A stretch of 62,274 nucleotides of DNA from a virus. The notes under the pieces are model-generated. The model was not told the DNA's origin. It saw nothing but the letters and a program-made list of their open reading frames with translations, and searched no databases. The stretch lies in the IMG/VR virus record IMGVR_UViG_3300037419_000445. One strand, 5' to 3'. The translations under genes and the position numbers were made by a program. Within the stretch, counting starts at the first letter, position 1. Each line of letters opens with the position of its first letter. Below are positions 1 through 62,274 of the stretch, in pieces.

Positions 1-127
1 ATGAGGTTGGCGTTTGCGGTGTTCTCAGCCAATTCTCCGTCTGCGCCGAAAGAAGTTTTAGCCACCTCGCGGTGATTTGGACCTCCGTTTATCAAGCGCG
101 GGTGATGCGGATTAAGCGACCACGGCA
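1..127. repeat. Terminal direct repeat. Bases 1-127 are identical to 62148-62274, the end overlap of a circular molecule.
   Basis: Read directly: atgaggttggcgtttgcggtg...aagcgaccacggca occurs at both contig ends. Minus-strand ORF 61916-62242 starts inside it. Confidence 0.95.
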
Positions 128-147
128 ACTCTGTATGCCCCTTTCCC

Positions 148-411
148 TCAGCCATGGGTGGCCTCGCGGGATTGGTTTTTCTTCGCATTCTTACGTTTGG
201 CGGCGGCGGCTCGCTTTTTGCGGCGGAGATCAATGCCCATCTCAATCATGCCGTCGAGGGCTTTGGGAATGCGATAGCAACCAAGAAAACGGTTGATCTG
301 CTGAAGCTCGTCCCTGATGTCCATGAGGACGGCGATCTTGGCGTGATCCCAATCAGCCGAACCATCATCGTTGCAATTTCGCCAGTTTTCGTTCTTTTTG
401 CGGGTGTTCAT
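148..411 (-). CDS. hypothetical protein (leftward early operon)
   Basis: 87-aa ORF. Its start abuts the stop of 412-813 and it is on the same strand as its neighbours. The overlapping plus-strand ORF 154-462 is treated as a shadow. Confidence 0.45.
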   Translation of the reverse strand: MNTRKKNENWRNCNDDGSADWDHAKIAVLMDIRDELQQINRFLGCYRIPKALDGMIEMGIDLRRKKRAAAAKRKNAKKNQSREATHG

Positions 412-813
412 CTACTCGCCTCCCGCAGGCTTGAGGGCGGCGCGGGCATATTTTCGGCATAGCTTGCGATGATTGGCGTCTGCGGATTTGTGGTCGTTTG
501 CCGACAGAAAGTCGATCTCAGATGAGGCAAATGCCGGAAGTCCACATCCGCAGTTGCATTCACCTTTGCCGATTTTGAAAACCATCGTTTCAAAGAAGCG
601 GTCGCAGCCTATTTTCTCGCGCTCACCTAATTGCTCGCCGTTCCGCCTAGGTCGGTAATCACCGACAGTCGAAATGAGAAAATTACCAATCCTTGTTGCA
701 AGGTGATGAAGGCAATGATCAGCGCAAATGAAATGCCCAGCCATGCCGAACCATTTCCATTTGCTCTCTGGGATCGCCGTCCGCCCGCCTGCTGTGGAAT
801 GGGTGGGGGTCAT
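412..813 (-). CDS. hypothetical Cys/His-rich protein
   Basis: The ORF track gives 412-891. I prefer the internal ATG at 813 (MTPTHSTAGG...), which overlaps the upstream stop as ATGA. Confidence 0.5.
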   Translation of the reverse strand: MTPTHSTAGGRTAIPESKWKWFGMAGHFICADHCLHHLATRIGNFLISTVGDYRPRRNGEQLGEREKIGCDRFFETMVFKIGKGECNCGCGLPAFASSEIDFLSANDHKSADANHRKLCRKYARAALKPAGGE

Positions 814-965
814 GCGGGCACCTGAAAAGATTGCGCCACCTGCAAAACAGCCAATCGCTTCTCGGGCGGCAAATCCCGGCGCTGCTGCCAAACTGCGAGC
901 ATCTGGTCTGCTTGCTGTTGTGCGCTCATCGGCTGCACGCTCTGCTGTACGGTCTGCATAAGCAT
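810..965 (-). CDS. small hypothetical protein (51 aa)
   Basis: Hand-translated MLMQTVQQSVQPMSAQQQ... It is coupled by TGATG upstream and ATGA downstream. It falls below the ORF-track length cutoff. Confidence 0.3.
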   Translation of the reverse strand: MLMQTVQQSVQPMSAQQQADQMLAVWQQRRDLPPEKRLAVLQVAQSFQVPA

Positions 966-1060
966 CAGATCCACCTCATGTTGCGGGCGAATACGAACAA
1001 AACTGAAATGGTAAGGAGGGTGCCGGCGAACATGGCGCCGAGCTGCGCTGCTTCATTCAT
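965..1060 (-). CDS. small hydrophobic peptide (31 aa)
   Basis: Hand-translated MNEAAQLGAMFAGTLLTISVLFVFARNMRWI. The ATG overlaps the end of 1053-1373. Confidence 0.25.
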   Translation of the reverse strand: MNEAAQLGAMFAGTLLTISVLFVFARNMRWI

Positions 1061-1373
1061 TGGTCTGCTCCACTTGCGAGGAGCAACGGGCTAGGGCACG
1101 GCGCGCCTTATTCCACTGTCCGATAGACATCATGCTCGGGCGATCTTGGGACTGCGGCATCAACTCCATGATCGAGGCGAGTGCATCGAAAAGTTCAGGC
1201 GCAGCCACGAATAGTGCGGCCATGCGCTTGCAATCCTTTCGCGCCGGGCCAACTCCATTGCTGTACTGATGAACTTGCGCGACCATGAAACCAGCTGAAT
1301 TGCGGATTTTGATCGAGTGCTGTTCTGGGTCGAGAACCAGATGCCCATATGCGCTGCATGTGTCCGCCATCAC
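1053..1373 (-). CDS. hypothetical protein
   Basis: 106-aa ORF. It overlaps the upstream gene stop by 4 nt, consistent with operon packing. Confidence 0.5.
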   Translation of the reverse strand: MMADTCSAYGHLVLDPEQHSIKIRNSAGFMVAQVHQYSNGVGPARKDCKRMAALFVAAPELFDALASIMELMPQSQDRPSMMSIGQWNKARRALARCSSQVEQTNE

Positions 1374-1789
1374 ACCGCCTCCTGCAGCGCACAGGCAACC
1401 GCAATGCGGCCAACCTCACGCACAATTCGGCGGCGCTCACGATCTGCGTAATGTGCGCGTAGGCACATGGCAGCCCATGCGGCCTCGTTGGGCGACACCC
1501 AGCCGTCAATGTGTCCGTCAAGACCGGTACGCCACGCGCCAACCTTCAACGTGCGGAGGTACTTCGGGCCGAACGTATAGGCGCGCAGGAAGTGCTTCAC
1601 TTCCTTCACGGACAAACCCGTGTTCGTACCGATGAGGTCGCACTTGATGCCGATGGAAAGCGGACACTTGGCCTGACCGTTGTGCGCAATCGGAGAAAAC
1701 AACTCCGCAAGATGTTCGCGCTGTTCGCGGTAGGCCGGCCAATTAATGCTGCGCTCAATTGAGCGGCGTTTCTCGATAATGGATGACAT
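1370..1789 (-). CDS. ProQ/FinO-family RNA-binding protein
   Basis: FSPIAHNGQAKCPLSIGIKCDL...LSVKEVKHFLRAYTFGPKYLRTLKVGAWRTGLDG parallels E. coli ProQ (RPLKIGIFQDL...[34 protein letters not shown]). A GGGGAG RBS precedes the ATG. Confidence 0.7.
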   Translation of the reverse strand: MSSIIEKRRSIERSINWPAYREQREHLAELFSPIAHNGQAKCPLSIGIKCDLIGTNTGLSVKEVKHFLRAYTFGPKYLRTLKVGAWRTGLDGHIDGWVSPNEAAWAAMCLRAHYADRERRRIVREVGRIAVACALQEAV

Positions 1790-1815
1790 GTGAGTCTCCC
1801 CAATGCGATGAGGAG

Positions 1816-1844
1816 ACTGTATGCGATAATCGCACTATTGTCAA
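1816..1844 (-). promoter_or_regulatory. Leftward early promoter (PL-like) with an operator in its spacer
   Basis: The minus strand reads TTGACA-atagTGCGATTATCGCA-TACAGT with a 17-nt spacer. The palindrome TGCGATAATCGCA occupies 1822-1834. Confidence 0.6.
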
Positions 1845-1904
1845 CTACAAAAATGCTACTATCGCATTTTTATTGTGCGACAGACCTAAAGCAGACAGGC
1901 CGCC

Positions 1905-2672
1905 CTAAAAGGCTAGCACTCGGCCGGCGACCCTCCCGACGATCTTCAATTCTTCAAGTGTCATGGATTGATTATCGCGATGCGATGGATTGTCAGATAT
2001 CACCTTCACCGTTGGTGGATCGCTCTTCCACATATATTCTAGTCGTTTAATTTGAGGCGCCCTGTGTCCATCGGAGATTAGATAGAGGCCGTCATTGCCG
2101 AACGTGGTTGCACGCAAGTCGATAATAACTTTGTCGCCGTGCCTAACAGTTGGATCCATGGAGTCGCCACGCACCTCCATCACAACAGAGTGCTGGCTCG
2201 ACGCCTTCATAGTGTTTTGTAAATATCCGTCGGGGAATACCCATTCCGCGACCACCATGTGCCCCATCATAGTCCCCCCGTTAATATTGATTTGTATGAA
2301 TTCTCCTACTGTCCCTTCACCAGCCCCCGCAGTGACGTCCAACTCTGGAATAGCACCTGGCATGCGAGCATCGTAATGCTCGCGGTTATAGCCACGCCCG
2401 TACTCCTGTTCGATTCTACTAATCTCAACTAGATCGGTGCCTTCGTATTGTGCTCCCTCCACTGGGGGTAAGCATAGCTCTATTAATTTATTAGACCTTA
2501 GATAATTAACGAGCGCGGCATATTCCTCGATGTGAATATTCCGATCGCAAGTGAGTATTTTAGAAACGCGACTCGGATCGTTGTGTCCGAAGATGCGCGC
2601 GAGGTCAGAGTTTTTTAGTCCGGCCTTCTCTTTGACGACGGCCATCCACTCAGAAATTTTTCTCCGGTCCAT
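1905..2672 (-). CDS. CI-like repressor with an N-terminal HTH and a C-terminal S24 (LexA-type) autopeptidase
   Basis: KEKAGLKNSDLARIFG forms the HTH. MEVRGDSMDPTVRHGDKVIID...IKRLEY carries the Ser/Lys dyad. The ORF track starts at 2738; I prefer the ATG at 2672, which is preceded by AAGAGGGA. Confidence 0.85.
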   Translation of the reverse strand: MDRRKISEWMAVVKEKAGLKNSDLARIFGHNDPSRVSKILTCDRNIHIEEYAALVNYLRSNKLIELCLPPVEGAQYEGTDLVEISRIEQEYGRGYNREHYDARMPGAIPELDVTAGAGEGTVGEFIQININGGTMMGHMVVAEWVFPDGYLQNTMKASSQHSVVMEVRGDSMDPTVRHGDKVIIDLRATTFGNDGLYLISDGHRAPQIKRLEYMWKSDPPTVKVISDNPSHRDNQSMTLEELKIVGRVAGRVLAF

Positions 2673-2705
2673 TTTAAAATTCCCTCTTTTTACGCAATAC
2701 GATAG

Positions 2706-2718
2706 TGCGATAATGGCA
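2706..2718. promoter_or_regulatory. Operator-like site TGCGATAATGGCA
   Basis: One mismatch from the TGCGA-N3-TCGCA palindrome. It lies between the cI start and PR. Confidence 0.45.
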
Positions 2719-2739
2719 TTAATTTTGCGCCGCGTCATG

Positions 2740-2752
2740 TGCTAATATCGCA
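2740..2752. promoter_or_regulatory. Operator-like site TGCTAATATCGCA
   Basis: Imperfect copy of the same palindrome. Confidence 0.4.
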
Positions 2753-2760
2753 TTTTTAAC

Positions 2761-2789
2761 TTGACACAAGTGCGATTTTCGCATATGGT
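2761..2789 (+). promoter_or_regulatory. Rightward early promoter (PR-like) with an operator in its spacer
   Basis: TTGACA(2761-2766)-caagTGCGATTTTCGCA-TATGGT(2784-2789) with a 17-nt spacer. The operator is at 2771-2783. Confidence 0.65.
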
Positions 2790-2816
2790 TACCAACATCA
2801 GAAGCGAGGTAATCAA

Positions 2817-3011
2817 ATGCTGGATGTTGTGGCTGGAACACGTGGAACAGAGTTTTTGGCACTAGTTGAAGTGTTCCGCGACAAGCCGCAGCAGCAGCAT
2901 CCAAGCAATCCACTCACTGAGACGAGATTCGGCACCATGCAGGGATGCGGGGGGCATTACCAATGCCGCCGCATTCCAGTGACGTTGCCGTGGAGTGGGA
3001 CGCTCAAGTGA
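2817..3011 (+). CDS. possible first rightward gene (64 aa, unknown function)
   Basis: A GAGG RBS lies 8 nt upstream of the ATG, just downstream of PR. The stop overlaps an in-frame GTG (3008) of the next ORF as GTGA. No recognisable HTH. Confidence 0.3.
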   Translation: MLDVVAGTRGTEFLALVEVFRDKPQQQHPSNPLTETRFGTMQGCGGHYQCRRIPVTLPWSGTLK

Positions 3012-3403
3012 ACCGCGTTTCAACAATCGCTGGGAACGTCGTTAAGCGTCCTTCCGGGAATCACCCTGATCCGGAGAGATGGGAGATTCTCCGCGAGTAT
3101 GCGCGTGACCGACAGCGATACGAGAGCGGCGAAGTGTACTGCGCGACGTGCCCAGAAACAGAGGGCGGGCAGCACCGTTTTGAGTTGCACCACAGGCATT
3201 ACAATTATTTTGGAGCAGAGCGCGTTGAAGACGTCGTTCTGCTGTGTGCGCCATGTCACGACGCAATCACAAACAGGCTTCGAAATTTTCGTTTGGCTCA
3301 TGGAGACATGACCATGACCGCAACCAACGACAACAAAAAGATTCAGAGATCGTCGTTCGTCGGAGCAAGCCGGATTAGCGATGTAACCAAGCTGTCAGCC
3401 TAG
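2945..3403 (+). CDS. HNH-like (His-Me finger) protein
   Basis: CATCPE...ELHHRHYNYF...LLCAPCHDAITN. The start is uncertain (ATG 2945/2963 or GTG 3008). It carries TNDN at 3323-3334. Confidence 0.55.
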   Translation: MRGALPMPPHSSDVAVEWDAQVNRVSTIAGNVVKRPSGNHPDPERWEILREYARDRQRYESGEVYCATCPETEGGQHRFELHHRHYNYFGAERVEDVVLLCAPCHDAITNRLRNFRLAHGDMTMTATNDNKKIQRSSFVGASRISDVTKLSA

Positions 3404-3441
3404 CTGAAGCATCACACGCGCAAGAGCGCAAGGAGAGAACA

Positions 3442-4065
3442 ATGGCACGTAAGACCTTTATCGTTGGCATACATCTTGCCGATTACATTCAGCACAACCC
3501 GCAGACAGCAATGCCTGCAAATAAATTCTACAAGGCTATGAAGGAGCTTACTGGCAAGCGCAAAAAGACCGACGCAGACCACGAGGCAATCGCCAATATT
3601 GAATACCACGCCGGCCTGTACATGAACGGCGCTGGCCAGGTTGTCTTGCCGAGTACGCAGTTTGAAGCAGCTATTGCGGAGGGCGCAAAAGTTTCAAAGG
3701 AAGGCAAGATTTGCCTTTCCTCAACCTTCGTTGAAGGCGACGCTGTTCTCTCATACGACGGCGGTCCTCTCTCGCTCGATGAACTACTCGCTAGTGAATC
3801 CCATCGCTTAGATGCGCTGGTTCGTGTCGGTATGGCGAAAACGATGCGGCGCCGACCTTATTTCACCAACGCTTGCGCTGATTTCCGAGTGTCTCTCGAT
3901 ACCGAGCAGGCAAACGCGGCGCAGTTGCGTCGTTGGGTGTTCGATGCGCTCAACATCAAGGGAATTGGAGATTGGCGCCCGCGACATGGTCGCGGTGAGA
4001 TTACGAAGTTCGAAGAGGCGCCTGTGTTGGTTACTGCGACAGCAGCGATTGCTCAAGCGGCATAA
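3442..4065 (+). CDS. hypothetical protein
   Basis: 207-aa ORF with an AAGGAGAG RBS. Confidence 0.6.
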   Translation: MARKTFIVGIHLADYIQHNPQTAMPANKFYKAMKELTGKRKKTDADHEAIANIEYHAGLYMNGAGQVVLPSTQFEAAIAEGAKVSKEGKICLSSTFVEGDAVLSYDGGPLSLDELLASESHRLDALVRVGMAKTMRRRPYFTNACADFRVSLDTEQANAAQLRRWVFDALNIKGIGDWRPRHGRGEITKFEEAPVLVTATAAIAQAA

Positions 4066-4082
4066 GTTCTTCTGTGTGGCTG

Positions 4083-4395
4083 GGCGAGGATTTCACGGCA
4101 CGGCAAGTACCCGGTTAGGCGTGGCCCGGTCGGGCGATCCCCGGCACGGCTAGGCAAGGATTTCGTGGTTTGGGTTGACAGAACACGGCACGGCCCGGTT
4201 TGGCACTGCGGGGAATGGCAAGGATTTTGTGGCCCGGCCAGTTTCGGAACGGCACGTCTTGGAATGGCTAGGAATGGCTAGGCATGGACATCGAGGCTCG
4301 GTGGGTTGGGGTTTGGTCCGGTCATGTTCGGTTCGGTTGGGCTAGATCGGGCACGGCAAGTCTAGGCACGATTCGGTTCGGCAAGGATTTCACGG
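4083..4395. repeat. Array of four 16-bp repeats GGC(A/G)AGGATTT(C/T)(A/G)(C/T)GG plus GGCACGGC sub-repeats in a 400-bp non-coding gap
   Basis: Copies at 4083-4098, 4153-4168, 4217-4232 and 4380-4395. GGCACGGCAAGT occurs at 4097-4108 and 4350-4361. Tandem GGAATGGCTA x2 at 4261-4280. Confidence 0.8.
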
Positions 4396-4420
4396 CAATA
4401 GCGGCGCGATAGCGCTTCAC

Positions 4421-4444
4421 AAAAGAAAAACCGCGCTTGCGCGG
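4421..4444 (-). terminator. Possible minus-strand intrinsic terminator
   Basis: The minus strand reads CCGCGcaagCGCGG followed by TTTTTCTTTT. On the plus strand the A-tract precedes the stem, so the orientation is minus. Confidence 0.3.
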
Positions 4445-4465
4445 CAATGGCGGAGCTTTCTCCAA

Positions 4466-4720
4466 ATGACACCACTTGAACAGACGCTCTACGCAATGAC
4501 CCGATTCAAAATGGAAGACGAAGTTGAGATCGCCGGCGAATTGATCGGAACCGTTACCGGGATTCAGGTCACCACGAGCGGTGAGGATACGTACAGGGTT
4601 TTCTATTTCGACAACGCCGAAAACCCGAAGGAAGAGTGGATTCGCGACTCCATGCTTTCGGAGGTCGACGACGAAGAAAGCAACGTGATTCCGTTTCCAG
4701 TTAGCCGCACGCGGCATTGA
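4466..4720 (+). CDS. hypothetical acidic protein
   Basis: 84-aa ORF with a GGAG RBS. Confidence 0.6.
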   Translation: MTPLEQTLYAMTRFKMEDEVEIAGELIGTVTGIQVTTSGEDTYRVFYFDNAENPKEEWIRDSMLSEVDDEESNVIPFPVSRTRH

Positions 4721-4731
4721 GGGAAAAGAAC

Positions 4732-5769
4732 ATGAGCGCAGAGACAGCGAATAGGGATGATGGTTGCGATTGGTACTTCGGCGTGCCGTTTCCGAGCAAG
4801 CGGAAGGTGGCGGAGGCTGCGCCGGTAAAGCGCGAGTTGAAGGTTGGTGATCGGGTGAAGGTGGTGAAGCGTGGCGAGGCGGGCAGTGGACACGGAGCCA
4901 GCGTTGGTGACATCGGCAAGGTATTTGCGGTCGATCATGGCTGCATTTATTGCGAGATGGTTGGTGGGCCTTGGTATTTTAACATCGACGAAATCGAACT
5001 CCTCCAACCAACCTTCGCCCCCAACACCCGCGTTCGCTTAATCCGCAATACACAGCGCTATGCCGTTGGCGACACCGGCACGGTAACGCTATCGAGCGAT
5101 GAGAGCGTTGGCGTCCGCATGGACGACGGCCGCTACTGGTCGTTCAAGCCGGAAGATTTGGCGGTGGTTCCTGAAATGCGCGGTGCCAGTTTGGCCGAGC
5201 AGGCAGACGTTGGATCGCGTCATGATGGAGCGGTAACGGCAGAGAAACTGTCAGTAGCCAGCCTGTGCGACCTTGCTCCTGGTTGCGCTGGGCGCAATGG
5301 GGAGCATGGCAAGCCGAAGTTTAAGGCTGGCGATGTGGTGCAGGCGCTGGTGGAAGACTGGTCTGGCGCAATCAATGCTGGTGACATATTCACCTTATCT
5401 GGCGCCCACGACGAAGCAGTTGAGTTCATCGACCGCGAAGGTGATGACCGTATTCGGCCTGCAGACGAGTTTGAACTCGTCACCTCTGCTCCGTGTCCGC
5501 AAGACAACGTCGTCAGCATCGGCGAATTCAAAGCCAACCTTGGTGATGTCGCAGCGGTTGCTTTTGGCGGCACACCAGAACCCTGCATCGTCATCCGTCA
5601 GGTTGACGGCCAGCCTCGTCCTTCGTCTTGGCCTCACGTCCACAAGTCAGCGGCGGACGCCACAAAGGAAGCCGAGCGGCTGGCCTCGGTAAATCCAGGC
5701 AAGCAGTTCGATGTCTATCAGCGCGTCACTGGGCGGGTTGGTGACGTGCAGGTTAGGGAGGTGGCGTGA
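4732..5769 (+). CDS. hypothetical protein with three internal SH3/KOW-like repeats
   Basis: Repeats are [10 protein letters not shown]...[17 protein letters not shown]...GDTGTVT and [10 protein letters not shown]...GDIFTLS. The ATG at 4732 follows GAGGGAAAAGAAC. The track start at 4717 is TTG. Confidence 0.6.
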
Positions 5770-6200
5770 TGGCAAGTTGGGACAATCCGCAGTTCTCATC
5801 CCTCATCGGAAAGACGATGAAGGATGTTCGTCAGATTGGCGACGATCGCATCGTATTCGAGTGCGATGACGGCAAAGAATACGCGCTCTTTCATGTGCAG
5901 GACTGTTGCGAGAGCGTAATCATCAGCGACATCTGCGGCGACCTTGCAGACCTCGTTGGCACGCCGATCTTGTTGGCCGAAGAAGTAAGCAGCGAAGACG
6001 ACCCGCCTGACGTTGCGGCGAAGAAGGCTGCTGAACGAGCAGCAAAGCCAGACGATTATTACTGGGATGCCGAGAGCCAAACGTGGACGTTCTACAAGCT
6101 GCGCACGATTAAAGGCAGCGTTGACATCCGCTGGCATGGCACATCGAACGGCTATTACTCGGAATCTGTAACCTTCGGAGATACGTCCAATGAATACTAA
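5766..6200 (+). CDS. hypothetical protein
   Basis: 144-aa ORF with a GTGATG stop-start overlap. Contains the HVQDCCESV...WTFYKL...SNGYYSE motifs. Confidence 0.6.
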
Positions 6201-6462
6201 CAACATCACCAACCTCAACGCACACCGCCCACTGCCGCTCGGCAGTGCGGCAGTCGTAAACCTGCAACAGGCACTCGCCTTTGGCGCCAGCGCAGCCAGC
6301 CTCCGATCTGTGGCCGACTGGAACGATCGGAAGTCTTACGAGGAGCGCCGTCGTAAGTCGCGCGCTCGGCACAAGAGTCAGGCCGCTGCGCTGCGTGTGG
6401 TGGCTGATGACATCGAAAGCATGCTGCAGCAGGCCAGTTACGGACCGAAGGAGGCGGCGTGA
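6190..6462 (+). CDS. hypothetical protein
   Basis: 90-aa ORF in operon register. Confidence 0.5.
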
Positions 6463-6680
6463 TGGGATACCGCATCGACTGGAAATCTGTCTCGCAGTGG
6501 GTTGGCACCGAAAAGACTGAACTTGAGGGCGAAGAAATTTACGCAACGCGCGAAGAGGCGGAACAGGCTGTGCGCGACATGCAGATGGACTCGTCTCTCA
6601 TGGGTGAGGTTCACGAAACTGCGGTTCAGGGGCAGGGCGTCGAAGGATGGCTCGCAATCGTATCTGTAGGAGCAGCCTAA
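6459..6680 (+). CDS. hypothetical protein
   Basis: 73-aa ORF with a GGAGGCGGCGTGATG junction. Confidence 0.5.
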   Translation: MMGYRIDWKSVSQWVGTEKTELEGEEIYATREEAEQAVRDMQMDSSLMGEVHETAVQGQGVEGWLAIVSVGAA

Positions 6681-6859
6681 TGCACATCTGGCCCCAGATC
6701 ACGATGCTTGCGCTCATCACGCTTGGCGTCGGTCACACCATCGCAAAGTTCGGCGAACGCAAAACGGACACTTACGGCTGGGCGGAGCTAGTTATCGCCC
6801 CGGCCATTACTTTGACGCTGCTTTATTGCGGCGGGTTCTTTGCTCCATTGGGGATTTAA
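6680..6859 (+). CDS. small membrane protein
   Basis: MHIWPQITMLALITLGVGH...LTLLYCGGFFAPLGI has two hydrophobic segments. TAATG overlap with the upstream stop. Confidence 0.45.
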   Translation: MHIWPQITMLALITLGVGHTIAKFGERKTDTYGWAELVIAPAITLTLLYCGGFFAPLGI

Positions 6860-6860
6860 C

Positions 6861-7106
6861 ATGTCCTTATTCTCAATCCGCAATTCCAGCGCACGTTCGC
6901 ACGCACCCTCGCAACTTCCGTCCGCTGGCGGCTATCTCGCGCTCTTCTTGGCAATTATCACGCTACTGCTCGGTAGTGCAGCAGCCTGGATTACGCACGT
7001 TATCGTCTGCATCAAGGCCAGCGCGTGGGTGTTGCTCGCGTTCGGATGCATCGTTGCGCCGGTTGGCGTGATTCATGGAATCGGTGTTTGGCTGGGAGTG
7101 TTTTGA
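6861..7106 (+). CDS. small membrane protein
   Basis: LALFLAIITLLLGSAAAWITHVIV...VLLAFGCIVAPVGVIHGIGVWLGVF. Confidence 0.45.
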   Translation: MSLFSIRNSSARSHAPSQLPSAGGYLALFLAIITLLLGSAAAWITHVIVCIKASAWVLLAFGCIVAPVGVIHGIGVWLGVF

Positions 7107-7324
7107 TGGACGGAATCTTGGCCGTTATCTTAGCGCTACTCGTCGGCTTCTTTCTTGGGGCAAGCGTTATGTCCGATAATTGGAAGGATGCGGCGAAGCG
7201 CGGGACATTCGAAATTGGCCACGTTGTTTATGTAGCCAAGCCGCTGCGCTCAACTGCGCCCGGCACAGTGTGCGCGTTGGACGTCCCTAGTATTCCGAAG
7301 TGCCTGGATGGTACAGCCAAATGA
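7106..7324 (+). CDS. small membrane-anchored protein
   Basis: MDGILAVILALLVGFFLGASV... with a TGATG overlap. Confidence 0.45.
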   Translation: MDGILAVILALLVGFFLGASVMSDNWKDAAKRGTFEIGHVVYVAKPLRSTAPGTVCALDVPSIPKCLDGTAK

Positions 7325-7404
7325 CCCCAGCCGACGCAGCATACATATTCATCGCAGCAGCCCTCGCAGTCGCGGCAGCCATGCTGCTGGTGCGCGTTGA
7401 CTAA
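7321..7404 (+). CDS. possible 27-aa hydrophobic peptide
   Basis: Hand-translated MTPADAAYIFIAAALAVAAAMLLVRVD. The ATGA overlaps the upstream stop. Confidence 0.25.
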   Translation: MTPADAAYIFIAAALAVAAAMLLVRVD

Positions 7405-7458
7405 CGACACGACCGGCCTTCTGCCGGGTGTCTGGTTAAATTTTATACGGATACAGTA

Positions 7459-8256
7459 ATGGCTATTTCATTAGGTTCGCTTAAGTCGACGAAGAAACAG
7501 GCGCAGGAGCGTCCCCCCATCCTGACGATCTACGGCGTAGACGGCGTTGGCAAGACTACGCTGGCTTCGGAATTCCCTTCGCCTGTTTACATCAGCACGG
7601 CAGGCGAGCGGGCTCCGTCAGACATCGACCTTCCTACGCCAGGTGTAGTAACGACGATTGACGATTTGTGGGACATCGTTGGCGAGTTGCTTGCTGGCGA
7701 GCACGAATTCAAGACTGTCATCATCGACAGCCTCGATGGACTCGAGCCGCTGATCTGGAAACGGACTTGCGCCCGTATTGGGGCAACGTCGATTGACGAC
7801 AGTAGCGCTGGATCTGTGGCTGCGTATGGTCGCGGATACCGTGAGGCCGACGTGGAGTGGAATGAACTAATTGACGCACTCAACGACTTGGTTGAGGCCG
7901 GCATGACGGTGGTTCTGCTTGCTCACCCCGGCATCGTGACGTTCAACTCGCCAATTTCAGATCCTTATTCTCGATACGAAATTAAACTTCACAAGCGCGG
8001 GGCCGCCCTCATCCGCGAGAAGTCGGACGTCGTGGCCTTCGTTAATTATCGGGTGACGCTGGTGAAGGCTGACCCGAAGAATCCGAAGTCTCACACCCAC
8101 GGCGAAGGCAAGGAACGCATCATCCACCTTTCCGAGAACGCTGGCTTCGTTGCTAAGTCGCGTTTTCCAACGCCGGACTCCATCAAGTACGTCAAAGGCA
8201 AGGGCTATTCTGAACTAGCCAAGTACTTCCCGCATGTGAGTGGGGAGGCGGCGTGA
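7459..8256 (+). CDS. Sak4-like RecA-fold ATPase (AAA_24-type recombination protein)
   Basis: Walker A is IYGVDGVGKTTLA and Walker B-like is VIIDSLD. The gene sits next to a DUF669-like gene, as in Sak4 modules. Confidence 0.75.
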   Translation: MAISLGSLKSTKKQAQERPPILTIYGVDGVGKTTLASEFPSPVYISTAGERAPSDIDLPTPGVVTTIDDLWDIVGELLAGEHEFKTVIIDSLDGLEPLIWKRTCARIGATSIDDSSAGSVAAYGRGYREADVEWNELIDALNDLVEAGMTVVLLAHPGIVTFNSPISDPYSRYEIKLHKRGAALIREKSDVVAFVNYRVTLVKADPKNPKSHTHGEGKERIIHLSENAGFVAKSRFPTPDSIKYVKGKGYSELAKYFPHVSGEAA

Positions 8257-8345
8257 TGGAGTTTGGCTTCTGGCTATCAATCATATCGCTGGCGGTGTCT
8301 TCGTTCTCTCTGGGCTTTGCCTTGCGTGGTTTGTTGGAAGGGTGA
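8256..8345 (+). CDS. possible 29-aa hydrophobic peptide
   Basis: MEFGFWLSIISLAVSSFSLGFALRGLLEG after a GGAGGCGGCGTGATG junction. Confidence 0.3.
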   Translation: MEFGFWLSIISLAVSSFSLGFALRGLLEG

Positions 8346-8348
8346 GCA

Positions 8349-8495
8349 ATGAAAGATCACCATGGACATTTCTGGGTTTGTTTTTGGCTTTTCATGATTT
8401 GGCTAGCCATGCCGTCGTTCTCACAAGTTGAGAACATAAACCAGTCACTCGAGAAGATCGCAACGAGCATTAGCCAAACCAACACTGCACGCTAG
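8349..8495 (+). CDS. possible 48-aa membrane peptide
   Basis: MKDHHGHFWVCFWLFMIWLAMPSFSQ... Confidence 0.3.
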   Translation: MKDHHGHFWVCFWLFMIWLAMPSFSQVENINQSLEKIATSISQTNTAR

Positions 8496-8571
8496 TGCGG
8501 TCATTAAAGCACGATCGGCCCTTTAGCCGAGTGCTACGCGGTACAGCCGCAACCCGGACCACGGGAATCAT

Positions 8572-9144
8572 ATGGCACAACTTGGGACTAAATTTAACGC
8601 GCAAGAGCATGATACCGAGCAGCGTGATTACGAGAACCTGCCGGAAGGAATCTACAAGCTTGAGGTTACCGAGGCCGATGTTGCTGCTACCAAAAAGGGT
8701 GACGGCACGCTTCTGAAACTGCGCTACGGCGTGATTGAGCCGGAAGAGTATAAGGGCCGACTTATCTTCGGAAACATCACGCTCGAAAACCCGAACGCTC
8801 AGGCCCAGGAGATCGGCCAGAAGCAGCTCGCGAGCCTGTGCCGTGCGATCGGCCTGTCCGAGATCGAGGACAGCGACGAGCTGAAATTCCAGAGCTTCAC
8901 CGCGAAGGTTGGCTTGTCGAAGCGACGTGAAGTGGCCGGGACGACTTATGAGCCTCGCAACGAGGTGAAGCGGTACTACTTCCCCGACGCAGACGACATG
9001 CCTGAAATCGGCGTGATCGCTGCTGCACCTAAACCCGCCAACGATAACCGTCCTGCAAGCGGCGACGCCCGCACGACGCAGAACGGTGGCGCGGCGGCAA
9101 CTACTGCGGCGGGTGGCAAGAGCCGGCCTTGGGGTCGCAAGTAA
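8572..9144 (+). CDS. DUF669-like protein (putative phage ssDNA-binding protein)
   Basis: LPEGIYKLEVTEADV...GTLLKLRYGVIEPEEYKGRLIF pattern, adjacent to Sak4. The disordered C-tail carries PANDNRP (9037-9048). Confidence 0.65.
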   Translation: MAQLGTKFNAQEHDTEQRDYENLPEGIYKLEVTEADVAATKKGDGTLLKLRYGVIEPEEYKGRLIFGNITLENPNAQAQEIGQKQLASLCRAIGLSEIEDSDELKFQSFTAKVGLSKRREVAGTTYEPRNEVKRYYFPDADDMPEIGVIAAAPKPANDNRPASGDARTTQNGGAAATTAAGGKSRPWGRK

Positions 9145-9157
9145 CGCAGCAACACAT

Positions 9158-9182
9158 TACTGGTGCGCACCGCGCACCAGTA
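9158..9182 (+). other. Perfect 11-bp stem hairpin (TACTGGTGCGC-acc-GCGCACCAGTA)
   Basis: Read directly. No U-tail follows, so its role as a terminator is uncertain. Confidence 0.35.
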
Positions 9183-9208
9183 GTCCAACAAAGTCAAAGG
9201 GAAACACA

Positions 9209-9457
9209 ATGATCAACGCAATTCCCGTTATCGGCTGGGCGCTATCGCTGTTCTTCGCGGCCAGCCTTGCCGTACCGTTCTGGTTTATCTGGACCGTATG
9301 TGGCATCGGCGCGACCTACGCGTATTGGCTGCCGGCCGTGTATCTCGCGCCAGGCTTCTGGATCTGCGTCGGCCTGTTCATCGTGGCGTCAATCATCAAG
9401 CGAGTGTTCGTACCGACGATTGTGAGCGTGTCGCAGAGCGCGGACAAATCCGCATGA
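9209..9457 (+). CDS. membrane protein
   Basis: MINAIPVIGWALSLFFAASLAVPFWFIWTVCGIG...GFWICVGLFIVASIIK, about three TM segments. Confidence 0.5.
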   Translation: MINAIPVIGWALSLFFAASLAVPFWFIWTVCGIGATYAYWLPAVYLAPGFWICVGLFIVASIIKRVFVPTIVSVSQSADKSA

Positions 9458-9633
9458 TGAACATCTACCACGTCTACATCATGCGCGACGACCTTGAGAA
9501 GTGGATTGCGTTGGCGCTCTACAGCACCGAGCAGGCCGAACTTCTCGGGCAGGCGTTTCCCGACATCACGCGGATTGAGACGTGGAACGGCGACGTTGTT
9601 TACAAATCGAAGCACAAACGGACGGTGCATTGA
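9454..9633 (+). CDS. hypothetical protein
   Basis: MMNIYHVYIMRDDLEKW... with an ATGA overlap. Confidence 0.45.
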   Translation: MMNIYHVYIMRDDLEKWIALALYSTEQAELLGQAFPDITRIETWNGDVVYKSKHKRTVH

Positions 9634-9634
9634 G

Positions 9635-9895
9635 ATGAGCGAGTGGCAAACGATGGAAAGTGCGCCACGTGATGGCCGAGTAATCGACTTGACGTGGATG
9701 GAGGGCGGTAAGCCGCAAGAGGTTTGGCCAATGCAATGGGGACACATTCAGCGCAATGGGTTGTTCGCGCCTGGTGTGACCGGAATGTGGGTGGCGCCGG
9801 ACGGGTCAATCACATGGACCGAGCATGACCCGTATGGAGCGCCGACCCACTGGCGAGAGACACAGAACTACCGTCCTGAACATGCGGTGCATTGA
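9635..9895 (+). CDS. hypothetical protein (MESAPRDG-type small phage protein)
   Basis: MSEWQTMESAPRDGRVIDL... Confidence 0.5.
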   Translation: MSEWQTMESAPRDGRVIDLTWMEGGKPQEVWPMQWGHIQRNGLFAPGVTGMWVAPDGSITWTEHDPYGAPTHWRETQNYRPEHAVH

Positions 9896-10098
9896 TGACA
9901 CCCGCCACCCAGCACGACTACAGCCTGCACCCCGCCAACTGGACGTGGGCGATGCATGAGGAAGCAACGCCGGAACAGATGGCCGTCTACAACAAGTGGT
10001 GGTGGGCATCTGTGACCGGAACGAACCTTGAGAAGTGGATGGCGGACGAGAAAATCGACGCTGACATCTACGAGCGCGACAAGGAGTGGGTGCATTGA
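9892..10098 (+). CDS. hypothetical protein
   Basis: 68-aa ORF with an ATGA overlap. Confidence 0.45.
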   Translation: MMTPATQHDYSLHPANWTWAMHEEATPEQMAVYNKWWWASVTGTNLEKWMADEKIDADIYERDKEWVH

Positions 10099-10277
10099 GC
10101 AAAAAACACCGAGATTGGGCTGACGAAGAAGCCGTCATTCTGTTGGGTGAGAAGGCCGGCCTACAAATTGCTCGCGTCGCTCATGCTCTGCGTGAGGCGA
10201 GACAAGAAGGTTTCGATGCGGGTTACAGCGAAGGTTTCGACATCGGCCGCGAAGACGACCGCTACGACAGAATGTAA
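10086..10277 (+). CDS. hypothetical protein
   Basis: 63-aa ORF with a GTG/TTG start. Confidence 0.4.
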   Translation: MGALSKKHRDWADEEAVILLGEKAGLQIARVAHALREARQEGFDAGYSEGFDIGREDDRYDRM

Positions 10278-10324
10278 ATGCCAACACCGCCGCACGTTAG
10301 TGCAGCCTTTACACGGGTGAACCC

Positions 10325-11377
10325 ATGACCCTCTCTATTCAACGCGCCGATCTGGCGCGAATCCTTTCGCTCGCCACCAAAGCAACCGAGAGCCGCAATA
10401 CCATTCCGATTTTGGCCAATGTGCTGCTGATTGCGGACGGCAGCAATCTGCAGGTTATCGGCACCGACCTCGATATTGAATACAGCGCAAGTGCGCCATG
10501 CTCTGGCGAGCAGGGCAGCACCACGGTCGACGCGCGCCGGTTGGCCGACATCGCCAAGCGGTTGTCTGGCGATACGGTAACGCTAGAATTGAAGAACGGC
10601 GCGCTGGTGGTCAAATCCGGCCGTTCGCGCTTTAGCCTGCCTACCTTGGCGGTTGAAGACTTCCCGCGCCTCGATAGTGGCGTGTTCGATGCCGAGTTTA
10701 AGATTGATTTGGCCTCACTGGTCGCGCCGGTTAAGTTTGCAATGTCGTCGGAGCCGGCTCGGTATTACCTCAACGGCGTTTACTTGCACGAAGCAGAAGG
10801 CCAGTTGCGCGCGGTCGCCACTGACGGACACCGCTTGTCGCACAACAGCGTGGCGCACCCGATGCCAACCGCGCCCGGCGTCATTATTCCCAGCAAAACT
10901 GTTGGTCTTATCCCGGCTGGCGTTATCGACGTTGGGCTGTCGAAAAACAAGGTGCGCCTCGCCACTGCCGACACCATCATTGTGTCGAAGCTGATCGATG
11001 GCACGTTCCCAGATTACGTTCGGGTCATTCCCCATGGCAATGACAAGCAACTGACCGTTAGCCGCAAGGAGTTAGCGAGTGCAGTTAGCCGCGTGGCGTC
11101 CATTGCGTCAGAACGCAGCCGAGCGGCTAAGTTCTCGTTGGCCGGCGACAACATCGCAATATCGATGACGTCGGACGAGGGCGCAGCCCGAGAGGACGTG
11201 CCTGCAACATACAGCGCCGAGCCGTTGGAGATTGGGTTCAACAGCGCATACGTGGGGGACGTGTTGGGCGCGCTGACTGGCGATGAAATCACAGTGTCGC
11301 TGGGTGACCCAGGTTCGCCTGCCTTGTTTCGTGGGGCCGGCGAAGGACAAATCGTTTTGATGCCGATGAGGGTATGA
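10325..11377 (+). CDS. dnaN: DNA polymerase III beta subunit (sliding clamp), phage-encoded
   Basis: LSIQRADLARILSLATKATESRNTIPILANVLLIADGSNLQVIGTDLDIE...FPDYVRVIP...LMPMRV gives full-length DnaN architecture. Confidence 0.9.
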   Translation: MTLSIQRADLARILSLATKATESRNTIPILANVLLIADGSNLQVIGTDLDIEYSASAPCSGEQGSTTVDARRLADIAKRLSGDTVTLELKNGALVVKSGRSRFSLPTLAVEDFPRLDSGVFDAEFKIDLASLVAPVKFAMSSEPARYYLNGVYLHEAEGQLRAVATDGHRLSHNSVAHPMPTAPGVIIPSKTVGLIPAGVIDVGLSKNKVRLATADTIIVSKLIDGTFPDYVRVIPHGNDKQLTVSRKELASAVSRVASIASERSRAAKFSLAGDNIAISMTSDEGAAREDVPATYSAEPLEIGFNSAYVGDVLGALTGDEITVSLGDPGSPALFRGAGEGQIVLMPMRV

Positions 11378-11380
11378 CGC

Positions 11381-11707
11381 ATGCCGTGGCCACCAGAAGA
11401 TGGATACCCGTACATGCCCGCGAACGGCACTGAAGGAGAAATCTTTCAGGACGGATGGTGTGTGCATTGCGCGCGAGATGCGGCGTTCAGGAAATCATAC
11501 GAGGAAACAAGCGGCAATCCAGACTGTGACGGATGCTCAATTCTTGGCGCGTCGCTGTGTGGTGAACAACCCAAAGAGTGGTTCTGGCGAAAGGGCGAGC
11601 CCCACTGTTCGGCATACACCGAAGACCCGAACTGTCCGGTGGGATGCCCGGAAACGTTGGAAATGTTCCGCTCGGATGATCGAGAAGTGATGGGGAGGGC
11701 GGCGTGA
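11381..11707 (+). CDS. Cys-rich hypothetical protein
   Basis: PANGTEGEIFQDGWCVHCARD...CDGCSILG...CPVGCPE. Confidence 0.55.
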   Translation: MPWPPEDGYPYMPANGTEGEIFQDGWCVHCARDAAFRKSYEETSGNPDCDGCSILGASLCGEQPKEWFWRKGEPHCSAYTEDPNCPVGCPETLEMFRSDDREVMGRAA

Positions 11708-11997
11708 GCGAGACACCGAGCGCGAGACGGCGAAAAGGACGCGAAGCCTACTATCGCGGCGGAAACCCGAACGACCATAATCCGTATCAATTTAATTCTG
11801 GGGTTTGTAGCCAGAGGATTGATTGGCTTGAGGGTTGGCAAGAAGCCTCAGCCGCGGATGCAGAAAATATTAAGTTAGAAGCCGCGAGAGACGAATTGCG
11901 CGACTTGCCCATATCTCTCGCCATCGACGCTGCACAGACGGACGATGACGTGAAGGAAATCCTGCGGCGCATCGCAGAGCATGTTGGGATGGAATAA
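11704..11997 (+). CDS. Rmf-like domain protein (tentative)
   Basis: GREAYYRGGNP..NPYQFNSGVCSQRIDWLEGWQEA resembles the ribosome-modulation-factor motif. Confidence 0.4.
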   Translation: MSETPSARRRKGREAYYRGGNPNDHNPYQFNSGVCSQRIDWLEGWQEASAADAENIKLEAARDELRDLPISLAIDAAQTDDDVKEILRRIAEHVGME

Positions 11998-12212
11998 TGT
12001 CCACCATCACAATCAACTGGCTATCCGACTCCTACGACGGCTGCGAGACTTGCGGTTCGTCGTGGGCAGAAGGTGCGCGTGTGTATGTAGACGGCAAGCT
12101 TGAGCTTGACCTTGAACCAACTGCGCATTGCCACTCGGGCACGCATTACGATCAGCAAGACGTTTACGATCGCTTGCTACGCCATCTCGGGCATACCGTG
12201 GAGCATGGGTAA
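11997..12212 (+). CDS. hypothetical protein
   Basis: 71-aa ORF with a TAATG overlap. Confidence 0.45.
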   Translation: MSTITINWLSDSYDGCETCGSSWAEGARVYVDGKLELDLEPTAHCHSGTHYDQQDVYDRLLRHLGHTVEHG

Positions 12213-13175
12213 GTGGCACCACTTCCGCAGGTAATTAGTCCAACGCTCAAAGCCGTGCGCCGTGCATTGGAGTCTGGTCACGACGATTGGGAGTCTGTCG
12301 GCGTGCCTGCCGGTGACATCGGAGTTGAGTGCGACAGGGCCATCTGGTTCTCGTTCCGCCGGGCGTCTCCGAAGGAGGAAATCAACTGGAAGACTCGGCG
12401 CATCTTTGAACGAGGCAATATCGAGGAGCCCCGCTTACTAGATCTGCTGCGGTCTATTGGTTGCACGGTATGGGGCGAGCAAGACCGCGTTCGGGCTGTC
12501 GGCGGACATCTCCGCGGAAAGATAGATGGGCGCGGGCTTGGAATTCTGGAGGCGCCGTCCAAAGAGCACGTCATTGAGTGCAAGTCTGCCAAGCAAGAGA
12601 AATTCGCGCCAGTTAAGAAGAATGGCGTGAAAATCGCTATGCCACTGCATTACGCCACCTTCCAGTTTTATATGCACGGGCTCGGTATCGATCGCGTTTT
12701 CTACATGATGTCGAATAAGAACGACGAGGATTTGCACTTTGAGCGCGTGCCTTACGATGCAGACTTCGCCATTCGAGCAGTCGCTAGGATTGAACGCATC
12801 GTGAATATGCCAAACCCACCTTCGCGGTTGTGTACTAAGCGTGACGACTTCCGCGGGATGTTCTGCCGGCAGCAAGAGGTTTGCTGGGGAGAGCGCAAGC
12901 CTCGAGCTCATTGCAGAACGTGTATCCATTCCACGCCACTGATGGACGGCAACGCTGGGTGGGACTGTTCGCGCTGGCAAAAGCCGTTGTCGCTTGAAGA
13001 GCAGGACGCTGGGTGCCCTGCGCATTTGTTTATCCCGCAAACGTTAGTTGGGTACGAGCAAGTGGACGCTGACGAAGAAGCTGAGACGATTACGTATCGG
13101 CGTGAGAGCGACGGTAAAACGTGGGTTGATGGCGCGGCGAACGACAACGACGGCGAGAAGGAGAATGCGGCGTGA
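12213..13175 (+). CDS. PD-(D/E)XK nuclease (Cas4/RecB-like exonuclease) with a C-terminal Cys cluster
   Basis: GKIDGRGL...HVIECKSAK is the D...E-x-K core. The Cys cluster is CTKRDDFRGMFCRQQEVC...CRTC...C...C. The C-tail carries AANDND (13137-13148). Confidence 0.65.
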   Translation: MAPLPQVISPTLKAVRRALESGHDDWESVGVPAGDIGVECDRAIWFSFRRASPKEEINWKTRRIFERGNIEEPRLLDLLRSIGCTVWGEQDRVRAVGGHLRGKIDGRGLGILEAPSKEHVIECKSAKQEKFAPVKKNGVKIAMPLHYATFQFYMHGLGIDRVFYMMSNKNDEDLHFERVPYDADFAIRAVARIERIVNMPNPPSRLCTKRDDFRGMFCRQQEVCWGERKPRAHCRTCIHSTPLMDGNAGWDCSRWQKPLSLEEQDAGCPAHLFIPQTLVGYEQVDADEEAETITYRRESDGKTWVDGAANDNDGEKENAA

Positions 13176-13399
13176 ATATTGAACCGTACCAGTCGACTGC
13201 TCTGCAGATTATGAAACTGGCGAATGAACAAGCAGACGCCACCAAACTAGCATTTGACGCGCTCATTGAGATTGACCGAATCTGCCGTACCCCAACCTCG
13301 GCCGGAGAAAAGGCTGGTCGGCACTTTCAGCGAGACTTCGACGCAATCCGTAGGCTTACTGCTCCGTTCTGCGCCCCCTCCCACCCGGTGGCAGCATGA
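13172..13399 (+). CDS. hypothetical protein
   Basis: 75-aa ORF with a GTGA overlap. Confidence 0.45.
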   Translation: MNIEPYQSTALQIMKLANEQADATKLAFDALIEIDRICRTPTSAGEKAGRHFQRDFDAIRRLTAPFCAPSHPVAA

Positions 13400-13917
13400 C
13401 CAAAGCCCGCACCCACCCGCACGCCAATGATAATAGGCCAGCTTGGTTCGACGCACTTCTGGTGCAGTACATGCCGTTCCTGCATCGAAAGTGTACCGAC
13501 CAAGCCAAGGGAGTCGACCGCGAAGACCTGGCGCAGGAGGCGATGAGGTACATCCTCGACTATTGGTACAGGTTCCGCAGCGATGGAATTTTCACATCGT
13601 GGGTTACGCTGATGGTGAGTGAGGCGCGCAGAGATATGATGCTGCGCCATGACAAGGGCGCAAGAGCCAAGGAGTCTGTAGCGGTGCTGCAATCATACTC
13701 GCCAGCTTCGCAGGAGAGTGCAGCCATGTTGTCAGAGACGTCCGATCGATTGGGTGACGCGGCACCACTAGCTGCAATGATCGGCGCTGGCTTTAGCCAA
13801 GCTGAGATCGGCGCCGCCACTGGTGTGAGCATTTTTACTGTTGAGCGTCGCGTCAAGGCGATGCGCGGGCTGCTGGCCGCCAACGAGAACCGAAAGTCAG
13901 TTCGGAAGGCTGGTTGA
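13396..13917 (+). CDS. sigma-70 family (ECF-like) RNA polymerase sigma factor
   Basis: Region 2-like is EDLAQEAMRYILDYWYRFRSDGIFTSWV. Region 4 HTH is GFSQAEIGAATGVSIFTVERRVKAMRGLL. The N-terminus carries HANDNRPAW (13423-13434). Confidence 0.7.
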   Translation: MTKARTHPHANDNRPAWFDALLVQYMPFLHRKCTDQAKGVDREDLAQEAMRYILDYWYRFRSDGIFTSWVTLMVSEARRDMMLRHDKGARAKESVAVLQSYSPASQESAAMLSETSDRLGDAAPLAAMIGAGFSQAEIGAATGVSIFTVERRVKAMRGLLAANENRKSVRKAG

Positions 13918-14262
13918 ATGCGATTGGTGGTGACTGGAGGGCGAGACTACAGCGACACAGCAGCGGCATTCGCTGCGCTGGATGATCTACACGCGTGCAA
14001 ACCAATTACAGTACTAATTCAAGGCGAGGCTCGTGGGTTAGATGCACGCGCAAAGAATTGGGCATTTCGGCGCGGTGTTCCCTGCGCCAGCTTCGCAGCG
14101 CAGTGGGATAAATACGACAAAGACGCTGGCGGAATACGGAATCAACAAATGATTGATGAAGGAAAGCCGGACTACGGATTGGTTTTCCCCGGTGGGTATG
14201 GGACTGCGGATATGCGGCGAAGGCTGGTTGCTGCGGGAATACCGTTTGAGGATGTGAAGTGA
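13918..14262 (+). CDS. DUF2493 / SLOG-family (YspA-like) protein
   Basis: RLVVTGGRDY...VLIQGEARGLDARAKNWA...AGGIRNQQMI...VFPGGYGTADM. Confidence 0.6.
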   Translation: MRLVVTGGRDYSDTAAAFAALDDLHACKPITVLIQGEARGLDARAKNWAFRRGVPCASFAAQWDKYDKDAGGIRNQQMIDEGKPDYGLVFPGGYGTADMRRRLVAAGIPFEDVK

Positions 14263-15995
14263 TGCCTCTTCGTTATTACCAGAAGGAATCGCTTAAGGCG
14301 GTGTTTGACTATTGGGATAAGCATCCCGGCCACCCTCTTGTCGATATGGCTACTGGAGTTGGAAAGTCTATCACGCAGGCAACGCTGGCCATGGACCTTA
14401 TTAAGGGCTGGCCGGATATGCGTGTGATGTCGGCAACGCACGTTGTTGAATTGATTGAAGCTAATTTCAAGGAGCTTATTGGTATCTGGCCGTTTGCCCC
14501 AGCGGGTATTTGTGCGGCGTCGCTTGGACAGCGTGACTTCAGATCGCAAATCATATTCGCGCAACTGCAGACTGTCTGGAATAAGGCTGCGCAGATTGGA
14601 CACATCGATGTTCTAATCATCGATGAGGTGCATCTTGTGCCTGCAAAAGCTAACACGATGTATCGCAAGCTTATTGATGCCTTGCTGGTCATAAATCCAG
14701 ACATGAAGATTGTCGGTTATAGCGCCACGCTTTACCGGCTTGATAGCGGGCGACTGGATGAAGGTGACGACAAGCTATTCGATCAGGTTGTTTACGAGTA
14801 CGGCATTCGTCGCGGCATTGAAGATGGCTACCTCTGCCCGATAACGTCTAAACCGACAGGAACCAAGTACGACCTATCCGGTGTTGGAAAGTCGATGGGG
14901 GACTATAAGCTGAGCGATTATCGCGCTGCGGTTGATACCGAGATATTAAACAAGCGCGTGGTCGAAGAGGTCATGGACGTCGAAGGCCACAGGAAGTCGG
15001 CGCTGTTCTTCTGTCGTGGGGTGGAGCACGCCACACATATGAGGGATATGGTGCAGGCGGCTGGCCGCACTTGTGAGATCGTTCACGGCGGGACGCCATC
15101 AACGGTGCGGCGTAAGTTAATCGCAGCCTTGAAGGCCGGTGAAATATGGGCGCTTAGCAACGACAATGTATTATCGACTGGAACCAATATCCCGGGTGTG
15201 GATCTAATTGTTGACACCTATAAAACTCTTTCTGCCGGCCGTTATGCGCAGCGCGTAGGTCGTGGCACGCGAGTTATCTACCCTCACGGGTTTGACCCAG
15301 AAGCAGTCGACGCAACTGAAAGGCGTGCGGCTATCGCATCGGGTATCAAGCCAAATTGTCGTTACATGGACTTTGCCGGAAACATCGATGCTCACGGTCC
15401 AGTGGACATGATTAATCCTAAGAAGCCCGGCAAGGGTGAGGGACAAGCACCGATCAAAATCTGCCCGACGTGCGAGGAAATTAATCACGCGAGTGTCCGT
15501 GTGTGCTCGTGCTGTGGATTCGAATTTGAATTTAACACCGCCCCGAAGTTCACTGCCCGTGCAAGCGACGCACCAATTATATCGAGCGACACGCCAAACT
15601 GGCGCACTGTTACAGGTCGCCATTTCAGGGAACACCCGGCCAAGCCTGGGAAGCCCCCGAGCGTGCGTGTGGATTACAAGCTCGGCATGAATGTTCAGAA
15701 GGATTACTTGTGCCCTCAACATGGCGGGCGCGCTGCGGCGAAGGCTTGTAGGTATTGGAAGGACCACGCTGGGAAGTTTCCATATCCAAAAACGACTGCG
15801 GAATGGCTAGACCGGGTAGGAGAACTTCTTACGACTGTAGAGATTGCGACTGCGCCAGATAAGGACAATCCGCGCTACATTAACGTAAGGGATTGGCGCG
15901 CTGGTTCTGCTACGCAAGTTGCCGAACCAGCAAACGACAACTGGAAGCCGCTGATGGCGGCGGGTGATGATTGGGCGGAGGATATACCGTTTTGA
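14259..15995 (+). CDS. SF2 DEAD/DEAH-box DNA helicase with a Zn ribbon
   Basis: Motif I is DMATGVGKS and motif II is IIDEVH. Further motifs are SATLYR and QRVGRGTR. The ribbon is CPTCEE...CSCCG. The C-tail is PANDNWKP...DDWAEDIPF. Confidence 0.85.
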   Translation: MMPLRYYQKESLKAVFDYWDKHPGHPLVDMATGVGKSITQATLAMDLIKGWPDMRVMSATHVVELIEANFKELIGIWPFAPAGICAASLGQRDFRSQIIFAQLQTVWNKAAQIGHIDVLIIDEVHLVPAKANTMYRKLIDALLVINPDMKIVGYSATLYRLDSGRLDEGDDKLFDQVVYEYGIRRGIEDGYLCPITSKPTGTKYDLSGVGKSMGDYKLSDYRAAVDTEILNKRVVEEVMDVEGHRKSALFFCRGVEHATHMRDMVQAAGRTCEIVHGGTPSTVRRKLIAALKAGEIWALSNDNVLSTGTNIPGVDLIVDTYKTLSAGRYAQRVGRGTRVIYPHGFDPEAVDATERRAAIASGIKPNCRYMDFAGNIDAHGPVDMINPKKPGKGEGQAPIKICPTCEEINHASVRVCSCCGFEFEFNTAPKFTARASDAPIISSDTPNWRTVTGRHFREHPAKPGKPPSVRVDYKLGMNVQKDYLCPQHGGRAAAKACRYWKDHAGKFPYPKTTAEWLDRVGELLTTVEIATAPDKDNPRYINVRDWRAGSATQVAEPANDNWKPLMAAGDDWAEDIPF

Positions 15996-16222
15996 TTTAC
16001 CTATACGTGACATTGCGAGAGCGACTTTATGAAGCGTCAATCAACGGCAACGAGCTTGCGCACGAAGCCGTGGAGGAAATCAACAGACTGGATAAGATCA
16101 TTAAAGACCTAACTTCAAGCGCAGTACCAGCATTGCTGGCGTCAAAAGCAGGGATGCTGCTTGGTGACGAATTCACAGAGCGACTTGAGAAATCTGTTGC
16201 TAATGCGAGAAAGTGCGCGTGA
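15992..16222 (+). CDS. hypothetical coiled-coil protein
   Basis: The track ORF is 15971-16222. The TTG at 15992 follows GGAGGA and overlaps the helicase stop as TTGA. Confidence 0.4.
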   Translation: MIYLYVTLRERLYEASINGNELAHEAVEEINRLDKIIKDLTSSAVPALLASKAGMLLGDEFTERLEKSVANARKCA

Positions 16223-16782
16223 TGGCAAAAATAGGTTACGCAGACCCTCCGTACATCGGTTGCGCTCACCTCTACAAAGACCACCCGGATTTTGCCGGAG
16301 AGGTAGATCATGCCGCGTTAATCGAGAGGCTGGAGTCTGAATATGATGGATGGGTGCTTCATGCTTCTGCAACACCTACCAGCATGGCCGTCCTTGCGCC
16401 TCTGGTAGCCAAGACATCGGCGCGCTGGTGTTCATGGGTGAAGGGCTTTGCAGCATTCAAACGCAACGTTCCGGTAGCCTACGCATGGGAGCCGGTCATT
16501 ATCAAACCTGCTCGCAAGCCGGTTGTCAGCAAGCGGCAGGTGAACCGCGACTGGATTCAAGAAAGCATCACCCTCAAGCGCGGCCTGACAGGCGCGAAGC
16601 CGGAAGCCGTCTGCCATTGGGCTTTCGAACTATCAGCTGCGCGACCTGACGACGAACTAGACGACATGTTTCCGGGCACTGGCGCAGTAGGTCGCGCGTG
16701 GAAAACATGGCAGGGCAAGTTCACGCTTCCTGCCAACGATAACTCTCCTTTATTCGCTACTGCGCAGCGTAGCGCGCAATAG
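16222..16782 (+). CDS. minimal beta-class DNA methyltransferase (N6A/N4C type)
   Basis: The N-terminus has GYADPPY and the C-terminus has DDMFPGTGAVG, which is the beta-class order of motif IV before motif I. The tail carries PANDNSPLF. Confidence 0.65.
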   Translation: MAKIGYADPPYIGCAHLYKDHPDFAGEVDHAALIERLESEYDGWVLHASATPTSMAVLAPLVAKTSARWCSWVKGFAAFKRNVPVAYAWEPVIIKPARKPVVSKRQVNRDWIQESITLKRGLTGAKPEAVCHWAFELSAARPDDELDDMFPGTGAVGRAWKTWQGKFTLPANDNSPLFATAQRSAQ

Positions 16783-16839
16783 CAGCAGTGCGCGGCCAAG
16801 TGCCGAGATACCGCGTGCAACTCCCGCTGTGGAGCAAGC

Positions 16840-17091
16840 ATGACTAACAATAAGCCACAAGACGGCAAACAATCCCGCCGCGCCAGCCTAGCCGAGAGCC
16901 TGGCCAACATCGCAATCGGCTATTGCGTAGCAATAGCGGCACAAGTCGTCATCTTTCCTTTGTTCGGGATTCATATCGGTGCAGGTGAGCATGCTGCCAT
17001 CGGCGCGCTATTCACGGCTGTGTCGCTCGTTCGCAGCTATGCGTTGAGGCGGTTGTTTGAGACGTTGCGGGTTAGTGGGGTGCTTTCGTAA
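16840..17091 (+). CDS. small membrane protein
   Basis: SLANIAIGYCVAIAAQVVIFPLFGIHIG...AIGALFTAVSLV. Confidence 0.5.
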   Translation: MTNNKPQDGKQSRRASLAESLANIAIGYCVAIAAQVVIFPLFGIHIGAGEHAAIGALFTAVSLVRSYALRRLFETLRVSGVLS

Positions 17092-18527
17092 TGACTATCG
17101 AACCGATCATCATTGGCGATTGCACACTGTACCATGGCGACAACCGCGACGTGCTTCGGCAGTTGCCGGACAACAGCATCGATAGTTGTGTCACGGACCC
17201 TCCTTACGCGCTCGTGTCCATTGTAAAGCGGTTTGGAGGGGCTAACTCTGCACCAGCCAAAGGTAACGATGCATATATGCGCGCGTCCCGTGGATTCATG
17301 AATGCCACCTGGGATACGGGCGAGGTTGCGTTCAGCGAAGAGTTTTGGGCCGAAGTGTTGCGCGTGCTGAAACCGGGCGGTCATGTCGCCGCGTTCGGTG
17401 CGTCGCGCGGCTATCATCGCATGGCGTGCGCGATTGAGGATGCGGGTTTTGAAATCCGCGACTCGCTGATGTGGATTTATGGGACGGGGTTTCCCAAGTC
17501 GCATGATGTGAGCAAGGGGATTGATAAAGCCGCAGGCGCGGAACGTGAAGTGATCGGCCAGATAGTGCGCGGCGACGTTGAGGCTGCGAAGCGAAACGGC
17601 GTCACGATGGCCGCAGCCGATGCGAACAAGAACAATAAGGCAATCTTTGGCTATGGTGTCGAACAGATCACCGCTCCCGCCACCGACGCCGCCCGCCAAT
17701 GGGAAGGATGGGGCACAGCCATTAAGCCCGCCTTTGAACCAATCGTTCTCGCGCGCAAGCCGCTGTCCGAAGGCACGGTCGCCGCGAATGTGCTGCGTTG
17801 GGGCACGGGTGCGCTGAATATTGGGGCTACAAGGATTCCGGCCAACGGCGATAAGCTTGGCGGTGGGATGGTCAACAAAGGTCGCCCGAAGGCTGGCGAA
17901 GGCTGGGACCGCCCGTGGATGCACGATCCAGAGGTAACGGAACGAAAGAAGGGTGAAGCCGCCGCAAAGGTTGCAGAAGCGGAAGCGGCCGGCCGCTGGC
18001 CCGCCAACGTGGTGCACGACGGCTCGGATGAAGTGGTGGGGCTGTTTCCACACTCCAAGTCCGGCGCATTGACGGCGGATCAACAAAAGAACGGAGGGTT
18101 TGCCGGGACTGTTCATTGTTATGGGAAAGCCAAGACTGGCGGAACGAACGAGTACCGGGCCAATGAAGGCTCCGCAGCCCGCTTCTTCTACAGCGCCAAG
18201 GCCAGCAAAGCAGATCGCGCTGGTTCAAAACATCCGACCGTCAAGCCCGTCGCACTCATGGAATGGCTCGCCGCTCTCATTACACCGCCCGGCGGGACTG
18301 TGCTCGACCCGTTTGCCGGTAGCGGCACGACCGGCGCTGCGGCTGTGCGGAAGGGGTTTAAGGCCGTCCTTTGCGAGCGCGAAGACGAGTACGTCGAGGA
18401 CATCAAGCGGCGCATGTCCGCAGCATTGCCAGTTGCCGCTGCGGTAGCAGCGCAACCAGCAAACGACAATGAGCCTTCACCACAGTCCTCGCCATCACAA
18501 CTCGACATTTTCGGCGCAGCCGCATGA
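17091..18527 (+). CDS. beta-class DNA methyltransferase (N6A/N4C) with a large insertion
   Basis: Motifs are SCVTDPPY, HPTVKP and DPFAGSGTTG. The C-tail is QPANDNEPSPQSSPSQLDIFGAAA. Confidence 0.85.
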   Translation: MTIEPIIIGDCTLYHGDNRDVLRQLPDNSIDSCVTDPPYALVSIVKRFGGANSAPAKGNDAYMRASRGFMNATWDTGEVAFSEEFWAEVLRVLKPGGHVAAFGASRGYHRMACAIEDAGFEIRDSLMWIYGTGFPKSHDVSKGIDKAAGAEREVIGQIVRGDVEAAKRNGVTMAAADANKNNKAIFGYGVEQITAPATDAARQWEGWGTAIKPAFEPIVLARKPLSEGTVAANVLRWGTGALNIGATRIPANGDKLGGGMVNKGRPKAGEGWDRPWMHDPEVTERKKGEAAAKVAEAEAAGRWPANVVHDGSDEVVGLFPHSKSGALTADQQKNGGFAGTVHCYGKAKTGGTNEYRANEGSAARFFYSAKASKADRAGSKHPTVKPVALMEWLAALITPPGGTVLDPFAGSGTTGAAAVRKGFKAVLCEREDEYVEDIKRRMSAALPVAAAVAAQPANDNEPSPQSSPSQLDIFGAAA

Positions 18528-18868
18528 CCGACCTCATCGGCACATGCGCAATCTGCAAACGCAGGCACGCGAACATCGGCTGGGCTGCGTCGGAGCGCCA
18601 CCCAGTTAAATGGGAGTGCAAGGAATGCCTGCAATTACCAATCGAACAAGTTAAGAGGTTTCACCACATGGCGCGCAAAGCATTAGACCGGTTCGAGGAA
18701 CAGGCGCTGGAGGAGGGCGGAAATGCTGGTGGCTCGTTCCTGGACGAGATCGGGAAGACGGACCTCGCAGCGCTAGACGACTACGAATGGCGCGAGTTTC
18801 TGCGGCGCGTTCTGGTTGGTTACGCGGATGGGATGCGGGAGATTGTTGGCCGTGAGGTGCCGTTTTGA
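18524..18868 (+). CDS. hypothetical protein with an N-terminal CxxC...CxxC
   Basis: CAICKRRH...WECKEC in a 114-aa ORF. Confidence 0.55.
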   Translation: MTDLIGTCAICKRRHANIGWAASERHPVKWECKECLQLPIEQVKRFHHMARKALDRFEEQALEEGGNAGGSFLDEIGKTDLAALDDYEWREFLRRVLVGYADGMREIVGREVPF

Positions 18869-19659
18869 TGAGCGTTGAATTGCACAACGGTGATTGCTTG
18901 GACATCCTGCCGACGCTTGCGCCCGGCAGTGTGGATTTGATCCTGTGCGATTTGCCGTATGGGACGACGGCCTGCAAATGGGACGAGATCATTCCACTCG
19001 ATAGAATGTGGGAGCAGTATTGGCGTGTTGCCAAGCCAAGTGCTGCTATTGTGTTGACCTCGCAGCAGCCATTCACGGCAAAGCTTACGATGAGCCAAGC
19101 GAATTTCTTTCGTTACAACTGGGTGTGGGACAAGGGGTATTCAACTGGGTTTGCCAACGCAAACAAAATGCCGATGAGGGGTTTCGAGGACGTCTTGGTG
19201 TTTTACCGCAAATTGCCGACGTATAACCCTCAAGGTCTTGTAGATATCCCTCCAAAAATAAAGAAGCGCGCGTCTGGCGGCGGTGGCGAGGTTATGGGTA
19301 AGAACGGAACCGAGGGCAAGGAGTACGTTTCAACAAAAACCAACTACCCAAACGGAATCATCACCACAAAGAAGGAAGGCAAAACCGTACACCCCACCCA
19401 AAAACCAGTTGCGTTGATGGAATACCTAATCCGCACCTATACCAATCCGGGCGATATCGTCCTAGACAATTGCATGGGCTCAGGCACCACTGGCGTTGCG
19501 GCAGTCAACACCGGACGACGGTTTATCGGCATTGAACGTGACGCGGACTATTTCGCGATTGCGCGCAAGCGCATTGGCGAAGCGCAACCCGTACCCGCAC
19601 CAACACCGGCCAACGACAACATGCCGCCATCTGCAGACTTGTTCGGAGAAGCCGCATGA
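18865..19659 (+). CDS. beta-class DNA adenine methyltransferase (CcrM-like architecture)
   Basis: Motifs are ILCDLPYG, HPTQKP and DNCMGSGTTG. The C-tail is PTPANDNMPPSADLFGEAA. Confidence 0.85.
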   Translation: MMSVELHNGDCLDILPTLAPGSVDLILCDLPYGTTACKWDEIIPLDRMWEQYWRVAKPSAAIVLTSQQPFTAKLTMSQANFFRYNWVWDKGYSTGFANANKMPMRGFEDVLVFYRKLPTYNPQGLVDIPPKIKKRASGGGGEVMGKNGTEGKEYVSTKTNYPNGIITTKKEGKTVHPTQKPVALMEYLIRTYTNPGDIVLDNCMGSGTTGVAAVNTGRRFIGIERDADYFAIARKRIGEAQPVPAPTPANDNMPPSADLFGEAA

Positions 19660-21944
19660 CTCCATTTGAACTCGCAAATTTCTACATCTCTCAGGGCCTT
19701 AAGGTTTTTCCGTGCCGTTCACGCGCGGAAGAAACCGTTGACCAATACACCGGCGAAGTAACAACGCTAGGCGAGAAAACTCCCCTGCTTTCGAATGGCT
19801 TCAAGGGTGCCACGCGCTTCCAACATATCGTCAAGCGCTGGTTCACCGATTGGCCTGACGCTGCCGTTGGTTTGCCTACCGGCAAAGACGCGGGATTCTT
19901 TGTGTTGGATATCGACAACAAGCCTGGTGGTGCAAACGGCTTTGAATGGCTGGCGGAGATGGAAGCGGAGCATGGCCCACTGCCCGAGACAGCGCGCGTT
20001 ATGTCGCCAAATGGCGGCATGCACGTCTATTTCAAATACGTAGAAGGCACACGCAACCGCGGCAATCTAGGCGCTGGCGTGGACTTGCGTTCTGAAGGTG
20101 GGTATGTCTGCGCCGCCGGCAGCGTTATGTCGGACGGACGGGCTTATAAGTGGACGGTGGATACAGGCGGCATTCCGCCTATCGCGGATGCCCCCGCATG
20201 GCTACTCGACCTCGTCGTTCGCAAGCAGGCGCCCGCCTCCACCTGCACGCCATCTGGCCAAGTAACCACAGGGAGCGTTACTAACAGCGCCTATGTCAAC
20301 GCTGCGGTTGATCGCGAACTAGCCGACTTGGCTGGCGCACCTATGGGCAGTCGCAATAATAGCCTCAACGACGCCGCGTTCTGCCTTGGCACGTTCGTTG
20401 GCGCCGGCGCGTTGCCAGAGTCAGAAGCCCGCGCCTTGCTGCAGGACGTGGCGCGCGGATGGGGCAGGGATTGGGCTCGCTGTGCCAAGACGATCGAAAA
20501 CGGTCTTGCGGCCGGACAGCGTAGTCCGCGCGAAATCCCATCGGCCGAACACGACAACGATAACACGCGCCTCGTCGACATTACCAAGATGATTGAGAAC
20601 GGGCTGCGGAAGGCGAAGGAACGCCAACCTGTGCCCGCCGATAAACCGGACATGAAACCGGCAAAAGAACCGGCAAAATCCACTGCGTCTGACAGCCAAA
20701 CGTCAGAAAAACCTACACAATCTTCGGACACAGAACCGGCCAACAAACCGGCATTGGATTCCACCCACCCCGCCGCGCAAGACGACAAACCAGCCATCCT
20801 TGCCACCGCGTTCAAGTGGCAAGACCCGCGCAAGCTCCCAAGGCGCGAGTTCGCCTTCGGCACCCACTATATCCGCAAATATGTCTCCGTGACGGTCGCG
20901 CCGGGTGGGTTGGGCAAGACTGCCAATAGCATTGTGGAATCCCTCGCCATGGTGTCTGGCAAACCTCTTGCCGGCACAAAGCCGGCCGAGCGGCTGCGGG
21001 TCTGGTTTTTCAATTCGGAGGATCCCCGAGATGAGCTGGACCGCCGCATCATGGCGGCGTGCATCCGCTATAAGCTCACACAAGACGACGTGCAGGGCTT
21101 GTTCCTCGATACGGGGCGCGAGCAGGAACTTGTCATCGCGGTTGAGGACAAGAAAGCCGGCGTACGCATCGTGCAGCCGATCGTCGAGGCTGTCGTCGAA
21201 CAAATTCAGAAGCACAAGATTGACGTTATGATCGTCGATCCATTCGTGTCGACACATCAGGTCAACGAGAACGACAACGGCGCGATCGACAAGGTTGCCA
21301 AGCTTTGGGCGCAGATCGCGGACCATACCAACTGCGCTATTGATATCGTGCACCACCTGCGCAAGCTGGCTGATAGGGAAGCCACAGTGGAAGACGCACG
21401 CGGCGCGGTCTCGCTGATCGGGGCTGCGCGCTCGGTGCGGATTTTGAACCGAATGTCGGCAAATCAAGCGAAAGAGGCCGGCCTTCCAGAGCAGGATAGG
21501 TACGGCCATTTCTCAATCACCCACGGCAAGGCCAATCTTACAGCAATGTCCAGCAAACTGGACTGGCGTCGTCTGGAGGGCGTCCCTTTGGGCAACGGGC
21601 GCGGGCTTACCAAGCCCCAGGACTTCGCTCCTGTGGTGGTTGAGTGGCAGTGGCCGTCTATGGAAAAACAGCTTGAAGCGGTGCCTGACGACGCCCTGAC
21701 TGCCATTAAAAAGAGGATCGGCGGGGGTGACTATTGGGTAAGCGAGCAGTCAAAAACCAACTGGGCCGGCATCATCGTGGCTGACATCTTGAAGGTGGAT
21801 TTGGACGACAAAACAGAAAAGAACCGCATCGTCCGACTGCTCAAATTCTGGCAGAAAAGCGGCCACCTTACGACTGAATTGCGGCTGGACGAGCGCAGGA
21901 AACAGCGTAGCGCATACGCTCCGGTGTGGGGTGAAGCGGCGTAA
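19656..21944 (+). CDS. bifunctional primase-polymerase / RecA-fold (AAA_25, DnaB-like) helicase
   Basis: The prim-pol N-domain has GLKVFPC...GFKGAT...FFVLDIDNK. The PriCT-like segment is NSLNDAAFCLGTFVG. The C-terminal ATPase has VAPGGLGKT...VMIVDPF. Confidence 0.85.
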   Translation: MTPFELANFYISQGLKVFPCRSRAEETVDQYTGEVTTLGEKTPLLSNGFKGATRFQHIVKRWFTDWPDAAVGLPTGKDAGFFVLDIDNKPGGANGFEWLAEMEAEHGPLPETARVMSPNGGMHVYFKYVEGTRNRGNLGAGVDLRSEGGYVCAAGSVMSDGRAYKWTVDTGGIPPIADAPAWLLDLVVRKQAPASTCTPSGQVTTGSVTNSAYVNAAVDRELADLAGAPMGSRNNSLNDAAFCLGTFVGAGALPESEARALLQDVARGWGRDWARCAKTIENGLAAGQRSPREIPSAEHDNDNTRLVDITKMIENGLRKAKERQPVPADKPDMKPAKEPAKSTASDSQTSEKPTQSSDTEPANKPALDSTHPAAQDDKPAILATAFKWQDPRKLPRREFAFGTHYIRKYVSVTVAPGGLGKTANSIVESLAMVSGKPLAGTKPAERLRVWFFNSEDPRDELDRRIMAACIRYKLTQDDVQGLFLDTGREQELVIAVEDKKAGVRIVQPIVEAVVEQIQKHKIDVMIVDPFVSTHQVNENDNGAIDKVAKLWAQIADHTNCAIDIVHHLRKLADREATVEDARGAVSLIGAARSVRILNRMSANQAKEAGLPEQDRYGHFSITHGKANLTAMSSKLDWRRLEGVPLGNGRGLTKPQDFAPVVVEWQWPSMEKQLEAVPDDALTAIKKRIGGGDYWVSEQSKTNWAGIIVADILKVDLDDKTEKNRIVRLLKFWQKSGHLTTELRLDERRKQRSAYAPVWGEAA

Positions 21945-21975
21945 AAAAAGATGGGGCTTCTGCCCCATTTTTATG
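21944..21975 (+). terminator. Rho-independent terminator (bidirectional look)
   Basis: AAAAAAAG-ATGGGGC-ttct-GCCCCAT-TTTTAT immediately after the primase stop. Confidence 0.65.
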
Positions 21976-21984
21976 AAATAGGGC

Positions 21985-22014
21985 TTGACGCCCTAGGGCA
22001 TAGAGCCCTATATA
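21985..22014 (+). promoter_or_regulatory. Sigma-70-like promoter embedded in TAGGGC/GCCCTA inverted repeats
   Basis: TTGACG(21985-21990)-N18-TATATA(22009-22014). The palindrome GCCCTAGGGC lies at 21990-21999, flanked by ATAGGGC (21978-21984) and GCCCTAT (22005-22011). Confidence 0.45.
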
Positions 22015-22040
22015 AGGGTCATCAACAACGGAGCAAGCAG

Positions 22041-22256
22041 ATGACCCGCACCGAAGCCGCCGCCAAGTACGCCGAAGCTTACAAGGCCTACCGGCTTTCT
22101 AAGGAAATCCAGCCTTACAATCTGGAAGTTGAGGTCGCTTACGCCACCATGGACGTGCTGAACATGGTCAAAACTGCCAACGAAGCTGAAGCCGTTTACG
22201 TGATCTTGGACGAAACGGCCTACCTCCAGGAGGCGCTTAACAAGCGCGCCGCCTGA
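22041..22256 (+). CDS. hypothetical protein
   Basis: MTRTEAAAKYAEAYKAYRL... with a GGAG RBS. Confidence 0.5.
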   Translation: MTRTEAAAKYAEAYKAYRLSKEIQPYNLEVEVAYATMDVLNMVKTANEAEAVYVILDETAYLQEALNKRAA

Positions 22257-22444
22257 TGCGAGTGGGAAGTAGCGAATTCTACGAACTCGTCGCTATGTTC
22301 GAACGCGAGTTCAGAGGCGTGCGGCTGGACAAAGAAGCCAAAGACATGTGGCCCAAGGGATACGTTTACCAGAATGGCGAGACGAACAATCTATTCCTCG
22401 CCTATCGCAAAGGCGTTGCATACGGTAAGGCCTTAGCAGCATGA
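22256..22444 (+). CDS. hypothetical protein
   Basis: 62-aa ORF with a TGATG overlap. Confidence 0.5.
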   Translation: MRVGSSEFYELVAMFEREFRGVRLDKEAKDMWPKGYVYQNGETNNLFLAYRKGVAYGKALAA

Positions 22445-22644
22445 CCCCAACCCAATACGTAGCTACCCTGAAACGCCTTGGCCTTACACAGGTTGGGGCG
22501 GCTCGCCTTTTTGGGGTGGATCCGCGCACTAGCCGGCGGTGGGTGGCGGGTGATTTGGTGATACCTCGGTCTGTAGCACTGGCCTTGCGCCTCATGGTGA
22601 AACACAGCGTTGACCTGGACGAGGCGGAAAAGTTGGCGCGTTAG
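22441..22644 (+). CDS. small HTH DNA-binding protein
   Basis: LKRLGLTQVGAARLFGVDPRTSRRWVAG. Confidence 0.6.
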   Translation: MTPTQYVATLKRLGLTQVGAARLFGVDPRTSRRWVAGDLVIPRSVALALRLMVKHSVDLDEAEKLAR

Positions 22645-22702
22645 CCACATCTAAGCCACAATTCACCAACCCACCACTAGCCTTAAGCACCCATCAAAAA
22701 TC

Positions 22703-22890
22703 TGCTCCACCACCCATTTTAGGTGGGTAGAGCAGGTGGAGCAAAACCTTCTCAGTTGCACCCGACTTGCTTGCTCTACCACCCCCTTCCCCCCTTTAGG
22801 GGAAGGGGTAGTGGAGCAGGAGCAAGGCCCGGAAAAAAGGTAGAGCATTTCTGGGTGGAGCAAAGTGGAGCAGGACGGGTGGGTGGAGCG
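22703..22890. repeat. Iteron array with at least 9 copies of GGT(G/A)GAGCA in both orientations
   Basis: Plus-oriented copies at 22726-22734, 22735-22743, 22810-22818, 22839-22847, 22854-22862, 22864-22872 and 22882-22890. Minus-oriented copies at 22703-22711 and 22772-22780. A perfect 10-bp hairpin CCCCTTCCCC/GGGGAAGGGG lies at 22783-22808. An 11-bp direct repeat TAAGCCACAAT at 22652 and 22933 flanks the array. Confidence 0.8.
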
Positions 22891-23085
22891 GCGCTGTGTA
22901 GGCCGGCAGCACGCCAAACCGCCAGCCAAGATTAAGCCACAATCTTACTTGCTGTGGCACATGTACAGCGCCCATCGCCACCGCCCAAACTATTTCCTGA
23001 CACCTAGCGCACCCGCTGCCTACTTACTGGCAACACCGCACACAAACCGTGCTGGCATTTACGGTCCACCACCAAATTTATACGC

Positions 23086-23574
23086 ATGGCACGCTGGCGA
23101 ACCAAAACAACCACATTGAAGAACGGCACGCGTGTTACCCGTGCAAGCACCGACGTGCCCGAGTGGAAGCTACAAGCCGCCTCGGTTCGCTCGCTGCGGG
23201 CGCTACCAGAGTTCAACAAGCGGTTCACTCTGGCCGGTGACATGGCTGCAGGCCGGCGCGGCTGGCAGACGGCGACGATCGCTAAGGCCACAGGCCTTGT
23301 GAAGGGTGAAGCAGATTTGCGTTTGTACATGGAAGGCGGGCGTCTCGGGCTGATTGAGTACAAGGCTGCAAAAGGCCGTTTGTCGCCCGAGCAAAAGGAC
23401 AGGGCGGCTTTACTGGCCATGCTGGGATTCGGATACCAAGCAGTCATCAAGGCCACCACAGAGGCCGACGCGGCGATGCAGACGGCGGCGGTGGTTAAGG
23501 GGTGGCTTGGTATCGCAGATAATGACAACGACCCTGATGCAGGGTGGAAACATACAAGGAGCTTGTGCTCATGA
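23086..23574 (+). CDS. VRR-NUC domain nuclease
   Basis: LVKGEADLRLYMEGGRLGLIEYKAAKGRLSPEQKDRAALLAMLG. The C-tail carries ADNDNDPD (23515-23532). Confidence 0.7.
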   Translation: MARWRTKTTTLKNGTRVTRASTDVPEWKLQAASVRSLRALPEFNKRFTLAGDMAAGRRGWQTATIAKATGLVKGEADLRLYMEGGRLGLIEYKAAKGRLSPEQKDRAALLAMLGFGYQAVIKATTEADAAMQTAAVVKGWLGIADNDNDPDAGWKHTRSLCS

Positions 23575-23771
23575 AATCCTACCGGACTGTGCTTGGCCAT
23601 ACCGATGATTGGCGCTCAAACGTCCCGTCCTGCACCGTCATCAGCCAAGAGCGTCAAGAACGATTTAGCGGCCTGTATGACGCATACGGCAATCGGCTTT
23701 ATGCGGTGGACGCACCAGAGCCGGTTGGATTTGTTAGGTTTGGGGAAACTGCCATGAAGGACGACAAGTGA
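23571..23771 (+). CDS. hypothetical protein
   Basis: MKSYRTVLGH... with an ATGA overlap and an AAGGAG upstream. Confidence 0.45.
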   Translation: MKSYRTVLGHTDDWRSNVPSCTVISQERQERFSGLYDAYGNRLYAVDAPEPVGFVRFGETAMKDDK

Positions 23772-24430
23772 ACGACAACCGCACACCGGCAATCCACCGC
23801 TCATCTGTGGCTGAGCAGGCCACCCGGCAGCGCCGCGGCAACCCGCGCCCATACCGTAGCAGCCATTGGCCGCAAGCGGAGCGGCTGCAATACGAGGACG
23901 GCGGGGTCCATATGATTGGCGCCATGCTGGACTGGCGAGCATTCAACGCCATGCCAGTGACTTGCGTTGCCAATGACAACTACATCGAACCAGAAGAAGC
24001 AGAGGCGGGCGAAGAGCAGGAACGCAGGTTCGATAACCTCATGACGACGCAATCTGCGCGACTGACTATCAAGCTTCAGGCCGATGGGAAGCTATGGCGG
24101 CCATCCGACGAGCGCTTTGACATCCCCCACCAGAACGATCGTGCAAGAGCAGAACCAGGCCCCGGACAATACAAGGCAAACGGCGTTGAGTTATACCAAA
24201 TCGAGGCAAACGCCGAAGATGAGGCCATTCGCGCCATAGACTGCACCAGCGCGCGCAATCGGCTTGGGCATGTGTGTTGCAGGTTGCTTGATTTGGCCAG
24301 TGCAGACTCCACGACAGAGGAAATCGCTGACGCCGTAAAGCAGCCGATGTCGCATAAGATGGAAACATACATCGATTGGAGCATCGTTAGTTGGATGCGC
24401 GATGGCGCGTATTTGGATTATGCGGCCTAA
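23768..24430 (+). CDS. hypothetical protein with a possible C-terminal HTH
   Basis: The GTG start overlaps the upstream stop as GTGA. The protein begins (M)NDNRTPA and also has VANDNYIEPEE at 23969-23980. Confidence 0.5.
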   Translation: MNDNRTPAIHRSSVAEQATRQRRGNPRPYRSSHWPQAERLQYEDGGVHMIGAMLDWRAFNAMPVTCVANDNYIEPEEAEAGEEQERRFDNLMTTQSARLTIKLQADGKLWRPSDERFDIPHQNDRARAEPGPGQYKANGVELYQIEANAEDEAIRAIDCTSARNRLGHVCCRLLDLASADSTTEEIADAVKQPMSHKMETYIDWSIVSWMRDGAYLDYAA

Positions 24431-24611
24431 TTGCATGTTGTAACCAATTGAAATCATTGCATGTCACAATTTTACAAGTAAGTAGGAGGGTAAAACCTCT
24501 CGACGGGCCTCGTCACGTCGGCATGCAGTCGTCAGGCATTAGCTGTTTATAGACATCAGACATTGGCCGTTCAGCACGCTTCGCCCGTCCTTCAATTCAT
24601 AAGGCTGCCCC

Positions 24612-24773
24612 GTGCCAACAGTTCGCAAGCCGGCTGACATTATCGCTGCCGAGCTGTGGGACCACGATGACCCAGACGAGGCCGCACAAGATATCGTTGA
24701 GGCGCTAGAGGTTAACTGTTGGCGTTTGGTGTATGTGCCGGACGCAGGCATAGAGGACGCAGTTGGCGTGTGA
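24612..24773 (+). CDS. possible small acidic protein (53 aa)
   Basis: Hand-translated VPTVRKPADIIAAELWDHDDPDEAAQDIVEALEVNCWRLVYVPDAGIEDAVGV. It is below the ORF-track cutoff and the RBS is weak. Confidence 0.3.
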   Translation: MPTVRKPADIIAAELWDHDDPDEAAQDIVEALEVNCWRLVYVPDAGIEDAVGV

Positions 24774-24784
24774 CTCTTAATTAG

Positions 24785-25054
24785 ATGGCTCGGCTTTACG
24801 ACTCTGCTCAGTGGGACAAGTTGCGTGAGTGGCAGTTATCAAGGGAGCCTCTTTGCCAGTTCTGTAAGGCGCAAGAGTTCGTGGTGATTGCCGATGTCGT
24901 CGATCACATAAGACCGCATAAGGGTGATAGGGCTTTATTTTTCGACCCAGACAATCTCCAGTCACTTTGTAAAACTTGCCATGATAGCACGAAAAAACGG
25001 ATTGAGTTGGGGCAGCAAGTCATAGAGTTCGGATCTGATGGCTGGCCCTTGTAA
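24785..25054 (+). CDS. HNH endonuclease (terminase-associated type)
   Basis: CQFCKAQ...VDHIRPHKGD..LFFDPDNLQSLCKTCHDSTK. It lies upstream of terS/terL as in HK97-like cos phages. Confidence 0.85.
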   Translation: MARLYDSAQWDKLREWQLSREPLCQFCKAQEFVVIADVVDHIRPHKGDRALFFDPDNLQSLCKTCHDSTKKRIELGQQVIEFGSDGWPL

Positions 25055-25137
25055 GACATGTATCAAGATACGTAAGGCGGCATTTGCCGTAATTCGCACA
25101 GTAGTTCCAAAAGCCAAGCAAGAATCAAAAGAGGCTG

Positions 25138-25833
25138 ATGGTGACCTTTCTGTGCGAGGAGATACCGGCAGCAGCGAACGATAATAAACCTTCGTGCTTA
25201 CGTTGCGGTACGTTGTTCGCGCCATCAATCGGCAAGAAGTACTGCTCTCGCAAGTGTAAGAAGTTGTCGAGCGCATCGCGCAATGGTCGCCATACGACTG
25301 CCCCTGAAAGATTATGTGAAGGGTGTGGGTCTGCCTTTAAGGGTAGGCCTAACGCGCACTACGCGGCCAGGTACTGTTCTAGGAAGTGCGCTGGGAATGG
25401 TGTAGTTCACGGCCAGTCAGATGGTAACGTCATAAAGATTGTCGCTGATCAGCGATATTGCCAACAGTGTGGCGGCGCGTTTAGGCCAGCAAACAATCGC
25501 AATAACGCGAAGTTCTGTGGCTCTATATGTGCCGAGGTAAATGCCAACGCTGTTGCTGGTGGTATCCGCCGAGCCCGCATGTATGGCGCCGCCAATGATA
25601 ACGTAGACCCGATCGCCGTATTTGAGCGTGATGGTTGGAAATGCAAGATGTGTGGGGTCGACACACCACGATACTTGCGTGGGACTGACAACCCTAATGC
25701 ACCTGAGATGGATCACGTTGTAGCGTTGGCATCTGGCGGTTCTCATACATACGAGAATGTCCAATGCTCATGCCTGAAGTGCAATCGCACGAAGGGCACT
25801 AAGTCGTTGGAATTGTTTATGCTTGCTTCATGA
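25138..25833 (+). CDS. HNH endonuclease with three N-terminal Zn-ribbon repeats
   Basis: The repeats are CLRCGTLF..YCSRKC, CEGCGSAF..YCSRKC and CQQCGGAF..FCGSIC. The HNH core is WKCKMCG...EMDHVVALASGGSHTYENVQCSCLKCNRTKG. It has two ANDN copies (25174-25185 and 25591-25602). Confidence 0.75.
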   Translation: MVTFLCEEIPAAANDNKPSCLRCGTLFAPSIGKKYCSRKCKKLSSASRNGRHTTAPERLCEGCGSAFKGRPNAHYAARYCSRKCAGNGVVHGQSDGNVIKIVADQRYCQQCGGAFRPANNRNNAKFCGSICAEVNANAVAGGIRRARMYGAANDNVDPIAVFERDGWKCKMCGVDTPRYLRGTDNPNAPEMDHVVALASGGSHTYENVQCSCLKCNRTKGTKSLELFMLAS

Positions 25834-25930
25834 AGTCAGGGGGCGCCGGCAAAGTCTCAGGCCTTCGCCTCTAGCTACCGTCGGCCCCCAAAAATACACG
25901 CATCTGCAAATCAGAATATGGGTCTAAATT

Positions 25931-26302
25931 GTGGCTAGGCCACGAATTCCAAAAGCCAAGGCAAGGCTAGAAGCGCGCGATAAAGTAAACGCTGGTCGTT
26001 TCAAGAACCGCAAAGAGCCGACGTCGCCTGACGAGATTGGCGACCCGCCCGAGTGGATGGGAGGCGAACAGCGGTTAGCTTGGCGCACTTTCCAAAAAGA
26101 AATTCCATGGCTCAACGGTTCGCACCGCGGCCTTGTTGAAATTGCAACGATCATTAGAGCTCGGCTCACGGCCGGCGAAGAAGTCGGAATCCAGGCACTA
26201 AATCTTCTTCGACAATGCCTTGGCTCGATGGGCGCTACGCCGTCCGACGCAAGCAAGGTGAGCCTCCCAGAGGATGACGAAGAAGACGACATCCTCGACT
26301 GA
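25931..26302 (+). CDS. terS: terminase small subunit (P27 family)
   Basis: PPEWMGGEQRLAWRTFQKEIPWLNGSHRGLVEIATIIRARL with an acidic C-terminus. GTG start. Confidence 0.75.
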   Translation: MARPRIPKAKARLEARDKVNAGRFKNRKEPTSPDEIGDPPEWMGGEQRLAWRTFQKEIPWLNGSHRGLVEIATIIRARLTAGEEVGIQALNLLRQCLGSMGATPSDASKVSLPEDDEEDDILD

Positions 26303-28157
26303 TGCGCTAGACCGTGTTTCGGCATACGCGCAAGGTGTAATTGATGGACGTATCGTTGCTGGCCCACACGTCCGAAATGCTTGCCGTCGTCATTTCGACG
26401 ATTTGGCCAGCGCTTCCGAGCGCGGACTGCATTGGGACGATGCTGCAGCCGTTCGCGTCTTCAGGTTCTTCGAAGAGAAGCTAAAACTATCCGAAGGCCA
26501 GTTTGAGAATGCCCCGTTTGTCCTGCAGCCGATGCAGGAGTTTATTCTCGGCTCGTTGTTTGGATGGAAGCGGGCTGACGGGACTAGACGCTTCCGCCGG
26601 GCCTACATAGAGGCTGGCAAGGGTTGCGGTAAGTCGCCTCTGGTTGGCGGCATCGGTCTTTACGGCCTGACTGCTGATAACGAGGCTGGCGCACAGATCT
26701 ACAGCGCCGCGGCGACGAAAGATCAGGCGGGAATTCTATTCCGCGACGCCTGCAAGATGGTCAGGCAGTCGCCTGAACTTGATAAGCGGCTGAATTTTAG
26801 CGGCGGGTTTGCGCGAGAATTCAACATCGCGCACCACAAGTCGCAGTCGTTCTTTCGTCCGATGTCCCGTGAGGCCGGCAAGACTGGCTCTGGTTTGCGG
26901 CCTCACTTCGCGCTCTGCGACGAGGTGCATGAGCATCCCGGTCCTGAGATTATGCGTATGCTGGAAGCGGGCTTTAAGTTCCGCAGGCAGCCGCTTCTAG
27001 TCATGATTACCAACTCTGGCAGCGATCGGCTGTCGGTATGTTGGAAAGAGCATGAGATGGCCTGCGCAGTTGCCGCGGGCACCCAGACGCCGGACGAGGT
27101 TTACGAGTACGTCGGCGAAACGTGGGAAGGCTCAGACGAATATTTCGCGTATGTTTGCGCGCTCGACAAGGACGACGACCCGCTAGAGGATCCGTCCTGC
27201 TGGGTTAAAACCAACCCACTGTTGGGTATTACAGTCACGAAGGAATACATTGCGTCGCAGGTTGCGTTCGCGAGGAACTTCCCGAGCGATGCACCTGGCG
27301 TTTTGAGGTTGTACTTTTGCGTTTGGACTGACGCTCACACGGCGTGGATGCCTCGTAAGACTGTCGAATCCGTGATGAAGGACTTCGACCTGGAATCGCA
27401 TAAAGGCAAGCCGGTTTTCCTTGGGATCGATCTTTCGTCGCACAAGGACATGACTTGCGTGGCGTATGTTGCACCAACTGGCCACAAAGAGGTTATCCGG
27501 CCAGACGGTAGCGTGTTTCTGGCGCCTACGTTTGATGCTTGGGTGGATTCGTTCACGCCATCCGATACGTTGAAGCAGCGAGCGGATGAGGATAAGGCGC
27601 CTTATCTGCAATGGGTTGATGGAAAATATCTAAAGCCAATCCCCGGCGAGCGCATCCGATACGATTACGTTGCGTATGACGTCGCTCAGGCCAGCCGACA
27701 GTTCGATATCAAGGCCGTTGCTTACGACAATTATGCGTTCGCTGAGTTTCGCGAAGAGTGCGGCAAGCTTGGATTAGAACTTACCTACCGCGACCATCCG
27801 CAAGGCGGTTATCGCCGTAAGAAGCCCAACGAAGAACTTGTTGAGCAGGCGAAAGCCGAAGGGTTGCCAGAGCCAGGTGGTTTGTGGATGCCAGGCTCGA
27901 TCAGGGAATTAGAATCCCTGATTATTGATGGCCGCATTCGTCTCCGCAGCAATCCAGTCTTGATGACCGCTCTTATGGCCGCGGCTTTCAGCGTGCCTGA
28001 TGCGGTTGGTAACAAATACCTCGTCAAGGACAAGTCGCACCGTCGAATAGACGCCGCTATCGCACTTTGTATGGCTGTGGGCGCCGCGGTTGATGGTGCT
28101 ACAGAATCCGGCACCATGGAAGATTTCGTCAACAATATCGTTTCCGTAACTTGGTAG
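26274..28157 (+). CDS. terL: terminase large subunit
   Basis: The ATPase has RRAYIEAGKGCGKS and FALCDEVHEH. A nuclease half follows. 627 aa, positioned after terS. Confidence 0.9.
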   Translation: MTKKTTSSTDALDRVSAYAQGVIDGRIVAGPHVRNACRRHFDDLASASERGLHWDDAAAVRVFRFFEEKLKLSEGQFENAPFVLQPMQEFILGSLFGWKRADGTRRFRRAYIEAGKGCGKSPLVGGIGLYGLTADNEAGAQIYSAAATKDQAGILFRDACKMVRQSPELDKRLNFSGGFAREFNIAHHKSQSFFRPMSREAGKTGSGLRPHFALCDEVHEHPGPEIMRMLEAGFKFRRQPLLVMITNSGSDRLSVCWKEHEMACAVAAGTQTPDEVYEYVGETWEGSDEYFAYVCALDKDDDPLEDPSCWVKTNPLLGITVTKEYIASQVAFARNFPSDAPGVLRLYFCVWTDAHTAWMPRKTVESVMKDFDLESHKGKPVFLGIDLSSHKDMTCVAYVAPTGHKEVIRPDGSVFLAPTFDAWVDSFTPSDTLKQRADEDKAPYLQWVDGKYLKPIPGERIRYDYVAYDVAQASRQFDIKAVAYDNYAFAEFREECGKLGLELTYRDHPQGGYRRKKPNEELVEQAKAEGLPEPGGLWMPGSIRELESLIIDGRIRLRSNPVLMTALMAAAFSVPDAVGNKYLVKDKSHRRIDAAIALCMAVGAAVDGATESGTMEDFVNNIVSVTW

Positions 28158-28167
28158 CTCGATAAAT

Positions 28168-29463
28168 ATGGGTCTTTTCGATGGATGGTTCAGCAAAACT
28201 ATCGACCTAAATGCGTCTAGCGAGCCGTTTTGGCGCGGATTTTTTGGTTCCGGTAGTACATCCGGTGAAGTCGTCACATTCGACAAGGCCCTGCAACTCG
28301 ATGCTGTATGGGCGTGCATAAACCTAGTTAGTAATGCTGTCGGGACGTTGCCTTGTGTTGTGTATGGCGATGACGGAGTTACACCGGCAAAAGACGACGA
28401 CCTGTATGGTCTTTTGCACGATTTACCAAACTATGACGACACTGCGCCAGAGTTCTGGACGATGGTCGCCTTCTGTCTGTGCCTAGACGGAAACTTCTTT
28501 GCGGAAATTAAGCGTTCTGGCGGGCGAATTATTGCGTTAAATCCGCTGCATCCACTCGCCGTTCAGGTTCGTAGGGATCCGCAAAAAGGCTTTGCGCGCT
28601 ATTACGACTATACAGAGCGCTATTACGAGCAGGCGTCTGTTGCCAAGCGACGCATTGAAGAGAAGGACATGTTCCACGTCCGCGGCCAGCTAATGCCGCA
28701 GTGTGACAGGGGACTTTCTCCGATTGCATTCGAAAGAAACTCGCTAGGTAATGCGATTTCTGGTGAGAAAACCGCCGGCAAGATGTTCAAGAACGGCTTG
28801 ATGTCGTCCTTGATTGTCAGTTCAGACCAAATTCTTCAGGCTCCGCAGCGCAAACAGATTGCTGATACGCTTACGCAGTTCGCGGGCGCTGACAAAGCTG
28901 GCGGCGTTACGGTTCTTGAGGCCGGGTTTAAGCCTTATCCGATGTCGATTAAGCCATCGGACGCGCAGATGTTGGAGTCGCGTCAGTACAGCGTCGAGCA
29001 GATTTGCCGCATTTTCGGTGTGCCTCCGGTGATGATTGGCCACGCGGCGAACGGAACGACGACGTGGGGCAGCGGAATTGAGCAGTTAATTCTGCAATTC
29101 AGCAAAACATGCCTTCTCCCAATGCTGACTCGCATTGAGGCGGCGATTTATCGGGATTTGTTGACACCGGCAACGCGCAAGACGCGGACGGTAAAGTTCA
29201 ACCTTGATAAATTCCTTGAAGGCGACAGCGTTGCGCGGGCCACGTTCCTCACGAAAATGTCTGACAGCGGCATTTACACGAAGAACGAAGCACGAGCTTA
29301 CGAGAATAAGCCCCCTATGGACGGCGGCGATAATCTCATCGTCAACGGGGCGATGACGAGGCTGGATAAGTTGGGCGAAGTGCCAGTTGCACCGCTTCCG
29401 CAGCCACCAGCAGCAAATACCAACGAGAAGCCGGTGCCTGCAGCGCCGAAGAAAGCCGCGTAG
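28168..29463 (+). CDS. portal protein (HK97 family)
   Basis: ALQLDAVWACINLVSNAVGTLP...QICRIFGVPPVMIG. The C-tail has the variant AANTNEKP. Confidence 0.9.
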   Translation: MGLFDGWFSKTIDLNASSEPFWRGFFGSGSTSGEVVTFDKALQLDAVWACINLVSNAVGTLPCVVYGDDGVTPAKDDDLYGLLHDLPNYDDTAPEFWTMVAFCLCLDGNFFAEIKRSGGRIIALNPLHPLAVQVRRDPQKGFARYYDYTERYYEQASVAKRRIEEKDMFHVRGQLMPQCDRGLSPIAFERNSLGNAISGEKTAGKMFKNGLMSSLIVSSDQILQAPQRKQIADTLTQFAGADKAGGVTVLEAGFKPYPMSIKPSDAQMLESRQYSVEQICRIFGVPPVMIGHAANGTTTWGSGIEQLILQFSKTCLLPMLTRIEAAIYRDLLTPATRKTRTVKFNLDKFLEGDSVARATFLTKMSDSGIYTKNEARAYENKPPMDGGDNLIVNGAMTRLDKLGEVPVAPLPQPPAANTNEKPVPAAPKKAA

Positions 29464-29505
29464 CACGCGGCGTTACGTGGTGGACGCACCACACAAGGAA
29501 CATTC

Positions 29506-30624
29506 ATGAATTATCGGCACGTTCTGTCGGCTTTTGCGGCCGAACCTTGGGCAATGCAGCCGGAAAAGCTAGATTCGCTTTGCCGTTTCATTGAGTTCAA
29601 GGCCAACGGCGGCGAATACTCGGCGGAAGAAATTGCCGCAAGAGTGGGGCAGAAGCGCGATCTGCAAGCGAGTGATGCTCCAGCCGGTTCATCCGTTGCC
29701 GTGATTCCGGTGTACGGCGTACTTTCTCAGCGCATGAACATGATGTCGGAGATTTCCGGCGGCATGTCGTACCAGCTTTTGGGCCAGCAGATTGCCGCGG
29801 CGCTTGCCAGCGATGACGTCGCACACGTTGTGCTTGACATTGATAGCCCCGGCGGAGCCGTTCCCGGCGCTCAGGAGCTTGTGTCCGAGATTTTGGCACT
29901 GCGCGGTGGCGACAAGAAGATTATCGCACAGGTGAACGCGCTTGCGGCGTCTGCGGCCTATTGGATTGCATCAGCGGCCGACGAAATCGTTGTAACGCCA
30001 TCTGGCCGTGCAGGTTCTATCGGCGTTTATACGGTGCACGAGGATTTGTCCGAGATGCTGAAGAAGGAGGGCGTTAAGCTCACCTATATCAGTGCCGGCA
30101 AGTACAAAGTTGAAGGCAACGAGACGGAGCCACTGTCTGACGCCGCGAAAAAGCAAATTCAGTCGGGTGTTGATCGTTCCTACAAGGCATTTGTCGACGG
30201 TGTAGCGGCTGGTAGGGGCGTTACCGCGGCATTCGTTGAAGACAATTTCGGGCAGGGCAGGGTATTCGGCGCCGAAGAGCTAGTTAAGCGTGGCATGGCC
30301 GACAGTGTTGGTACTTTGAACGACACGCTGGCTCGTCTTGGCGCAGACACGACGCCTGAATCAGTGAAGAAAATCAAGATTGCGAATGCTTCGCGCGCAG
30401 AAGCGGCCACTTTGATGGTTGCGAAGATGCGAGCGGGCGAACCAATCACCAAGAGAGAATTTGAGAACGGCCTCAAGGGTCTTGTTGGCTGTTCGAATGC
30501 AGAGGCGGAGCGCGCCGCACGGCTCTACCTCAAAGATGGTCAGGGGGAACCTGACGACGGCGGTAAGGCGGCTTTGGCCGCCATTGAGCGTGTTTTGGCT
30601 GAAGCCAAGGCATTCAGCGCCTAA
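29506..30624 (+). CDS. S49-family (SppA/ClpP-like) prohead protease
   Basis: VVLDIDSPGGAVPGAQEL...NALAASAAYWIASAADEIVVTPSGRAGSIGV. Confidence 0.85.
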   Translation: MNYRHVLSAFAAEPWAMQPEKLDSLCRFIEFKANGGEYSAEEIAARVGQKRDLQASDAPAGSSVAVIPVYGVLSQRMNMMSEISGGMSYQLLGQQIAAALASDDVAHVVLDIDSPGGAVPGAQELVSEILALRGGDKKIIAQVNALAASAAYWIASAADEIVVTPSGRAGSIGVYTVHEDLSEMLKKEGVKLTYISAGKYKVEGNETEPLSDAAKKQIQSGVDRSYKAFVDGVAAGRGVTAAFVEDNFGQGRVFGAEELVKRGMADSVGTLNDTLARLGADTTPESVKKIKIANASRAEAATLMVAKMRAGEPITKREFENGLKGLVGCSNAEAERAARLYLKDGQGEPDDGGKAALAAIERVLAEAKAFSA

Positions 30625-30660
30625 CGGCGCATTCCCCCAGACTATCTAGGATATTTCATA

Positions 30661-31881
30661 ATGACTGACGTTCTTGCCGAGAAAATCGGCGAACTTGGTA
30701 ATTCGCTGGCCTCCATCAAAGAGCAGGTTGGCAACCTTGGTTCTGACTTCACCGCCAAGCTCGAAAAGGCCGGTGAGGTTTCTGCTGAACTGAAGGAAAA
30801 GACCGACAAGGCGCTTTCTGAACTTGGTGAGGCTGTTACTCGCCTCGGCGAGCTTGAGAAGCGCGCCGCGCGTGAGAAGGACACCCCGCAGGCTGGTAAG
30901 GTTATGGACCTCGGCGACCATCTGGTTGCTTCCGAGCAGTTCAAGGCGACCGATATGACGGGCGGCTGGCGTGGCGCGATCCGTGTTGGCGTTGAGCGTG
31001 CTGACATCACTTCGGCTGACACCTCTGTTGGCGCAGGCCGTTCGGCGGGCACGTCGTTGGTTCCCGGCGCTCGCGTCCCCGGCATCGTCACACCTCCGCA
31101 GCGCAAGTTGACCATTCGTGACTTGATCGCACCAGGCCAGACGGCGTCCAGCAACGTCGAATTCGTCAAGGAAACGGGCTTCACCAACAACGCCCGTCCC
31201 GTGACGGAAGGCCAGACCAAGCCGAAGTCTGACATCACGTTCAACATGGCGTCTGCACCTGTTCGCACGATCGCCCATATCTTCAAGGCATCGCGCCAGA
31301 TCCTTGACGATGCTCCTGGTCTTGCGAGCTACATCAATGCTCGTGGTACCTACGGTCTGAAGTTCGTTGAAGAAACTCAGCTTCTGACTGGCAACGGCGC
31401 TGGCCAGAACCTGAATGGTATCGTGCCGCAGGCGACTGCTTACGCGCCGTCCTTCAACGCTGCCGATGAGCAGGCAATCGATCGCCTGCGTCTTGCACTG
31501 TTGCAGGTTATTTTGGCGAACTATCCGGCGTCGGGTTTCGTTCTCAATCCGGTTGATTGGGCGCGCATTGAACTGACCAAGGATACGCAGGGACGCTACA
31601 TTGTTGGTAACGCTGCGTCGCCGATTGGACCGTCGTTGTGGAACCTTCCGGTTGTTGAGTCGCAGGCAATGACGTCTGGTGAGTTCATGACCGGTGCGTT
31701 CAATCTTGGTGCCCAGGTGTTCGACCGTATGGGTGTTGAGGTTCTTCTGTCGACCGAGAACTCGGACGATTTCGAGAAGAACATGTGCACCATTCGCGTC
31801 GAAGAGCGCATTGCCCTCGCGGTGTATCGCCCTGAGAGCTTCGTCGCCGGCGATATTGCCACCATGACGACCGCTGCCTAA
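30661..31881 (+). CDS. major capsid protein (HK97 fold) with an N-terminal coiled-coil delta domain
   Basis: TIRDLIAPGQTASSNVEFVKETGFTNNARPVTEGQTKPKSD...VEERIALAVYRPESFV. Confidence 0.9.
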   Translation: MTDVLAEKIGELGNSLASIKEQVGNLGSDFTAKLEKAGEVSAELKEKTDKALSELGEAVTRLGELEKRAAREKDTPQAGKVMDLGDHLVASEQFKATDMTGGWRGAIRVGVERADITSADTSVGAGRSAGTSLVPGARVPGIVTPPQRKLTIRDLIAPGQTASSNVEFVKETGFTNNARPVTEGQTKPKSDITFNMASAPVRTIAHIFKASRQILDDAPGLASYINARGTYGLKFVEETQLLTGNGAGQNLNGIVPQATAYAPSFNAADEQAIDRLRLALLQVILANYPASGFVLNPVDWARIELTKDTQGRYIVGNAASPIGPSLWNLPVVESQAMTSGEFMTGAFNLGAQVFDRMGVEVLLSTENSDDFEKNMCTIRVEERIALAVYRPESFVAGDIATMTTAA

Positions 31882-31888
31882 GTAAAAA

Positions 31889-31916
31889 TGTGGTGGGTGC
31901 TTAGGTGCCCACCACA
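31889..31916 (+). other. Stem-loop directly after the capsid gene
   Basis: TGTGGTGGGTGC-ttag-GTGCCCACCACA forms a 12-bp stem with two G-U pairs. No U-tract follows, so it is a possible attenuator or RNA-stability element. Confidence 0.35.
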
Positions 31917-31937
31917 CCACTTCCTGTTCGGGGCAAA

Positions 31938-32354
31938 ATGAAAATACGCGCATTAAAAACTACGACTGGATTACCGAGAGGTAGTGTCGGAGATGTAGAT
32001 GAAGGCGTTGGGAAAGAACTTATTGCCCTAGGTTACGCAATCGAAGTTTTGCCTCTTGAGAAGCAGGAGGCGGCCTCTTTAGTTGCCGATAATGACAACG
32101 ACCCTTTCGTAGCCGCGCACCAGAATGGTTCCCAGACTGGCGCGGATGCACAGCAGTCATCGTTGCCGGCGGACCAAGTGCAAAAGACGTTGACCTGTCC
32201 GCCGTCCGAGGACGAAGAGACGCAAACGGACGACCAGTTAAAGTCCTCGTCATCAACGATGGATTCAGGCTCGCCCCGTGGGCAGACGCACTCTATGCCT
32301 GCGACCACGACTGGTGGAAAGCGCGGCAGGGGGCGACCTCGTTCGAAGGGCTAA
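31938..32354 (+). CDS. small head-module protein (zero-frame product). Only about the first 57 aa look genuinely coding.
   Basis: MKIRALKTTTGLPRGSVGDVDEGVGKELIALGYAIEVLP resembles the common small ORF after capsid genes. After ADNDNDPF (32085-32108) the frame becomes low-complexity. Confidence 0.45.
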   Translation: MKIRALKTTTGLPRGSVGDVDEGVGKELIALGYAIEVLPLEKQEAASLVADNDNDPFVAAHQNGSQTGADAQQSSLPADQVQKTLTCPPSEDEETQTDDQLKSSSSTMDSGSPRGQTHSMPATTTGGKRGRGRPRSKG

Positions 32355-32782
32355 AGATTTCGCAAGATGGCTATGCGCCAGATCCAAAGTGGGGACTGCG
32401 GTTAGTAACCTTGGTCCGCAATGACGACACACTTCTGTTTAATCGCTTTGGCGAAATAGGGTGGGGCGGTAATGGCGGATTTCACGCTCTAAACATCGCC
32501 ATCCAGTTCGGCGCACGCCGCATTATCCTAGTCGGGTATGACATGCGTGTTGATCTTGGCACTCACTGGCACGGCGATCACGAAAACGGACTAAACAATC
32601 CTGTAGACGCAAACGTTTCTCGGTGGCGCCGAGTTTTGGATGCCCAGTCCGGATTGCTTGAGCGGTTAGGTGTTGAGGTGTTGAACGCCTCCCCAGTTAG
32701 CTCACTTCAAAAATACCCGAAGGTTGATTTTGCTGCGGCTGTGGGCCAAGCGACAGGAAACACGCTAAATGCCGCTGCTTGA
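32096..32782 (+). CDS. MptE/DUF115-like (Maf-type) Rossmann enzyme. The ORF has no in-frame ATG/GTG/TTG before 32411.
   Basis: Hand-translated frame: ...CTAVIVAGGPSAKDVDL...VLVINDGFRLAPWADALYACDHDWW...GWGGNGGFHALNIAIQFGARRIILVGYDM. The coding character clearly extends 105 codons upstream of the track start. Confidence 0.6.
   Translation, partial: QRPFRSRAPEWFPDWRGCTAVIVAGGPSAKDVDLSAVRGRRDANGRPVKVLVINDGFRLAPWADALYACDHDWWKARQGATSFEGLKISQDGYAPDPKWGLRLVTLVRNDDTLLFNRFGEIGWGGNGGFHALNIAIQFGARRIILVGYDMRVDLGTHWHGDHENGLNNPVDANVSRWRRVLDAQSGLLERLGVEVLNASPVSSLQKYPKVDFAAAVGQATGNTLNAAA
32102..32108 (+). promoter_or_regulatory. Candidate -1 programmed frameshift heptamer C_CCT_TTC with a downstream hairpin (32113-32145)
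   Basis: The X_XXY_YYZ pattern is in the zero frame of 31938-32354. The -1 frame opens at 32096, after a TGA at 32093-32095. The stem CCGCGC(ac)CAG/CTGGCGCGG starts 4 nt downstream. Confidence 0.45.
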
Positions 32783-33146
32783 TATCGACCTTGTTAAGTC
32801 GCACTTGCGCGTTGACGATACTGACTCCGACACGCTGATTGCGGCATATCAAGGAGCCGCAGAAGAGGCGATCGAGCAGTATCTTGACCGCGATATTTAC
32901 CTGGCCGGAACAAGTCCGACAACGGCAGACGGAATTGCATTAAATCCAGCGATTACTGCGGCGATCCTGTTGCTCATTGGCGATATGTATGCCGACCGTG
33001 AAACGGAAGATTCTGATTTCCAGCGGCGCGCGCCTCCTGGCCAAAACGCAGTATTTCCAAGACAGGTTCGCGCCTTGCTCGCGCCATACCGCGTTTGGCG
33101 AATTGTGAGCGAGAGCGCAAGCTATTATGGATACGACTGCATCTAA
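32769..33146 (+). CDS. head-tail connector (gp6-like / QLRG-type) protein
   Basis: LDIDLVKSHLRVDDTDSDTLIAAYQGAAEEAIEQYLDRDI. Confidence 0.65.
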   Translation: MPLLDIDLVKSHLRVDDTDSDTLIAAYQGAAEEAIEQYLDRDIYLAGTSPTTADGIALNPAITAAILLLIGDMYADRETEDSDFQRRAPPGQNAVFPRQVRALLAPYRVWRIVSESASYYGYDCI

Positions 33147-34089
33147 AAGGCCCCTGCTTCTGCAAGGAATGCACGGCCTAGGCGATAACCTCCATCAGCG
33201 CGCCGTTATACGCCAGTTGATGCAGCGCTACGATGTTACACTAGAGTCCTCGTGGGTTGCCCCGTATTACGACCTTATTGCGCAAGGCTTGCGCGTTATC
33301 AATAAGCCTACGGCACTTCGGACTCAGTCGAAGAACGCAAAGAGAGAGCGCGGAAAGTTTTCAACAGGTGTGCCGGCAGGCGCCAGAGTTCGCAAAGTCT
33401 GGTACGCGCCTCAAGAGGTTCGGCAGTGCCGCGGTGTTTTGGCCGCTATGTGCCTCAACTGCGATGTAAGTTACGACAGGGCCGACTTCCGAATTCAAGT
33501 GCCGGCAGAATGGGTAAATGCAGCGCGCGCCGCCGTTGGATATCCAGACAAGCCAATTCTGGTTTACCGCCCGCTGGTAGAGCGTACCGAATGGAATGGG
33601 TGCGCAGCACGTAACCCCGACCATGACGCTTACTATGCGTTGTTTAGGTCTGTGAGAGACAAATTCCACGTCGTTTCCATCGCGGACTTGGTGCCTGGTG
33701 TTGAGTGGACAGTAGGCCATGATGTTGAGGACGACCAAAGGTTCCACTTTGGCGAACTGCCTTTTGAGACTTTGGCTGGTCTGTTTTCTATTTCTGCATT
33801 GGCGCTTGCGGCGCCTGGGTTCGCGGTAATTCTGGCGCAGGCTGTAGAGACACCAGTTTGCGGTGTGTTTGGCTCCTACGAGGCAAGTTACAGCTTTAGC
33901 GGCGGCGCTCGCTGGTCCCCATACTTGGGGATTGACCCAAATACGCCATGCGACGACTTCAAGCACGATAATACCAAGGACAAGTCTATTGATATCGATG
34001 CAGCCAGCGCGAGACTTGCCGTATTCGCCGACGAAGCGATCAAGCGTTACAATCAACGCACCGAAGATAGACTTGGAAGGGCTGCATAA
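33127..34089 (+). CDS. GT9-like glycosyltransferase (heptosyltransferase family)
   Basis: The N-terminus is LLLQGMHGLGDNLHQRAVIRQL. The C-terminus AAPGFAVILAQAVETPVCGVFG parallels the GT9 DSGPMHLAAALGTPVVALFG. Confidence 0.55.
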   Translation: MDTTASKRPLLLQGMHGLGDNLHQRAVIRQLMQRYDVTLESSWVAPYYDLIAQGLRVINKPTALRTQSKNAKRERGKFSTGVPAGARVRKVWYAPQEVRQCRGVLAAMCLNCDVSYDRADFRIQVPAEWVNAARAAVGYPDKPILVYRPLVERTEWNGCAARNPDHDAYYALFRSVRDKFHVVSIADLVPGVEWTVGHDVEDDQRFHFGELPFETLAGLFSISALALAAPGFAVILAQAVETPVCGVFGSYEASYSFSGGARWSPYLGIDPNTPCDDFKHDNTKDKSIDIDAASARLAVFADEAIKRYNQRTEDRLGRAA

Positions 34090-34603
34090 GCGCTATGTCC
34101 ACCCCGGCGAGTTGGACGTTCTGGCTTACTTGCTAAAAGGCGCGCGTACCGTAGTTGAATTTGGATGTAACAACGGTCGCACTGCAGCCGCCATGCTGCG
34201 AAATGTATTAACGATCAATCGATACGTCGGCGTTGATGTGCCAGTTGGATACAAGTTCGCATGCAACGTGCAGCGTAACGAGACTCCACAGATTGCTGGT
34301 GAACTTGCGCTGTCGGACAGGCGATTTGAACTTGTTCTGCGAGAACGCGGTTCGTTCGACTTAACCGCAGAAGACCTACCAGCCTGCGATGCGGTTTTTA
34401 TCGATGGCGATCACAGCGAGCCGGGCGTTCTGAATGATTATGCATTGGCTAAAGCTATCGTTCGCCGTGGTGGCGTTATTGTTTTTCATGACGATAACGG
34501 TCTTAGCACTGTTGATGTTAGCCGCGTGCTTGATGATTTATGCGACGGCGGAGCGGACATTACGCACGTTGCTGGCACATGGCTTGCGTTTGAGAGGGTG
34601 TGA
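34073..34603 (+). CDS. class I SAM-dependent methyltransferase (Methyltransf_24-like)
   Basis: VVEFGCNNGRTAAAML and AVFIDGDHSEPGVLNDYALAKAIVRRGGVIVFHD. The start is uncertain (TTG at 34073 or 34112). The track ORF 33863-34603 overlaps the previous gene. Confidence 0.6.
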   Translation: MEGLHKRYVHPGELDVLAYLLKGARTVVEFGCNNGRTAAAMLRNVLTINRYVGVDVPVGYKFACNVQRNETPQIAGELALSDRRFELVLRERGSFDLTAEDLPACDAVFIDGDHSEPGVLNDYALAKAIVRRGGVIVFHDDNGLSTVDVSRVLDDLCDGGADITHVAGTWLAFERV

Positions 34604-34606
34604 GTA

Positions 34607-34957
34607 GTGCGCGCGGGTTCGTTAAACAAACGCGCTACGTTCCAGTCATTGGTAACAACGCCTGACGGTGCCGGCGGCTCGACCACTGGCTGGACAGACT
34701 ACGCCACGGTTTGGGCACAACTCTCGCCCGAGCGCGCGCGTGAGAAGATCCAGCAAGGCAGGATTGCCGACAAACAGGCAGGCGTGCTGCGCGTCCGGTC
34801 CAGCACTGCAACTAGATTGATCGATGGTACCTATCGCGTGCTGGTGGATGGCGTCCGTTATAACGTGCGCGCGCACATCAACCCGGATCAGCGCAACGAT
34901 ATGTTGGAGTTCGCGGTGGATACTGATGGCGAAGACCCATCAACAGACACACCGTAA
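34607..34957 (+). CDS. head-tail adaptor / head closure protein
   Basis: LNKRATFQSLVTTPDGAGGSTTGWTDYATVWAQLSP...YRVLVDGVRYNV. Confidence 0.7.
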   Translation: MRAGSLNKRATFQSLVTTPDGAGGSTTGWTDYATVWAQLSPERAREKIQQGRIADKQAGVLRVRSSTATRLIDGTYRVLVDGVRYNVRAHINPDQRNDMLEFAVDTDGEDPSTDTP

Positions 34958-35173
34958 CTACTTGTCGGCCGTCTTCTTGAAGCGCTGCAAAATGTAGTTC
35001 TCTGGCATAGTTGTGCTTCTTGCCAATATCAGTTTTGCGGCAGCATCGAAGCACGAAAGCCTTTGCGCGCCGTCCTTAATGCTTGCGCACGTAAGAACAT
35101 CCTCATCTGTCGAGGCGTGTGCTGCACCAAGACACGCAATCAATAAAGCTGAAGCCAGGAAAATCTTATTCAT
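34958..35173 (-). CDS. minus-strand moron encoding a small secreted protein or lipoprotein
   Basis: MNKIFLASALLIAC|LGAAHAS has a signal peptide with lipobox-like LIAC. It fills the gap between two plus-strand genes exactly, with its stop adjacent to 34957 and its ATG adjacent to 35174. Confidence 0.55.
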   Translation of the reverse strand: MNKIFLASALLIACLGAAHASTDEDVLTCASIKDGAQRLSCFDAAAKLILARSTTMPENYILQRFKKTADK

Positions 35174-35389
35174 ATGAAAACAATCCGTATGATTAAGGAT
35201 TACTCCTATCGTGCCACTCCTCGCGTATTCTTGCAATACATCGGTGGCTGCACCTATGAGCGAGTTCCAGAGGCTGCCGTTCGCGCCATTGTCGGTGCGG
35301 ATGCTGGAGAAGTGGTTGATCCAGTTGAACCAATTGAGGTTAACGCAGTAGGCGATAAGAGCTTCATTGAGCGGTTAATGGGCCAATGA
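35174..35389 (+). CDS. hypothetical protein
   Basis: 71-aa ORF. Confidence 0.45.
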   Translation: MKTIRMIKDYSYRATPRVFLQYIGGCTYERVPEAAVRAIVGADAGEVVDPVEPIEVNAVGDKSFIERLMGQ

Positions 35390-35796
35390 TCGACCCCTCA
35401 TTTCCGCTTCAGACGGCAATCTTTGGCGCTCTGACCGCCGCTGGCACGCTGCCATCAGTTGTGGGCGGGCGCGTCTATGACGCGGCAGCACAGAACGCAG
35501 TAACTCCATATGTCTCGCTCGGAGACTGTCAAGTCCTACCTGACAAGTCAGGCTGCATTGACGGTGCAGAGTGTTATCCGATCATCGATGTGTGGTCGAC
35601 TTATAATGGCTACAAAGAAGCCAAAGAAATCGCTGCGGCGATCGTCGCGAAGTTGGACGACAAACCAGAAAACTTGAGTGTGTCTGGTTTCGATGTAGTC
35701 GTTTTTGAGATTGAGCAATACCAGCCGCTCCGTGACCCGGACGGCATCACGCGCCGGGTATCGCTGACATTTAAGGCGCTTCTTTCACCCGCCTAG
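35386..35796 (+). CDS. DUF3168-like tail completion / neck protein
   Basis: LQTAIFGALTAAGTLPSVVGGRVYD...PYVSLGD, positioned before the tail tube gene. Confidence 0.55.
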   Translation: MIDPSFPLQTAIFGALTAAGTLPSVVGGRVYDAAAQNAVTPYVSLGDCQVLPDKSGCIDGAECYPIIDVWSTYNGYKEAKEIAAAIVAKLDDKPENLSVSGFDVVVFEIEQYQPLRDPDGITRRVSLTFKALLSPA

Positions 35797-35884
35797 CCGG
35801 GATTTCACAACTAACCACCAGCGCGATAGCGCACTCTGCCGCCGTGAATAACGGCTTGCTGTTCTATGAAAGGAACATCGTACT

Positions 35885-36322
35885 ATGGCACAGCCGACCG
35901 TTCTCCCCGGCACAAAGCTCCTTATCCTTGTAGGTGACGGGGCGTCTCCTGAAGTGTTCGCCGAACCTTGCGGCTTGACGACCAAGTCGTTCGATCTGAC
36001 TGCCTCTACCAATACGACAGTCTTGCCCGATTGTGCCGATCCAGAAGCGCCCGCTTGGGAAGCTAAGGACGTTAATTCCCTGTCCGCTACCGTTAGCGGC
36101 ACTGGTGTCATGGCTGTTGAATCGTTCTCCACTTGGAACGATTGGTTCATGAGTGCTGCAGCGAAGAACGCTCAGATCAAACTGGATAATGCTACGCTTG
36201 GTCACTACGCGGGCACCTGGATTTTGAGTTCGTTCAAACTCGGTGGTCAGCGCGGCCAGAAGGTTACCGTTGATATCACTCTGGTGAACGATGGTGCAGT
36301 GACGTGGGTTGACGCGGCCTAA
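35885..36322 (+). CDS. major tail (tube) protein
   Basis: GTKLLILVGDGASPEVFAEPCGLTTKSFDLTASTN...VTVDITLVNDG, in the expected position. Confidence 0.75.
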   Translation: MAQPTVLPGTKLLILVGDGASPEVFAEPCGLTTKSFDLTASTNTTVLPDCADPEAPAWEAKDVNSLSATVSGTGVMAVESFSTWNDWFMSAAAKNAQIKLDNATLGHYAGTWILSSFKLGGQRGQKVTVDITLVNDGAVTWVDAA

Positions 36323-36831
36323 TGCCGTACAACCCGTCAGTCGCAAAGTTTAGATCAGACATGAAAACCATGGTCGCACAGACCAGGGATAATTTTCATG
36401 AGGTCATTCTTAAGCAGGCTGACGAGTTGATAGAGAATATGCGCGATGTGTGCCCAAAGGATACGGGCACACTTGCCGCATCCATTCGTAAAAAAGACAT
36501 CTCTATTATTACACCCGGCTCAATGACCGTCTCTGTCCTGGTTATCGCGGGCGGGAAGACGACAACAAAGCGAACTCTGGCCGGTCATACCTACGATTAT
36601 GCGGTGGCTACTGAGTTCGGAACTAAGAAAGAAACGCCAGAGCCGTTCTTTTTCAACACCGCCCGCAGGTATGAGCAGGGAAGTTCTGAACAATATAAAG
36701 AAACGTTGGAAGAGACGATAAAAGAAAACAACGAGATCAGACAGATCAGGGCTGACAACGAAAATAACCAAACTTCCGTAAACCATCGCGGCGCTGTTGT
36801 TTCTTCAAAAATCAAGAATGCGAAACTATGA
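36322..36831 (+). CDS. HK97 gp10-family protein
   Basis: CPKDTGTLAASIRKK...YAVATEFGTKKETPEPFFFN. Confidence 0.55.
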   Translation: MPYNPSVAKFRSDMKTMVAQTRDNFHEVILKQADELIENMRDVCPKDTGTLAASIRKKDISIITPGSMTVSVLVIAGGKTTTKRTLAGHTYDYAVATEFGTKKETPEPFFFNTARRYEQGSSEQYKETLEETIKENNEIRQIRADNENNQTSVNHRGAVVSSKIKNAKL

Positions 36832-37265
36832 GTGCTGACGGTTCGATAGAACTTGTATGGGCTGACGAAACGCGGCGCTTTCGCATTGGCATCGGAGAAT
36901 TCCGCTCCCTTCAAGAAAGCGTAAATTCTAGGCGCGTCTTAATCGGGGCACAGCCAGTTGGTCCTGGTGGCCTGCTTGATCTTTTACGCACCAAAAATGC
37001 GTGGCCGGATGACGTTCGTGATGTGCTTAAGGCCGGCCTAATTGGCGGCGGTCTGGAGTTTCAAGAGGCAAATAAACTTCTGGTGCGTCATTTCGACGGG
37101 AAGCCACTTCTTGAGCATTCCAAGACGGCGTTTCCAGTGCTTCTCGCCGCTCTAGTCGGCGTTCCAGACGATGAGCCGTCAAAAAAAAAGACGGAAGCGA
37201 CAGTGACGACGGAGAAGACGGACCAATCCAATTCTCTGTCGTCTACGGAAACGGTGCAGCAATAG
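36828..37265 (+). CDS. tail assembly chaperone (G-like, zero-frame product)
   Basis: IELVWADETRRFRIGIGEFRSLQE is GTA-type TAC-like. It lies immediately upstream of the tape measure gene. Confidence 0.7.
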   Translation: MSADGSIELVWADETRRFRIGIGEFRSLQESVNSRRVLIGAQPVGPGGLLDLLRTKNAWPDDVRDVLKAGLIGGGLEFQEANKLLVRHFDGKPLLEHSKTAFPVLLAALVGVPDDEPSKKKTEATVTTEKTDQSNSLSSTETVQQ

Positions 37266-37411
37266 GCTTCACGCCAGAGCAGGTAGATAAGTGCTCTTTC
37301 TGGCAAATGCGCGCGTGTATTGCCGGTTACAATAAATCAAATAACGCTGAAGATGAGGTTAGACCTCCCAGCGATTCAGAATTCGACGATATGGTCGCGA
37401 GGCTAACTTAG
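36828..37411 (+). CDS. tail assembly chaperone -1 frameshift product (G-T-like)
   Basis: The slippery A_AAA_AAG lies at 37184-37190 within a run of nine A. The -1 frame is open from 37175 to the TAG at 37409-37411 and encodes ...IGFTPEQVDKCSFWQMRACIAGYNKS...DDMVARLT. Confidence 0.65.
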
Positions 37412-39504
37412 TGTCAAACGATCTCGTGGTTCAGCTTGGAGCGAAGCTGGATCAATTCTCTCGCGACATGGACCAGGCTGGTGATATTGCTGACCAAGCG
37501 GTCAGCGATATCGAGAGCAAGTTTGCGAATCTGAACCCGACAATCGGCGGCTTTGCCTCTTTGGGTATTGCCGCCGCAAGTGTTACTGGGGCCGTTACAA
37601 CTCTGCTGACGGCGCTCGCGCACGTCAATAGTGAACTTGCAGACCTTCAGCGCAATTCTGAATTCGTCGGTGTTACGACAGATCGCTTCCAGCGCATTCA
37701 GTTCGCCGCTGGTCAAGGTGGTGTGTCGTCGAGTGACACCGTTACTGACCTTCGTAAGGTTGCCTCTCTACTGGCAGATGCGAAACAGAACGAAAACTCG
37801 CTGACGCGCCTACTTGATGCCAACAACATCAAGTACAAGGACCGCAACGGCCAGATTATTACGCTCAATCAGCTTTTGACGATTGCCGGCGGACTTCTCA
37901 ATAAATTTGACTCTATGCCAGAGAAGACCAAGGCGGCGCAAATGCTTGGTCTATCCCAAGGGTGGGTTGAGGCTCTTCGCAACGGCAGCAAGACGTTTGA
38001 AGATATCGCTGCGGGAGCAGACGATGCGGGTGCGGTGATCGACCGTGAGACGGTTGCTAAGGCCGCTGAGTTTGACCGCGCGTGGAAACGTTCAACGGCG
38101 CAGCTCGGAGCGCAGTTTAAGTCTGTTACTGCGGATATCGCTATTTGGCTGGATGACCTGATTGAGAAGGCCGGTAAGCTACTTGAGGAAACATTAAGGG
38201 CGCAGGGCGTTCAGGCCGGTAGCGGGCAAGAAAAATTCGACGCTTATGCAGATGCACTCGATATCCTCAGAAAGGATATGCAGGGCGCTGCACAAGATGC
38301 AGATCAAGTTGCGCGCGTTATTGAACGCATGAAGAATTCAGGGAAGGGCGACCCTGAGATCATTGCTGGCCTTGAGTTAATTCGTGCCAAGGCGCTCCTG
38401 ACCACCAAGCAACTTCAAGAAGCGGCAGAAGCACAATCAAAGCTTAATTTTCCTGATGGTGTACCAACTCCAAAGTCCCGTCCGGCGTCAGCTAATAACG
38501 ACGATCCAAATGCTGCAAAACTTCCCAACCGACTAAATGGCACAAGGGACGCATTTGATCGCTCGTCTGAAGCCATTGCCAAGCATACGGCGCGGATGGA
38601 GGCGGATGCTGAGTCGGTGGGCAAGGGGGCGGCTGCGCAGGAGGAGTTGCGCGCTAGTTCACAGCTTCTAACCGCAGCCCAACAGGCCGGTATCCCAATC
38701 AACCAGAAAGTCTTGGATCAAATCCAAGACTTGGCTCAGGACGCAGGCGATGCGGCAGAGTCGTTAGCTAGAGCAAAAGTCGCATCAGATACTGATTTTG
38801 GATTGAAGTCAGCGTTTCTCACCCCTCAAGACCTAGCTATTGCCCAGCAGTTAAAGGGCATTTACGGAAACGATATTCCGACTGCTCTTGCCAGTACGGA
38901 AGCGGCTGGTCTTCGTGCCGCGGCGACGCTTAGACAGCTTGGCACGCTAGGACAAGACGTCAACCGAAGTTTCCTTGTGGACTTCACCACGCAAATCCGT
39001 AATGGCGCGTCTGCCATGGATGCGCTCAAGACTGCAGGCGTAAATGCACTTGGGAAGATCGCAGATAAGCTTGTCTCGATGGCTGCGGACAATCTGTGGG
39101 CATCGGCGTTTGGTGGCAGTAGCGGATTGGGCGGGTTCTTCGGCACATTGTTTGGCGGCGGTGCTAGTAGTGGACTGAGCGCGCCACAGAGTATCCTCCC
39201 GCCAATCTATGGCGATGGGACTGACAACCATCCAGGAGGGCTTGCAATTGTTGGCGATAGAGGCCCAGAACTGGTCAATCTTCCGCGTGGATCGCAAGTT
39301 ATCCCTAACGACGTCCTTCGCAATAGTGGGGTAGGCGGTGGTGTCTCCGTCTCCGTGGGCGGCAGCACCGTAGTGGTGCAGGGCGACGCTAGCGAGAAAA
39401 CGCTCGCGCTTATCAGTCAGGCGCTTGTCGCGCACGATGCCTCATTGCCTCCAAAGGTTGTCTCGGCCGTCCTCGACGCGAAGAAGAGGCGGGTACTGGC
39501 ATGA
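37411..39504 (+). CDS. tail tape measure protein
   Basis: 697 aa, helical and Ala/Gln-rich with a Gly-rich C-terminus, positioned after the chaperone frameshift. Confidence 0.9.
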   Translation: MSNDLVVQLGAKLDQFSRDMDQAGDIADQAVSDIESKFANLNPTIGGFASLGIAAASVTGAVTTLLTALAHVNSELADLQRNSEFVGVTTDRFQRIQFAAGQGGVSSSDTVTDLRKVASLLADAKQNENSLTRLLDANNIKYKDRNGQIITLNQLLTIAGGLLNKFDSMPEKTKAAQMLGLSQGWVEALRNGSKTFEDIAAGADDAGAVIDRETVAKAAEFDRAWKRSTAQLGAQFKSVTADIAIWLDDLIEKAGKLLEETLRAQGVQAGSGQEKFDAYADALDILRKDMQGAAQDADQVARVIERMKNSGKGDPEIIAGLELIRAKALLTTKQLQEAAEAQSKLNFPDGVPTPKSRPASANNDDPNAAKLPNRLNGTRDAFDRSSEAIAKHTARMEADAESVGKGAAAQEELRASSQLLTAAQQAGIPINQKVLDQIQDLAQDAGDAAESLARAKVASDTDFGLKSAFLTPQDLAIAQQLKGIYGNDIPTALASTEAAGLRAAATLRQLGTLGQDVNRSFLVDFTTQIRNGASAMDALKTAGVNALGKIADKLVSMAADNLWASAFGGSSGLGGFFGTLFGGGASSGLSAPQSILPPIYGDGTDNHPGGLAIVGDRGPELVNLPRGSQVIPNDVLRNSGVGGGVSVSVGGSTVVVQGDASEKTLALISQALVAHDASLPPKVVSAVLDAKKRRVLA

Positions 39505-40151
39505 GCATTACCTACCCAATTGATCTGCTCGCCACGTTCCCAGGCTGGACCACGGTTTTTGAACCGTCATACCGGCAGGAACAATCTCGCGTCGCTGGCG
39601 GAAAGACTTACATCAAAGACCTTGGCGACCCGCTTTGGTCGCTGACTGCGCAGTCGCGCCAGTTAAGCCCGAATGAATTGGACTATTGGCGCGCTCGACT
39701 TGATGCCATGGAGAACGGCTTACAGACGCTCTACGGATGGCAAATGTCTCGGTACTATCCGATCAAGTATCCGCGCGGGACGTGGCCTACTGGCGTTGCG
39801 TTTGATGGCACGGCAACACTTCTTAGCGTGGGCACAGATCGCAAGTCGATTTCCATTAGCGGCTTGCCGGCCGGTTATGTCGTTTCCATTGGCGACATGG
39901 TGCAGGTTGGTACTGATCTCCATCGCGTGATGGAGGACTCTACCGCAAGCGGTGCCGGCGAAACATCAGAGTTTGAGGTTCGTCCGCATATCTGGCCCGG
40001 TGTTGCTGCTGGCGGCAGTCCTGCAACGACGGCGACTGTTAAGCGTCCGGCCTGCGTCATGGCAATCGTTCCTGGATCCATCCAGAGCCAAGCCGACCCC
40101 CAGACAGGTTGGGGTGCAGTATCGTTTCAAGCGATTGAGGCGCGAGGGTAA
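39501..40151 (+). CDS. minor tail protein (distal tail candidate)
   Basis: Assigned by its position after the tape measure gene, with an ATGA overlap. No motif recognised. Confidence 0.45.
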   Translation: MSITYPIDLLATFPGWTTVFEPSYRQEQSRVAGGKTYIKDLGDPLWSLTAQSRQLSPNELDYWRARLDAMENGLQTLYGWQMSRYYPIKYPRGTWPTGVAFDGTATLLSVGTDRKSISISGLPAGYVVSIGDMVQVGTDLHRVMEDSTASGAGETSEFEVRPHIWPGVAAGGSPATTATVKRPACVMAIVPGSIQSQADPQTGWGAVSFQAIEARG

Positions 40152-40804
40152 TGCGCGCAATCTCCTCAGAAAACTACGCAGCTCTACAGGACCGCCGCTT
40201 AGTTGCGCGAGACTTCATTTGGTTTATCGTCCGCGACCGCACAACCGGTGAGGCCGTTACTGACGGTTATTGGTCCGGCGCTGGTTTCATCACCACAGAC
40301 GTTATCGATCCGAACACTGGCGGCGTTGCCACGCGCTCGTTCAATGGCGCTGGCCAGCTTATCCAGATTTCCGATATCCCGCTTGTTTCGAACATCACTG
40401 TTCAGAATGTAACGATAAAGCTCAATCAGGTTGCAGACCACGTCAACGACCTTATCCGCAGCTACGATTGCAAGCAGGGCCAGGTTCAAATCTGGCGCGG
40501 TTTATTCGATCCGAACAGCAGGCAGTTGGTGTCGCCCGCACCTCCGCGGTTCTTTGGCTTTATCGACCAGATCGAAATTCTGACTCCAGCCGAGAACTCG
40601 GAAGGTGGCGTAACACTTACTTGCACTTCCCACACGCAGGAAATGACGCGGTACAATCCTGATACTCGCTCGGATGCCAGCCAAAGGTTGCGCGCCGCAA
40701 ACGACAATTTCTATCAGGACACAGCGACTATCGGCACCGCTCAGTTCTTCTGGGGACGCGCAAACGGCACCGTGCATACTACCTTTAACAAGAAGTTCGG
40801 ATGA
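40151..40804 (+). CDS. minor tail protein
   Basis: Assigned by position. The C-tail carries RAANDNFYQ (40697-40708). Confidence 0.45.
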   Translation: MRAISSENYAALQDRRLVARDFIWFIVRDRTTGEAVTDGYWSGAGFITTDVIDPNTGGVATRSFNGAGQLIQISDIPLVSNITVQNVTIKLNQVADHVNDLIRSYDCKQGQVQIWRGLFDPNSRQLVSPAPPRFFGFIDQIEILTPAENSEGGVTLTCTSHTQEMTRYNPDTRSDASQRLRAANDNFYQDTATIGTAQFFWGRANGTVHTTFNKKFG

Positions 40805-41262
40805 TCCGTCGCGGCCGACTATCTGACGCGCCGCGCGCTGTTGAGTTGCTGCGCGATAGCCGAACCGGTGCTGGCTTCCACAATCCGGACGGCGTGTCGG
40901 GCTTCGTGTTTCCGTTCGATCCTGACTATGCCGAGCGAATGTTCCTGCGCTATTTGGCCGGCGATCGTCTGCTTTGCTTAGTGCTTGATGTTGACGGTGT
41001 AGCGCAGGGCCTTCTGCTCGCTCACGCATACGAACATGAATTTGGCCCAGTGTGGCTCGCACAGGAACGTGTGTGGTGGATAGATCCAGCGCACAGGGGA
41101 ATCGCCGCAATCAAGATGCTCGACGCATATGATGATTGGTGGCGCAGCGAGGGCTGCTCGTTCGGTGGAATGGGTGGCATGGGCGAAGACCCAGCGGTTC
41201 GCAAACTCTACGAGCGGCGCGGATATCGCGTCGCAGAGACGCATTTTTTGAAGGCCGCCTAA
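40801..41262 (+). CDS. GNAT-family N-acetyltransferase inside the tail module
   Basis: RVWWIDPAHRGIAAIKMLDAYDDWW...VRKLYERRGYRV is the GNAT core. Confidence 0.6.
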   Translation: MIRRGRLSDAPRAVELLRDSRTGAGFHNPDGVSGFVFPFDPDYAERMFLRYLAGDRLLCLVLDVDGVAQGLLLAHAYEHEFGPVWLAQERVWWIDPAHRGIAAIKMLDAYDDWWRSEGCSFGGMGGMGEDPAVRKLYERRGYRVAETHFLKAA

Positions 41263-41321
41263 GCGCGAGCCTGCTGCTGGCCATGGCCGGCGCTCCATAA
41301 AATCCAAGGACTGTCCTCAGC

Positions 41322-43892
41322 GTGGTTATTTTTACCGCATTAGTTGCGCTTGCGGAGGGTGCTGTCGCTTTCATCGGCGGCCTCGGCGCTATCGGCACAT
41401 TCGCGCTGCAGATGGCGGCCGGAATTGGCGTCAGCTATCTGGCCAAAGCGCTTGCCGGCAAGAAGCCAAACGCTGCGCCGCAAGGTCCGTCCGGCGTTCA
41501 AGGCTCACTCTCGACTGGCGGCGACGTTGCGCGCTCGTTTATGGTCGGTAAGGGCGCGACAGCTGGATCGCTTGTTTACGCCAATACGTGGGGCAACGAC
41601 GGACAGACGCCGAACGCTTACTTTACCCAGGTTATCGCGCTCAGTGATCTGCCGATTTCATCACTGAATGAAGTCTGGGTAAACGGCACCAAAATTACGC
41701 TTAGCGACACCGCGGACGCTGACAAAGGCTATCCAGCTACTGAATACTTCAAAGACGGCAAAGACCATCTTTGGATTAAGTTCTACGACGGCACACAGAC
41801 TGCCGCTGACTCGTATCTCACATCCAAGGTTAGCAGCACAGATCGCCCCTACGAATCCACTCGCGTAGGCACTGGCGTTTCTTACGCCATCTGTACATCA
41901 CTTGTCGAAGACACGCTGTTTACCGGGTTTCCGTCGTTTCTGTTCGGCGTTTCCGGCGTCAAGTTCTACGACCCGTCGAAAGACGACACCGCGGGCGGGT
42001 CTGGGGCGCATCGCTATTCCGACCCGACCACGTGGGGCGGTGACGGCGACGATTATCCGGCAGTGCAGATTTACAATCTTCTGCGCGGCCTACAGTATCA
42101 GAACAAGTGGTTCTACGGGCTGCAAAGCCTCGCGGCAGCGCGTCTGCCTGCCGCCAACTGGATTGCGCAGATCAATAAGTGCCGCGCTGGCATAGATGCC
42201 GGCGGCGCAACGACTGAGCCTACCTACCGCTCGGGCGGCCAGATTGAACTGTCCTCGCAGCTTGCCGACACCGTCGAAAGCCTTCTGACGACGTGCCAAG
42301 GCAAGCTTGCAGAGGTCGGCGGCTTCTACAAGGTGTTCCTTGGGGCGCCGGATAGCCCGGTCTTCTCGTTCACTGACGCCGATATTCTTTCGACTGAGGA
42401 ACAGTCGTTCACACCGTTCTTCGGCCTGTCGGACACCATCAATGGCGTAACTGCAAAATATCCAGACCCAGAGCAGGGCTGGCAGACAACTGCCGCGCCT
42501 CCGCTGTATCGCACCGACCTTGAGGTTGAGGCCGGCAACAGACGCCTGCTAACGGACGTGTCGTTGGACTTTGTGCCGTACTCGGCACAGGCCCAGCGGT
42601 TGATGAAGTCTGCGCTAGACGCTGCGCAGCGTGCGCGTAGGCACACGATCGCGTTCCCGCCGATGTTTTGGTACGTCGAGCCGGGTGACGTTGGCGAGTG
42701 GACCAGCGCGCGCAACGGCTACGATGCCAAACTATTTGAAGTAAACGGCGCGGTTGATAAAGCCAACCTCGACGTCACGCTCGACCTTACCGAAGTCGAT
42801 CCGTCTGACTACGACTGGAACCACGATACTGATTTCCAGTCTAGCGTTCCCGGCGCTACGGTTTCTGTTCCACCGGTCCCGCAGGGCGTTGTCGATTGGG
42901 CGGTTGAGGGCGTCGTTCTAAAGGACGCCGCTGGCAACGACAGGCGTCCTGCCATCCGCATGACGTGGGATGGCGACATGCCGGGCGTGGTCGGCATCCA
43001 GTACGAGGTTCGCCTCAAGTCCGACGCTTCCGACGTTACGCGAGGGCGCACTGACCAACTTGCTGCAGCGGCCATTATTGTCACGCAATCAATTCTGCCG
43101 AATACGCAGTATCAGGCGCGCGGCCAGTACCTGCCTTCCACGCCGCGCGACATGCTGTGGTCAGATTGGCTCGACGTTACTACGCCTGACACGAGGCTTA
43201 CTGCGCTTGATTTCGACCCGGAGGCATTGACCGCCGCCGTCTCGAACCAGTTTCAGGTTGGCGACGACAAGGTGCGGGCGCTGGTGCAGTTGGTCGCCGC
43301 CACTGTCGCGCAGATTGCTGGAAAATCTGCGGTCGATAAGACGCTTATCCGCTCCGATCTGCATGCCGTGTCAGGGGCGCTGACTGCATCAATTAGCGAG
43401 GTAAGAACCGTTGCTGCATCGGCTACCGAGGCAGTCGCAAGTCTCGACACTTCGGTTCAGGCGACGTTTGAAGAGCAGTCCGCGTTCATCACAACGAACC
43501 AGACAGCCGTTGCGGATATCAACGGCAAGCTCGGCACGCAATGGACCGTGACTCTCGACGTCAACAACTACGTCAGCGGAGTTCAGGCGTACAATGATGG
43601 CACAACGTCGGCGTTCGTAATTTCTGCAGATCTGTTTCAGGTGGCATGGCCAAATGTAACTGGCGGCGCTCCTGTGACTGTATTCCAGATTGCCGACGTG
43701 GACGGCGCGGCAAAGTTGGCATTCCGCGGCGACATGATCGCCGATGGTTCGATCGAAGCGCAGAAGATCAGCGCAGAAGAAGTCAGTTCTGTGTTCGCGA
43801 GCTTCGGGAATATGCAAGCCGGCATCATCCAAAGCCCGGATGGCAAATATGTCATCGATCTAGAGAACGGTCGCGAGATCATCAGTGACTAG
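41322..43892 (+). CDS. host-specificity / central tail fibre protein (gpJ-like)
   Basis: 856 aa. It has an N-terminal hydrophobic segment and then GSLVYANTWGNDGQTPNAYFTQVIALSDLPISSLNEVWVNG. GTG start. Confidence 0.7.
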   Translation: MVIFTALVALAEGAVAFIGGLGAIGTFALQMAAGIGVSYLAKALAGKKPNAAPQGPSGVQGSLSTGGDVARSFMVGKGATAGSLVYANTWGNDGQTPNAYFTQVIALSDLPISSLNEVWVNGTKITLSDTADADKGYPATEYFKDGKDHLWIKFYDGTQTAADSYLTSKVSSTDRPYESTRVGTGVSYAICTSLVEDTLFTGFPSFLFGVSGVKFYDPSKDDTAGGSGAHRYSDPTTWGGDGDDYPAVQIYNLLRGLQYQNKWFYGLQSLAAARLPAANWIAQINKCRAGIDAGGATTEPTYRSGGQIELSSQLADTVESLLTTCQGKLAEVGGFYKVFLGAPDSPVFSFTDADILSTEEQSFTPFFGLSDTINGVTAKYPDPEQGWQTTAAPPLYRTDLEVEAGNRRLLTDVSLDFVPYSAQAQRLMKSALDAAQRARRHTIAFPPMFWYVEPGDVGEWTSARNGYDAKLFEVNGAVDKANLDVTLDLTEVDPSDYDWNHDTDFQSSVPGATVSVPPVPQGVVDWAVEGVVLKDAAGNDRRPAIRMTWDGDMPGVVGIQYEVRLKSDASDVTRGRTDQLAAAAIIVTQSILPNTQYQARGQYLPSTPRDMLWSDWLDVTTPDTRLTALDFDPEALTAAVSNQFQVGDDKVRALVQLVAATVAQIAGKSAVDKTLIRSDLHAVSGALTASISEVRTVAASATEAVASLDTSVQATFEEQSAFITTNQTAVADINGKLGTQWTVTLDVNNYVSGVQAYNDGTTSAFVISADLFQVAWPNVTGGAPVTVFQIADVDGAAKLAFRGDMIADGSIEAQKISAEEVSSVFASFGNMQAGIIQSPDGKYVIDLENGREIISD

Positions 43893-44313
43893 GCGAATTG
43901 TCAGCGGTAACTTTGGCGGAGCGAACCCTGGTTTCAGAGTTTCGAACCCCGGCTTCGACGCGGTTACAGAGGCGATAAACTCACAGAACATTCCTCTCGA
44001 TACTAACGTCAATTACATTGGTTCGGTTGTTGCGGCTGGCCTTGTCCAGTGCGGCGGCTCGCCGGTGAGTTTTCCGACGATGCCATATGTTCCTATCGCG
44101 GTGATTTACCCGTGGGATGGAACGAACCTGACGCTCTACAATATCCGCAACTTCACAAACGGAAGCCGAACGCACCTATGGGTGCCGGCCGTAGCGATTA
44201 TCGATCAATCTTCCATCACGGTTCGGCAATTCAACCTTCCATTTTACAACCCGCTGGCGTTCTACAATCCTAACGGACAGTGGTTTGCATACAGCGTTTT
44301 TGCGACGGGTTAG
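43885..44313 (+). CDS. tail-associated protein, paralog 1 of 3
   Basis: The N-terminus RRIVSGNFGGANPGFRVSNPGFDAVT is related to the next two ORFs. Confidence 0.5.
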   Translation: MTRRIVSGNFGGANPGFRVSNPGFDAVTEAINSQNIPLDTNVNYIGSVVAAGLVQCGGSPVSFPTMPYVPIAVIYPWDGTNLTLYNIRNFTNGSRTHLWVPAVAIIDQSSITVRQFNLPFYNPLAFYNPNGQWFAYSVFATG

Positions 44314-44769
44314 ATGTCAACGCGCAGAGCACTGAGGGGTAGGCGAAACGGAGTTTACGGGATTTGGGTTTCAAAGTCAGGGAAAGACGTGCTCACCGCA
44401 CAGCCAGGCGAGTTCGTATTCGATAGTTCGTCCATTGCATATCAAAAAGTCATGTCTGGCTCGACCACTGTTCTTATTAATCAAGGTGTTGGTGGTTCGC
44501 AAACAACTCAAGTCGCGTTGCCAGCAGAATACGCAGCCTATTCACACCTGCAAATGTGGGCGACAGTTACGCAGGTTCTCATGAGAAATGGCAGCGTAAT
44601 AGAAACTTTGGACGCCACATTCGACGGATTTACTAGCATGAGCATGAAGATTGTAAGCGGCGTTCTTACATTTTTTTGCACAAGCCTCCAAGATACTCGC
44701 GTTTTTGCCCCAACCCAATATCGCTTCGTTGCAAATTGGGCGATTTTCAACGCTAGGATCGACGCATGA
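44314..44769 (+). CDS. tail-associated protein, paralog 2 of 3
   Basis: GIWVSKSGKDVLTAQPGEFVFDSS. Confidence 0.5.
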   Translation: MSTRRALRGRRNGVYGIWVSKSGKDVLTAQPGEFVFDSSSIAYQKVMSGSTTVLINQGVGGSQTTQVALPAEYAAYSHLQMWATVTQVLMRNGSVIETLDATFDGFTSMSMKIVSGVLTFFCTSLQDTRVFAPTQYRFVANWAIFNARIDA

Positions 44770-45344
44770 CTCCTCGCGTAATGACCGGCAACAACTTGGC
44801 AAAAACCAGAAAAGGGTTGTGGGTATCAAAAGCCGGCAAAGACGTCACCGTGGTCGGCAATATGGATATGGCTTTTTCATCTGATCTGAAAAGCCCCAAA
44901 GTTGTTGTCGCTGGTTCGGTTACGATCTCGCCGCGGAATGGCTATCGAGCGAAGGATAGCGGACGACCGGGAATTCAGAACGTAACGCCAATCCCATTTG
45001 GCAGAACCATCAATCCATACCCTGCAGCGTTTCTGATCGGTTCGGCACCGGCGTGGGTGCTGCCGTTGATCGGCGGCGGTGAAATGCTACCGTATCTGGA
45101 TAACAAATGGCACACGCCAGTCTATGAGGACTGTGGCGGAACGGCTCCTAACGTCCTTGACACAACTTACGGTACGGCGATTTGGAAAGTATCCGATAGC
45201 GCAGGTGGCGATGGGAATGGCGTTTCTCAGATTTGGAAATGCTGCGCACTTTACCCGCGAGTATTTGCTGACAGGCTTGAGATTGTTTCGGCATGCTCGT
45301 CTTTGCTGACCGTCAAATATCTCGTTCTTGATTATAGCTTCTAG
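44766..45344 (+). CDS. tail-associated protein, paralog 3 of 3
   Basis: GLWVSKAGKDVTVVGNMDMAFSSD. Confidence 0.5.
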   Translation: MTPRVMTGNNLAKTRKGLWVSKAGKDVTVVGNMDMAFSSDLKSPKVVVAGSVTISPRNGYRAKDSGRPGIQNVTPIPFGRTINPYPAAFLIGSAPAWVLPLIGGGEMLPYLDNKWHTPVYEDCGGTAPNVLDTTYGTAIWKVSDSAGGDGNGVSQIWKCCALYPRVFADRLEIVSACSSLLTVKYLVLDYSF

Positions 45345-45354
45345 GATTCGATCG

Positions 45355-45915
45355 ATGTTTGTCATCCATGACGAGGCAGGAAATACACTTCATACCATGT
45401 CCGGTCCGAATAAAACCTATGGCGATGTCCTCACCGAGAGCGGGCAGCACTGGATATTTCTTGAGGGCGAGTACGACTTCAATCCGCTGATTCATTCGGT
45501 AGACGTGGAGCGAAAAAAATCTGGATTTCCGCATAACGACTGCGTCGTGAAGCGTGCTGTTACCTTCGCGGAGCCAATCAGCGTTAGTATAGATAGTATC
45601 AAGGAAGCTGCTGCTGAGCAGATCAATTCCAACTTCGCCAACATTGCCGCTGCCGAGGCGCACCGCGATCAAGCACACCGACATAAGCGAGAGACAGCGC
45701 AGCGGGTGATGTCCGGCACCGCTCTACCAGATGACCATCCGTTCGCGCAGGAGGCGAGCCTACGAGGCCTACCGCCGGAAGAACTAGCACGCGATGTTCT
45801 AGGCAAGACCGACAATTTCGCGGCGCGCGAACTTAAACGGCAGAAACTATTGCTGGCTGTCGCGGCCGCAAAGACGCCGGCCGACATTGACGAAGTGTTG
45901 GCAGCGCTGAACTAG
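45355..45915 (+). CDS. hypothetical protein (fibre-associated by position)
   Basis: MFVIHDEAGNTLH... uses the ATG at 45355 within track ORF 45328-45915. Confidence 0.5.
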   Translation: MFVIHDEAGNTLHTMSGPNKTYGDVLTESGQHWIFLEGEYDFNPLIHSVDVERKKSGFPHNDCVVKRAVTFAEPISVSIDSIKEAAAEQINSNFANIAAAEAHRDQAHRHKRETAQRVMSGTALPDDHPFAQEASLRGLPPEELARDVLGKTDNFAARELKRQKLLLAVAAAKTPADIDEVLAALN

Positions 45916-46039
45916 CAGATATCGGGCAGGCGTTAGCCGCCCTTCACACCACCACACCTTATCCGCCACGCGCCTTCTAGGCCCGTGAAGACGTGCGTTT
46001 GCGCGTGTTGGCCCTTTGGCTATCTCCCCAGGACTATAA

Positions 46040-49000
46040 ATGACCACGCCACTCGATATCACCGATTTCGTTTACAAGACCGGCACACTCACGATCGCAC
46101 CCGGCGACACGACTGCGGTGTTCACCGGCACGAGCCTGTCGGCGAACATCAAGGACGGTGATTACCTGTTCGCTGGTGGCTCGCTGGCTGTTATCGAGAC
46201 TGTCACGGACGACACGCACGCCGAACTGTTCACTGAATGGGCTGGCTCTGATGTTACGGCCGGTTCCTACGTCGTCTTGAAATCATCCCTGCTGCGCTAT
46301 CACACCGCGCTGATCGGATACGATTCAGCGACCTTCCTTGCGATGCTCGACGGCCTGACGGTTTTCTACGTGGTCACTGGCGACGAGCCGGACCCTTCCA
46401 TCGGCGAGGAGGGCCAGTTCGCCATCAAGACCAATACGGGCGGCTGGCAGCAATGGATCAAAACCGGCGGCGTGTGGGTGTTGCAGGCGACCCCGGTTGG
46501 CGTGGCGTGGCGTGGTGCTTGGAATAGTGGAACGTCCTACGCCATCAACGACGCCGTTCAGCGCCTCGGCTCGACGTACATTTCAAAGTCTGCGAACACC
46601 AACGCGCCACCAGAATCCAGCACATCAGATTGGGACTTGTCGTCTGCCAAGGGCGATGCGGGCCGTGATGGCGGCGTCATCGCTATTCCCTACACATACA
46701 GCAGCACGACTTCCGACAGCGACCCCGGCGACGGCGTAATCCGTCTCGGACCGGGCGCGTCTCAGAAAGCCGCAACGATTTGGCGCGCGGACGTGCTGGA
46801 CGTCGACGGCAAGGACTGGACAGGCACGCTCGCGGACCTCGCCGCCAGTACGTCGGCTGTGAAATGCGCCGCGCGCTTGTACAAGAAGTCTGACCAGACT
46901 GCGCGCATCGTTGGCAACGTCACAGCCTTTGCCACGCCGACAGGTTATCGCAACCTGACGTTTGTCGCGACCAGCGGCGACGACAATCCGTTCACCAATG
47001 GCGACGCAGTCATTCTGGTGCTCGATCGGACGGGTGACAAGGGAGACCAAGGCATCCAAGGCGTGAAAGGCATGACCAATCGAGGCACTTGGGCCTCGGT
47101 GACCGCCTACGTCACGGACGATGTTGTTACCAAGGACGGCAGCTCGTACATCGCTATCGCTGGCAGCACGAATAAAGATCCAGTCACGGAGCCGACGTTC
47201 TGGTCAGTGCTCGCGGCCAAGGGTGCAACAGGTGCCACGGGCGCGACCGGAAGCACAGGCAGCACTGGCGCGACCGGAAGCACCGGCCCAACCGGCCCAG
47301 GCTTCACATGGCGCGGCATCTATTCGAGCGCGACTGCTTACGCAGTCAATGATGTCGTCGGATATAGCGGCAAGGCATATATCAACATTCAGGCGGGCAC
47401 GAACCAGCAGCCCGACACGGCGACGGCTTACTGGACGCTGTACATCGACACGCCGGGCATCGTCGACAGCCACACGGTTTCCGGCATTGCCAGCAACTAC
47501 ACCGCAGCGACCGGCGACCGTGGCACGATGCTCCGTTGCACAGCCACGCTGACGCTTGCGCTGACTGCCGCTGCCACCCTTACGAATGGCTGGTACTGCT
47601 ACGTCAAAGCAGACGGCGCTACCGTTACGATCGATCCTGACAGTTCTGAGACAATTGACGGCGCGACGACTCAGACGCTTGCCAGTGGCTCGGCCGTAAT
47701 CCTGTTCTGTACCGGAACCGGATTTATCACGTTCAGTACGTCATCCGGTGGTGGCTCGCTTTCGGTAATCAACGAGAACATCCAGACCGCCGATTACACC
47801 ACGCTTGCGTCCGACCTTGGTAAGCGCGTGTTGATGAACTCTGCGAGCGCGCACACGATCACTCTGCTTGCGGCTGCAACGGCCGGTGCGGGATTCGCGT
47901 TCTTCGTCCGCAACAGCAACACCGGCTTGCTCACGGTCGACGCTAACTCGTCCGAGACGATTGACGGCGATTTGACCTTTGTCCTCGACAAGGACGAAGA
48001 AGCCTTATTGAGCTGCACCGGCACAGGCTGGCGAAAGCGGGTTTATCGCTCCGAAGGCCATCTCGAACCAGAGACAGACGTCGCTACCGGGTCCACCATG
48101 GACATCGGCGCGACTAATACTGAGCGCGTTCGCGCAACGGGAACGACTGGCGTTACTTCATTCGGGACGCGAGCGTACAAACGCCGGGTAGTTCGAGCCA
48201 CAGGTCAGTTTACCGTCACTCACAACGCGACATCGCTCTTTCTGCCGGGGGAAGCAGATTTAACTTTCGATAACGGTGATGTATTCGAGGCCGTTAGCGA
48301 TGCTTCTGGGAATTGGCGGATCGTCGATATCCAGAAAAACCTCGCTCCTGCGCGAGGAAAACTGACAGCCAACCGCACTTATTACGTGAGGACGGACGGC
48401 AGCAATAGCAATACCGGCCTTGCCAATACATCGGGCGGCGCTTTTCTGACTATCCAGAAAGCTATCGACGTTGTTGCAGCTCTCGATATATCCATCTTTA
48501 CCGTAACAATCCAAGTAGCGTCTGGAACCTACACGACTCCAATTGTTGTGAACGGTCCTTGGGTCGGAACAGGCGTTGTTCAGCTTATCGGCGACACCAC
48601 CACGCCGTCAAACGTGGTGATTTCGATTACGTCATCCGATGCCATTACTGTTCGTAATAACGCAGTTCTTGCTGTCGGCGGCTTTAAGACGCAAGTTTCA
48701 GGAGTTGGTGACGGCTTCGCGATTACATCGAACGGAACAGTCAATGTTGTCGGCGCGCTTGCATTTGGCGCGTTCAATTCGAGCAATGTTCAGATCAGTG
48801 CTGCAAATGGCGGCAAATTACTGAACATCGGCGGCGGTAATATAACCATCTCGGGCGGCGGATTCGCTCACGCCTACGCACAGCAGTTTGGTGGCGTTGT
48901 ATATGCGGGGATCACTGTAACATTGACTGGCACGCCGACGTTTAGCAATTCATTCGTAGGGGCAAATAACTTAGGGTTCATCCGTTCCGCTGGCGTCACT

Positions 49001-49132
49001 TACTCAGGATCTGCAACAGGACTTAAGTGGACGTCCACGGTGAACTCCGTCGTGCAAACGGATGGAGCTGGCGCGAACAGCTTGCCCGGTAGCGTCAATG
49101 GTACCGCTGCGAACGGGGGGCTTGGACTGTGA
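46040..49132 (+). CDS. tail fibre with collagen-like triplets, three CBM5/12-like repeats and a C-terminal beta-helix-like region
   Basis: GDKGDQGIQGVKG lies at 47033-47071 and (G-X-T)9 at 47222-47302. The W/Y-rich repeats are AWRGAWNSGTSYAINDAV, NRGTWASVTAYVTDDVV and TWRGIYSSATAYAVNDVV. Confidence 0.8.
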   Translation: MTTPLDITDFVYKTGTLTIAPGDTTAVFTGTSLSANIKDGDYLFAGGSLAVIETVTDDTHAELFTEWAGSDVTAGSYVVLKSSLLRYHTALIGYDSATFLAMLDGLTVFYVVTGDEPDPSIGEEGQFAIKTNTGGWQQWIKTGGVWVLQATPVGVAWRGAWNSGTSYAINDAVQRLGSTYISKSANTNAPPESSTSDWDLSSAKGDAGRDGGVIAIPYTYSSTTSDSDPGDGVIRLGPGASQKAATIWRADVLDVDGKDWTGTLADLAASTSAVKCAARLYKKSDQTARIVGNVTAFATPTGYRNLTFVATSGDDNPFTNGDAVILVLDRTGDKGDQGIQGVKGMTNRGTWASVTAYVTDDVVTKDGSSYIAIAGSTNKDPVTEPTFWSVLAAKGATGATGATGSTGSTGATGSTGPTGPGFTWRGIYSSATAYAVNDVVGYSGKAYINIQAGTNQQPDTATAYWTLYIDTPGIVDSHTVSGIASNYTAATGDRGTMLRCTATLTLALTAAATLTNGWYCYVKADGATVTIDPDSSETIDGATTQTLASGSAVILFCTGTGFITFSTSSGGGSLSVINENIQTADYTTLASDLGKRVLMNSASAHTITLLAAATAGAGFAFFVRNSNTGLLTVDANSSETIDGDLTFVLDKDEEALLSCTGTGWRKRVYRSEGHLEPETDVATGSTMDIGATNTERVRATGTTGVTSFGTRAYKRRVVRATGQFTVTHNATSLFLPGEADLTFDNGDVFEAVSDASGNWRIVDIQKNLAPARGKLTANRTYYVRTDGSNSNTGLANTSGGAFLTIQKAIDVVAALDISIFTVTIQVASGTYTTPIVVNGPWVGTGVVQLIGDTTTPSNVVISITSSDAITVRNNAVLAVGGFKTQVSGVGDGFAITSNGTVNVVGALAFGAFNSSNVQISAANGGKLLNIGGGNITISGGGFAHAYAQQFGGVVYAGITVTLTGTPTFSNSFVGANNLGFIRSAGVTYSGSATGLKWTSTVNSVVQTDGAGANSLPGSVNGTAANGGLGL
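47222..47302 (+). repeat. Collagen-like Gly-X-Y coding repeat (GATGATGATGSTGSTGATGSTGPTGPG)
   Basis: Nine GGN-NNN-ACN-type triplets read directly. Confidence 0.85.
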
Positions 49133-49533
49133 TGTCTGTATTTGATGATTTCGGATTACCGAAATATGACCCAAACAACTGGTTTTGGATAATTGATGGC
49201 GACGAACAACGTGGGTATTCGAGCGCCGCCTGTTCTTACGTTCCTATCGCCAATGTTGATATGACGCGAGTTGCGCGTGTCAGCAGAGAGAACGATATGA
49301 TCGCGGTCCTTCGATCGGCTAACGTGCCTCCGTATCACCGCGTCTCAAAAAGCACGGTATTGGCACGTCTCGGTGATGAAAACTGTGCGAAGGCTTTTGG
49401 GCTGGCCACTGTTGGACAGCAGCTTCGCTGGAACGCACCAGACAAGCCACAGGTCAACGCTGACGACACTGAAACGATTGCGCTCATTCGTTCCGTTGGG
49501 GCCGACCCTAAAGTGGTATTGGCTCCTGAGTGA
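49129..49533 (+). CDS. hypothetical protein (fibre-associated by position)
   Basis: 134-aa ORF with a GTGATG overlap. Confidence 0.5.
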   Translation: MMSVFDDFGLPKYDPNNWFWIIDGDEQRGYSSAACSYVPIANVDMTRVARVSRENDMIAVLRSANVPPYHRVSKSTVLARLGDENCAKAFGLATVGQQLRWNAPDKPQVNADDTETIALIRSVGADPKVVLAPE

Positions 49534-50575
49534 TAATTTTGCGTTTTGGTGATTTTGCGCCGGATACTATCCATCTTCGCATCGGCACTTCTATAAAATG
49601 ATAAGATGCTGCTGCGAGCGCAACTATTCCTACGAATGACACGGTCAATGCAACAGCAATATGTTGTCGCGAAAAATCTGCATTTTGAACCAGCAGATAC
49701 ATAGCCACAAATTGCCACAGGAAGAAGCTGTAGGATATCTCACCGAGCCAAATTAGCGGACGAACTTTTGACCAGTCTGCGTTCATCTTAGCGACAAGAT
49801 AGATACCGAAGCCGATGGCGGGTGCGACAATCCAATTCAATTGAACCCAAGCACTTGTGTATGGCTTCTGCGCGAGAAGATAGGTCAGCAGGACAACGTC
49901 GGCAAGAAGGAGCAGTCCCGCAGCTTTTAGATCGCCTGTCCGCTTAAAGACGAACGCGATGCAAATACCGAAGATAAATTCAGGAAGCCGCGCGAGTGGA
50001 AGCGAATACAGCATTATCCAGCTTCCGTTATGATCGTTCATGGTGAAGTCGGCATACCCCACTAAAAACATGACGCCCCACATCGCCAGCATCACAAGAG
50101 TCATCCCGATATTATTTAGGCGGGCGACCAATGGCAGGATGAACGGGAAAAGCAGATAGAAAAACCACTCGACAGAGAGGGACCACGTTCCTCCGTTGAT
50201 GCCTACCGGGAATAGCGACGCAAACCAGCCCTGAACGGAAAAGACATTAGCGATAATGTTCAAGAAACCCGACCAGCCGTGGATACTAATCGGCAGCACG
50301 ATAAACGACGCGATCACTGCGAAGGCGTAGGCAGGGTAGATGCGAGCGAAACGGGAGATCAGGTATTCCCGAACGTCCAAATGTCCGTCGTATGCGTAGG
50401 TAAGAACAAACCCTGACAATACGAAGAAGATCGTCATGCCCGCCGCGCCGTTGGTTAGCACGTTCGATGCATAGCCCTGCGGTAGAAGCGGGACGCGGAT
50501 ATGGAAGTGAAAAAGAAACACGTAAAACGCGGCGACAAACCGCAAGATCGTTAGGCCGTGTAGTTTCTGTTTCAT
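49508..50575 (-). CDS. acyltransferase family 3 (OafA-like O-acetyltransferase), a lysogenic-conversion candidate
   Basis: LTILRFVAAFYVFLFHF... About 10 TM segments, on the opposite strand to its neighbours. Confidence 0.8.
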   Translation of the reverse strand: MKQKLHGLTILRFVAAFYVFLFHFHIRVPLLPQGYASNVLTNGAAGMTIFFVLSGFVLTYAYDGHLDVREYLISRFARIYPAYAFAVIASFIVLPISIHGWSGFLNIIANVFSVQGWFASLFPVGINGGTWSLSVEWFFYLLFPFILPLVARLNNIGMTLVMLAMWGVMFLVGYADFTMNDHNGSWIMLYSLPLARLPEFIFGICIAFVFKRTGDLKAAGLLLLADVVLLTYLLAQKPYTSAWVQLNWIVAPAIGFGIYLVAKMNADWSKVRPLIWLGEISYSFFLWQFVAMYLLVQNADFSRQHIAVALTVSFVGIVALAAASYHFIEVPMRRWIVSGAKSPKRKIITQEPIPL

Positions 50576-50678
50576 TGCTCGCCCCGCCTACGCAACCCTA
50601 CCCCACCAAACCGGCCCTATCCAGCCCTAGTGCAGCGCGTTAGCGCCACAAAAACCCACAAAATTTAGGAGATTAACC

Positions 50679-50810
50679 ATGACGTTAGCGTCTTTGCGCG
50701 CTCGCTTGTCTGCGCCTTTGGAATTGGCTGCTGCCCAGATCAAGGCTCGCCCGAAAGGCGCGCTGGTTGTTTGGGCTGTTTCGTTGGTCGTTGTCGCGCT
50801 GGTGTTTTAG
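50679..50810 (+). CDS. possible 43-aa C-terminally anchored membrane peptide
   Basis: An AGGAG RBS precedes MTLASLRARLSAPLELAAAQIKARPKGALVVWAVSLVVVALVF. Confidence 0.35.
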   Translation: MTLASLRARLSAPLELAAAQIKARPKGALVVWAVSLVVVALVF

Positions 50811-50813
50811 GCG

Positions 50814-51029
50814 ATGCGGCTAAGGTTCATCCCCAACGTATGGGCGGAGGCCAAGCGCCTTTGGTCTATCCGCGTCGGCCTGCTTTTTGGTGCCTTGAAC
50901 GGCGCGATGCTTGGCTTGGTGGCATTTGCCGGTGTCATCGATCCTTGGTGGTTTTTGATCCTCAACATCGTTGGCTGGATGGTGCTGATTGGCGCCCGCC
51001 TTCTTAAACAGCCTGGAGCGGAGGCGTGA
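50814..51029 (+). CDS. holin candidate (two TM segments)
   Basis: LLFGALNGAMLGLVAFAGVIDPWWFLILNIVGWMVLIGA, immediately upstream of the endolysin. Confidence 0.55.
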   Translation: MRLRFIPNVWAEAKRLWSIRVGLLFGALNGAMLGLVAFAGVIDPWWFLILNIVGWMVLIGARLLKQPGAEA

Positions 51030-51577
51030 TCCCCGCCAACAAGCGCCCCGTCGCCAAGAAAGGCGTAGTCATCAGCGCTGCGCTCATGGCTGCAATTGTC
51101 AGCGCGGCTATCCCAGTTACCACAACATGGGAAGGCATGGACAAGGTTGCGCGGCGCGATGCGATCGGCACCGGCCATCCTGTAACTTACTGCTACGGAC
51201 AGACCGATGAGTTTGGCTTGGTAAAGCCCGGCCAACGGTTCACGAAAGTGGAGTGCGACGAAGCGATCAAAAAGAGCCTGCCGAAATACATCAAGGGCGT
51301 AGCGTCGTGCGCTACGCGAATCTTCCCGGTGAAGGTATGGGCCGCACTCGTAGACGGCGCCTACAACGCAGGAATCGCCGCAGTGTGTCGTTCGCCAATG
51401 ATGGTTCGCATGAACGAGGGCGACTACACGGCGGGCTGCAATGCGTTTGCAGGCTGGTACATCCGCTCAGACGGGCAGGTCCGCAAGGGCTTGATTGCTC
51501 GCCGCCGCGGATTGCATGGCGACCCTCGAACGTCAGAGCGCACCTTGTGCCTTGAGGGCGTGGAGGATGGCAAATGA
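51026..51577 (+). CDS. GH24 lysozyme (endolysin) with an N-terminal signal-anchor
   Basis: VVISAALMAAIVSAAIPVTTTWEGMD...ALVDGAYNAG...GLIARRRGL. Confidence 0.8.
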   Translation: MIPANKRPVAKKGVVISAALMAAIVSAAIPVTTTWEGMDKVARRDAIGTGHPVTYCYGQTDEFGLVKPGQRFTKVECDEAIKKSLPKYIKGVASCATRIFPVKVWAALVDGAYNAGIAAVCRSPMMVRMNEGDYTAGCNAFAGWYIRSDGQVRKGLIARRRGLHGDPRTSERTLCLEGVEDGK

Positions 51578-51647
51578 CGCACTGTCATGCCCGCCGCCAC
51601 ACTGGCGCAAGCCAGCCGCTAGAACCTTCCAGTACGAGGAGCAAACG

Positions 51648-51725
51648 ATGTTCCTCGGTCCAATCGGCATAGCAGCCGCCATCATAGTTTTCATTCTTCT
51701 CATCGCAACATGGGGGCCGCGCTAG
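51648..51725 (+). CDS. possible 25-aa hydrophobic peptide
   Basis: A strong GAGGAG RBS lies 7 nt upstream of MFLGPIGIAAAIIVFILLIATWGPR. Confidence 0.3.
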   Translation: MFLGPIGIAAAIIVFILLIATWGPR

Positions 51726-52112
51726 ATGTGGTTTCTTTCTTATCTAGGCGCGAACTTCGCGCTCATCTTGGTTGTCGTGCTGTTGGTCGTTGCGCTCGGC
51801 GCAATCGCTTGGTTCGCGAAGAACTGGAAGGTCGCTGTTGCCGCCGTGTTGGTGGTGTGCGCCGGGCTTGGCTATCAGCAGATCGACAAGAACGCTTATC
51901 AGCGGCGTGTGAGCGAGGAGGCCGCAGAGCGCGTAGCCGTGCTGCAAAGCAGGCTGGATACGTTGCAAGCCGTATCGCAGGCCGATGCAGAGCGCGCCTT
52001 GAAAGCGAGCGCCATCATCACAGAACTTGAAAGGACGGCAAACATGACACCGCCGAACAACGGGCCGTGTCTGGATGCAAATGCGGCAAGCCGAGTGGGG
52101 GATATTAAGTGA
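51726..52112 (+). CDS. i-spanin-like protein (N-terminal TM plus coiled coil)
   Basis: Hydrophobic N-terminus followed by AAERVAVLQSRLDTLQAVSQADAERALKA. Confidence 0.5.
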   Translation: MWFLSYLGANFALILVVVLLVVALGAIAWFAKNWKVAVAAVLVVCAGLGYQQIDKNAYQRRVSEEAAERVAVLQSRLDTLQAVSQADAERALKASAIITELERTANMTPPNNGPCLDANAASRVGDIK

Positions 52113-52372
52113 AATACGCAGTATGTGCAGCAGCACTCGCGCTCGCCTTGGCCGGTTGCCAGCCGTCCACGACGCAAGGCAGCCTGCCAACGGTACCGGC
52201 CGATATTCAGGCTTGTTTTAGGGGCGGGCCAGTTAACGTGCCACAGAAGGCGCTCACGGTTGCGGAAGTTGAATCCCTCTGGAAGCAGGACCGCATTAAG
52301 CAGGCGGTGCTTCGCCAGTGCGGCAACCGCTTCCTGGCTTGGTACGGCGACCTCCAAAAGAGGTGGCGCTGA
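52109..52372 (+). CDS. o-spanin-like outer-membrane lipoprotein
   Basis: MKYAVCAAALALALAGC with lipobox LAGC. Confidence 0.6.
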   Translation: MKYAVCAAALALALAGCQPSTTQGSLPTVPADIQACFRGGPVNVPQKALTVAEVESLWKQDRIKQAVLRQCGNRFLAWYGDLQKRWR

Positions 52373-52662
52373 TGGGTATCTTCGAATGGGGCGCGATAGC
52401 TGCGCTAGTGGCGCTTGGTACGGTGGTCTGGAGGCTGGCGACTATCATTCAGCGCACCAGTGATAAGGCCAATGCCGCTGAAATTATGTCTACTGGAGCA
52501 AATGGCAAAGTCATCGAGCTTGAACGTTCCTTAGCAAAGTACAAGGAACAGGTCGCGGCAGAATACGTAAGCCACGTCGCGATGAGGGAGGTTACCGAAG
52601 CGGTCAACAGGCTGTCTGAACGCTTCGATAATTTCCTGATGCACTTCATCCCGAAGCAGTAG
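52372..52662 (+). CDS. membrane-anchored coiled-coil protein
   Basis: MGIFEWGAIAALVALGTVVW... with a TGATG overlap. Confidence 0.45.
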   Translation: MGIFEWGAIAALVALGTVVWRLATIIQRTSDKANAAEIMSTGANGKVIELERSLAKYKEQVAAEYVSHVAMREVTEAVNRLSERFDNFLMHFIPKQ

Positions 52663-52809
52663 GCCACGCTGTGCGCCAGCACAGCCGTCTTTCTGCATTT
52701 TTCTCCGCTGCCATTTCCGTTCTGCCACCAAATTTATAGGCATGGCTGGCGGCGGACTATTTTCTGACACTTCGCGCCGCTGACGCCTACTTACGGGCAA
52801 TAGCGGCTT

Positions 52810-52836
52810 AAAGGCCGCCTCGTGCGGCCTTTTTAG
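52810..52836 (+). terminator. Rho-independent terminator ending the late operon
   Basis: AAAGGCCGC-ctcgt-GCGGCCTTT-TT. Confidence 0.65.
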
Positions 52837-52867
52837 TCTGTAAAACACAATAATTACATGAGGTTAA

Positions 52868-53206
52868 ATGCCTTCATTCCTGATCGTGGCTATCCTTTTG
52901 CTTGCTACAGCCATGCCAGCCTCGGCGCACTCCTGCATCGCCTCGCACTATGGCGTTGGTGACGGCTATGGCGGCAAGCGGACTGCCTCTGGCGAGCGCA
53001 TGAACCCGCACGCGATGACTGCGGCGCACCGGACGCTACCGTTCGGGACGCGCCTGCGGGTGTGTCATCGCGGCTGCGTCACGGTGCGGGTCAACGACCG
53101 TGGCCCATGGGTACGCGGCCGGTGTTTGGATCTGTCATACGGTGCAGCGCGCGCTATCGGCTTGGGCGGTACGGGTCGGGTGACTCTGGAAACAGCAGAT
53201 GATTAG
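52868..53206 (+). CDS. RlpA-like double-psi beta-barrel (DPBB) secreted protein
   Basis: Signal peptide [20 protein letters not shown], then [41 protein letters not shown]...VRVNDRGPW...[12 protein letters not shown]. Confidence 0.7.
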
Positions 53207-53292
53207 TCCATTCCTCGCCGTCAACACGATAGGGGCGATCATGATTGTGCTTATTGCCGTGTACTTCCTTTTCCCAAAATGGCGGTGAACTG

Positions 53293-54582
53293 ATGCCGAC
53301 TCCTCCGGTAACTGACGACGAATTGAAGGCCACTGTCGCCGCGTATAATGCGGCACAGGGCGACCAATCTGCCGCCGCTGATGCGATGGGGCTTGCTCGC
53401 AGCACACTCCAGAACCGGCTTAAAAGGGCGGCGGAGAGGGGGTTGATGGGGACCGCTGCTGTGCTGCCGGGTTTTAGGATTGCGAAGATTACCAACTCGC
53501 CCCATGGCGACACCGTTCAGCAGAAGCCAGAGCGGGGCGAGCCGTACAAGCCTATCGACGCTTTGGCCCTCAAGGGCCGCACCTCTTGGAATGATATTCT
53601 TCCAGACGGTTCGCGCATTGCCACGCGCGAAGTCGTCATGGAGCGGGCGGAAGCCAAGGCGCAGATGGACGCCATGCGCGCCGCTGTGGCGGGGTTCAAG
53701 GATGAGATTCCGCGCGTAGATGCGATTGTTCCCGTGCCGCTCTGGACCGCGCCCGATCTGCTCTGCATGTACGCCGTAACTGACGCCCACATGGGCTGTC
53801 TTTCTTGGCATGAGGAAACCGGTGACGAGGACTACGACCTCTCCATTTCCGAAAAGCTATTAGAAGATTGGTTCTGTGCCGCGATAGATATGGCACCGCG
53901 CGCACAAACCGCAGTACTCGCACAACTAGGAGATCTTCTCCATCACGATTCGCATGAAAGCGTCACGCCAGCACACCGCAACGTTCTTGATGCGGATTCT
54001 CGTTTTCAGAAAATGGTACGCGTTGCCATTCGAGTGCTTCGAAAAGTAATTGCGAGACTTCTGACGAAGCACGAGTTCGTTCATATTGTCATGGCAGATG
54101 CTAACCACGATCCCGCCAGCGAGGCGTGGTTGCGTGAAATGTTCGCAGCGTTCTATGAGAACGAGCCTCGCGTTACGGTCGATAACAGCGCTGGCACGTA
54201 CTACGTTTATAAGCACGGTGACGTGTCTCTATTTTTTCATCACGGTCATCGTCGCGGAGTCAATAACGCCGACTCTGTGTTCGCTGGGCGATTCCGAGAA
54301 ATCTATGGCAGCACAAAATTCAGCTACGCGCACCTTGGGCACAAGCACAGCGACGAATTGAAAACTACCAACCTTATGAAGGTTGAGCAGCATGAGACGT
54401 TAGCGGCTCCAGACGCCTATGCGGCGAACGGTGGGTGGCTGTCCGGTAGGTCGGCGAAAGTAATCGTCTACCATAAAGCGTTCGGCGAGGTTAGCCGGGT
54501 CACTCTGACGCCTGGAATGGTTGCTGGTGCTTCTACGAAACCGATTGCAGCAAACGATAATGAAGTTCGGAGGGCGGCGTGA
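53293..54582 (+). CDS. HTH-containing metallophosphoesterase-like protein
   Basis: The HTH is AMGLARSTLQNRLKRAAE. The phosphoesterase-like motifs are VTDAHMG, LGDLLHHD, MADANHD and FHHGH. The C-tail carries IAANDNEVRRAA. Confidence 0.55.
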   Translation: MPTPPVTDDELKATVAAYNAAQGDQSAAADAMGLARSTLQNRLKRAAERGLMGTAAVLPGFRIAKITNSPHGDTVQQKPERGEPYKPIDALALKGRTSWNDILPDGSRIATREVVMERAEAKAQMDAMRAAVAGFKDEIPRVDAIVPVPLWTAPDLLCMYAVTDAHMGCLSWHEETGDEDYDLSISEKLLEDWFCAAIDMAPRAQTAVLAQLGDLLHHDSHESVTPAHRNVLDADSRFQKMVRVAIRVLRKVIARLLTKHEFVHIVMADANHDPASEAWLREMFAAFYENEPRVTVDNSAGTYYVYKHGDVSLFFHHGHRRGVNNADSVFAGRFREIYGSTKFSYAHLGHKHSDELKTTNLMKVEQHETLAAPDAYAANGGWLSGRSAKVIVYHKAFGEVSRVTLTPGMVAGASTKPIAANDNEVRRAA

Positions 54583-54890
54583 TGCGATGTGATGGATGCC
54601 AGCATTGGAAAAAGGAATCAGAGAACGAAGAGTGGGAGGCGAAAGAGGCTGGCTTCGGAGAGTGCCTAGCGGTGCGGGAGCGCTGGCGAATCACGGACGA
54701 GGTTTCATCAAAACCATATGAGGCAGACAGTGACGAGGAGGAAAATAGTTTCGTCGCGATGCGTACTTCAGCGCTTCAGGCAGCCCGAGCCTATGTGCAG
54801 GATGGCAGTCAGTATCGCGCCGAATTATTCACCGCACCAGACTTCTTTTGCGCGCTGTTTGATGCCGCCACGCCAGTAGGTGCGGCATGA
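54579..54890 (+). CDS. hypothetical protein
   Basis: 103-aa ORF with a GGCGGCGTGATG junction. Confidence 0.5.
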   Translation: MMRCDGCQHWKKESENEEWEAKEAGFGECLAVRERWRITDEVSSKPYEADSDEEENSFVAMRTSALQAARAYVQDGSQYRAELFTAPDFFCALFDAATPVGAA

Positions 54891-55105
54891 CTCCAACATC
54901 ATTCCCCGAGTGCAACGTAACGTACCGCCCACCTCACAACTGGTCGAACCAGTTCGCGGACGATGTACCCGTCCTCCGCACCGACGGCACTTGCGTATCG
55001 CGATGGGTGCTTAGCAAGGACGAGCTTGGCGCGCTCAACATGGGCGGCTGCATTGAACTTACGGTTGTCGGAGGCCAGCCTGCGGTTAAGTTGGAGGTGG
55101 TGTGA
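54887..55105 (+). CDS. hypothetical protein
   Basis: 72-aa ORF with an ATGA overlap. Confidence 0.45.
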   Translation: MTPTSFPECNVTYRPPHNWSNQFADDVPVLRTDGTCVSRWVLSKDELGALNMGGCIELTVVGGQPAVKLEVV

Positions 55106-55281
55106 TGATTGAGACTATTGCGCTGTTTCTAGGATATGCGGTGATGGTTTCCGGTGGCGTGGCTATTGCGATAGCAATAGCGTGGTTGTGCATGGAATTC
55201 CTCTGGCGTCGGTACGGTGATTACAAGTTGTTGCGTGATTACTTTGTCTGGAAGCGCGACAATGGGGGCGTCTCCGGTTGA
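55105..55281 (+). CDS. possible 58-aa membrane protein
   Basis: MIETIALFLGYAVMVSGGVAIAIAIAWLCMEF... with a TGATG overlap. Confidence 0.35.
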   Translation: MIETIALFLGYAVMVSGGVAIAIAIAWLCMEFLWRRYGDYKLLRDYFVWKRDNGGVSG

Positions 55282-55643
55282 CCCACCTTCCGCTCACGCC
55301 AGAAACGGTTGCGGCGGCGTATGATTTTCTCGTTCTAACGCCGCCGTACTCTGGCTGGAATCTACCAGACAGTGAAGACGTAACGTTTCGCGTGACAAAG
55401 AGGCGAGATGTGTTTGCGCGATACATCTGGGATGGTTCGCACACGATTGAAGTTTCGTCCGCGTCGGTGGGGCACACCGCGACTCTAATTGAGAAGGTTG
55501 GCCATGAACTGGTACACCTTCATCTGCGGCAGACGGGCATGGAGTCCAAAAGCAATGATCCTAACGTGCATAACGCGGCGTTTCGCAAGTGTGCCGCGCA
55601 GGCTTGTAAAATTCACGGCTGGGATTTGAAGGCGTTTTATTAG
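55278..55643 (+). CDS. SprT-like / HExxH metalloprotease-like protein
   Basis: VGHELVHLHL contains HExxH. TTG start overlapping the upstream stop. Confidence 0.45.
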   Translation: MTHLPLTPETVAAAYDFLVLTPPYSGWNLPDSEDVTFRVTKRRDVFARYIWDGSHTIEVSSASVGHTATLIEKVGHELVHLHLRQTGMESKSNDPNVHNAAFRKCAAQACKIHGWDLKAFY

Positions 55644-55652
55644 GAGAGAAAT

Positions 55653-55832
55653 ATGGGCGAAGGTACAAGGTGCGTTACCGTTGCGGATTCCGAATTGCTT
55701 GATGCCGCGCTTGCACGAATTGATATTCTTGAAATGAAAGTATCTGTTCTAGAAGCGCGTCTCGATGATTTTAATTGCTGCATTTTTGAGATGCAATACT
55801 CCTCCGCCACACAAGTTGCGGAGGCTGCGTGA
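55653..55832 (+). CDS. possible 59-aa protein
   Basis: An AGGAGA RBS precedes MGEGTRCVTVADSELLDAALARIDILEMKVSVLEARL... Confidence 0.35.
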   Translation: MGEGTRCVTVADSELLDAALARIDILEMKVSVLEARLDDFNCCIFEMQYSSATQVAEAA

Positions 55833-55896
55833 GCATAATCGAAATGGCACTGCTGATCGTCGTATTGCTCTGCGTTATCAACTTCATGGAGCCGAC

Positions 55897-56181
55897 ATGA
55901 CCCTCACCCCCGGCACTCGCGTCACCTGCATCTCAACCGACAACCTCGGCCTGCTCGGCTACGGCGACGAGGTGTATCCTACGCTTGGCGAGACCTACAC
56001 CGTGCGCGACGTCGTGCTCGATCACTTCGGCGCGGAAGGCTTGCTGCTTGCGGAGATTAGAAACGACCGCCTGCCTTACCGGGTTGGCAGTCAGATTGTG
56101 GACTTTGAGAAGCCGTTTGCGTCGTGGCGGTTTAGGCCGCTGGTTTCGGAAGAAGGTAAGAAAGAGATGGAGGCGGTTTAG
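55897..56181 (+). CDS. hypothetical protein
   Basis: MTLTPGTRVTCISTDNLGLLGYGDEVYPTLGETYTV..., an internal ATG of track ORF 55765-56181. Confidence 0.45.
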   Translation: MTLTPGTRVTCISTDNLGLLGYGDEVYPTLGETYTVRDVVLDHFGAEGLLLAEIRNDRLPYRVGSQIVDFEKPFASWRFRPLVSEEGKKEMEAV

Positions 56182-56182
56182 G

Positions 56183-56845
56183 GTGGACACAGTGAGCGCA
56201 AGAATAATGGAGGGGCGGATGTTGCCGCAGGAGAAGTCAGCCGCCGCCGAAATCGCCTCACGCATTGCTGCCGCGCAGCGCAGCAATGATGATGCCGTAG
56301 CTGTACCTGGCTTGGAGGGGAGTGGGGTCGAACAACGGTGGCGACCAGTTGATCCAATGTTCTACGCCACTCACGGTATCGGCGCGGCACCACCTGACGG
56401 GAGTTTACTCCCACCCTCCGAATGGTCGCCAACGGAAGGCAAGCCGGTTGAGACTATTGGCCAGCCGAAGGCTGCCAATAGTAACGGTCTACTAGATGAT
56501 GTCGCGCGAGCGGCCGAGCGCGTGGCGCAATGGCGCAACGAATCCAACTACACCACCCTCCGCACCATCCTAGACGCAGCCTTCGACCACGCCGCAACCG
56601 GCAAAGGCAAAGAGCGTCACGCGCGAGATCTACCGTTCGATGAGCAGCCGATGCTTGAAACAACCCGCCTTGTCGGGGCGGGATTCCCGCTCGGGCAGGC
56701 TATCAAGAAGGCTGGCGAGGCGGCCGGCATGATTGAGCGCGGGCAGTATGATGCGGCCGAAGCGGAGTGCCTTGGTGCGATCAACTACCTGGCTGGGGCG
56801 GTGGCTTGGATGAGGGAAGTTAGTGAAGGGAAGGTGGCGGCGTGA
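56183..56845 (+). CDS. protein with a dATP/dGTP diphosphohydrolase-N-like domain (tentative)
   Basis: DHAATGKGKERHARDLPFDEQPMLETTRLVGAGFPLGQAIKKAGEA...ECLGAINYLAGAV. The start is uncertain (GTG 56183, ATG 56207 or 56219). It contains the variant KAANSNG. Confidence 0.4.
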   Translation: MDTVSARIMEGRMLPQEKSAAAEIASRIAAAQRSNDDAVAVPGLEGSGVEQRWRPVDPMFYATHGIGAAPPDGSLLPPSEWSPTEGKPVETIGQPKAANSNGLLDDVARAAERVAQWRNESNYTTLRTILDAAFDHAATGKGKERHARDLPFDEQPMLETTRLVGAGFPLGQAIKKAGEAAGMIERGQYDAAEAECLGAINYLAGAVAWMREVSEGKVAA

Positions 56846-57123
56846 GCATCGGTTTCAATGACGAAGAAATGTCTGCGGCATTTCAAGCTATGCAAACTAG
56901 GAATCTCACAGATGAGATTGCTCGCCTTCGTGCAGCTCTAAATATTTATGCCGATTCTTCGAATTGGGATCGGGTGCGTACATCGGCTGGTCATGGCGAT
57001 ACCTTCCCAGTTCTTACGTGGAAAGGTCCGCGCGAAGACGCGGATTACATGGGGCCAAAGTTCGGACCTGAGTATGCGCAACGGGCTTTGGATGGTCCAG
57101 CCTCTACGCAAGTTGAGGCGTAA
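56842..57123 (+). CDS. hypothetical protein
   Basis: 93-aa ORF with a GTGA overlap. Confidence 0.45.
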   Translation: MSIGFNDEEMSAAFQAMQTRNLTDEIARLRAALNIYADSSNWDRVRTSAGHGDTFPVLTWKGPREDADYMGPKFGPEYAQRALDGPASTQVEA

Positions 57124-57386
57124 GAAATCCGGTACACTTTTCTTACACTTATCGCGCAAATGCGAGGTACCCGGCCAACACCTTTTAGCGGCCCATCAGC
57201 CGCCGCGGTGTGCCATGCGAATTATTCTTCTGGTTGCCGTTATCGCTATTGCTTCAGTCTGGTCCACGCACAGCAAGCCGGAACATCCGCCACATTATAA
57301 GGTCGAGTTCTGCCACGTTCCGGCGCAAGGCTGGTTCCTGCCGTGCAGCATGGTCGATCGGTATGAGTGGGTGTGATAAAAGAGAT

Positions 57387-57512
57387 AAGCGAGTGACTGA
57401 GATGGCTGAAAGTTGATCCCGAACTGTATAAGGGCTTGACCGCATAGAGGCTTGAGGTGGCTGCGGATAGCCAACACCAAGGGCCGCGTGGGTTCGAATC
57501 CCACCTCGCTTA
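57387..57512 (+). ncRNA. tRNA-like element with a class-II-type acceptor stem, D-arm and T-arm but no recognisable anticodon arm (126 nt)
   Basis: AAGCGAG (57387-57393) pairs perfectly with CTCGCTT (57505-57511). The D-arm is ACT-GAGATGGCTGAA-AGT. The T-arm is GTGGG-TTCGAAT-CCCAC. Between them lie 74 nt, including the hairpin CTTGaGGTGGCT-gcggat-AGCCAACacCAAG. Confidence 0.4.
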
Positions 57513-57515
57513 TGA

Positions 57516-57550
57516 CGCCCACCAACCGAAGCTGGCGGGCGTTTCTATTT
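57516..57550 (+). terminator. Rho-independent terminator after the tRNA-like element
   Basis: CGCCCaCCA-accgaagc-TGGcGGGCG followed by TTTCTATTT. Confidence 0.5.
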
Positions 57551-57613
57551 GCCTGCCCCACGCCGCCGGCTTCTTTCGCCACGGTTTGCGGGTGTGGGCG
57601 GGGTGCATCACTT

Positions 57614-57631
57614 GGTAACGCTATGGTAACG
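57614..57631. repeat. Pair of GGTAACG direct repeats in 11-bp register (arm-type integrase site candidate)
   Basis: GGTAACGctatGGTAACG. Confidence 0.4.
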
Positions 57632-57732
57632 AATAGGCTCGATGTTCTTTGTCCGTTCCCACCAAACTACAATAAATTCTCTTGTGATTTCAATGATACG
57701 GGTAATGAAACAGAAGTGGAGGCTTCTGTTGC

Positions 57733-57763
57733 CGCTAAAAGAAACCCTTATTTCATTAGGGTT
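57733..57763 (-). terminator. Possible terminator downstream of int
   Basis: The minus strand reads AACCCTaatgaaataAGGGTT followed by TCTTTT. Confidence 0.4.
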
Positions 57764-57774
57764 ATGCGTCACTC

Positions 57775-57792
57775 GGTAACTCTACGGTAACG
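57775..57792. repeat. Second pair of GGTAAC(G) direct repeats in 11-bp register
   Basis: GGTAACtctacGGTAACG, abutting the int stop codon. Confidence 0.4.
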
Positions 57793-57793
57793 A

Positions 57794-58792
57794 TTACCGA
57801 GCGTCTGCGGCAGTGTGCTGCCAGTCGGGATGATGGTGTCCATACGTCTTTTGAAACACCGTTATCGACATGCCGAGCGACTCTGCGGCCTCGTATGGAT
57901 CTACACGTTGACGCAGAAGGTGCGTTGCGCGCGAGTGACGCAACACATGTGGATGCACATCGTGAAGTTTGGATTCAGCGCGAGCTTTATTCCAGCCCTT
58001 AGCAACCCTCTCCACGCTCTTGCCGCGGTACTCCACGACGTATTTGGAGTCCGGTGACATACGACGCCAGCGCCGCAGATGGCCTATCAGGCGCCTTCCT
58101 ATGCGGACTGGCGGTGCTCGCTTCTTGGTCTGGGTGGTTCCGGGCCGCTGGCGGTAGAGAAGGCCGGCCATTAGGTCGATTTGGTCCCACTGCAACTTCA
58201 TGAGGACGGTGGCGCGACTGCCGGTGTACCAGCCAAGCAGGAAGAACCGTGCGATGTGCTCGCAGTCGGCCTGCCTACGGATATGGCGCAAGAACTTCGC
58301 GGCTTCGGGGATAGTAAGCCATCGCTGGCGCGGGAGTGGCTTTTCCGGTCGCTTTATCGTTGGTACGCGGATTGGGTGGTAGTTCTTGCTCCAATGCCTC
58401 AGGGCGGTCTCTAGGAAGCCCAGCTCACGGCGCACGGTGGTTTTACCGCCACGGTGCTTGGTGTATTTCTTGACGTTGTCGGCGGTGATTTCTGAGGCCC
58501 GCTTATCCCCCCACCACTTGCCGAGGCGAACGAGGTCGTTGCTTATGGAATCTTCCGATGGAAGCCCTTCGACATGGTCCCGCTGATAGGCAAGTATAAC
58601 ATCGCAAATTTTCGGGTTTGGGTCGCCGTCCGGCCTGTGATTTCTAGCTATGTATTCCGCAAGAGCTTTTTGCGCTGCGCTATCCTCGCCAAGAGAATAT
58701 CCTGTGCGGATACGTTTGTTTCCGTCGACGATCGTCCACGAATTTCTTGACTTGTCCTGCCAGAGGCGCGGGCCTGAACTTCTACGCGGCAT
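57794..58792 (-). CDS. int: tyrosine recombinase (phage integrase)
   Basis: RLWQDKSRNSWTIVDG at the N-terminus. The catalytic region is HVLRHSRATHLLRQRVDPYEAAESLGMSITVFQKTYGHH. Confidence 0.9.
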   Translation of the reverse strand: MPRRSSGPRLWQDKSRNSWTIVDGNKRIRTGYSLGEDSAAQKALAEYIARNHRPDGDPNPKICDVILAYQRDHVEGLPSEDSISNDLVRLGKWWGDKRASEITADNVKKYTKHRGGKTTVRRELGFLETALRHWSKNYHPIRVPTIKRPEKPLPRQRWLTIPEAAKFLRHIRRQADCEHIARFFLLGWYTGSRATVLMKLQWDQIDLMAGLLYRQRPGTTQTKKRAPPVRIGRRLIGHLRRWRRMSPDSKYVVEYRGKSVERVAKGWNKARAESKLHDVHPHVLRHSRATHLLRQRVDPYEAAESLGMSITVFQKTYGHHHPDWQHTAADAR

Positions 58793-58992
58793 AGTTCTCG
58801 CATTTCCTTGATTGCCGCCAATGTTACAAAATGCTTACCGGCGATCAACTCCAGATTTAGCCGTCCTTTGGCGTACTCCTGGCGTAATCCTGACACAGTC
58901 ATCCCCCCTGCAGGGAAGGCATATTCTAACGCACGCGCCAGTCGGAGCGGAGCGTCGTCTGGCGGTGTGTTATCATTCGCCGCCCGCGTCAT
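58648..58992 (-). CDS. Xis-like / small DNA-binding protein upstream of int
   Basis: TVSGLRQEYAKGRLNLELIAGKHFVTLAAIKEMRELC. The N-terminus is MTRAANDNTPP. It overlaps the int start by 145 nt in another frame. Confidence 0.5.
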   Translation of the reverse strand: MTRAANDNTPPDDAPLRLARALEYAFPAGGMTVSGLRQEYAKGRLNLELIAGKHFVTLAAIKEMRELCRVEVQARASGRTSQEIRGRSSTETNVSAQDILLARIAQRKKLLRNT

Positions 58993-59225
58993 CCAGCGTC
59001 CTCAGAATTGGGAGGGGAGGGGACGAGCGAGAAGCCCTTAAGCATGGTTTCAATTTCAGCAACCAGATCAGGCCATTCGCTGGCCGGTAGTTGGAAGATT
59101 TCGTCAATGCTTATTGTCGGCTGCTCCTGAGGCGAGGACTGCTCAACTCTCACCGTTGCACGATAGCCTGAGCCATCCGAATACGGCAAAAAATTCCCAA
59201 CGGCGCGTTTGAAGCAATCGCTCAT
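58989..59225 (-). CDS. hypothetical protein
   Basis: 78-aa ORF with a 4-nt overlap. Confidence 0.45.
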   Translation of the reverse strand: MSDCFKRAVGNFLPYSDGSGYRATVRVEQSSPQEQPTISIDEIFQLPASEWPDLVAEIETMLKGFSLVPSPPNSEDAG

Positions 59226-59428
59226 CCCGCATCCCTCTCTGTGAGTTCGGCGGAGAGGGCGGCAAGCTGCCTTGATGCTCGCGATTGCATGTCGCGCCAG
59301 TTCTCGGGCGTCATGCGTTCGATGTAAAATTTGAGCCAGCCAATGTGCTGTTGAACGACGTTCGGCGTTTTACTCGCCTCCGCCGCCTTCTCCAGGCGCT
59401 GTGGGGAGAGGGTCATGGCTGCATCCAT
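59222..59428 (-). CDS. hypothetical protein
   Basis: 68-aa ORF. Confidence 0.45.
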   Translation of the reverse strand: MDAAMTLSPQRLEKAAEASKTPNVVQQHIGWLKFYIERMTPENWRDMQSRASRQLAALSAELTERDAG

Positions 59429-59685
59429 TTTTCAATATCGTCAGCCGACAGCTTTTTCCAGTTCGTGATTTTGCCATCATCAATATCAATGTCGAGAATG
59501 ACGTAATCGCCGTAATGATCGCCGGGCATGAAGCCGGGGACATAGCCGTCATCCTGCGAGAAGATCGTCTCACCGTCCTGATCGATCAGATCAGCAGTGA
59601 AATTATCGCAAACCTTCAAATGCAGCTTCAGCGTCTTTGCTTTTACTGAAACAGTTTTCGTTGCTGTGATTTCAACCATCTTCAC
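59413..59685 (-). CDS. hypothetical protein
   Basis: 90-aa acidic ORF. Confidence 0.5.
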   Translation of the reverse strand: MKMVEITATKTVSVKAKTLKLHLKVCDNFTADLIDQDGETIFSQDDGYVPGFMPGDHYGDYVILDIDIDDGKITNWKKLSADDIEKWMQP

Positions 59686-60209
59686 TTCCCCTCCTTGGAC
59701 TGTTCGAGCGCGGCGGCAATCACGTAGGCATCCACACGGAAGTCCATGTGGTTCATGTCCTGATTAGCGTAATGCTCGACGACGAATGCGTGGAGTTTTT
59801 CCAGCAGCGCACACCGCTCCGTCTCTTCTGCAAGCTGGCGCTCTAGATCGGTGATGCGGGATTCGGCGGCAATGGCCCGTTCAAGAATGCCATCACCCCA
59901 CCGCTCAATGTCGAGCGGACCGGAGTATCCTGCGAGCAACATCGCATCATCTGCTGCAAGTTCGCGGGTTGCGTCATCAAGTCGAAGGTCTACACCCGGC
60001 ATCCAGAACAAAAGAGCCATTTGGAGGCGCTGAATCCAGCCCGCTTGATGCGCAATCTCCGCGTCCTTCGCTTCGAGGGCGGAGGCACTGGCGGTAAGCT
60101 GTTCGATTGCAAGGCCAATGTCCCAAGCGTCAGCTTTCGTCTCGTTTGACGCCATCAACCGAGCTTCGATCTTCCGCAGTTCGCTCATCAGATCGTCGCG
60201 CGTCGTCAT
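59682..60209 (-). CDS. hypothetical coiled-coil protein
   Basis: 175-aa ORF. Confidence 0.5.
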   Translation of the reverse strand: MTTRDDLMSELRKIEARLMASNETKADAWDIGLAIEQLTASASALEAKDAEIAHQAGWIQRLQMALLFWMPGVDLRLDDATRELAADDAMLLAGYSGPLDIERWGDGILERAIAAESRITDLERQLAEETERCALLEKLHAFVVEHYANQDMNHMDFRVDAYVIAAALEQSKEGK

Positions 60210-60212
60210 GGG

Positions 60213-60416
60213 CTATTGCTCCCCGTGGTTCGTGCGGGTGCAACTGACAAATCCCTTTAGCTCGCGTGGGGGATCGTGACGCCCTTTTGATGGATTGCAA
60301 TCAGGACAAGGAATGCCAGCATTGCACTGACAGCCGCCATCAGCCCATGGTTTGTGCGGGTGAGATTCGCAGACCCAAAAGTGATCTTCACAACGAACAC
60401 AGCTAATAGCCATCAC
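60213..60416 (-). CDS. small Cys-rich (zinc-finger-like) protein
   Basis: CVRCEDHFWVCESHPH...CQCNAGIPCPDC. Confidence 0.45.
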   Translation of the reverse strand: MMAISCVRCEDHFWVCESHPHKPWADGGCQCNAGIPCPDCNPSKGRHDPPRELKGFVSCTRTNHGEQ

Positions 60417-61516
60417 GTCCTCCCTTCGATCAGAGCGATGATGGCGTCGGTGATCGCTGTGATTAGATCATCGTTTTCTGCGCAAGCGAGTTCTGCCCCG
60501 GTCGCTGGGTTTAGTATCTGACAAGCATAAAGTGGCTCATCCGGTCGCGTCTTCCCCTTGCCGATCAACCAGTACAGATCGCTAGGAATTTTGTTCAATG
60601 CTGCCTCAAGCGCCAGCGCCTCCCGGTCCAGCGAGACGGGGCGGGTGTAGACCGGCGTGTAAATATGCTGGAAGCGACTCTCGACAGACGCAAACTCTGG
60701 CGGACCGACAAAATAATATCCGTTCTCGCCCGCCTTTGCGAACAAGTAGCCGAACGGCGCAACCGCCTGCGGTTCTTGTGCGGGGGCTGACGGGGCATTA
60801 TGTCGATATTCGTCACCCGTGCCACCACACTCATTACACCGACCTGCTTGCATTGGATTGGATAGATTTTCGCCAGTTCCCTTGCATGCCGGGCATTTAT
60901 TTCCTGTCCACCCTTCCGTCCCGCCGCCGGGGGCTGCGGATTGGGCAAGAAATGCATCACACTTATTGAGGGCCTGAAGAAGGACGCAGGCTGGGTCACT
61001 GCATCCCATGTCCATGCTGTATTCAATGGCTAGACGACATGCCTCAATCGTCTGTCTCGCCACGTCCGCGCTCGGTGGCGTGGGGGTGGCGGCGAGCCTT
61101 CGGATTATTTCCTGGTATCGACCGCAAATCTTTCGTGCCAACTCAGGCGTAAAATCAGCATCTTCATCAGGAAGCGCAGGAAGCGTCAGACCATTCCCCG
61201 CCTTCTCTGCCGGGGCGAGGGCGGCTTCTATGCCAGATATTACGCCGTTAATCGCGTCCTCTAGGATAGCTTGTTCATGTTCGTTCGGCTTGTAATCTTG
61301 GTCAGCACGAAATTCGTAATCAGAAACATACTGATGCACGTCGAACTCATGCAGCACGTCCCGCGCCCCATCGCCTGGTGATGTGGCGGAGAGGCGAACA
61401 AGAGGCCATAACATCGCTGCTTTGCGTTTGGCGTGTGAGTAGTCCTGAACCTGATAAATGAAGTCTGCCAATTCATCTTCATTCGCCAGCGCGGCGATTT
61501 CATCGGGGCGGGTCAT
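60413..61516 (-). CDS. hypothetical protein with a DnaJ-type CxxCxGxG zinc-finger pair
   Basis: CPACKGTGENLSNPMQAGRCNECGGTGDEY. Confidence 0.55.
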   Translation of the reverse strand: MTRPDEIAALANEDELADFIYQVQDYSHAKRKAAMLWPLVRLSATSPGDGARDVLHEFDVHQYVSDYEFRADQDYKPNEHEQAILEDAINGVISGIEAALAPAEKAGNGLTLPALPDEDADFTPELARKICGRYQEIIRRLAATPTPPSADVARQTIEACRLAIEYSMDMGCSDPACVLLQALNKCDAFLAQSAAPGGGTEGWTGNKCPACKGTGENLSNPMQAGRCNECGGTGDEYRHNAPSAPAQEPQAVAPFGYLFAKAGENGYYFVGPPEFASVESRFQHIYTPVYTRPVSLDREALALEAALNKIPSDLYWLIGKGKTRPDEPLYACQILNPATGAELACAENDDLITAITDAIIALIEGRT

Positions 61517-61923
61517 GCTTCACCTTTATCGGTTGATGCGATGGCGCGGAGACAGGCTGCGGTGAGGGCGAGCGCGGGCGTTGCTGCCGTGAGTTGGTGA
61601 CGCTCTGGCGGGCAGGTCCAGCCCTCATCCCAGACGGTTGCCGCTGCTCCATTTGGGGTCATGGCGACATCCCAAAGGCGGCATTCCGGCACCAGCGTAA
61701 TCGCGGCGTCGAGAGATTCCATATAGCGAGGCACTAAAACAAGGTGACCAAATTTGTCTCTGGTTTCGTCCATCCAACATTCTCGCCCCGTCGCTTTGTG
61801 AACGTAACTCCACTTGTTGCGCGTTGCGCCGTCCGTCACAGCAAGCCAAATCTCAGCTTCAAGCTCGCCATCCGGTTCGGTCGCTCGCTCCACTCGATCT
61901 GCAAGCGCAAGGAGGTCAGTCAT
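61513..61923 (-). CDS. hypothetical protein
   Basis: 136-aa ORF. Confidence 0.5.
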   Translation of the reverse strand: MTDLLALADRVERATEPDGELEAEIWLAVTDGATRNKWSYVHKATGRECWMDETRDKFGHLVLVPRYMESLDAAITLVPECRLWDVAMTPNGAAATVWDEGWTCPPERHQLTAATPALALTAACLRAIASTDKGEA

Positions 61924-62242
61924 TCGCCCCTCCGTGTAACGAGCGGAAGCGGGAGAGGGCGGAACGGGCAGTTTGAATCTTTAGTCGGATGCACCCAGCA
62001 CTTACACACCGTGGGCACAAGCGCTCGCCGTCGCAATCATCTTCCGGCATATCGAATTCGGAAAGATTGTCCTCGGCGTAGTGAAGCCAGTCCTCCAACG
62101 CCTTCACCAGCCTCTCTACGGCTGGGTAGGTGTTGACGGCGGCGACGATGAGGTTGGCGTTTGCGGTGTTCTCAGCCAATTCTCCGTCTGCGCCGAAAGA
62201 AGTTTTAGCCACCTCGCGGTGATTTGGACCTCCGTTTATCAA
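61916..62242 (-). CDS. hypothetical protein whose start lies in the terminal overlap
   Basis: 108-aa ORF. Across the circular junction it is followed by 148-411. Confidence 0.45.
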   Translation of the reverse strand: MINGGPNHREVAKTSFGADGELAENTANANLIVAAVNTYPAVERLVKALEDWLHYAEDNLSEFDMPEDDCDGERLCPRCVSAGCIRLKIQTARSALSRFRSLHGGAND

Positions 62243-62274
62243 GCGCGGGTGATGCGGATTAAGCGACCACGGCA
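62148..62274. repeat. Second copy of the 127-bp terminal overlap
   Basis: Identical to 1-127. Confidence 0.95.

Follow-up and report, generated by a model that had tools for sequence, protein, structure and literature searches.

INTRODUCTION

To our knowledge, the conserved programmed frameshifts of tailed phages are essentially those of the tail chaperones (G/GT), together with a few capsid extensions. In lambda-like phages, G and GT arise by a conserved -1 frameshift in the structural module, share their N-terminal part, and are made in a fixed ratio. The heptamer, A_AAA_AAG or G_GGA_AAG, differs from lineage to lineage, but the two-frame arrangement persists, and the extension is a tape-measure-binding domain. 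Capsid-gene frameshifts in gene 10A/10B of phages T7 and T3 and in the major head protein of Lactobacillus phage A2 are cited in PMC5009743 and PMC10885494; there, a -1 shift in a head gene gives a C-terminally extended second product, and the capsid protein gains a short or Ig-like domain. The closest logic to the case described here is that of OrfA/OrfAB in IS3/IS911, where a small binding protein is made normally, a catalytic domain lacking a start codon appears solely as a -1 fusion, and the enzyme is kept scarce relative to the small protein. These elements use A_AAA_AAG-type sites with defined stimulators (Shine-Dalgarno, hairpin, pseudoknot).

Here, we analyzed a 62,274-nucleotide stretch of viral DNA (IMG/VR record IMGVR_UViG_3300037419_000445; hereafter, "the window"). 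We consider it very probable, from sequence comparison, that its head module uses a programmed -1 frameshift at C_CCT_TTC to make both a small N-domain product and an enzyme fusion from one start. Unlike the G/GT site, this site lies after the capsid gene and ahead of the head-tail adaptor, what it appends is an enzyme, and C_CCU_UUC is accompanied by a long dual-coding overlap. Unlike the capsid extensions, it is a separate small protein that gains a whole enzyme, and both proteins are unrelated to the IS3/IS911 pair. No earlier description of this frameshift was found in the openly accessible literature that we covered, including the PRFect paper and the 2016 review by Atkins. The window also has a tail-chaperone -1 frameshift at 37184-37190, as originally predicted: the A_AAA_AAG is real and is followed by a 73-codon extension reaching the tape-measure start.

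RESULTS

Anatomy of the two-frame locus

The gene order in the window is a capsid gene (30661-31881), the ORF starting at 31938, and an adaptor gene (32769-33146). The features of the locus (31938-32782) are as follows:

31938..32354, + strand: zero-frame ORF encoding the 138-aa short product, with an N-domain, an S/T/G/P/Q-rich tail, and a basic end (KRGRGRPRSKG)
31938..32108, + strand: N-terminal part common to both products (57 aa), with a folded N-domain at about residues 1-40
32093..32095, + strand: TGA stop in the -1 (enzyme) frame, 6 nt 5′ of the heptamer
32102..32108, + strand: slippery heptamer C_CCT_TTC, read in the zero frame as codons CCT (32103) and TTC (32106)
32108..32782, + strand: -1-frame enzyme part (224 codons plus stop), with a GT42/CstII- and MptE-like core and no initiation codon of its own
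32109..32351, + strand: dual-coding overlap of the short-product tail and the N-terminal third of the enzyme, assessed by synonymous diversity
32113..32145, + strand: bulged GC-rich hairpin in the predicted fold, 4 nt 3′ of the heptamer
32319..32351, + strand: basic, AT-hook-like C-terminus of the short product (KRGRGRPRSKG), lying over the conserved DWWKARQG segment of the enzyme

The enzyme frame is open from 32096, after the TGA, and stops at 32780-32782. Its first ATG, GTG, or TTG is a TTG at 32411, with none across 32096-32410, as the original prediction had stated. Near-cognate codons are limited to ATC at 32159, CTG at 32195, and later ones, all of which lie 3′ of conserved residues. 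The near-invariant motif of the enzyme family, PxWFPDWxG...GPS, begins at 32117. Since the frame opens at 32096, has no start before 32411, and encodes this motif from 32117, the enzyme must be entered within about 7-8 codons, and the TGA sets the 5′ limit for any productive shift.

Because the zero frame reads CCT at 32103 and TTC at 32106, the sequence CCCTTTC forms a perfect in-register X_XXY_YYZ heptamer. Its position directly after an ADNDND motif (...ADNDNDPF...) and the landing of a -1 slip on CGT at 32108 proved exactly as predicted. By our own estimate of 1/256 per position, the chance of a perfect in-register heptamer between 32096 and about 32117 is roughly 3%. GC3 by frame near the site was uninformative. 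The predicted trans-frame protein is 281 aa in full; its diagnostic tryptic junction peptide is QEAASLVADNDNDPFR, and the zero-frame counterpart of that peptide is QEAASLVADNDNDPFVAAHQNGSQTGADAQQSSLPADQVQK. The two frames overlap for about 80 codons.

The layout is conserved in diverse phages and prophages

We surveyed 102 loci, of which 29 have the two-frame layout. In the 29 two-frame loci, a small N-domain ORF lies directly 5′ and the enzyme sits in the -1 frame with no start codon; in none of them is the enzyme in the +1 frame. They fall into 16 clusters at 60% identity, with a lowest pairwise identity of 31%, and include isolate genomes (Ensifer, Nitratireductor, Filomicrobium, Paracoccus denitrificans DSM 413, and Halomonas) as well as the sequenced phages TvV-S20 and PMG1/D3. 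All 58 homologues without a detected upstream N-domain have their own start codon. This comparison strongly supports the original prediction of a programmed -1 frameshift that fuses a small protein to a start-less enzyme: the layout, the absent start, and a slippery motif are kept in the 29 loci, and homologues with independent starts were seen only where no upstream N-domain was detected.

Natural in-frame fusions of the two parts also occur (P0004/L006, P0018, P0022, P0023, P0089, and P0116) and show that the fused protein is a real architecture. Small ORFs homologous to that of the window are called in other contigs (P0121, P0122, P0124, P0125, and P0128). A -1-frame TGA lies 0-6 nt 5′ of the site in L002, L003, L005, L009, L015, and L020 as well. 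The CCC is precisely where the -1 frame opens in L015 and TvV-S20, which pins the shift site.

The slippery site and the mode of slippage

CCCTT in the correct register is present in 20 of the 29 two-frame loci, compared with 1 of 51 own-start controls (Fisher p = 5e-11). In these 20 loci, the site takes the form C_CCT_TTN or C_CCT_TCN; the seventh base of the heptamer varies freely among loci (C, A, T, or G), and the dipeptide "PF" is absent from own-start proteins. Other lineages have G_GGC_CCN, G_GGA_AAG, or G_GGT_TTG, and PMG1/D3 has C_CCA_AAG. A perfect heptamer is missing in nine of the 29 loci, most of which have C_CCT_TCN, and strict two-tRNA slippage is therefore not universal.

Slippage by a single tRNA is the alternative that we take most seriously, although we still judge it unlikely. 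Only tRNA-Pro would then move, into a CCC pairing on the tetramer C_CCU, and the U(U/C) that comes next would be retained for another reason, such as context or the Phe residue. This mode would explain why CCCTT, and not the full heptamer, is the element common to most loci, and it suits the at least seven loci with C_CCT_TCN, where an A-site tRNA-Ser could not re-pair with UUC. In E. coli, C_CC.U is among the six active, shift-prone tetramers, but those tetramers worked only with a strong pseudoknot (PMC4066793). In addition, a majority of loci, the window among them, have the perfect heptamer, the freedom of the seventh base is what tandem slippage predicts, and other lineages have swapped in different perfect heptamers. 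The same study found UUN and AAN A-site codons and all-pyrimidine heptamers to be shift-prone in E. coli, with C_CC.A_AA.G the best heptamer.

Readings in which the ribosome does not shift at all fare worse. The enzyme might use a non-canonical start near its N-terminus, or only its C-terminal 123 aa might be made from TTG 32411. This TTG is the first canonical start, gene callers place such internal starts in relatives (P0002, 173 aa; TvV-S20, CDS 1783-2253), and in PMG1 a GTG lies in frame ahead of the core, 24 nt 5′ of the heptamer, and could be an ordinary start there. We nevertheless regard this reading as very unlikely. Initiation at 32411 would lose the near-invariant residues W64, P66, W68, G79-P80-S81, D123, and W126-W127 along with the first Rossmann-like strands of a confidently modeled core, and the start-less open frame upstream of the conserved residues is kept in 29 loci. 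The first 10 codons of the enzyme frame (CAA CGA CCC TTT CGT AGC CGC GCA CCA GAA) contain no near-cognate start and are not preceded by a Shine-Dalgarno sequence; on reading these 10 available codons, we rejected a non-canonical start. It is harder still to believe that a nucleotide was misassembled or miscalled at the frame break, or that a recent mutation made a pseudogene here, and that the true gene is an in-frame fusion like P0004. Such fusions do occur naturally and the window is a single assembled sequence, but 29 independent assemblies share the break, its direction, and the motif; they stem from various studies, hosts, and technologies, and finished phage genomes are among them. Both frames are intact and under purifying selection, and CCCTTT is not a long, miscall-prone homopolymer. 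Assembly error is excluded by the occurrence of the layout in isolate genomes and sequenced phages. Productive transcriptional slippage requires runs of about seven or more identical A or T, and the site of the window has only C3 and T3. The alternative sites GGGCCCN and CCCAAAG are heptamers of the ribosomal type. A frame change made on the mRNA by RNA polymerase is thus the least credible of these explanations, even though slippage of this kind likewise leads to two products in certain bacterial and phage genes (PMC5009743).

The short product and dual coding

The original prediction described the zero frame as degenerating after the heptamer. The tail is indeed of low complexity, but degeneration alone does not describe it. 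In the enzyme frame, synonymous diversity is 0.28 in the overlap vs 0.51 downstream (permutation p < 2e-4), and the amino-acid divergence of the enzyme is similar in both parts. This halving of synonymous variation indicates that the unshifted short product is also selected. The lowest value, 0.10, is found over the basic RGRP end (32319-32351). Zero-frame tails are longer and more basic than those in own-start controls, and RGRP occurs in 8 of 26 tails compared with 0 of 48 controls; it sits over different segments of the enzyme in the window and in L001. A tail that is conserved, longer than in controls, RGRP-ended, and able to curb synonymous change is therefore likely a real second product.

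Candidate stimulatory elements and efficiency

The bulged hairpin that had been predicted 4 nt 3′ of the heptamer, CCGCGC(ac)CAG...CTGGCGCGG at 32113-32145, is present and forms in the predicted fold. A stimulator of such a site would be a hairpin or pseudoknot 5-9 nt 3′ of it or a Shine-Dalgarno-like sequence 5′ of it. A role of this hairpin as a conserved stimulator was not supported. The fold has a z score of about -0.8, with 40 of 200 shuffles folding at least as well, and no folding excess was observed 3′ of the site in 24 frameshift loci relative to 48 own-start controls (p = 0.18). RNAalifold on 14 loci gave neither a consensus structure nor compensatory pairs. We therefore rejected the hairpin as a conserved stimulator, although it may still be active in this phage. 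Inspection of the two-frame loci revealed no consistent upstream Shine-Dalgarno-like sequence. Synonymous variation is lowered in codons 0-20 3′ of the site, and both an RNA element and the second coding frame fit this pattern.

In E. coli, heptamers without a stimulator shift about 2- to 10-fold above a background of about 0.05% (PMC4066793). Since such heptamers shift little in E. coli, efficiency here may be very low, or a stimulator may have gone unrecognized. Given that no conserved stimulator was found, we infer a low to moderate efficiency, which would give a high ratio of short to long product.

The enzyme resembles MptE-like and GT42 transferases

The enzyme matches PHROG 4603 (E = 7e-45), which carries the PHROG label "alpha-2,3-sialyltransferase." Its AF2 model has a pLDDT of 88.7 overall and above 93 in the core. 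A Foldseek search with this model finds CstII (PDB 1ro8) at E = 3e-5 with a TM score of 0.45-0.50 and the MptE HPPK 8sd5 at E = 2e-4. The original prediction of an MptE/DUF115-like enzyme can be sustained at the superfamily level, through PHROG 4603 and the fold match. At the family level, Pfam PF01973 reaches only 20.6 bits over 31 aligned residues, below its gathering cut-off of 34.6; precomputed PF01973 matches exist for several homologues of the enzyme. The modeled fold places the enzyme in the MptE-like/GT42 (CstII-like) superfamily, and the protein is probably a nucleotide-sugar-dependent transferase. Its core shares the fold of CstII (GT42), Maf-type, and MptE-like (PF01973/DUF115) enzymes, but identity between the phage enzyme and CstII/MptE enzymes is only about 14%, at a TM score of about 0.45-0.5.

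The neighborhood also contains a methyltransferase gene and an adjacent gene for a 320-aa protein, which belongs to phrog_6804 (no PHROG function label). Searches of Pfam, NCBIfam, and the PDB gave no relatives of this 320-aa protein.

The N-domain has a bL9-like fold

The N-domain matches phrog_2616, a family of small phage proteins, and N-domains across the set fall into phrog_2616, 5463, 933, and 7993. Its AF2 model is a β-β-α-β unit with a moderate pLDDT of 70. Nearly all of the best 50 PDB matches from Foldseek are N-terminal domains (NTDs) of ribosomal protein bL9, with probability up to 1.00, target-normalized TM score up to 0.86, and E of at least 0.02; the best alignments have 22-30% identity and an rmsd of about 1 Å over 38-40 residues. 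The modeled N-domain fold is thus bL9-NTD-like, a small β-β-α-β fold that is also common to many small Caudovirales proteins. Unlike bL9 itself, the phage N-domain heads a head-module-encoded phrog_2616 family, and its likeness to bL9 comes from the fold model. An N-domain profile found no L9 chain among PDB sequences, and none of 15 N-domain members matched Pfam L9, only DUF7210 and DUF7302 being matched faintly. Sequence-profile searches of Pfam, NCBIfam, and the PDB with the N-domain returned nothing usable. A phmmer search of 1.8 billion representatives gave four small ORFs of like kind, the rest being spurious repeat proteins, and the N-domain profile had one match in a set of 5.8 billion sequences.

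We also compared the short product with the DNA-packaging chaperone gpFI of phage λ. Both genes lie between the major capsid and neck genes (E, FI, FII in λ), and each protein consists of two parts joined by a long flexible linker. The domains come in the opposite order, however, and gpFI has neither a frameshift nor an enzyme. Popovic et al. reportedly identified the gpFI C-terminal domain as its head-binding domain in 2012. An hhalign comparison of the N-domain with this domain gave P = 8e-4 but a probability of only 25%, and Pfam Packaging_FI matched 1 of 15 N-domain members (E = 0.087). With one weak hhalign match and different PHROG families (92 vs 2616), homology to gpFI was rejected and is kept as a lead only.

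Loss of bL9 loosens reading-frame maintenance. It is conceivable, although we think it very improbable, that the N-domain truly mimics the rRNA-anchoring bL9 NTD, such that the short protein or the fusion would dock where bL9 sits on host ribosomes or compete for that position. If so, the basic tail or the enzyme would be delivered to the translation machinery, with possible feedback on the phage's own frameshift efficiencies at both the head-module site and G/GT.

Proposed expression of the locus and its implications

In the model that we favor, the programmed -1 frameshift, translation from ATG 31938 would yield two proteins. Most ribosomes would stay in frame and make the 138-aa short protein, with its bL9-NTD-like N-domain, flexible S/T-rich tail, and basic RGRP end. 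A minority would slip by -1 on C_CCU_UUC (32102-32108), with tRNA-Pro leaving CCU for CCC and tRNA-Phe leaving UUC for UUU, so that base 32108 is read twice. The shifted ribosomes would resume with CGU at 32108 and produce the 281-aa N-domain-enzyme fusion; slippage would then be the enzyme's sole route to expression. The sequence comparisons document that the locus is laid out in two frames, that this layout is conserved, that a slippery motif is present, and that both frames are selected. That ribosomes make the shift, and do so at the 32102-32108 heptamer, is our interpretation.

The roles that we suggest for the N-domain and for the enzyme draw solely on gene position and fold. A CstII/MptE-like enzyme made only as a fusion to a bL9-NTD-like domain, in a ratio dictated by slippage, would point to targeted modification, possibly glycosylation, in head assembly. 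We speculate that the N-domain is a docking module that takes both products to one head-assembly partner, and that the enzyme, the adjacent phrog_6804 protein, and the methyltransferase modify a component of the virion or the host. One conceivable substrate of the enzyme is the S/T-rich tail of the short product, which is equally speculative.

If borne out, this would be a second widely conserved frameshift of tailed phages, located in the head module and ranging over alphaproteobacterial, Halomonas, and Pseudomonas (D3/PMG1-type) phages and prophages. It would also correct a systematic annotation error: in TvV-S20, PMG1, and many metagenomic proteins, current gene calls leave the enzyme truncated or overlapping and label it a "hypothetical protein." Frameshift prediction tools have been trained almost only on tail chaperones. 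The locus cleanly illustrates, in nature, dual coding over a long overlap and a C_CCU_UUN site that seems to be active with no obvious conserved stimulator, and both features would be useful for such tools.

A stem-loop upstream of the small ORF

One further RNA structure lies ahead of the locus:

31889..31916, + strand: 12-bp stem-loop with no U-tract, 3′ of the capsid gene stop (TAA, 31879-81) and 5′ of the start of the small ORF

Its predicted fold has an energy of -23.7 kcal/mol (z = -3.1), and only 1 of 200 shuffles was as good. A terminator scan made no call at this stem-loop. PMG1 has an annotated terminator at the matching position, and the structure possibly reduces the expression of the genes after it, as an attenuator or an mRNA-end hairpin.

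Proposed frameshift site and reading frames

The locus consists of a small zero-frame ORF and an overlapping enzyme frame, in the −1 register, that lacks a start codon. Its features in the window are as follows.

31938-32354, + strand: zero-frame ORF, translation MKIRALK...ADNDNDPF-VAAHQ...
32096 to stop at 32780-82, + strand: enzyme (−1) frame, closed 5′ by a TGA at 32093-95
32102-08, + strand: slippery heptamer CCCTTTC, zero-frame codons CCT (32103) and TTC (32106)
32113-45: bulged hairpin, part of the minimum-energy fold
37184-90: tail-chaperone frameshift site A_AAA_AAG, with a 73-codon −1 extension up to the tape-measure start

The first ATG, GTG or TTG of the enzyme frame is a TTG at 32411. 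The family motif P-x-W-F-P-D-W-x-G...GPS is encoded from 32117, five codons past the heptamer, and the ten codons from the frame opening to this motif contain no near-cognate start. Therefore, the enzyme must be entered within ~7–8 codons, a stretch that includes the heptamer. Because CCT and TTC are zero-frame codons, CCCTTTC is a perfect X_XXY_YYZ heptamer, and a −1 slip leads to CGT at 32108 as the next codon. We estimate that such a heptamer would fall in register within the entry stretch by chance in ~3% of cases. The original prediction was exact in its sequence statements on the two-frame layout, the start-less frame to 32411 and the heptamer position and register, and the tail-chaperone site it cited is genuine.

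At both window frameshift sites, the −1 frame has a stop 6–9 nt 5′ of the heptamer (32093-32095 and 37172-37174). The same near stop precedes the enzyme-site heptamer in related loci L002, L003, L005, L009, L015 and L020 (TvV-S20); it may guard against premature productive shifting or be a coincidence. An AGGAGG within conserved KQEAA codons (32060-32075; terminator-like scan match at 32049-32073) lies ~32 nt 5′ of the heptamer, too distant for a classical Shine-Dalgarno-type stimulator, and is kept in the close clade only.

Conservation of the two-frame layout

The start-less frame matches PHROG 4603 (“alpha-2,3-sialyltransferase”; E = 7e-45), and we found 290 homologues of the enzyme. In their alignment, the N-terminal motif is nearly invariant, and the majority are 205–225 aa proteins with their own Met right before it. 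Six (P0004, P0018, P0022, P0023, P0089 and P0116) are extended in frame at the N-terminus by sequence alignable to the small ORF of the window, so the fused protein is a natural architecture.

The comparison took in 101 related loci (18 from viral contigs, 80 from genome contigs, one from a Logan contig and two from annotated phages), with HMMs used to place the small ORF's N-domain and the enzyme core across the three forward frames. The junction predicted from the window recurs in 29 loci, with the N-domain ORF directly upstream, the enzyme in the −1 frame and no start codon ahead of the core; none of the loci compared has the enzyme in the +1 frame. The N-domain was undetected in 58 loci, all of which have an own-start enzyme. 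One locus, L006, encodes the fusion in a single frame, and L038 is uninformative owing to an assembly gap. Clustering at 60% identity splits the 29 frameshift loci into 16 groups, and the lowest pairwise identity is 31%. Among them are isolate genomes (Ensifer sp. MPMI2T, Nitratireductor indicus C115, Filomicrobium insigne, Paracoccus denitrificans DSM 413, two Halomonas and Pseudomaricurvus) and the sequenced phages TvV-S20 and PMG1 (D3-like).

Nine more homologues (L040, L052-L055, L070, L073, L075 and L076) are start-less before the core with no N-domain detected by HMM. At least three have a slippery motif (C_CCT_TTC in L055, G_GGA_AAG in L075, C_CCT_TCG in L076), and the nine may be joined by frameshifting to an upstream domain that has diverged or is of another kind. 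TvV-S20 (Tetraselmis viridis virus S20, NC_020840 30662-34315), an “algal virus” classified in Caudoviricetes, shares the window layout, with TGA|CCC TTT G behind a DDDD run and a far longer K/P-rich linker in its N-domain ORF. Downstream lie genes for a glycosyl transferase and another “sialyltransferase”.

The slippery motif

C_CCT_TTN, with C, A, T or G as the seventh base, occurs in the window, L001-L005, L007, L009, L015, L020, L022, L023, L046 and L055. The shift site is pinned by L015 and TvV-S20, where the stop that closes the −1 frame directly abuts CCC (TGA|CCC TTT). At least seven loci have C_CCT_TCN, which retains CCC-TTC in the enzyme frame and breaks the perfect heptamer. Other lineages have G_GGC_CCN (L008, L011, L012, L030 and L036), G_GGT_TTG (L087) or G_GGA_AAG (L075), and PMG1 has C_CCA_AAG 24 nt ahead of the core. 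CCCTT stands in the correct register in 20/29 frameshift loci versus 1/51 own-start loci (Fisher p = 5e-11), and own-start proteins in the alignment lack the “PF” dipeptide; the constraint is therefore on nucleotides, not protein. In systematic E. coli measurements, the most shift-prone A-site codons are UUN and AAN, all-pyrimidine heptamers are favoured, C_CC.A_AA.G shifts best of all (54% with a pseudoknot) and C_CC.U is one of six active tetramers (PMC4066793).

Dual coding of the overlap

The original prediction held that the zero frame degenerates past the heptamer, a view the comparisons overturn. The zero-frame tails of frameshift loci have a minimum of 25 aa and a median of 42.5, versus a minimum of 0 and a median of 20 for the same frame in own-start homologues (p = 7e-5). 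Their S/T/G/P/Q fraction is 0.57 versus 0.40 in controls, and a basic cluster closes them. RGRP is present in 8/26 of them versus 0/48 controls, in about three independent lineages, and overlies different enzyme-frame parts in the window and L001. Among the 6 sequences of the window's clade, synonymous diversity in the enzyme frame is 0.28 across the 84-codon overlap versus 0.51 downstream (permutation p < 2e-4), while amino-acid divergence is alike (0.24 and 0.21). Synonymous diversity is lowest, at 0.10, over the KRKRGRPRS end and rises to 0.54 directly past the zero-frame stop. This pattern is a dual-coding signature: the 138-aa product and the predicted 281-aa trans-frame product are both under selection.

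RNA structure around the site

The proposed 32113-45 hairpin is present in the minimum-energy fold; it was rejected as a conserved stimulator and may still act in this phage. Its z score is −0.8, with at least equal folding in 40/200 shuffles, and folding 3′ of the site has a mean z of −0.74 in frameshift loci versus −0.38 at the same position in own-start loci (p = 0.18). An alignment of 14 frameshift regions gave no consensus structure or compensatory changes, and the 3′ arm consists of conserved D-W-R-G codons. E. coli heptamers lacking a stimulator shift only few-fold above background (PMC4066793), so efficiency here may be low. Such a rate would fit an enzyme required in catalytic amounts.

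L087 (Pseudomaricurvus hydrocarbonicus prophage, ~1520-1600; G_GGT_TTG) is the one frameshift locus whose site lies in a markedly stable fold (70 nt, −36.2 kcal/mol, z = −5.9), and may have a genuine stimulatory element missing in other lineages. In the window, a strong 12-bp stem-loop without a U-tract (31889-31916; −23.7 kcal/mol, z = −3.1) separates the stop of the capsid gene from the small ORF start. It sits at the position of an annotated PMG1 terminator and may dampen the expression of all genes past the abundant capsid gene.

Proposed mechanism and alternatives

The data show the two-frame anatomy, its conservation and selection on both frames. From these, we infer a ribosomal event at 32102-08, of low to moderate efficiency. 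Single initiation at 31938 would yield two products: standard decoding would give a short protein in which a putative docking domain is followed by a flexible, S/T-rich tail that ends in basic residues, and slippage of both tRNA-Pro and tRNA-Phe into the −1 frame on C_CCU_UUC would fuse the docking domain to the enzyme. Slippage of a single tRNA on C_CCU, a variant of this mechanism, is favoured by the C_CCT_TCN loci; however, the alternative perfect heptamers of other lineages speak against it, and we consider it rather doubtful.

A frame break through assembly error or pseudogene formation is excluded, as the same break recurs in 29 loci, including isolate genomes and sequenced phages. The lack of candidate codons and the conserved N-terminal residues contradict internal or non-canonical initiation of the enzyme. 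Transcriptional slippage is unlikely because the site has no homopolymer run.

We found no prior description of a frameshift in this enzyme in the searchable literature, including a 2016 recoding review and the PRFect paper, and the gene is split or truncated in all annotated records examined. The mechanism is already known in kind; the gene family is new for it. Its interest lies in its breadth, in an enzyme as the cargo, in the length of the dual-coding overlap and in the bL9-like fold of the N-domain that both products share.

Protein domains and gene neighbourhood

The AlphaFold model of the trans-frame protein has a pLDDT of 88.7 (core >93, N-domain ~75, linker ~57) and a pTM of 0.81. The best structural matches of the core are the CstII sialyltransferase (GT42; E = 3e-5, TM ~0.5) and archaeal MptE-type HPPK. 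The MptE/DUF115-like label thus finds a structural counterpart, but the Pfam MptE-like score is under the curated cut-off; together these make the core a superfamily-level relative.

The N-domain belongs to phrog_2616 and sibling families, small phage proteins with no assigned function. A separate model of it (pLDDT 70) has, among the top 50 PDB matches, almost only N-terminal domains of ribosomal protein bL9 (TM up to 0.86, rmsd ~1 Å over 38–40 residues). No sequence-profile link to L9 was found. The fold is common to many small uncharacterised Caudovirales proteins. Gene position, similar to that of phage λ gpFI, and one weak hhalign match (P = 8e-4, probability 25%) suggest a tie to the head-binding C-terminal domain of gpFI; however, the PHROG families differ and give the tie no support. 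Speculatively, the N-domain may direct the short and the trans-frame protein to one shared partner during head assembly, and the enzyme may act on part of the virion, with the S/T-rich tail as a possible substrate.

The window gene order is protease, capsid gene and frameshift locus, followed by:

32769-33146: Ad1 adaptor
33127-34089: phrog_6804 protein, then a Methyltransf_24 enzyme and the Hc1 head-closure protein

The enzyme, phrog_6804 protein and Methyltransf_24 genes form a cassette interleaved with head-tail adaptor genes (32769-34603). In PAJU2 (L102 1486-3429), these three genes also stand together, at a different location, and the enzyme there uses its own start; the three proteins probably act together. 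The listed methyltransferase ORF (GTG 33863) overlaps the preceding gene by ~230 nt; its real start is probably near 34070, compare the 178-aa call in L001. The window portal (28168-29463, 431 aa) has no intein domains; the 792-aa portal of the close relative L001 (Logan contig SRR15237813_52591, 1-228) has Hint, intein-splicing and LAGLIDADG domains, which indicate an intein.

Follow-up and report, generated by a model that had tools for sequence, protein, structure and literature searches.

A putative virion-glycosylation cassette among the head and neck genes of a temperate HK97-like phage, with a candidate -1 frameshift into its first enzyme

Why should a phage carry three sugar- and methyl-transfer genes among the genes that build its head and neck, and how is the first of them translated when its frame lacks a start codon? 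The question is raised by IMGVR_UViG_3300037419_000445, an HK97-like temperate phage of root-nodule-type bacteria. The DNA analysed, hereafter the window, is a stretch of 62,274 nucleotides that belongs to an alphaproteobacterial clade. The explanation that best accounts for the observations, with a probability of roughly 0.6, is a glycan cassette, made in part by frameshifting, that modifies a virion protein. The features concerned are the following:

30661-31881, + strand: major capsid protein (MCP) of the HK97 family (PF05065, E 4e-58; phrog_10)
31889-31916, + strand: 12-bp hairpin just 3' of the capsid stop codon, with no U-tract (folding)
31938-32354, + strand: small open reading frame (ORF) of 138 aa, zero frame (ORF list; weak match to phrog_2616)
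32102-32108, + strand: candidate -1 slip site C_CCT_TTC (sequence, in the frame of the small ORF)
32096-32782, + strand: DUF115/MptE-like domain of predicted sialyltransferase fold, -1 frame (phrog_4603; fold of a homologue)
32769-33146, + strand: Ad1 head-tail connector, gp6-like (PF05135, E 1e-11; TIGR01560; phrog_40)
33127-34089, + strand: GT-B glycosyltransferase of 320 aa, predicted GT9/TibC-like fold (AlphaFold model and Foldseek)
33998-34603, + strand: SAM-dependent methyltransferase, Methyltransf_24, from its probable start (PF13578, E 1.7e-13; N-termini of homologues)
34607-34957, + strand: Hc1 head completion/head closure protein, downstream edge of the cassette (PF05521, E 1.4e-21; phrog_25)

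Gene-order assignments are backed by Pfam and PHROG profile matches. A sequence-only reading had described a co-oriented trio of enzyme genes packed with structural genes, and all three ORFs indeed lie on the + strand among head and neck genes, overlapping structural ones. The late expression with the capsid genes that it expected agrees with the position of the cassette inside the late head-neck operon and with the lack of promoter-like sites on the + strand in 30600-35300. Its view of the products, two glycosyltransferase-fold enzymes and a SAM methyltransferase, also stands. The hairpin behind the capsid gene (-26.5 kcal/mol, z = -3.1, with 0/200 shuffles folding as well) is possibly an mRNA-stability or attenuation element. 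In a synteny survey of 93 distinct loci, the gene for the first enzyme lies mostly beside recognisable head and neck genes, after MCP plus ND (the N-terminal domain of the small post-capsid protein) or after Ad1; since the stretch searched contains this gene alone in 60 of the 93, the trio is one variant and not an obligate unit.

The product of 32096-32782 matches phrog_4603, labelled "alpha-2,3-sialyltransferase," over its full length (E 7.2e-45, profile positions 1-173 of 178). Against PF01973 (MptE-like/DUF115) it scores 20.6 bits, below the gathering threshold of 34.6, in a local match confined to residues 121-151; the homologue at locus L012 scores 19.2 bits with the same family. For a homologue with 58% identity, the model (pLDDT 92.3) finds Cst-II, a GT42 enzyme, as its best fold match (1ro8/1ro7; E 3e-4, probability 1.0, TM 0.49), although the sequence similarity of the phage domain lies below the Pfam threshold. 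The same model also matches a P. multocida sialyltransferase, ST8SiaIII and ST6GALNAC2; the leading matches thereby fall into four distinct sialyltransferase families, with probabilities of 0.98-1.0 for the first three. Judged from this model, the DUF115-like domain has a sialyltransferase-like fold. The motifs GPS, D..WW and HWHGxH are invariant among its homologues, and the GxGPS, D and His-rich motifs presumably resemble those of Cst-II. In the earlier label of an MptE/DUF115-like protein of Maf type, "Maf-type" is too strong for a 224-aa catalytic domain that stays below the Pfam threshold and is not flagellar. Maf proteins have a multi-domain architecture, and the full architecture of the Maf/DUF115 flagellin nonulosonic-acid transferases is absent from this protein, whose context is a phage head-neck module.

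Upstream of this domain lies the small post-capsid protein. It begins with ND (approximately residues 1-43, 31938-32066), which a linker connects to a tail encoded in the overlap with the enzyme frame. It has 25 full-length homologues, all hypothetical, and a profile search with ND gathers 540 clusters of small proteins, with links to Pfam DUF7302/DUF7210. In many other phages an unrelated GT2 enzyme (PF00535, E 3e-16) occurs directly 3' of the capsid gene as an in-frame fusion with ND, and some ND-GT2 loci resemble simple gene overlaps, with ATG or GTG as the start. The TGSQTG and SSSS stretches of the zero-frame tail are imposed by the enzyme frame and are therefore uninformative on the function of the tail.

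The gene proposed at 32096-32782 exists as a frame, but one that runs from stop to stop without a start codon of its own. No ATG, GTG or TTG occurs in this frame in 32096-32410, i.e., before 32411, and the near-cognate starts CTG and ATN are absent between the TGA at 32093-32095, which opens the -1 frame, and the conserved PEWFPDW motif. The frame overlaps the small ORF in the -1 register, and the slip site C_CCT_TTC (32102-32108) is found two codons 3' of that TGA; slip motifs follow the rule Z_ZZN or X_XXZ_ZZN in the zero frame (PMC4066793). ND stands directly upstream of the enzyme domain in a -1 relation in 28 distinct related loci and never in a +1 relation, and 9 further loci likewise have an enzyme frame without a start codon. 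Across the 27 distinct frameshift-type loci examined, the in-frame C_CCT is kept in 25 (3.9% expected) and the full X_XXY_YYZ heptamer in 17 (3.7% expected), the other 10 being without it; CCT accounts for only 20% of the proline codons in these loci. In distant relatives this position is taken by different canonical heptamers (C_CCA_AAG in D3, T_TTT_TTG in Psp6), and the frameshift state occurs in several deep lineages of the enzyme tree. Two relatives (L012 and L048) carry ND and the enzyme as a natural in-frame fusion, which makes the fused architecture a viable one. Standalone homologues with their own ATG exactly at the start of the domain are found at L006, L023 and L024 and in PAJU2 ORF010 and P1 PmgO. 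Because the start codon is missing, the -1 relation recurs in 28 loci, C_CCT is kept in 25 of 27 and in-frame fusions exist, a programmed -1 frameshift yielding a 281-aa fusion is very probable on sequence grounds; the slip itself and its efficiency are inferred.

That there is no frameshift at all, the break reflecting an unusual independent start, a decaying pseudogene or an assembly error, is improbable. It would fit the result that no conserved stimulatory RNA structure was detected, downstream folding in the frameshift loci being no stronger than in non-frameshift homologues (p = 0.9) and the window's own downstream hairpin (32113-32145) not significant at z = -1.46. A possible in-frame GTG in D3 (L001 5813) and the ND-GT2 loci that look like plain overlapping genes point the same way, and C_CCU_UUC is not known as one of the classic slip sites that work with high efficiency in bacteria. 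Against these points stand the missing start codons, a frame that is open and conserved in the 28 ND-upstream loci as well as in the 9 start-less ones, the invariable -1 direction and the two natural fusions; the third-frame ATG at 32092 is not conserved (e.g., L004), and an assembly error cannot recur in independent assemblies with different flanking sequence. A GGAGG-like element precedes the slip site, with a spacing that varies from about 11 to 36 nt.

Programmed -1 frameshifting of this kind has parallels in other phage late genes. The lambda G/GT tail chaperone, the T3/T7 capsid proteins 10A/10B and the capsid of Lactobacillus phage A2 likewise use an X_XXY_YYZ slip to make a minor product that shares the N-terminus of the major one, but these frameshifts append a structural extension, whereas the present locus would append an enzyme. 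The window also contains a canonical tail-chaperone slip site, A_AAA_AAA_AAG, at 37181-37190. The available part of a 2016 recoding review makes no mention of a glycosyltransferase or sialyltransferase.

The second enzyme was expected to be heptosyltransferase-like and of family GT9. Its fold is indeed an unambiguous GT-B in the AlphaFold model (pLDDT 92.5), nearest to heptosyltransferases, but the GT9 Pfam profile does not recognise it: the protein has no Pfam or NCBIfam match, and PF01075 finds nothing at E <= 0.1, either in it or in the whole phage record. Foldseek places TibC first (E 4.5e-10), followed by WaaF (1psw), the GT9 structure 3tov and WaaC (2h1h), with TM-scores against heptosyltransferase structures of only about 0.5-0.6. 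TibC itself binds iron and forms a dodecamer. The likeness to the TibC/BAHT protein O-heptosyltransferases and to WaaC/WaaF of GT9 lies in the predicted common GT-B fold, together with an N-terminal GxGD that is invariant in the phage family. The GLGD residues quoted by the sequence-only reading are invariant in 25 homologues; the database gene call of 289 aa lops off this invariant GxGD. The protein has 684 homologues and matches phrog_6804, of unknown function (E 2e-28).

The methyltransferase exceeds the cut-off of PF13578 (Methyltransf_24; 51.8 bits against 26.3), which upholds the family proposed for it, but the start at TTG 34073 has to be revised. Homologues keep a YSP..RSSVTI.APK.DL stretch upstream of this codon, so that ATG 33998 is probably the true start; from there, the gene shares 92 nt with the 3' part of the GT9-like gene.

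If these enzymes build a glycan, its precursors must come from the host, since the phage record, rated 100% complete, contains no NeuB, CTP_transf_3, Epimerase or NTP_transferase gene. In each of three host genomes that carry related prophages, a KdsB-type gene is present and NeuB is absent, which makes a nonulosonic-acid donor unlikely in those hosts, and a canonical GT9 gene occurs only in the host whose prophage carries all three genes. The first enzyme could draw on CMP-Kdo or a different CMP-ulosonic acid, the second on ADP-heptose and the methyltransferase on SAM. A candidate acceptor site is the C-terminal tail of MCP, which after the conserved RPxxFxxG motif reads DIATMTTAA. Capsid tails contain 2.8 Ser/Thr where a DUF115 gene follows and 1.3 where it does not (one-sided p ~0.001), a small correlation uncorrected for relatedness between phages.

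The mechanism that we favour starts from a late-expressed, glycan-building cassette of three enzymes in the head-neck operon. A fraction of the ribosomes on the small post-capsid ORF would slip by -1 at C_CCU_UUC (32102-32108), joining 31938-32108 to 32108-32779 with the junction peptide QEAASLVADNDNDPFR. The resulting 281-aa protein would begin with the first 57 residues of the small protein (ND plus linker) and continue with the enzyme; the shared ND would carry the enzyme to wherever the small protein is located, much as in lambda G/GT or Gag-Pol. The acceptor would most likely be a virion protein, with the Ser/Thr-rich C-terminal tail of MCP as the leading candidate. A virion target gains indirect support from the probable joining of ND to the enzyme, from the ND-GT2 fusions that follow the capsid gene, and from the capsid tails that are richer in Ser/Thr where a DUF115 gene follows. 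We infer donor sugars, acceptor and biological role, and put virion glycosylation by the cassette at slightly better than an even chance.

Alternatively, the enzymes may act during lytic growth on the envelope of the host (LPS core, O-antigen or capsule) instead of the virion, an unlikely reading with some points in its favour: the classical role of GT9-fold enzymes is that of LPS heptosyltransferases, the fold matches include WaaC and WaaF, the likely donors are LPS precursors, and D3 is a serotype-converting phage. Such a modification could stop progeny from adsorbing to debris or exclude other phages. However, the genes overlap structural genes in a late head-neck operon that is silent in lysogens, and the known conversion genes of D3 are located elsewhere in its genome. 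The first enzyme is moreover joined in three genetic ways to a head-module domain that also partners GT2, and the best GT-B fold match, TibC, is a heptosyltransferase of proteins.

Least probable is a function unrelated to glycans, be it a structural or assembly role, an MptE-type pyrophosphokinase or phage DNA modification. The nearest Pfam family is named for a pterin diphosphokinase, thiamin pyrophosphokinases are among the weaker fold matches, and the C-termini of small ND proteins are often basic tails or resemble a DNA-binding motif; the homologue PAJU2 ORF010 is annotated "structural protein," a label not traceable to data, and the PHROG match of the methyltransferase is labelled DNA methyltransferase (E 7e-7). 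Such hints are outweighed by the sialyltransferase families that head the fold list, by the GT-B fold of the second enzyme, and by the pairing of ND elsewhere with a bona fide GT2; the invariant motifs of the first enzyme favour catalysis over scaffolding, and no base-hypermodification genes adjoin the cassette.

Modification of a virion protein remains the preferred reading, and it can be set against known phages. The sequence-only reading held that virion glycosylation was not known to have been described for this kind of gene set in a proteobacterial HK97-like phage. As sequence, the uncharacterised cassette was already present in D3 (orf6.5/7, 12, 13), PAJU2 (ORF010-012) and partly P1 (pmgO, pmgQ); a literature search found no functional study of it. 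D3, PAJU2, Psp6 and P1 (PmgO/PmgQ) have homologous enzymes of about 30% identity, encoded in operons for the head and neck or for late morphogenesis. The annotations of D3 and Psp6 also divide the first enzyme between two ORFs, which stand in a -1 relation with a canonical heptamer, whereas PAJU2 and P1 have standalone enzymes with their own start codons, unlike the window. The window differs from all four in its alphaproteobacterial clade, its C_CCU_UUN slip site and its recognisable ND.

In the mycobacteriophage systems the hosts are different and the enzyme families probably so, and we know of no frameshift fusion among them. According to PMC11256854, virion glycosylation by phage genes is experimentally established only for some mycobacteriophages: in Che8 and other cluster F1 phages, phage glycosyltransferases place glycans on the major capsid protein (Freeman et al., 2023, via PMC11256854), and the glycan shield can alter antibody production and binding. 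The same paper locates these glycosyltransferase genes near the 3' end of the genome, whereas those of the window lie in the head module. Glycosylation was demonstrated there by experiment; for the window it is a prediction.

A conserved -1 frameshift at this site would be a new type of recoding, in which an enzyme and not a structural extension is added to a head-module protein. Public phage records mis-annotate the site, either splitting it into two genes or giving a gene truncated at its 5' end (e.g., D3 orf6.5/orf7). The recurrent pairing of ND with two unrelated glycosyltransferase folds offers a concrete, testable point of entry to DUF7302/DUF7210, a large family of small phage proteins. 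The findings suggest, short of proof, that the particles of many phages infecting Gram-negative bacteria carry a sugar coat. A bolder proposal, to which we give clearly less than even odds, is that capsid O-glycosylation is widespread in HK97-like proteobacterial phages, possibly including D3 and P1. ND, of the DUF7302/DUF7210 type and resembling the N-terminal domain of ribosomal protein L9, would dock GT42-like or GT2 enzymes onto the assembling head, joined to them through gene fusion or through a conserved programmed -1 frameshift, which would fix the ratio of enzyme to adaptor, and host CMP-Kdo and ADP-heptose would supply a short methylated glycan on the Ser/Thr-rich capsid tail. If the cassette acts as the mycobacteriophage systems do, particle glycosylation would be common among Gram-negative phages, classical laboratory phages included, with consequences for host range and stability, for clearance by the immune system in phage therapy, and for phage display.

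The window covers nearly the entire 66.7-kb IMG/VR phage record, which is rated 100% complete, and a nucleotide-level search of the phage collection returned no match to it. The region between 26 and 42 kb is occupied by an HK97-type late operon of co-oriented genes, among them the following.

26274-28157, + strand, large terminase
28168-29463, + strand, portal
29506-30624, + strand, protease
30661-31881, + strand, major capsid protein (MCP; PF05065, E 4e-58)
31938-32354, + strand, small 138-aa ORF whose N-terminal domain is here called ND
32096-32782, + strand, DUF115-like frame (the enzyme)
32769-33146, + strand, Ad1 connector
33127-34089, + strand, GT9-like gene
ending at 34603, + strand, methyltransferase
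34607-34957, + strand, head-closure protein

The sequence-only reading had described three enzyme genes packed among the structural genes. Adjacent genes overlap by 14-92 nt and no promoter-like site is present on the + strand in 30600-35300, and therefore this observation is correct. A 12-bp hairpin lacking a U-tract (31889-31916; z = -3.1) directly follows the capsid stop codon and may affect the ratio of capsid to downstream expression. A similar sequence is found after the capsid gene in locus L003. The head-closure gene and the following + strand gene flank the sole reverse-strand ORF within the head-neck block (34958-35236, - strand), which encodes a small product with a signal-peptide/lipobox-like N-terminus (MNKIFLASALLIACLGAAHA...). 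Another ORF, 40801-41262, lies between the minor tail genes and a large J-like protein.

The enzyme frame opens at 32096, directly after the TAA-TGA at 32090-32095, and contains no ATG, GTG or TTG before 32411, which is already within the catalytic domain. It is in -1 relative to the frame of the upstream small ORF (the zero frame), which runs 82 codons further. Two codons past the TGA, at 32102-32108, the zero frame reads C_CCT_TTC, a canonical X_XXY_YYZ slip motif (PMC4066793); no efficiency value for the C_CCU_UUC heptamer was found in that source. The predicted slip product has 281 aa and a mass of about 31 kDa; it consists of 57 residues of the small protein, continues with RSRAPEWFPDW into the remainder of the enzyme, and has the predicted junction peptide QEAASLVADNDNDPFR.

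Other explanations for the missing start codon fare poorly. Near-cognate initiation is rejected, as the 14 codons that separate the TGA from the conserved PEWFPDW motif include no NTG or ATN. A start at the third-frame ATG 32092 with a subsequent +1 slip at CUU_U is likewise rejected: the ATG is not conserved in locus L004, and the -1 heptamer is. Assembly error and a pseudogene are ruled out because the arrangement recurs among the ~107 enzyme loci gathered from genomes, IMG/VR and phage records, in which the enzyme domain and ND were located with dedicated HMMs. Wherever ND directly precedes the enzyme, the two stand in the -1 relation, save in two in-frame loci, and never in +1. The deduplicated enzyme tree (92 rows) includes 28 loci in -1 with ND upstream, nine more that lack a start codon, two in-frame fusions and 52 standalone genes with their own start; the frameshift state is found across several deep lineages. 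L012 and L048 are the natural fusions (249 and 268 aa, respectively), each with a single ORF that joins ND through a linker to the enzyme. The standalone enzymes, which also include PAJU2 ORF010 and P1 PmgO, have an ATG exactly at the start of the domain (MTKPEWWPSW in L006, for example).

The slip site itself is retained. Counted inside the permitted 20-codon window of each locus, an in-frame C_CCT is kept in 25 of the 27 distinct frameshift-type loci, versus 3.9% expected, and a full heptamer (C_CCT_TTN, A_AAC_CCT or G_GGC_CCT) in 17, versus 3.7% expected; both expectations ignore the relatedness of the loci, whose flanks, though, differ widely. CCT makes up only 20% of the Pro codons in these loci. 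Among more distantly related phages, D3 shows an in-frame C_CCA_AAG within its orf6.5/orf7 overlap, and Psp6 a T_TTT_TTG three codons past the opening of the -1 frame. As judged from these sequence patterns, a programmed -1 frameshift that would produce an ND-enzyme fusion is likely (probability roughly 0.85).

Stimulatory elements are the weak point of this reading. The downstream hairpin of the window reaches only z = -1.46, and downstream folding is alike in 24 frameshift and 20 non-frameshift loci (Mann-Whitney p = 0.9), with no conserved stimulatory structure. In nearly all loci of the frameshift type, an SD-like GGAGG/AGGAGG element (32065-32070 in the window), which codes for a QEAA/GEAA stretch of the small protein, precedes the slip site by 11-36 nt; its spacing is too variable to fit a dnaX-type stimulator model. 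In the window this element is able to pair into a hairpin at 32049-32073. The motifs shared by the zero-frame tails are imposed by the enzyme frame, and are therefore no guide to whether the tail is conserved in its own right. A canonical tail-assembly-chaperone -1 slip site, A_AAA_AAA_AAG (TCA AAA AAA AAG), is located at 37181-37190. Its -1 frame extends as far as 37411, where the tape-measure gene begins, so two -1 frameshifts seem to operate in the late operon of this phage.

The family assignments proposed in the sequence-only reading hold in part. Profile searches recover the methyltransferase as a clear Methyltransf_24 member (51.8 bits), while the DUF115-like protein scores 20.6 bits against the Pfam MptE-like family, under the 34.6 cut-off, and the GT9-like protein has no match in Pfam or NCBIfam. 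PDB searches with single sequences and profiles gave nothing meaningful for any of the three proteins, fold comparison alone being informative. The DUF115-like protein covers the whole of phrog_4603 ("alpha-2,3-sialyltransferase"; E 7e-45), and its fold was taken from the AlphaFold model of the 58% identical natural homologue from L012 (pLDDT 92.3). The top match of this model is Cst-II (GT42), followed by a Pasteurella sialyltransferase, human ST8SiaIII, ST6GALNAC2 and many viral MptE-like proteins. The motifs A.GPS, LYA.D..WW, G.D and HWHG.H are invariant among homologues, which argues for the protein being an active enzyme. The GT9-like protein is modeled with a GT-B fold (pLDDT 92.5), for which TibC is the best match, then WaaF, a GT9 structure and WaaC. 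In E. coli, TibC is the protein O-heptosyltransferase that serves an autotransporter. Within the GLGD motif, G17, G19 and D20 are invariant across 25 homologues, and the start at 33127 is supported because homologues are 319-326 aa long. The corresponding public-collection protein (289 aa) begins at an internal Met, leaving out 33127-33219 and with it the invariant GxGD. For the methyltransferase, homologues conserve sequence 5' of the TTG at 34073 originally taken as its start (one begins MSSAPKPALQYSP), and ATG 33998 is therefore the likelier start. In the close relatives L003, L008, L009 and L011 the methyltransferase frame has only TTG codons, with no ATG, ahead of the conserved YSP..RSSVTI motif, and shares ~90 nt with the 3' end of the GT9-like gene. 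A PADLOC scan for defence systems gave one weak methyltransferase match only.

The phage record contains no NeuB, CMP-sugar synthetase, epimerase or NDP-sugar pyrophosphorylase genes, so the donors must come from the host. Because all three host genomes with related prophages carry KdsB-type genes and none carries NeuB, their gene content argues against a nonulosonic-acid donor in such hosts and leaves CMP-Kdo as a candidate. A canonical GT9 gene is present only in the host whose prophage has the GT9-like gene, an anecdotal observation at n = 3. The enzyme is found in only 2 of 201 sampled genomes of the host order. As for the acceptor, within an MCP-anchored sample of 80 loci the distinct capsid C-terminal tails contain on average 2.8 Ser/Thr when the enzyme gene follows (n = 9) versus 1.3 otherwise (n = 24; one-sided Mann-Whitney p ~0.001, not corrected for phylogeny). 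The tail of the window capsid is DIATMTTAA, and most capsid proteins encoded 5' of genes joining ND to a GT2 glycosyltransferase have a conserved tail of the [ST][ST]SPA type. These tails bring to mind the cluster F1 mycobacteriophages, in which capsid glycosylation has been shown (PMC11256854); here we infer it from sequences.

The trio is one variant of a broader system, as follows from its distribution over 93 distinct loci: all three genes occur in 13, the methyltransferase is the only partner of the enzyme in 14 and the GT9-like gene in six, and in the other 60 neither of the two was detected. The enzyme gene adjoins recognisable head or neck genes in most. Uncharacterised homologues exist in D3, PAJU2, Psp6, phiCbK-like Caulobacter phages and P1/P7, and the PAJU2 record labels its homologue "structural protein." The genes concerned are orf7, orf12 and orf13 in D3 and pmgO and pmgQ in P1. 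The literature searched contained no work on the function of either the cassette or the frameshift.

The ND profile retrieves 540 clusters from 1.84 billion proteins, nearly all of them proteins of 45-135 aa in which ND occupies residues 1-42. One member passes the Pfam DUF7302 threshold, others match DUF7210, and there is faint similarity to the N-terminal domain of ribosomal protein L9; the modeled fold is β-β-α-β. Many ND proteins have basic C-terminal tails rich in Lys/Ala/Glu/Pro. Among the profile matches (P0216, P0242 and P0173) some small proteins contain two or three tandem ND copies, and in one ND is followed by a C-terminal stretch that by eye resembles a DNA-binding helix motif. 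P0263 (281 aa) is an in-frame fusion of ND with a GT2 glycosyltransferase (PF00535, E 3e-16). Many related loci have such in-frame genes immediately after the capsid gene (a second class of post-capsid genes, among L108-L185, e.g., L124 3995-4702, L157, L168 and L184), and in others (L116, L136, L148) the ND ORF overlaps the GT2 frame at +1, the GT2 probably starting with GTG or ATG at FVTCLCLT. Thus, two glycosyltransferase folds unrelated to each other are paired with ND at one and the same genomic position, and no other indirect evidence speaks as strongly for the module acting in a head context. The proposal of a virion glycosylation system is partly supported, and a virion protein is a plausible target of the cassette, with the balance tipping slightly in its favor.
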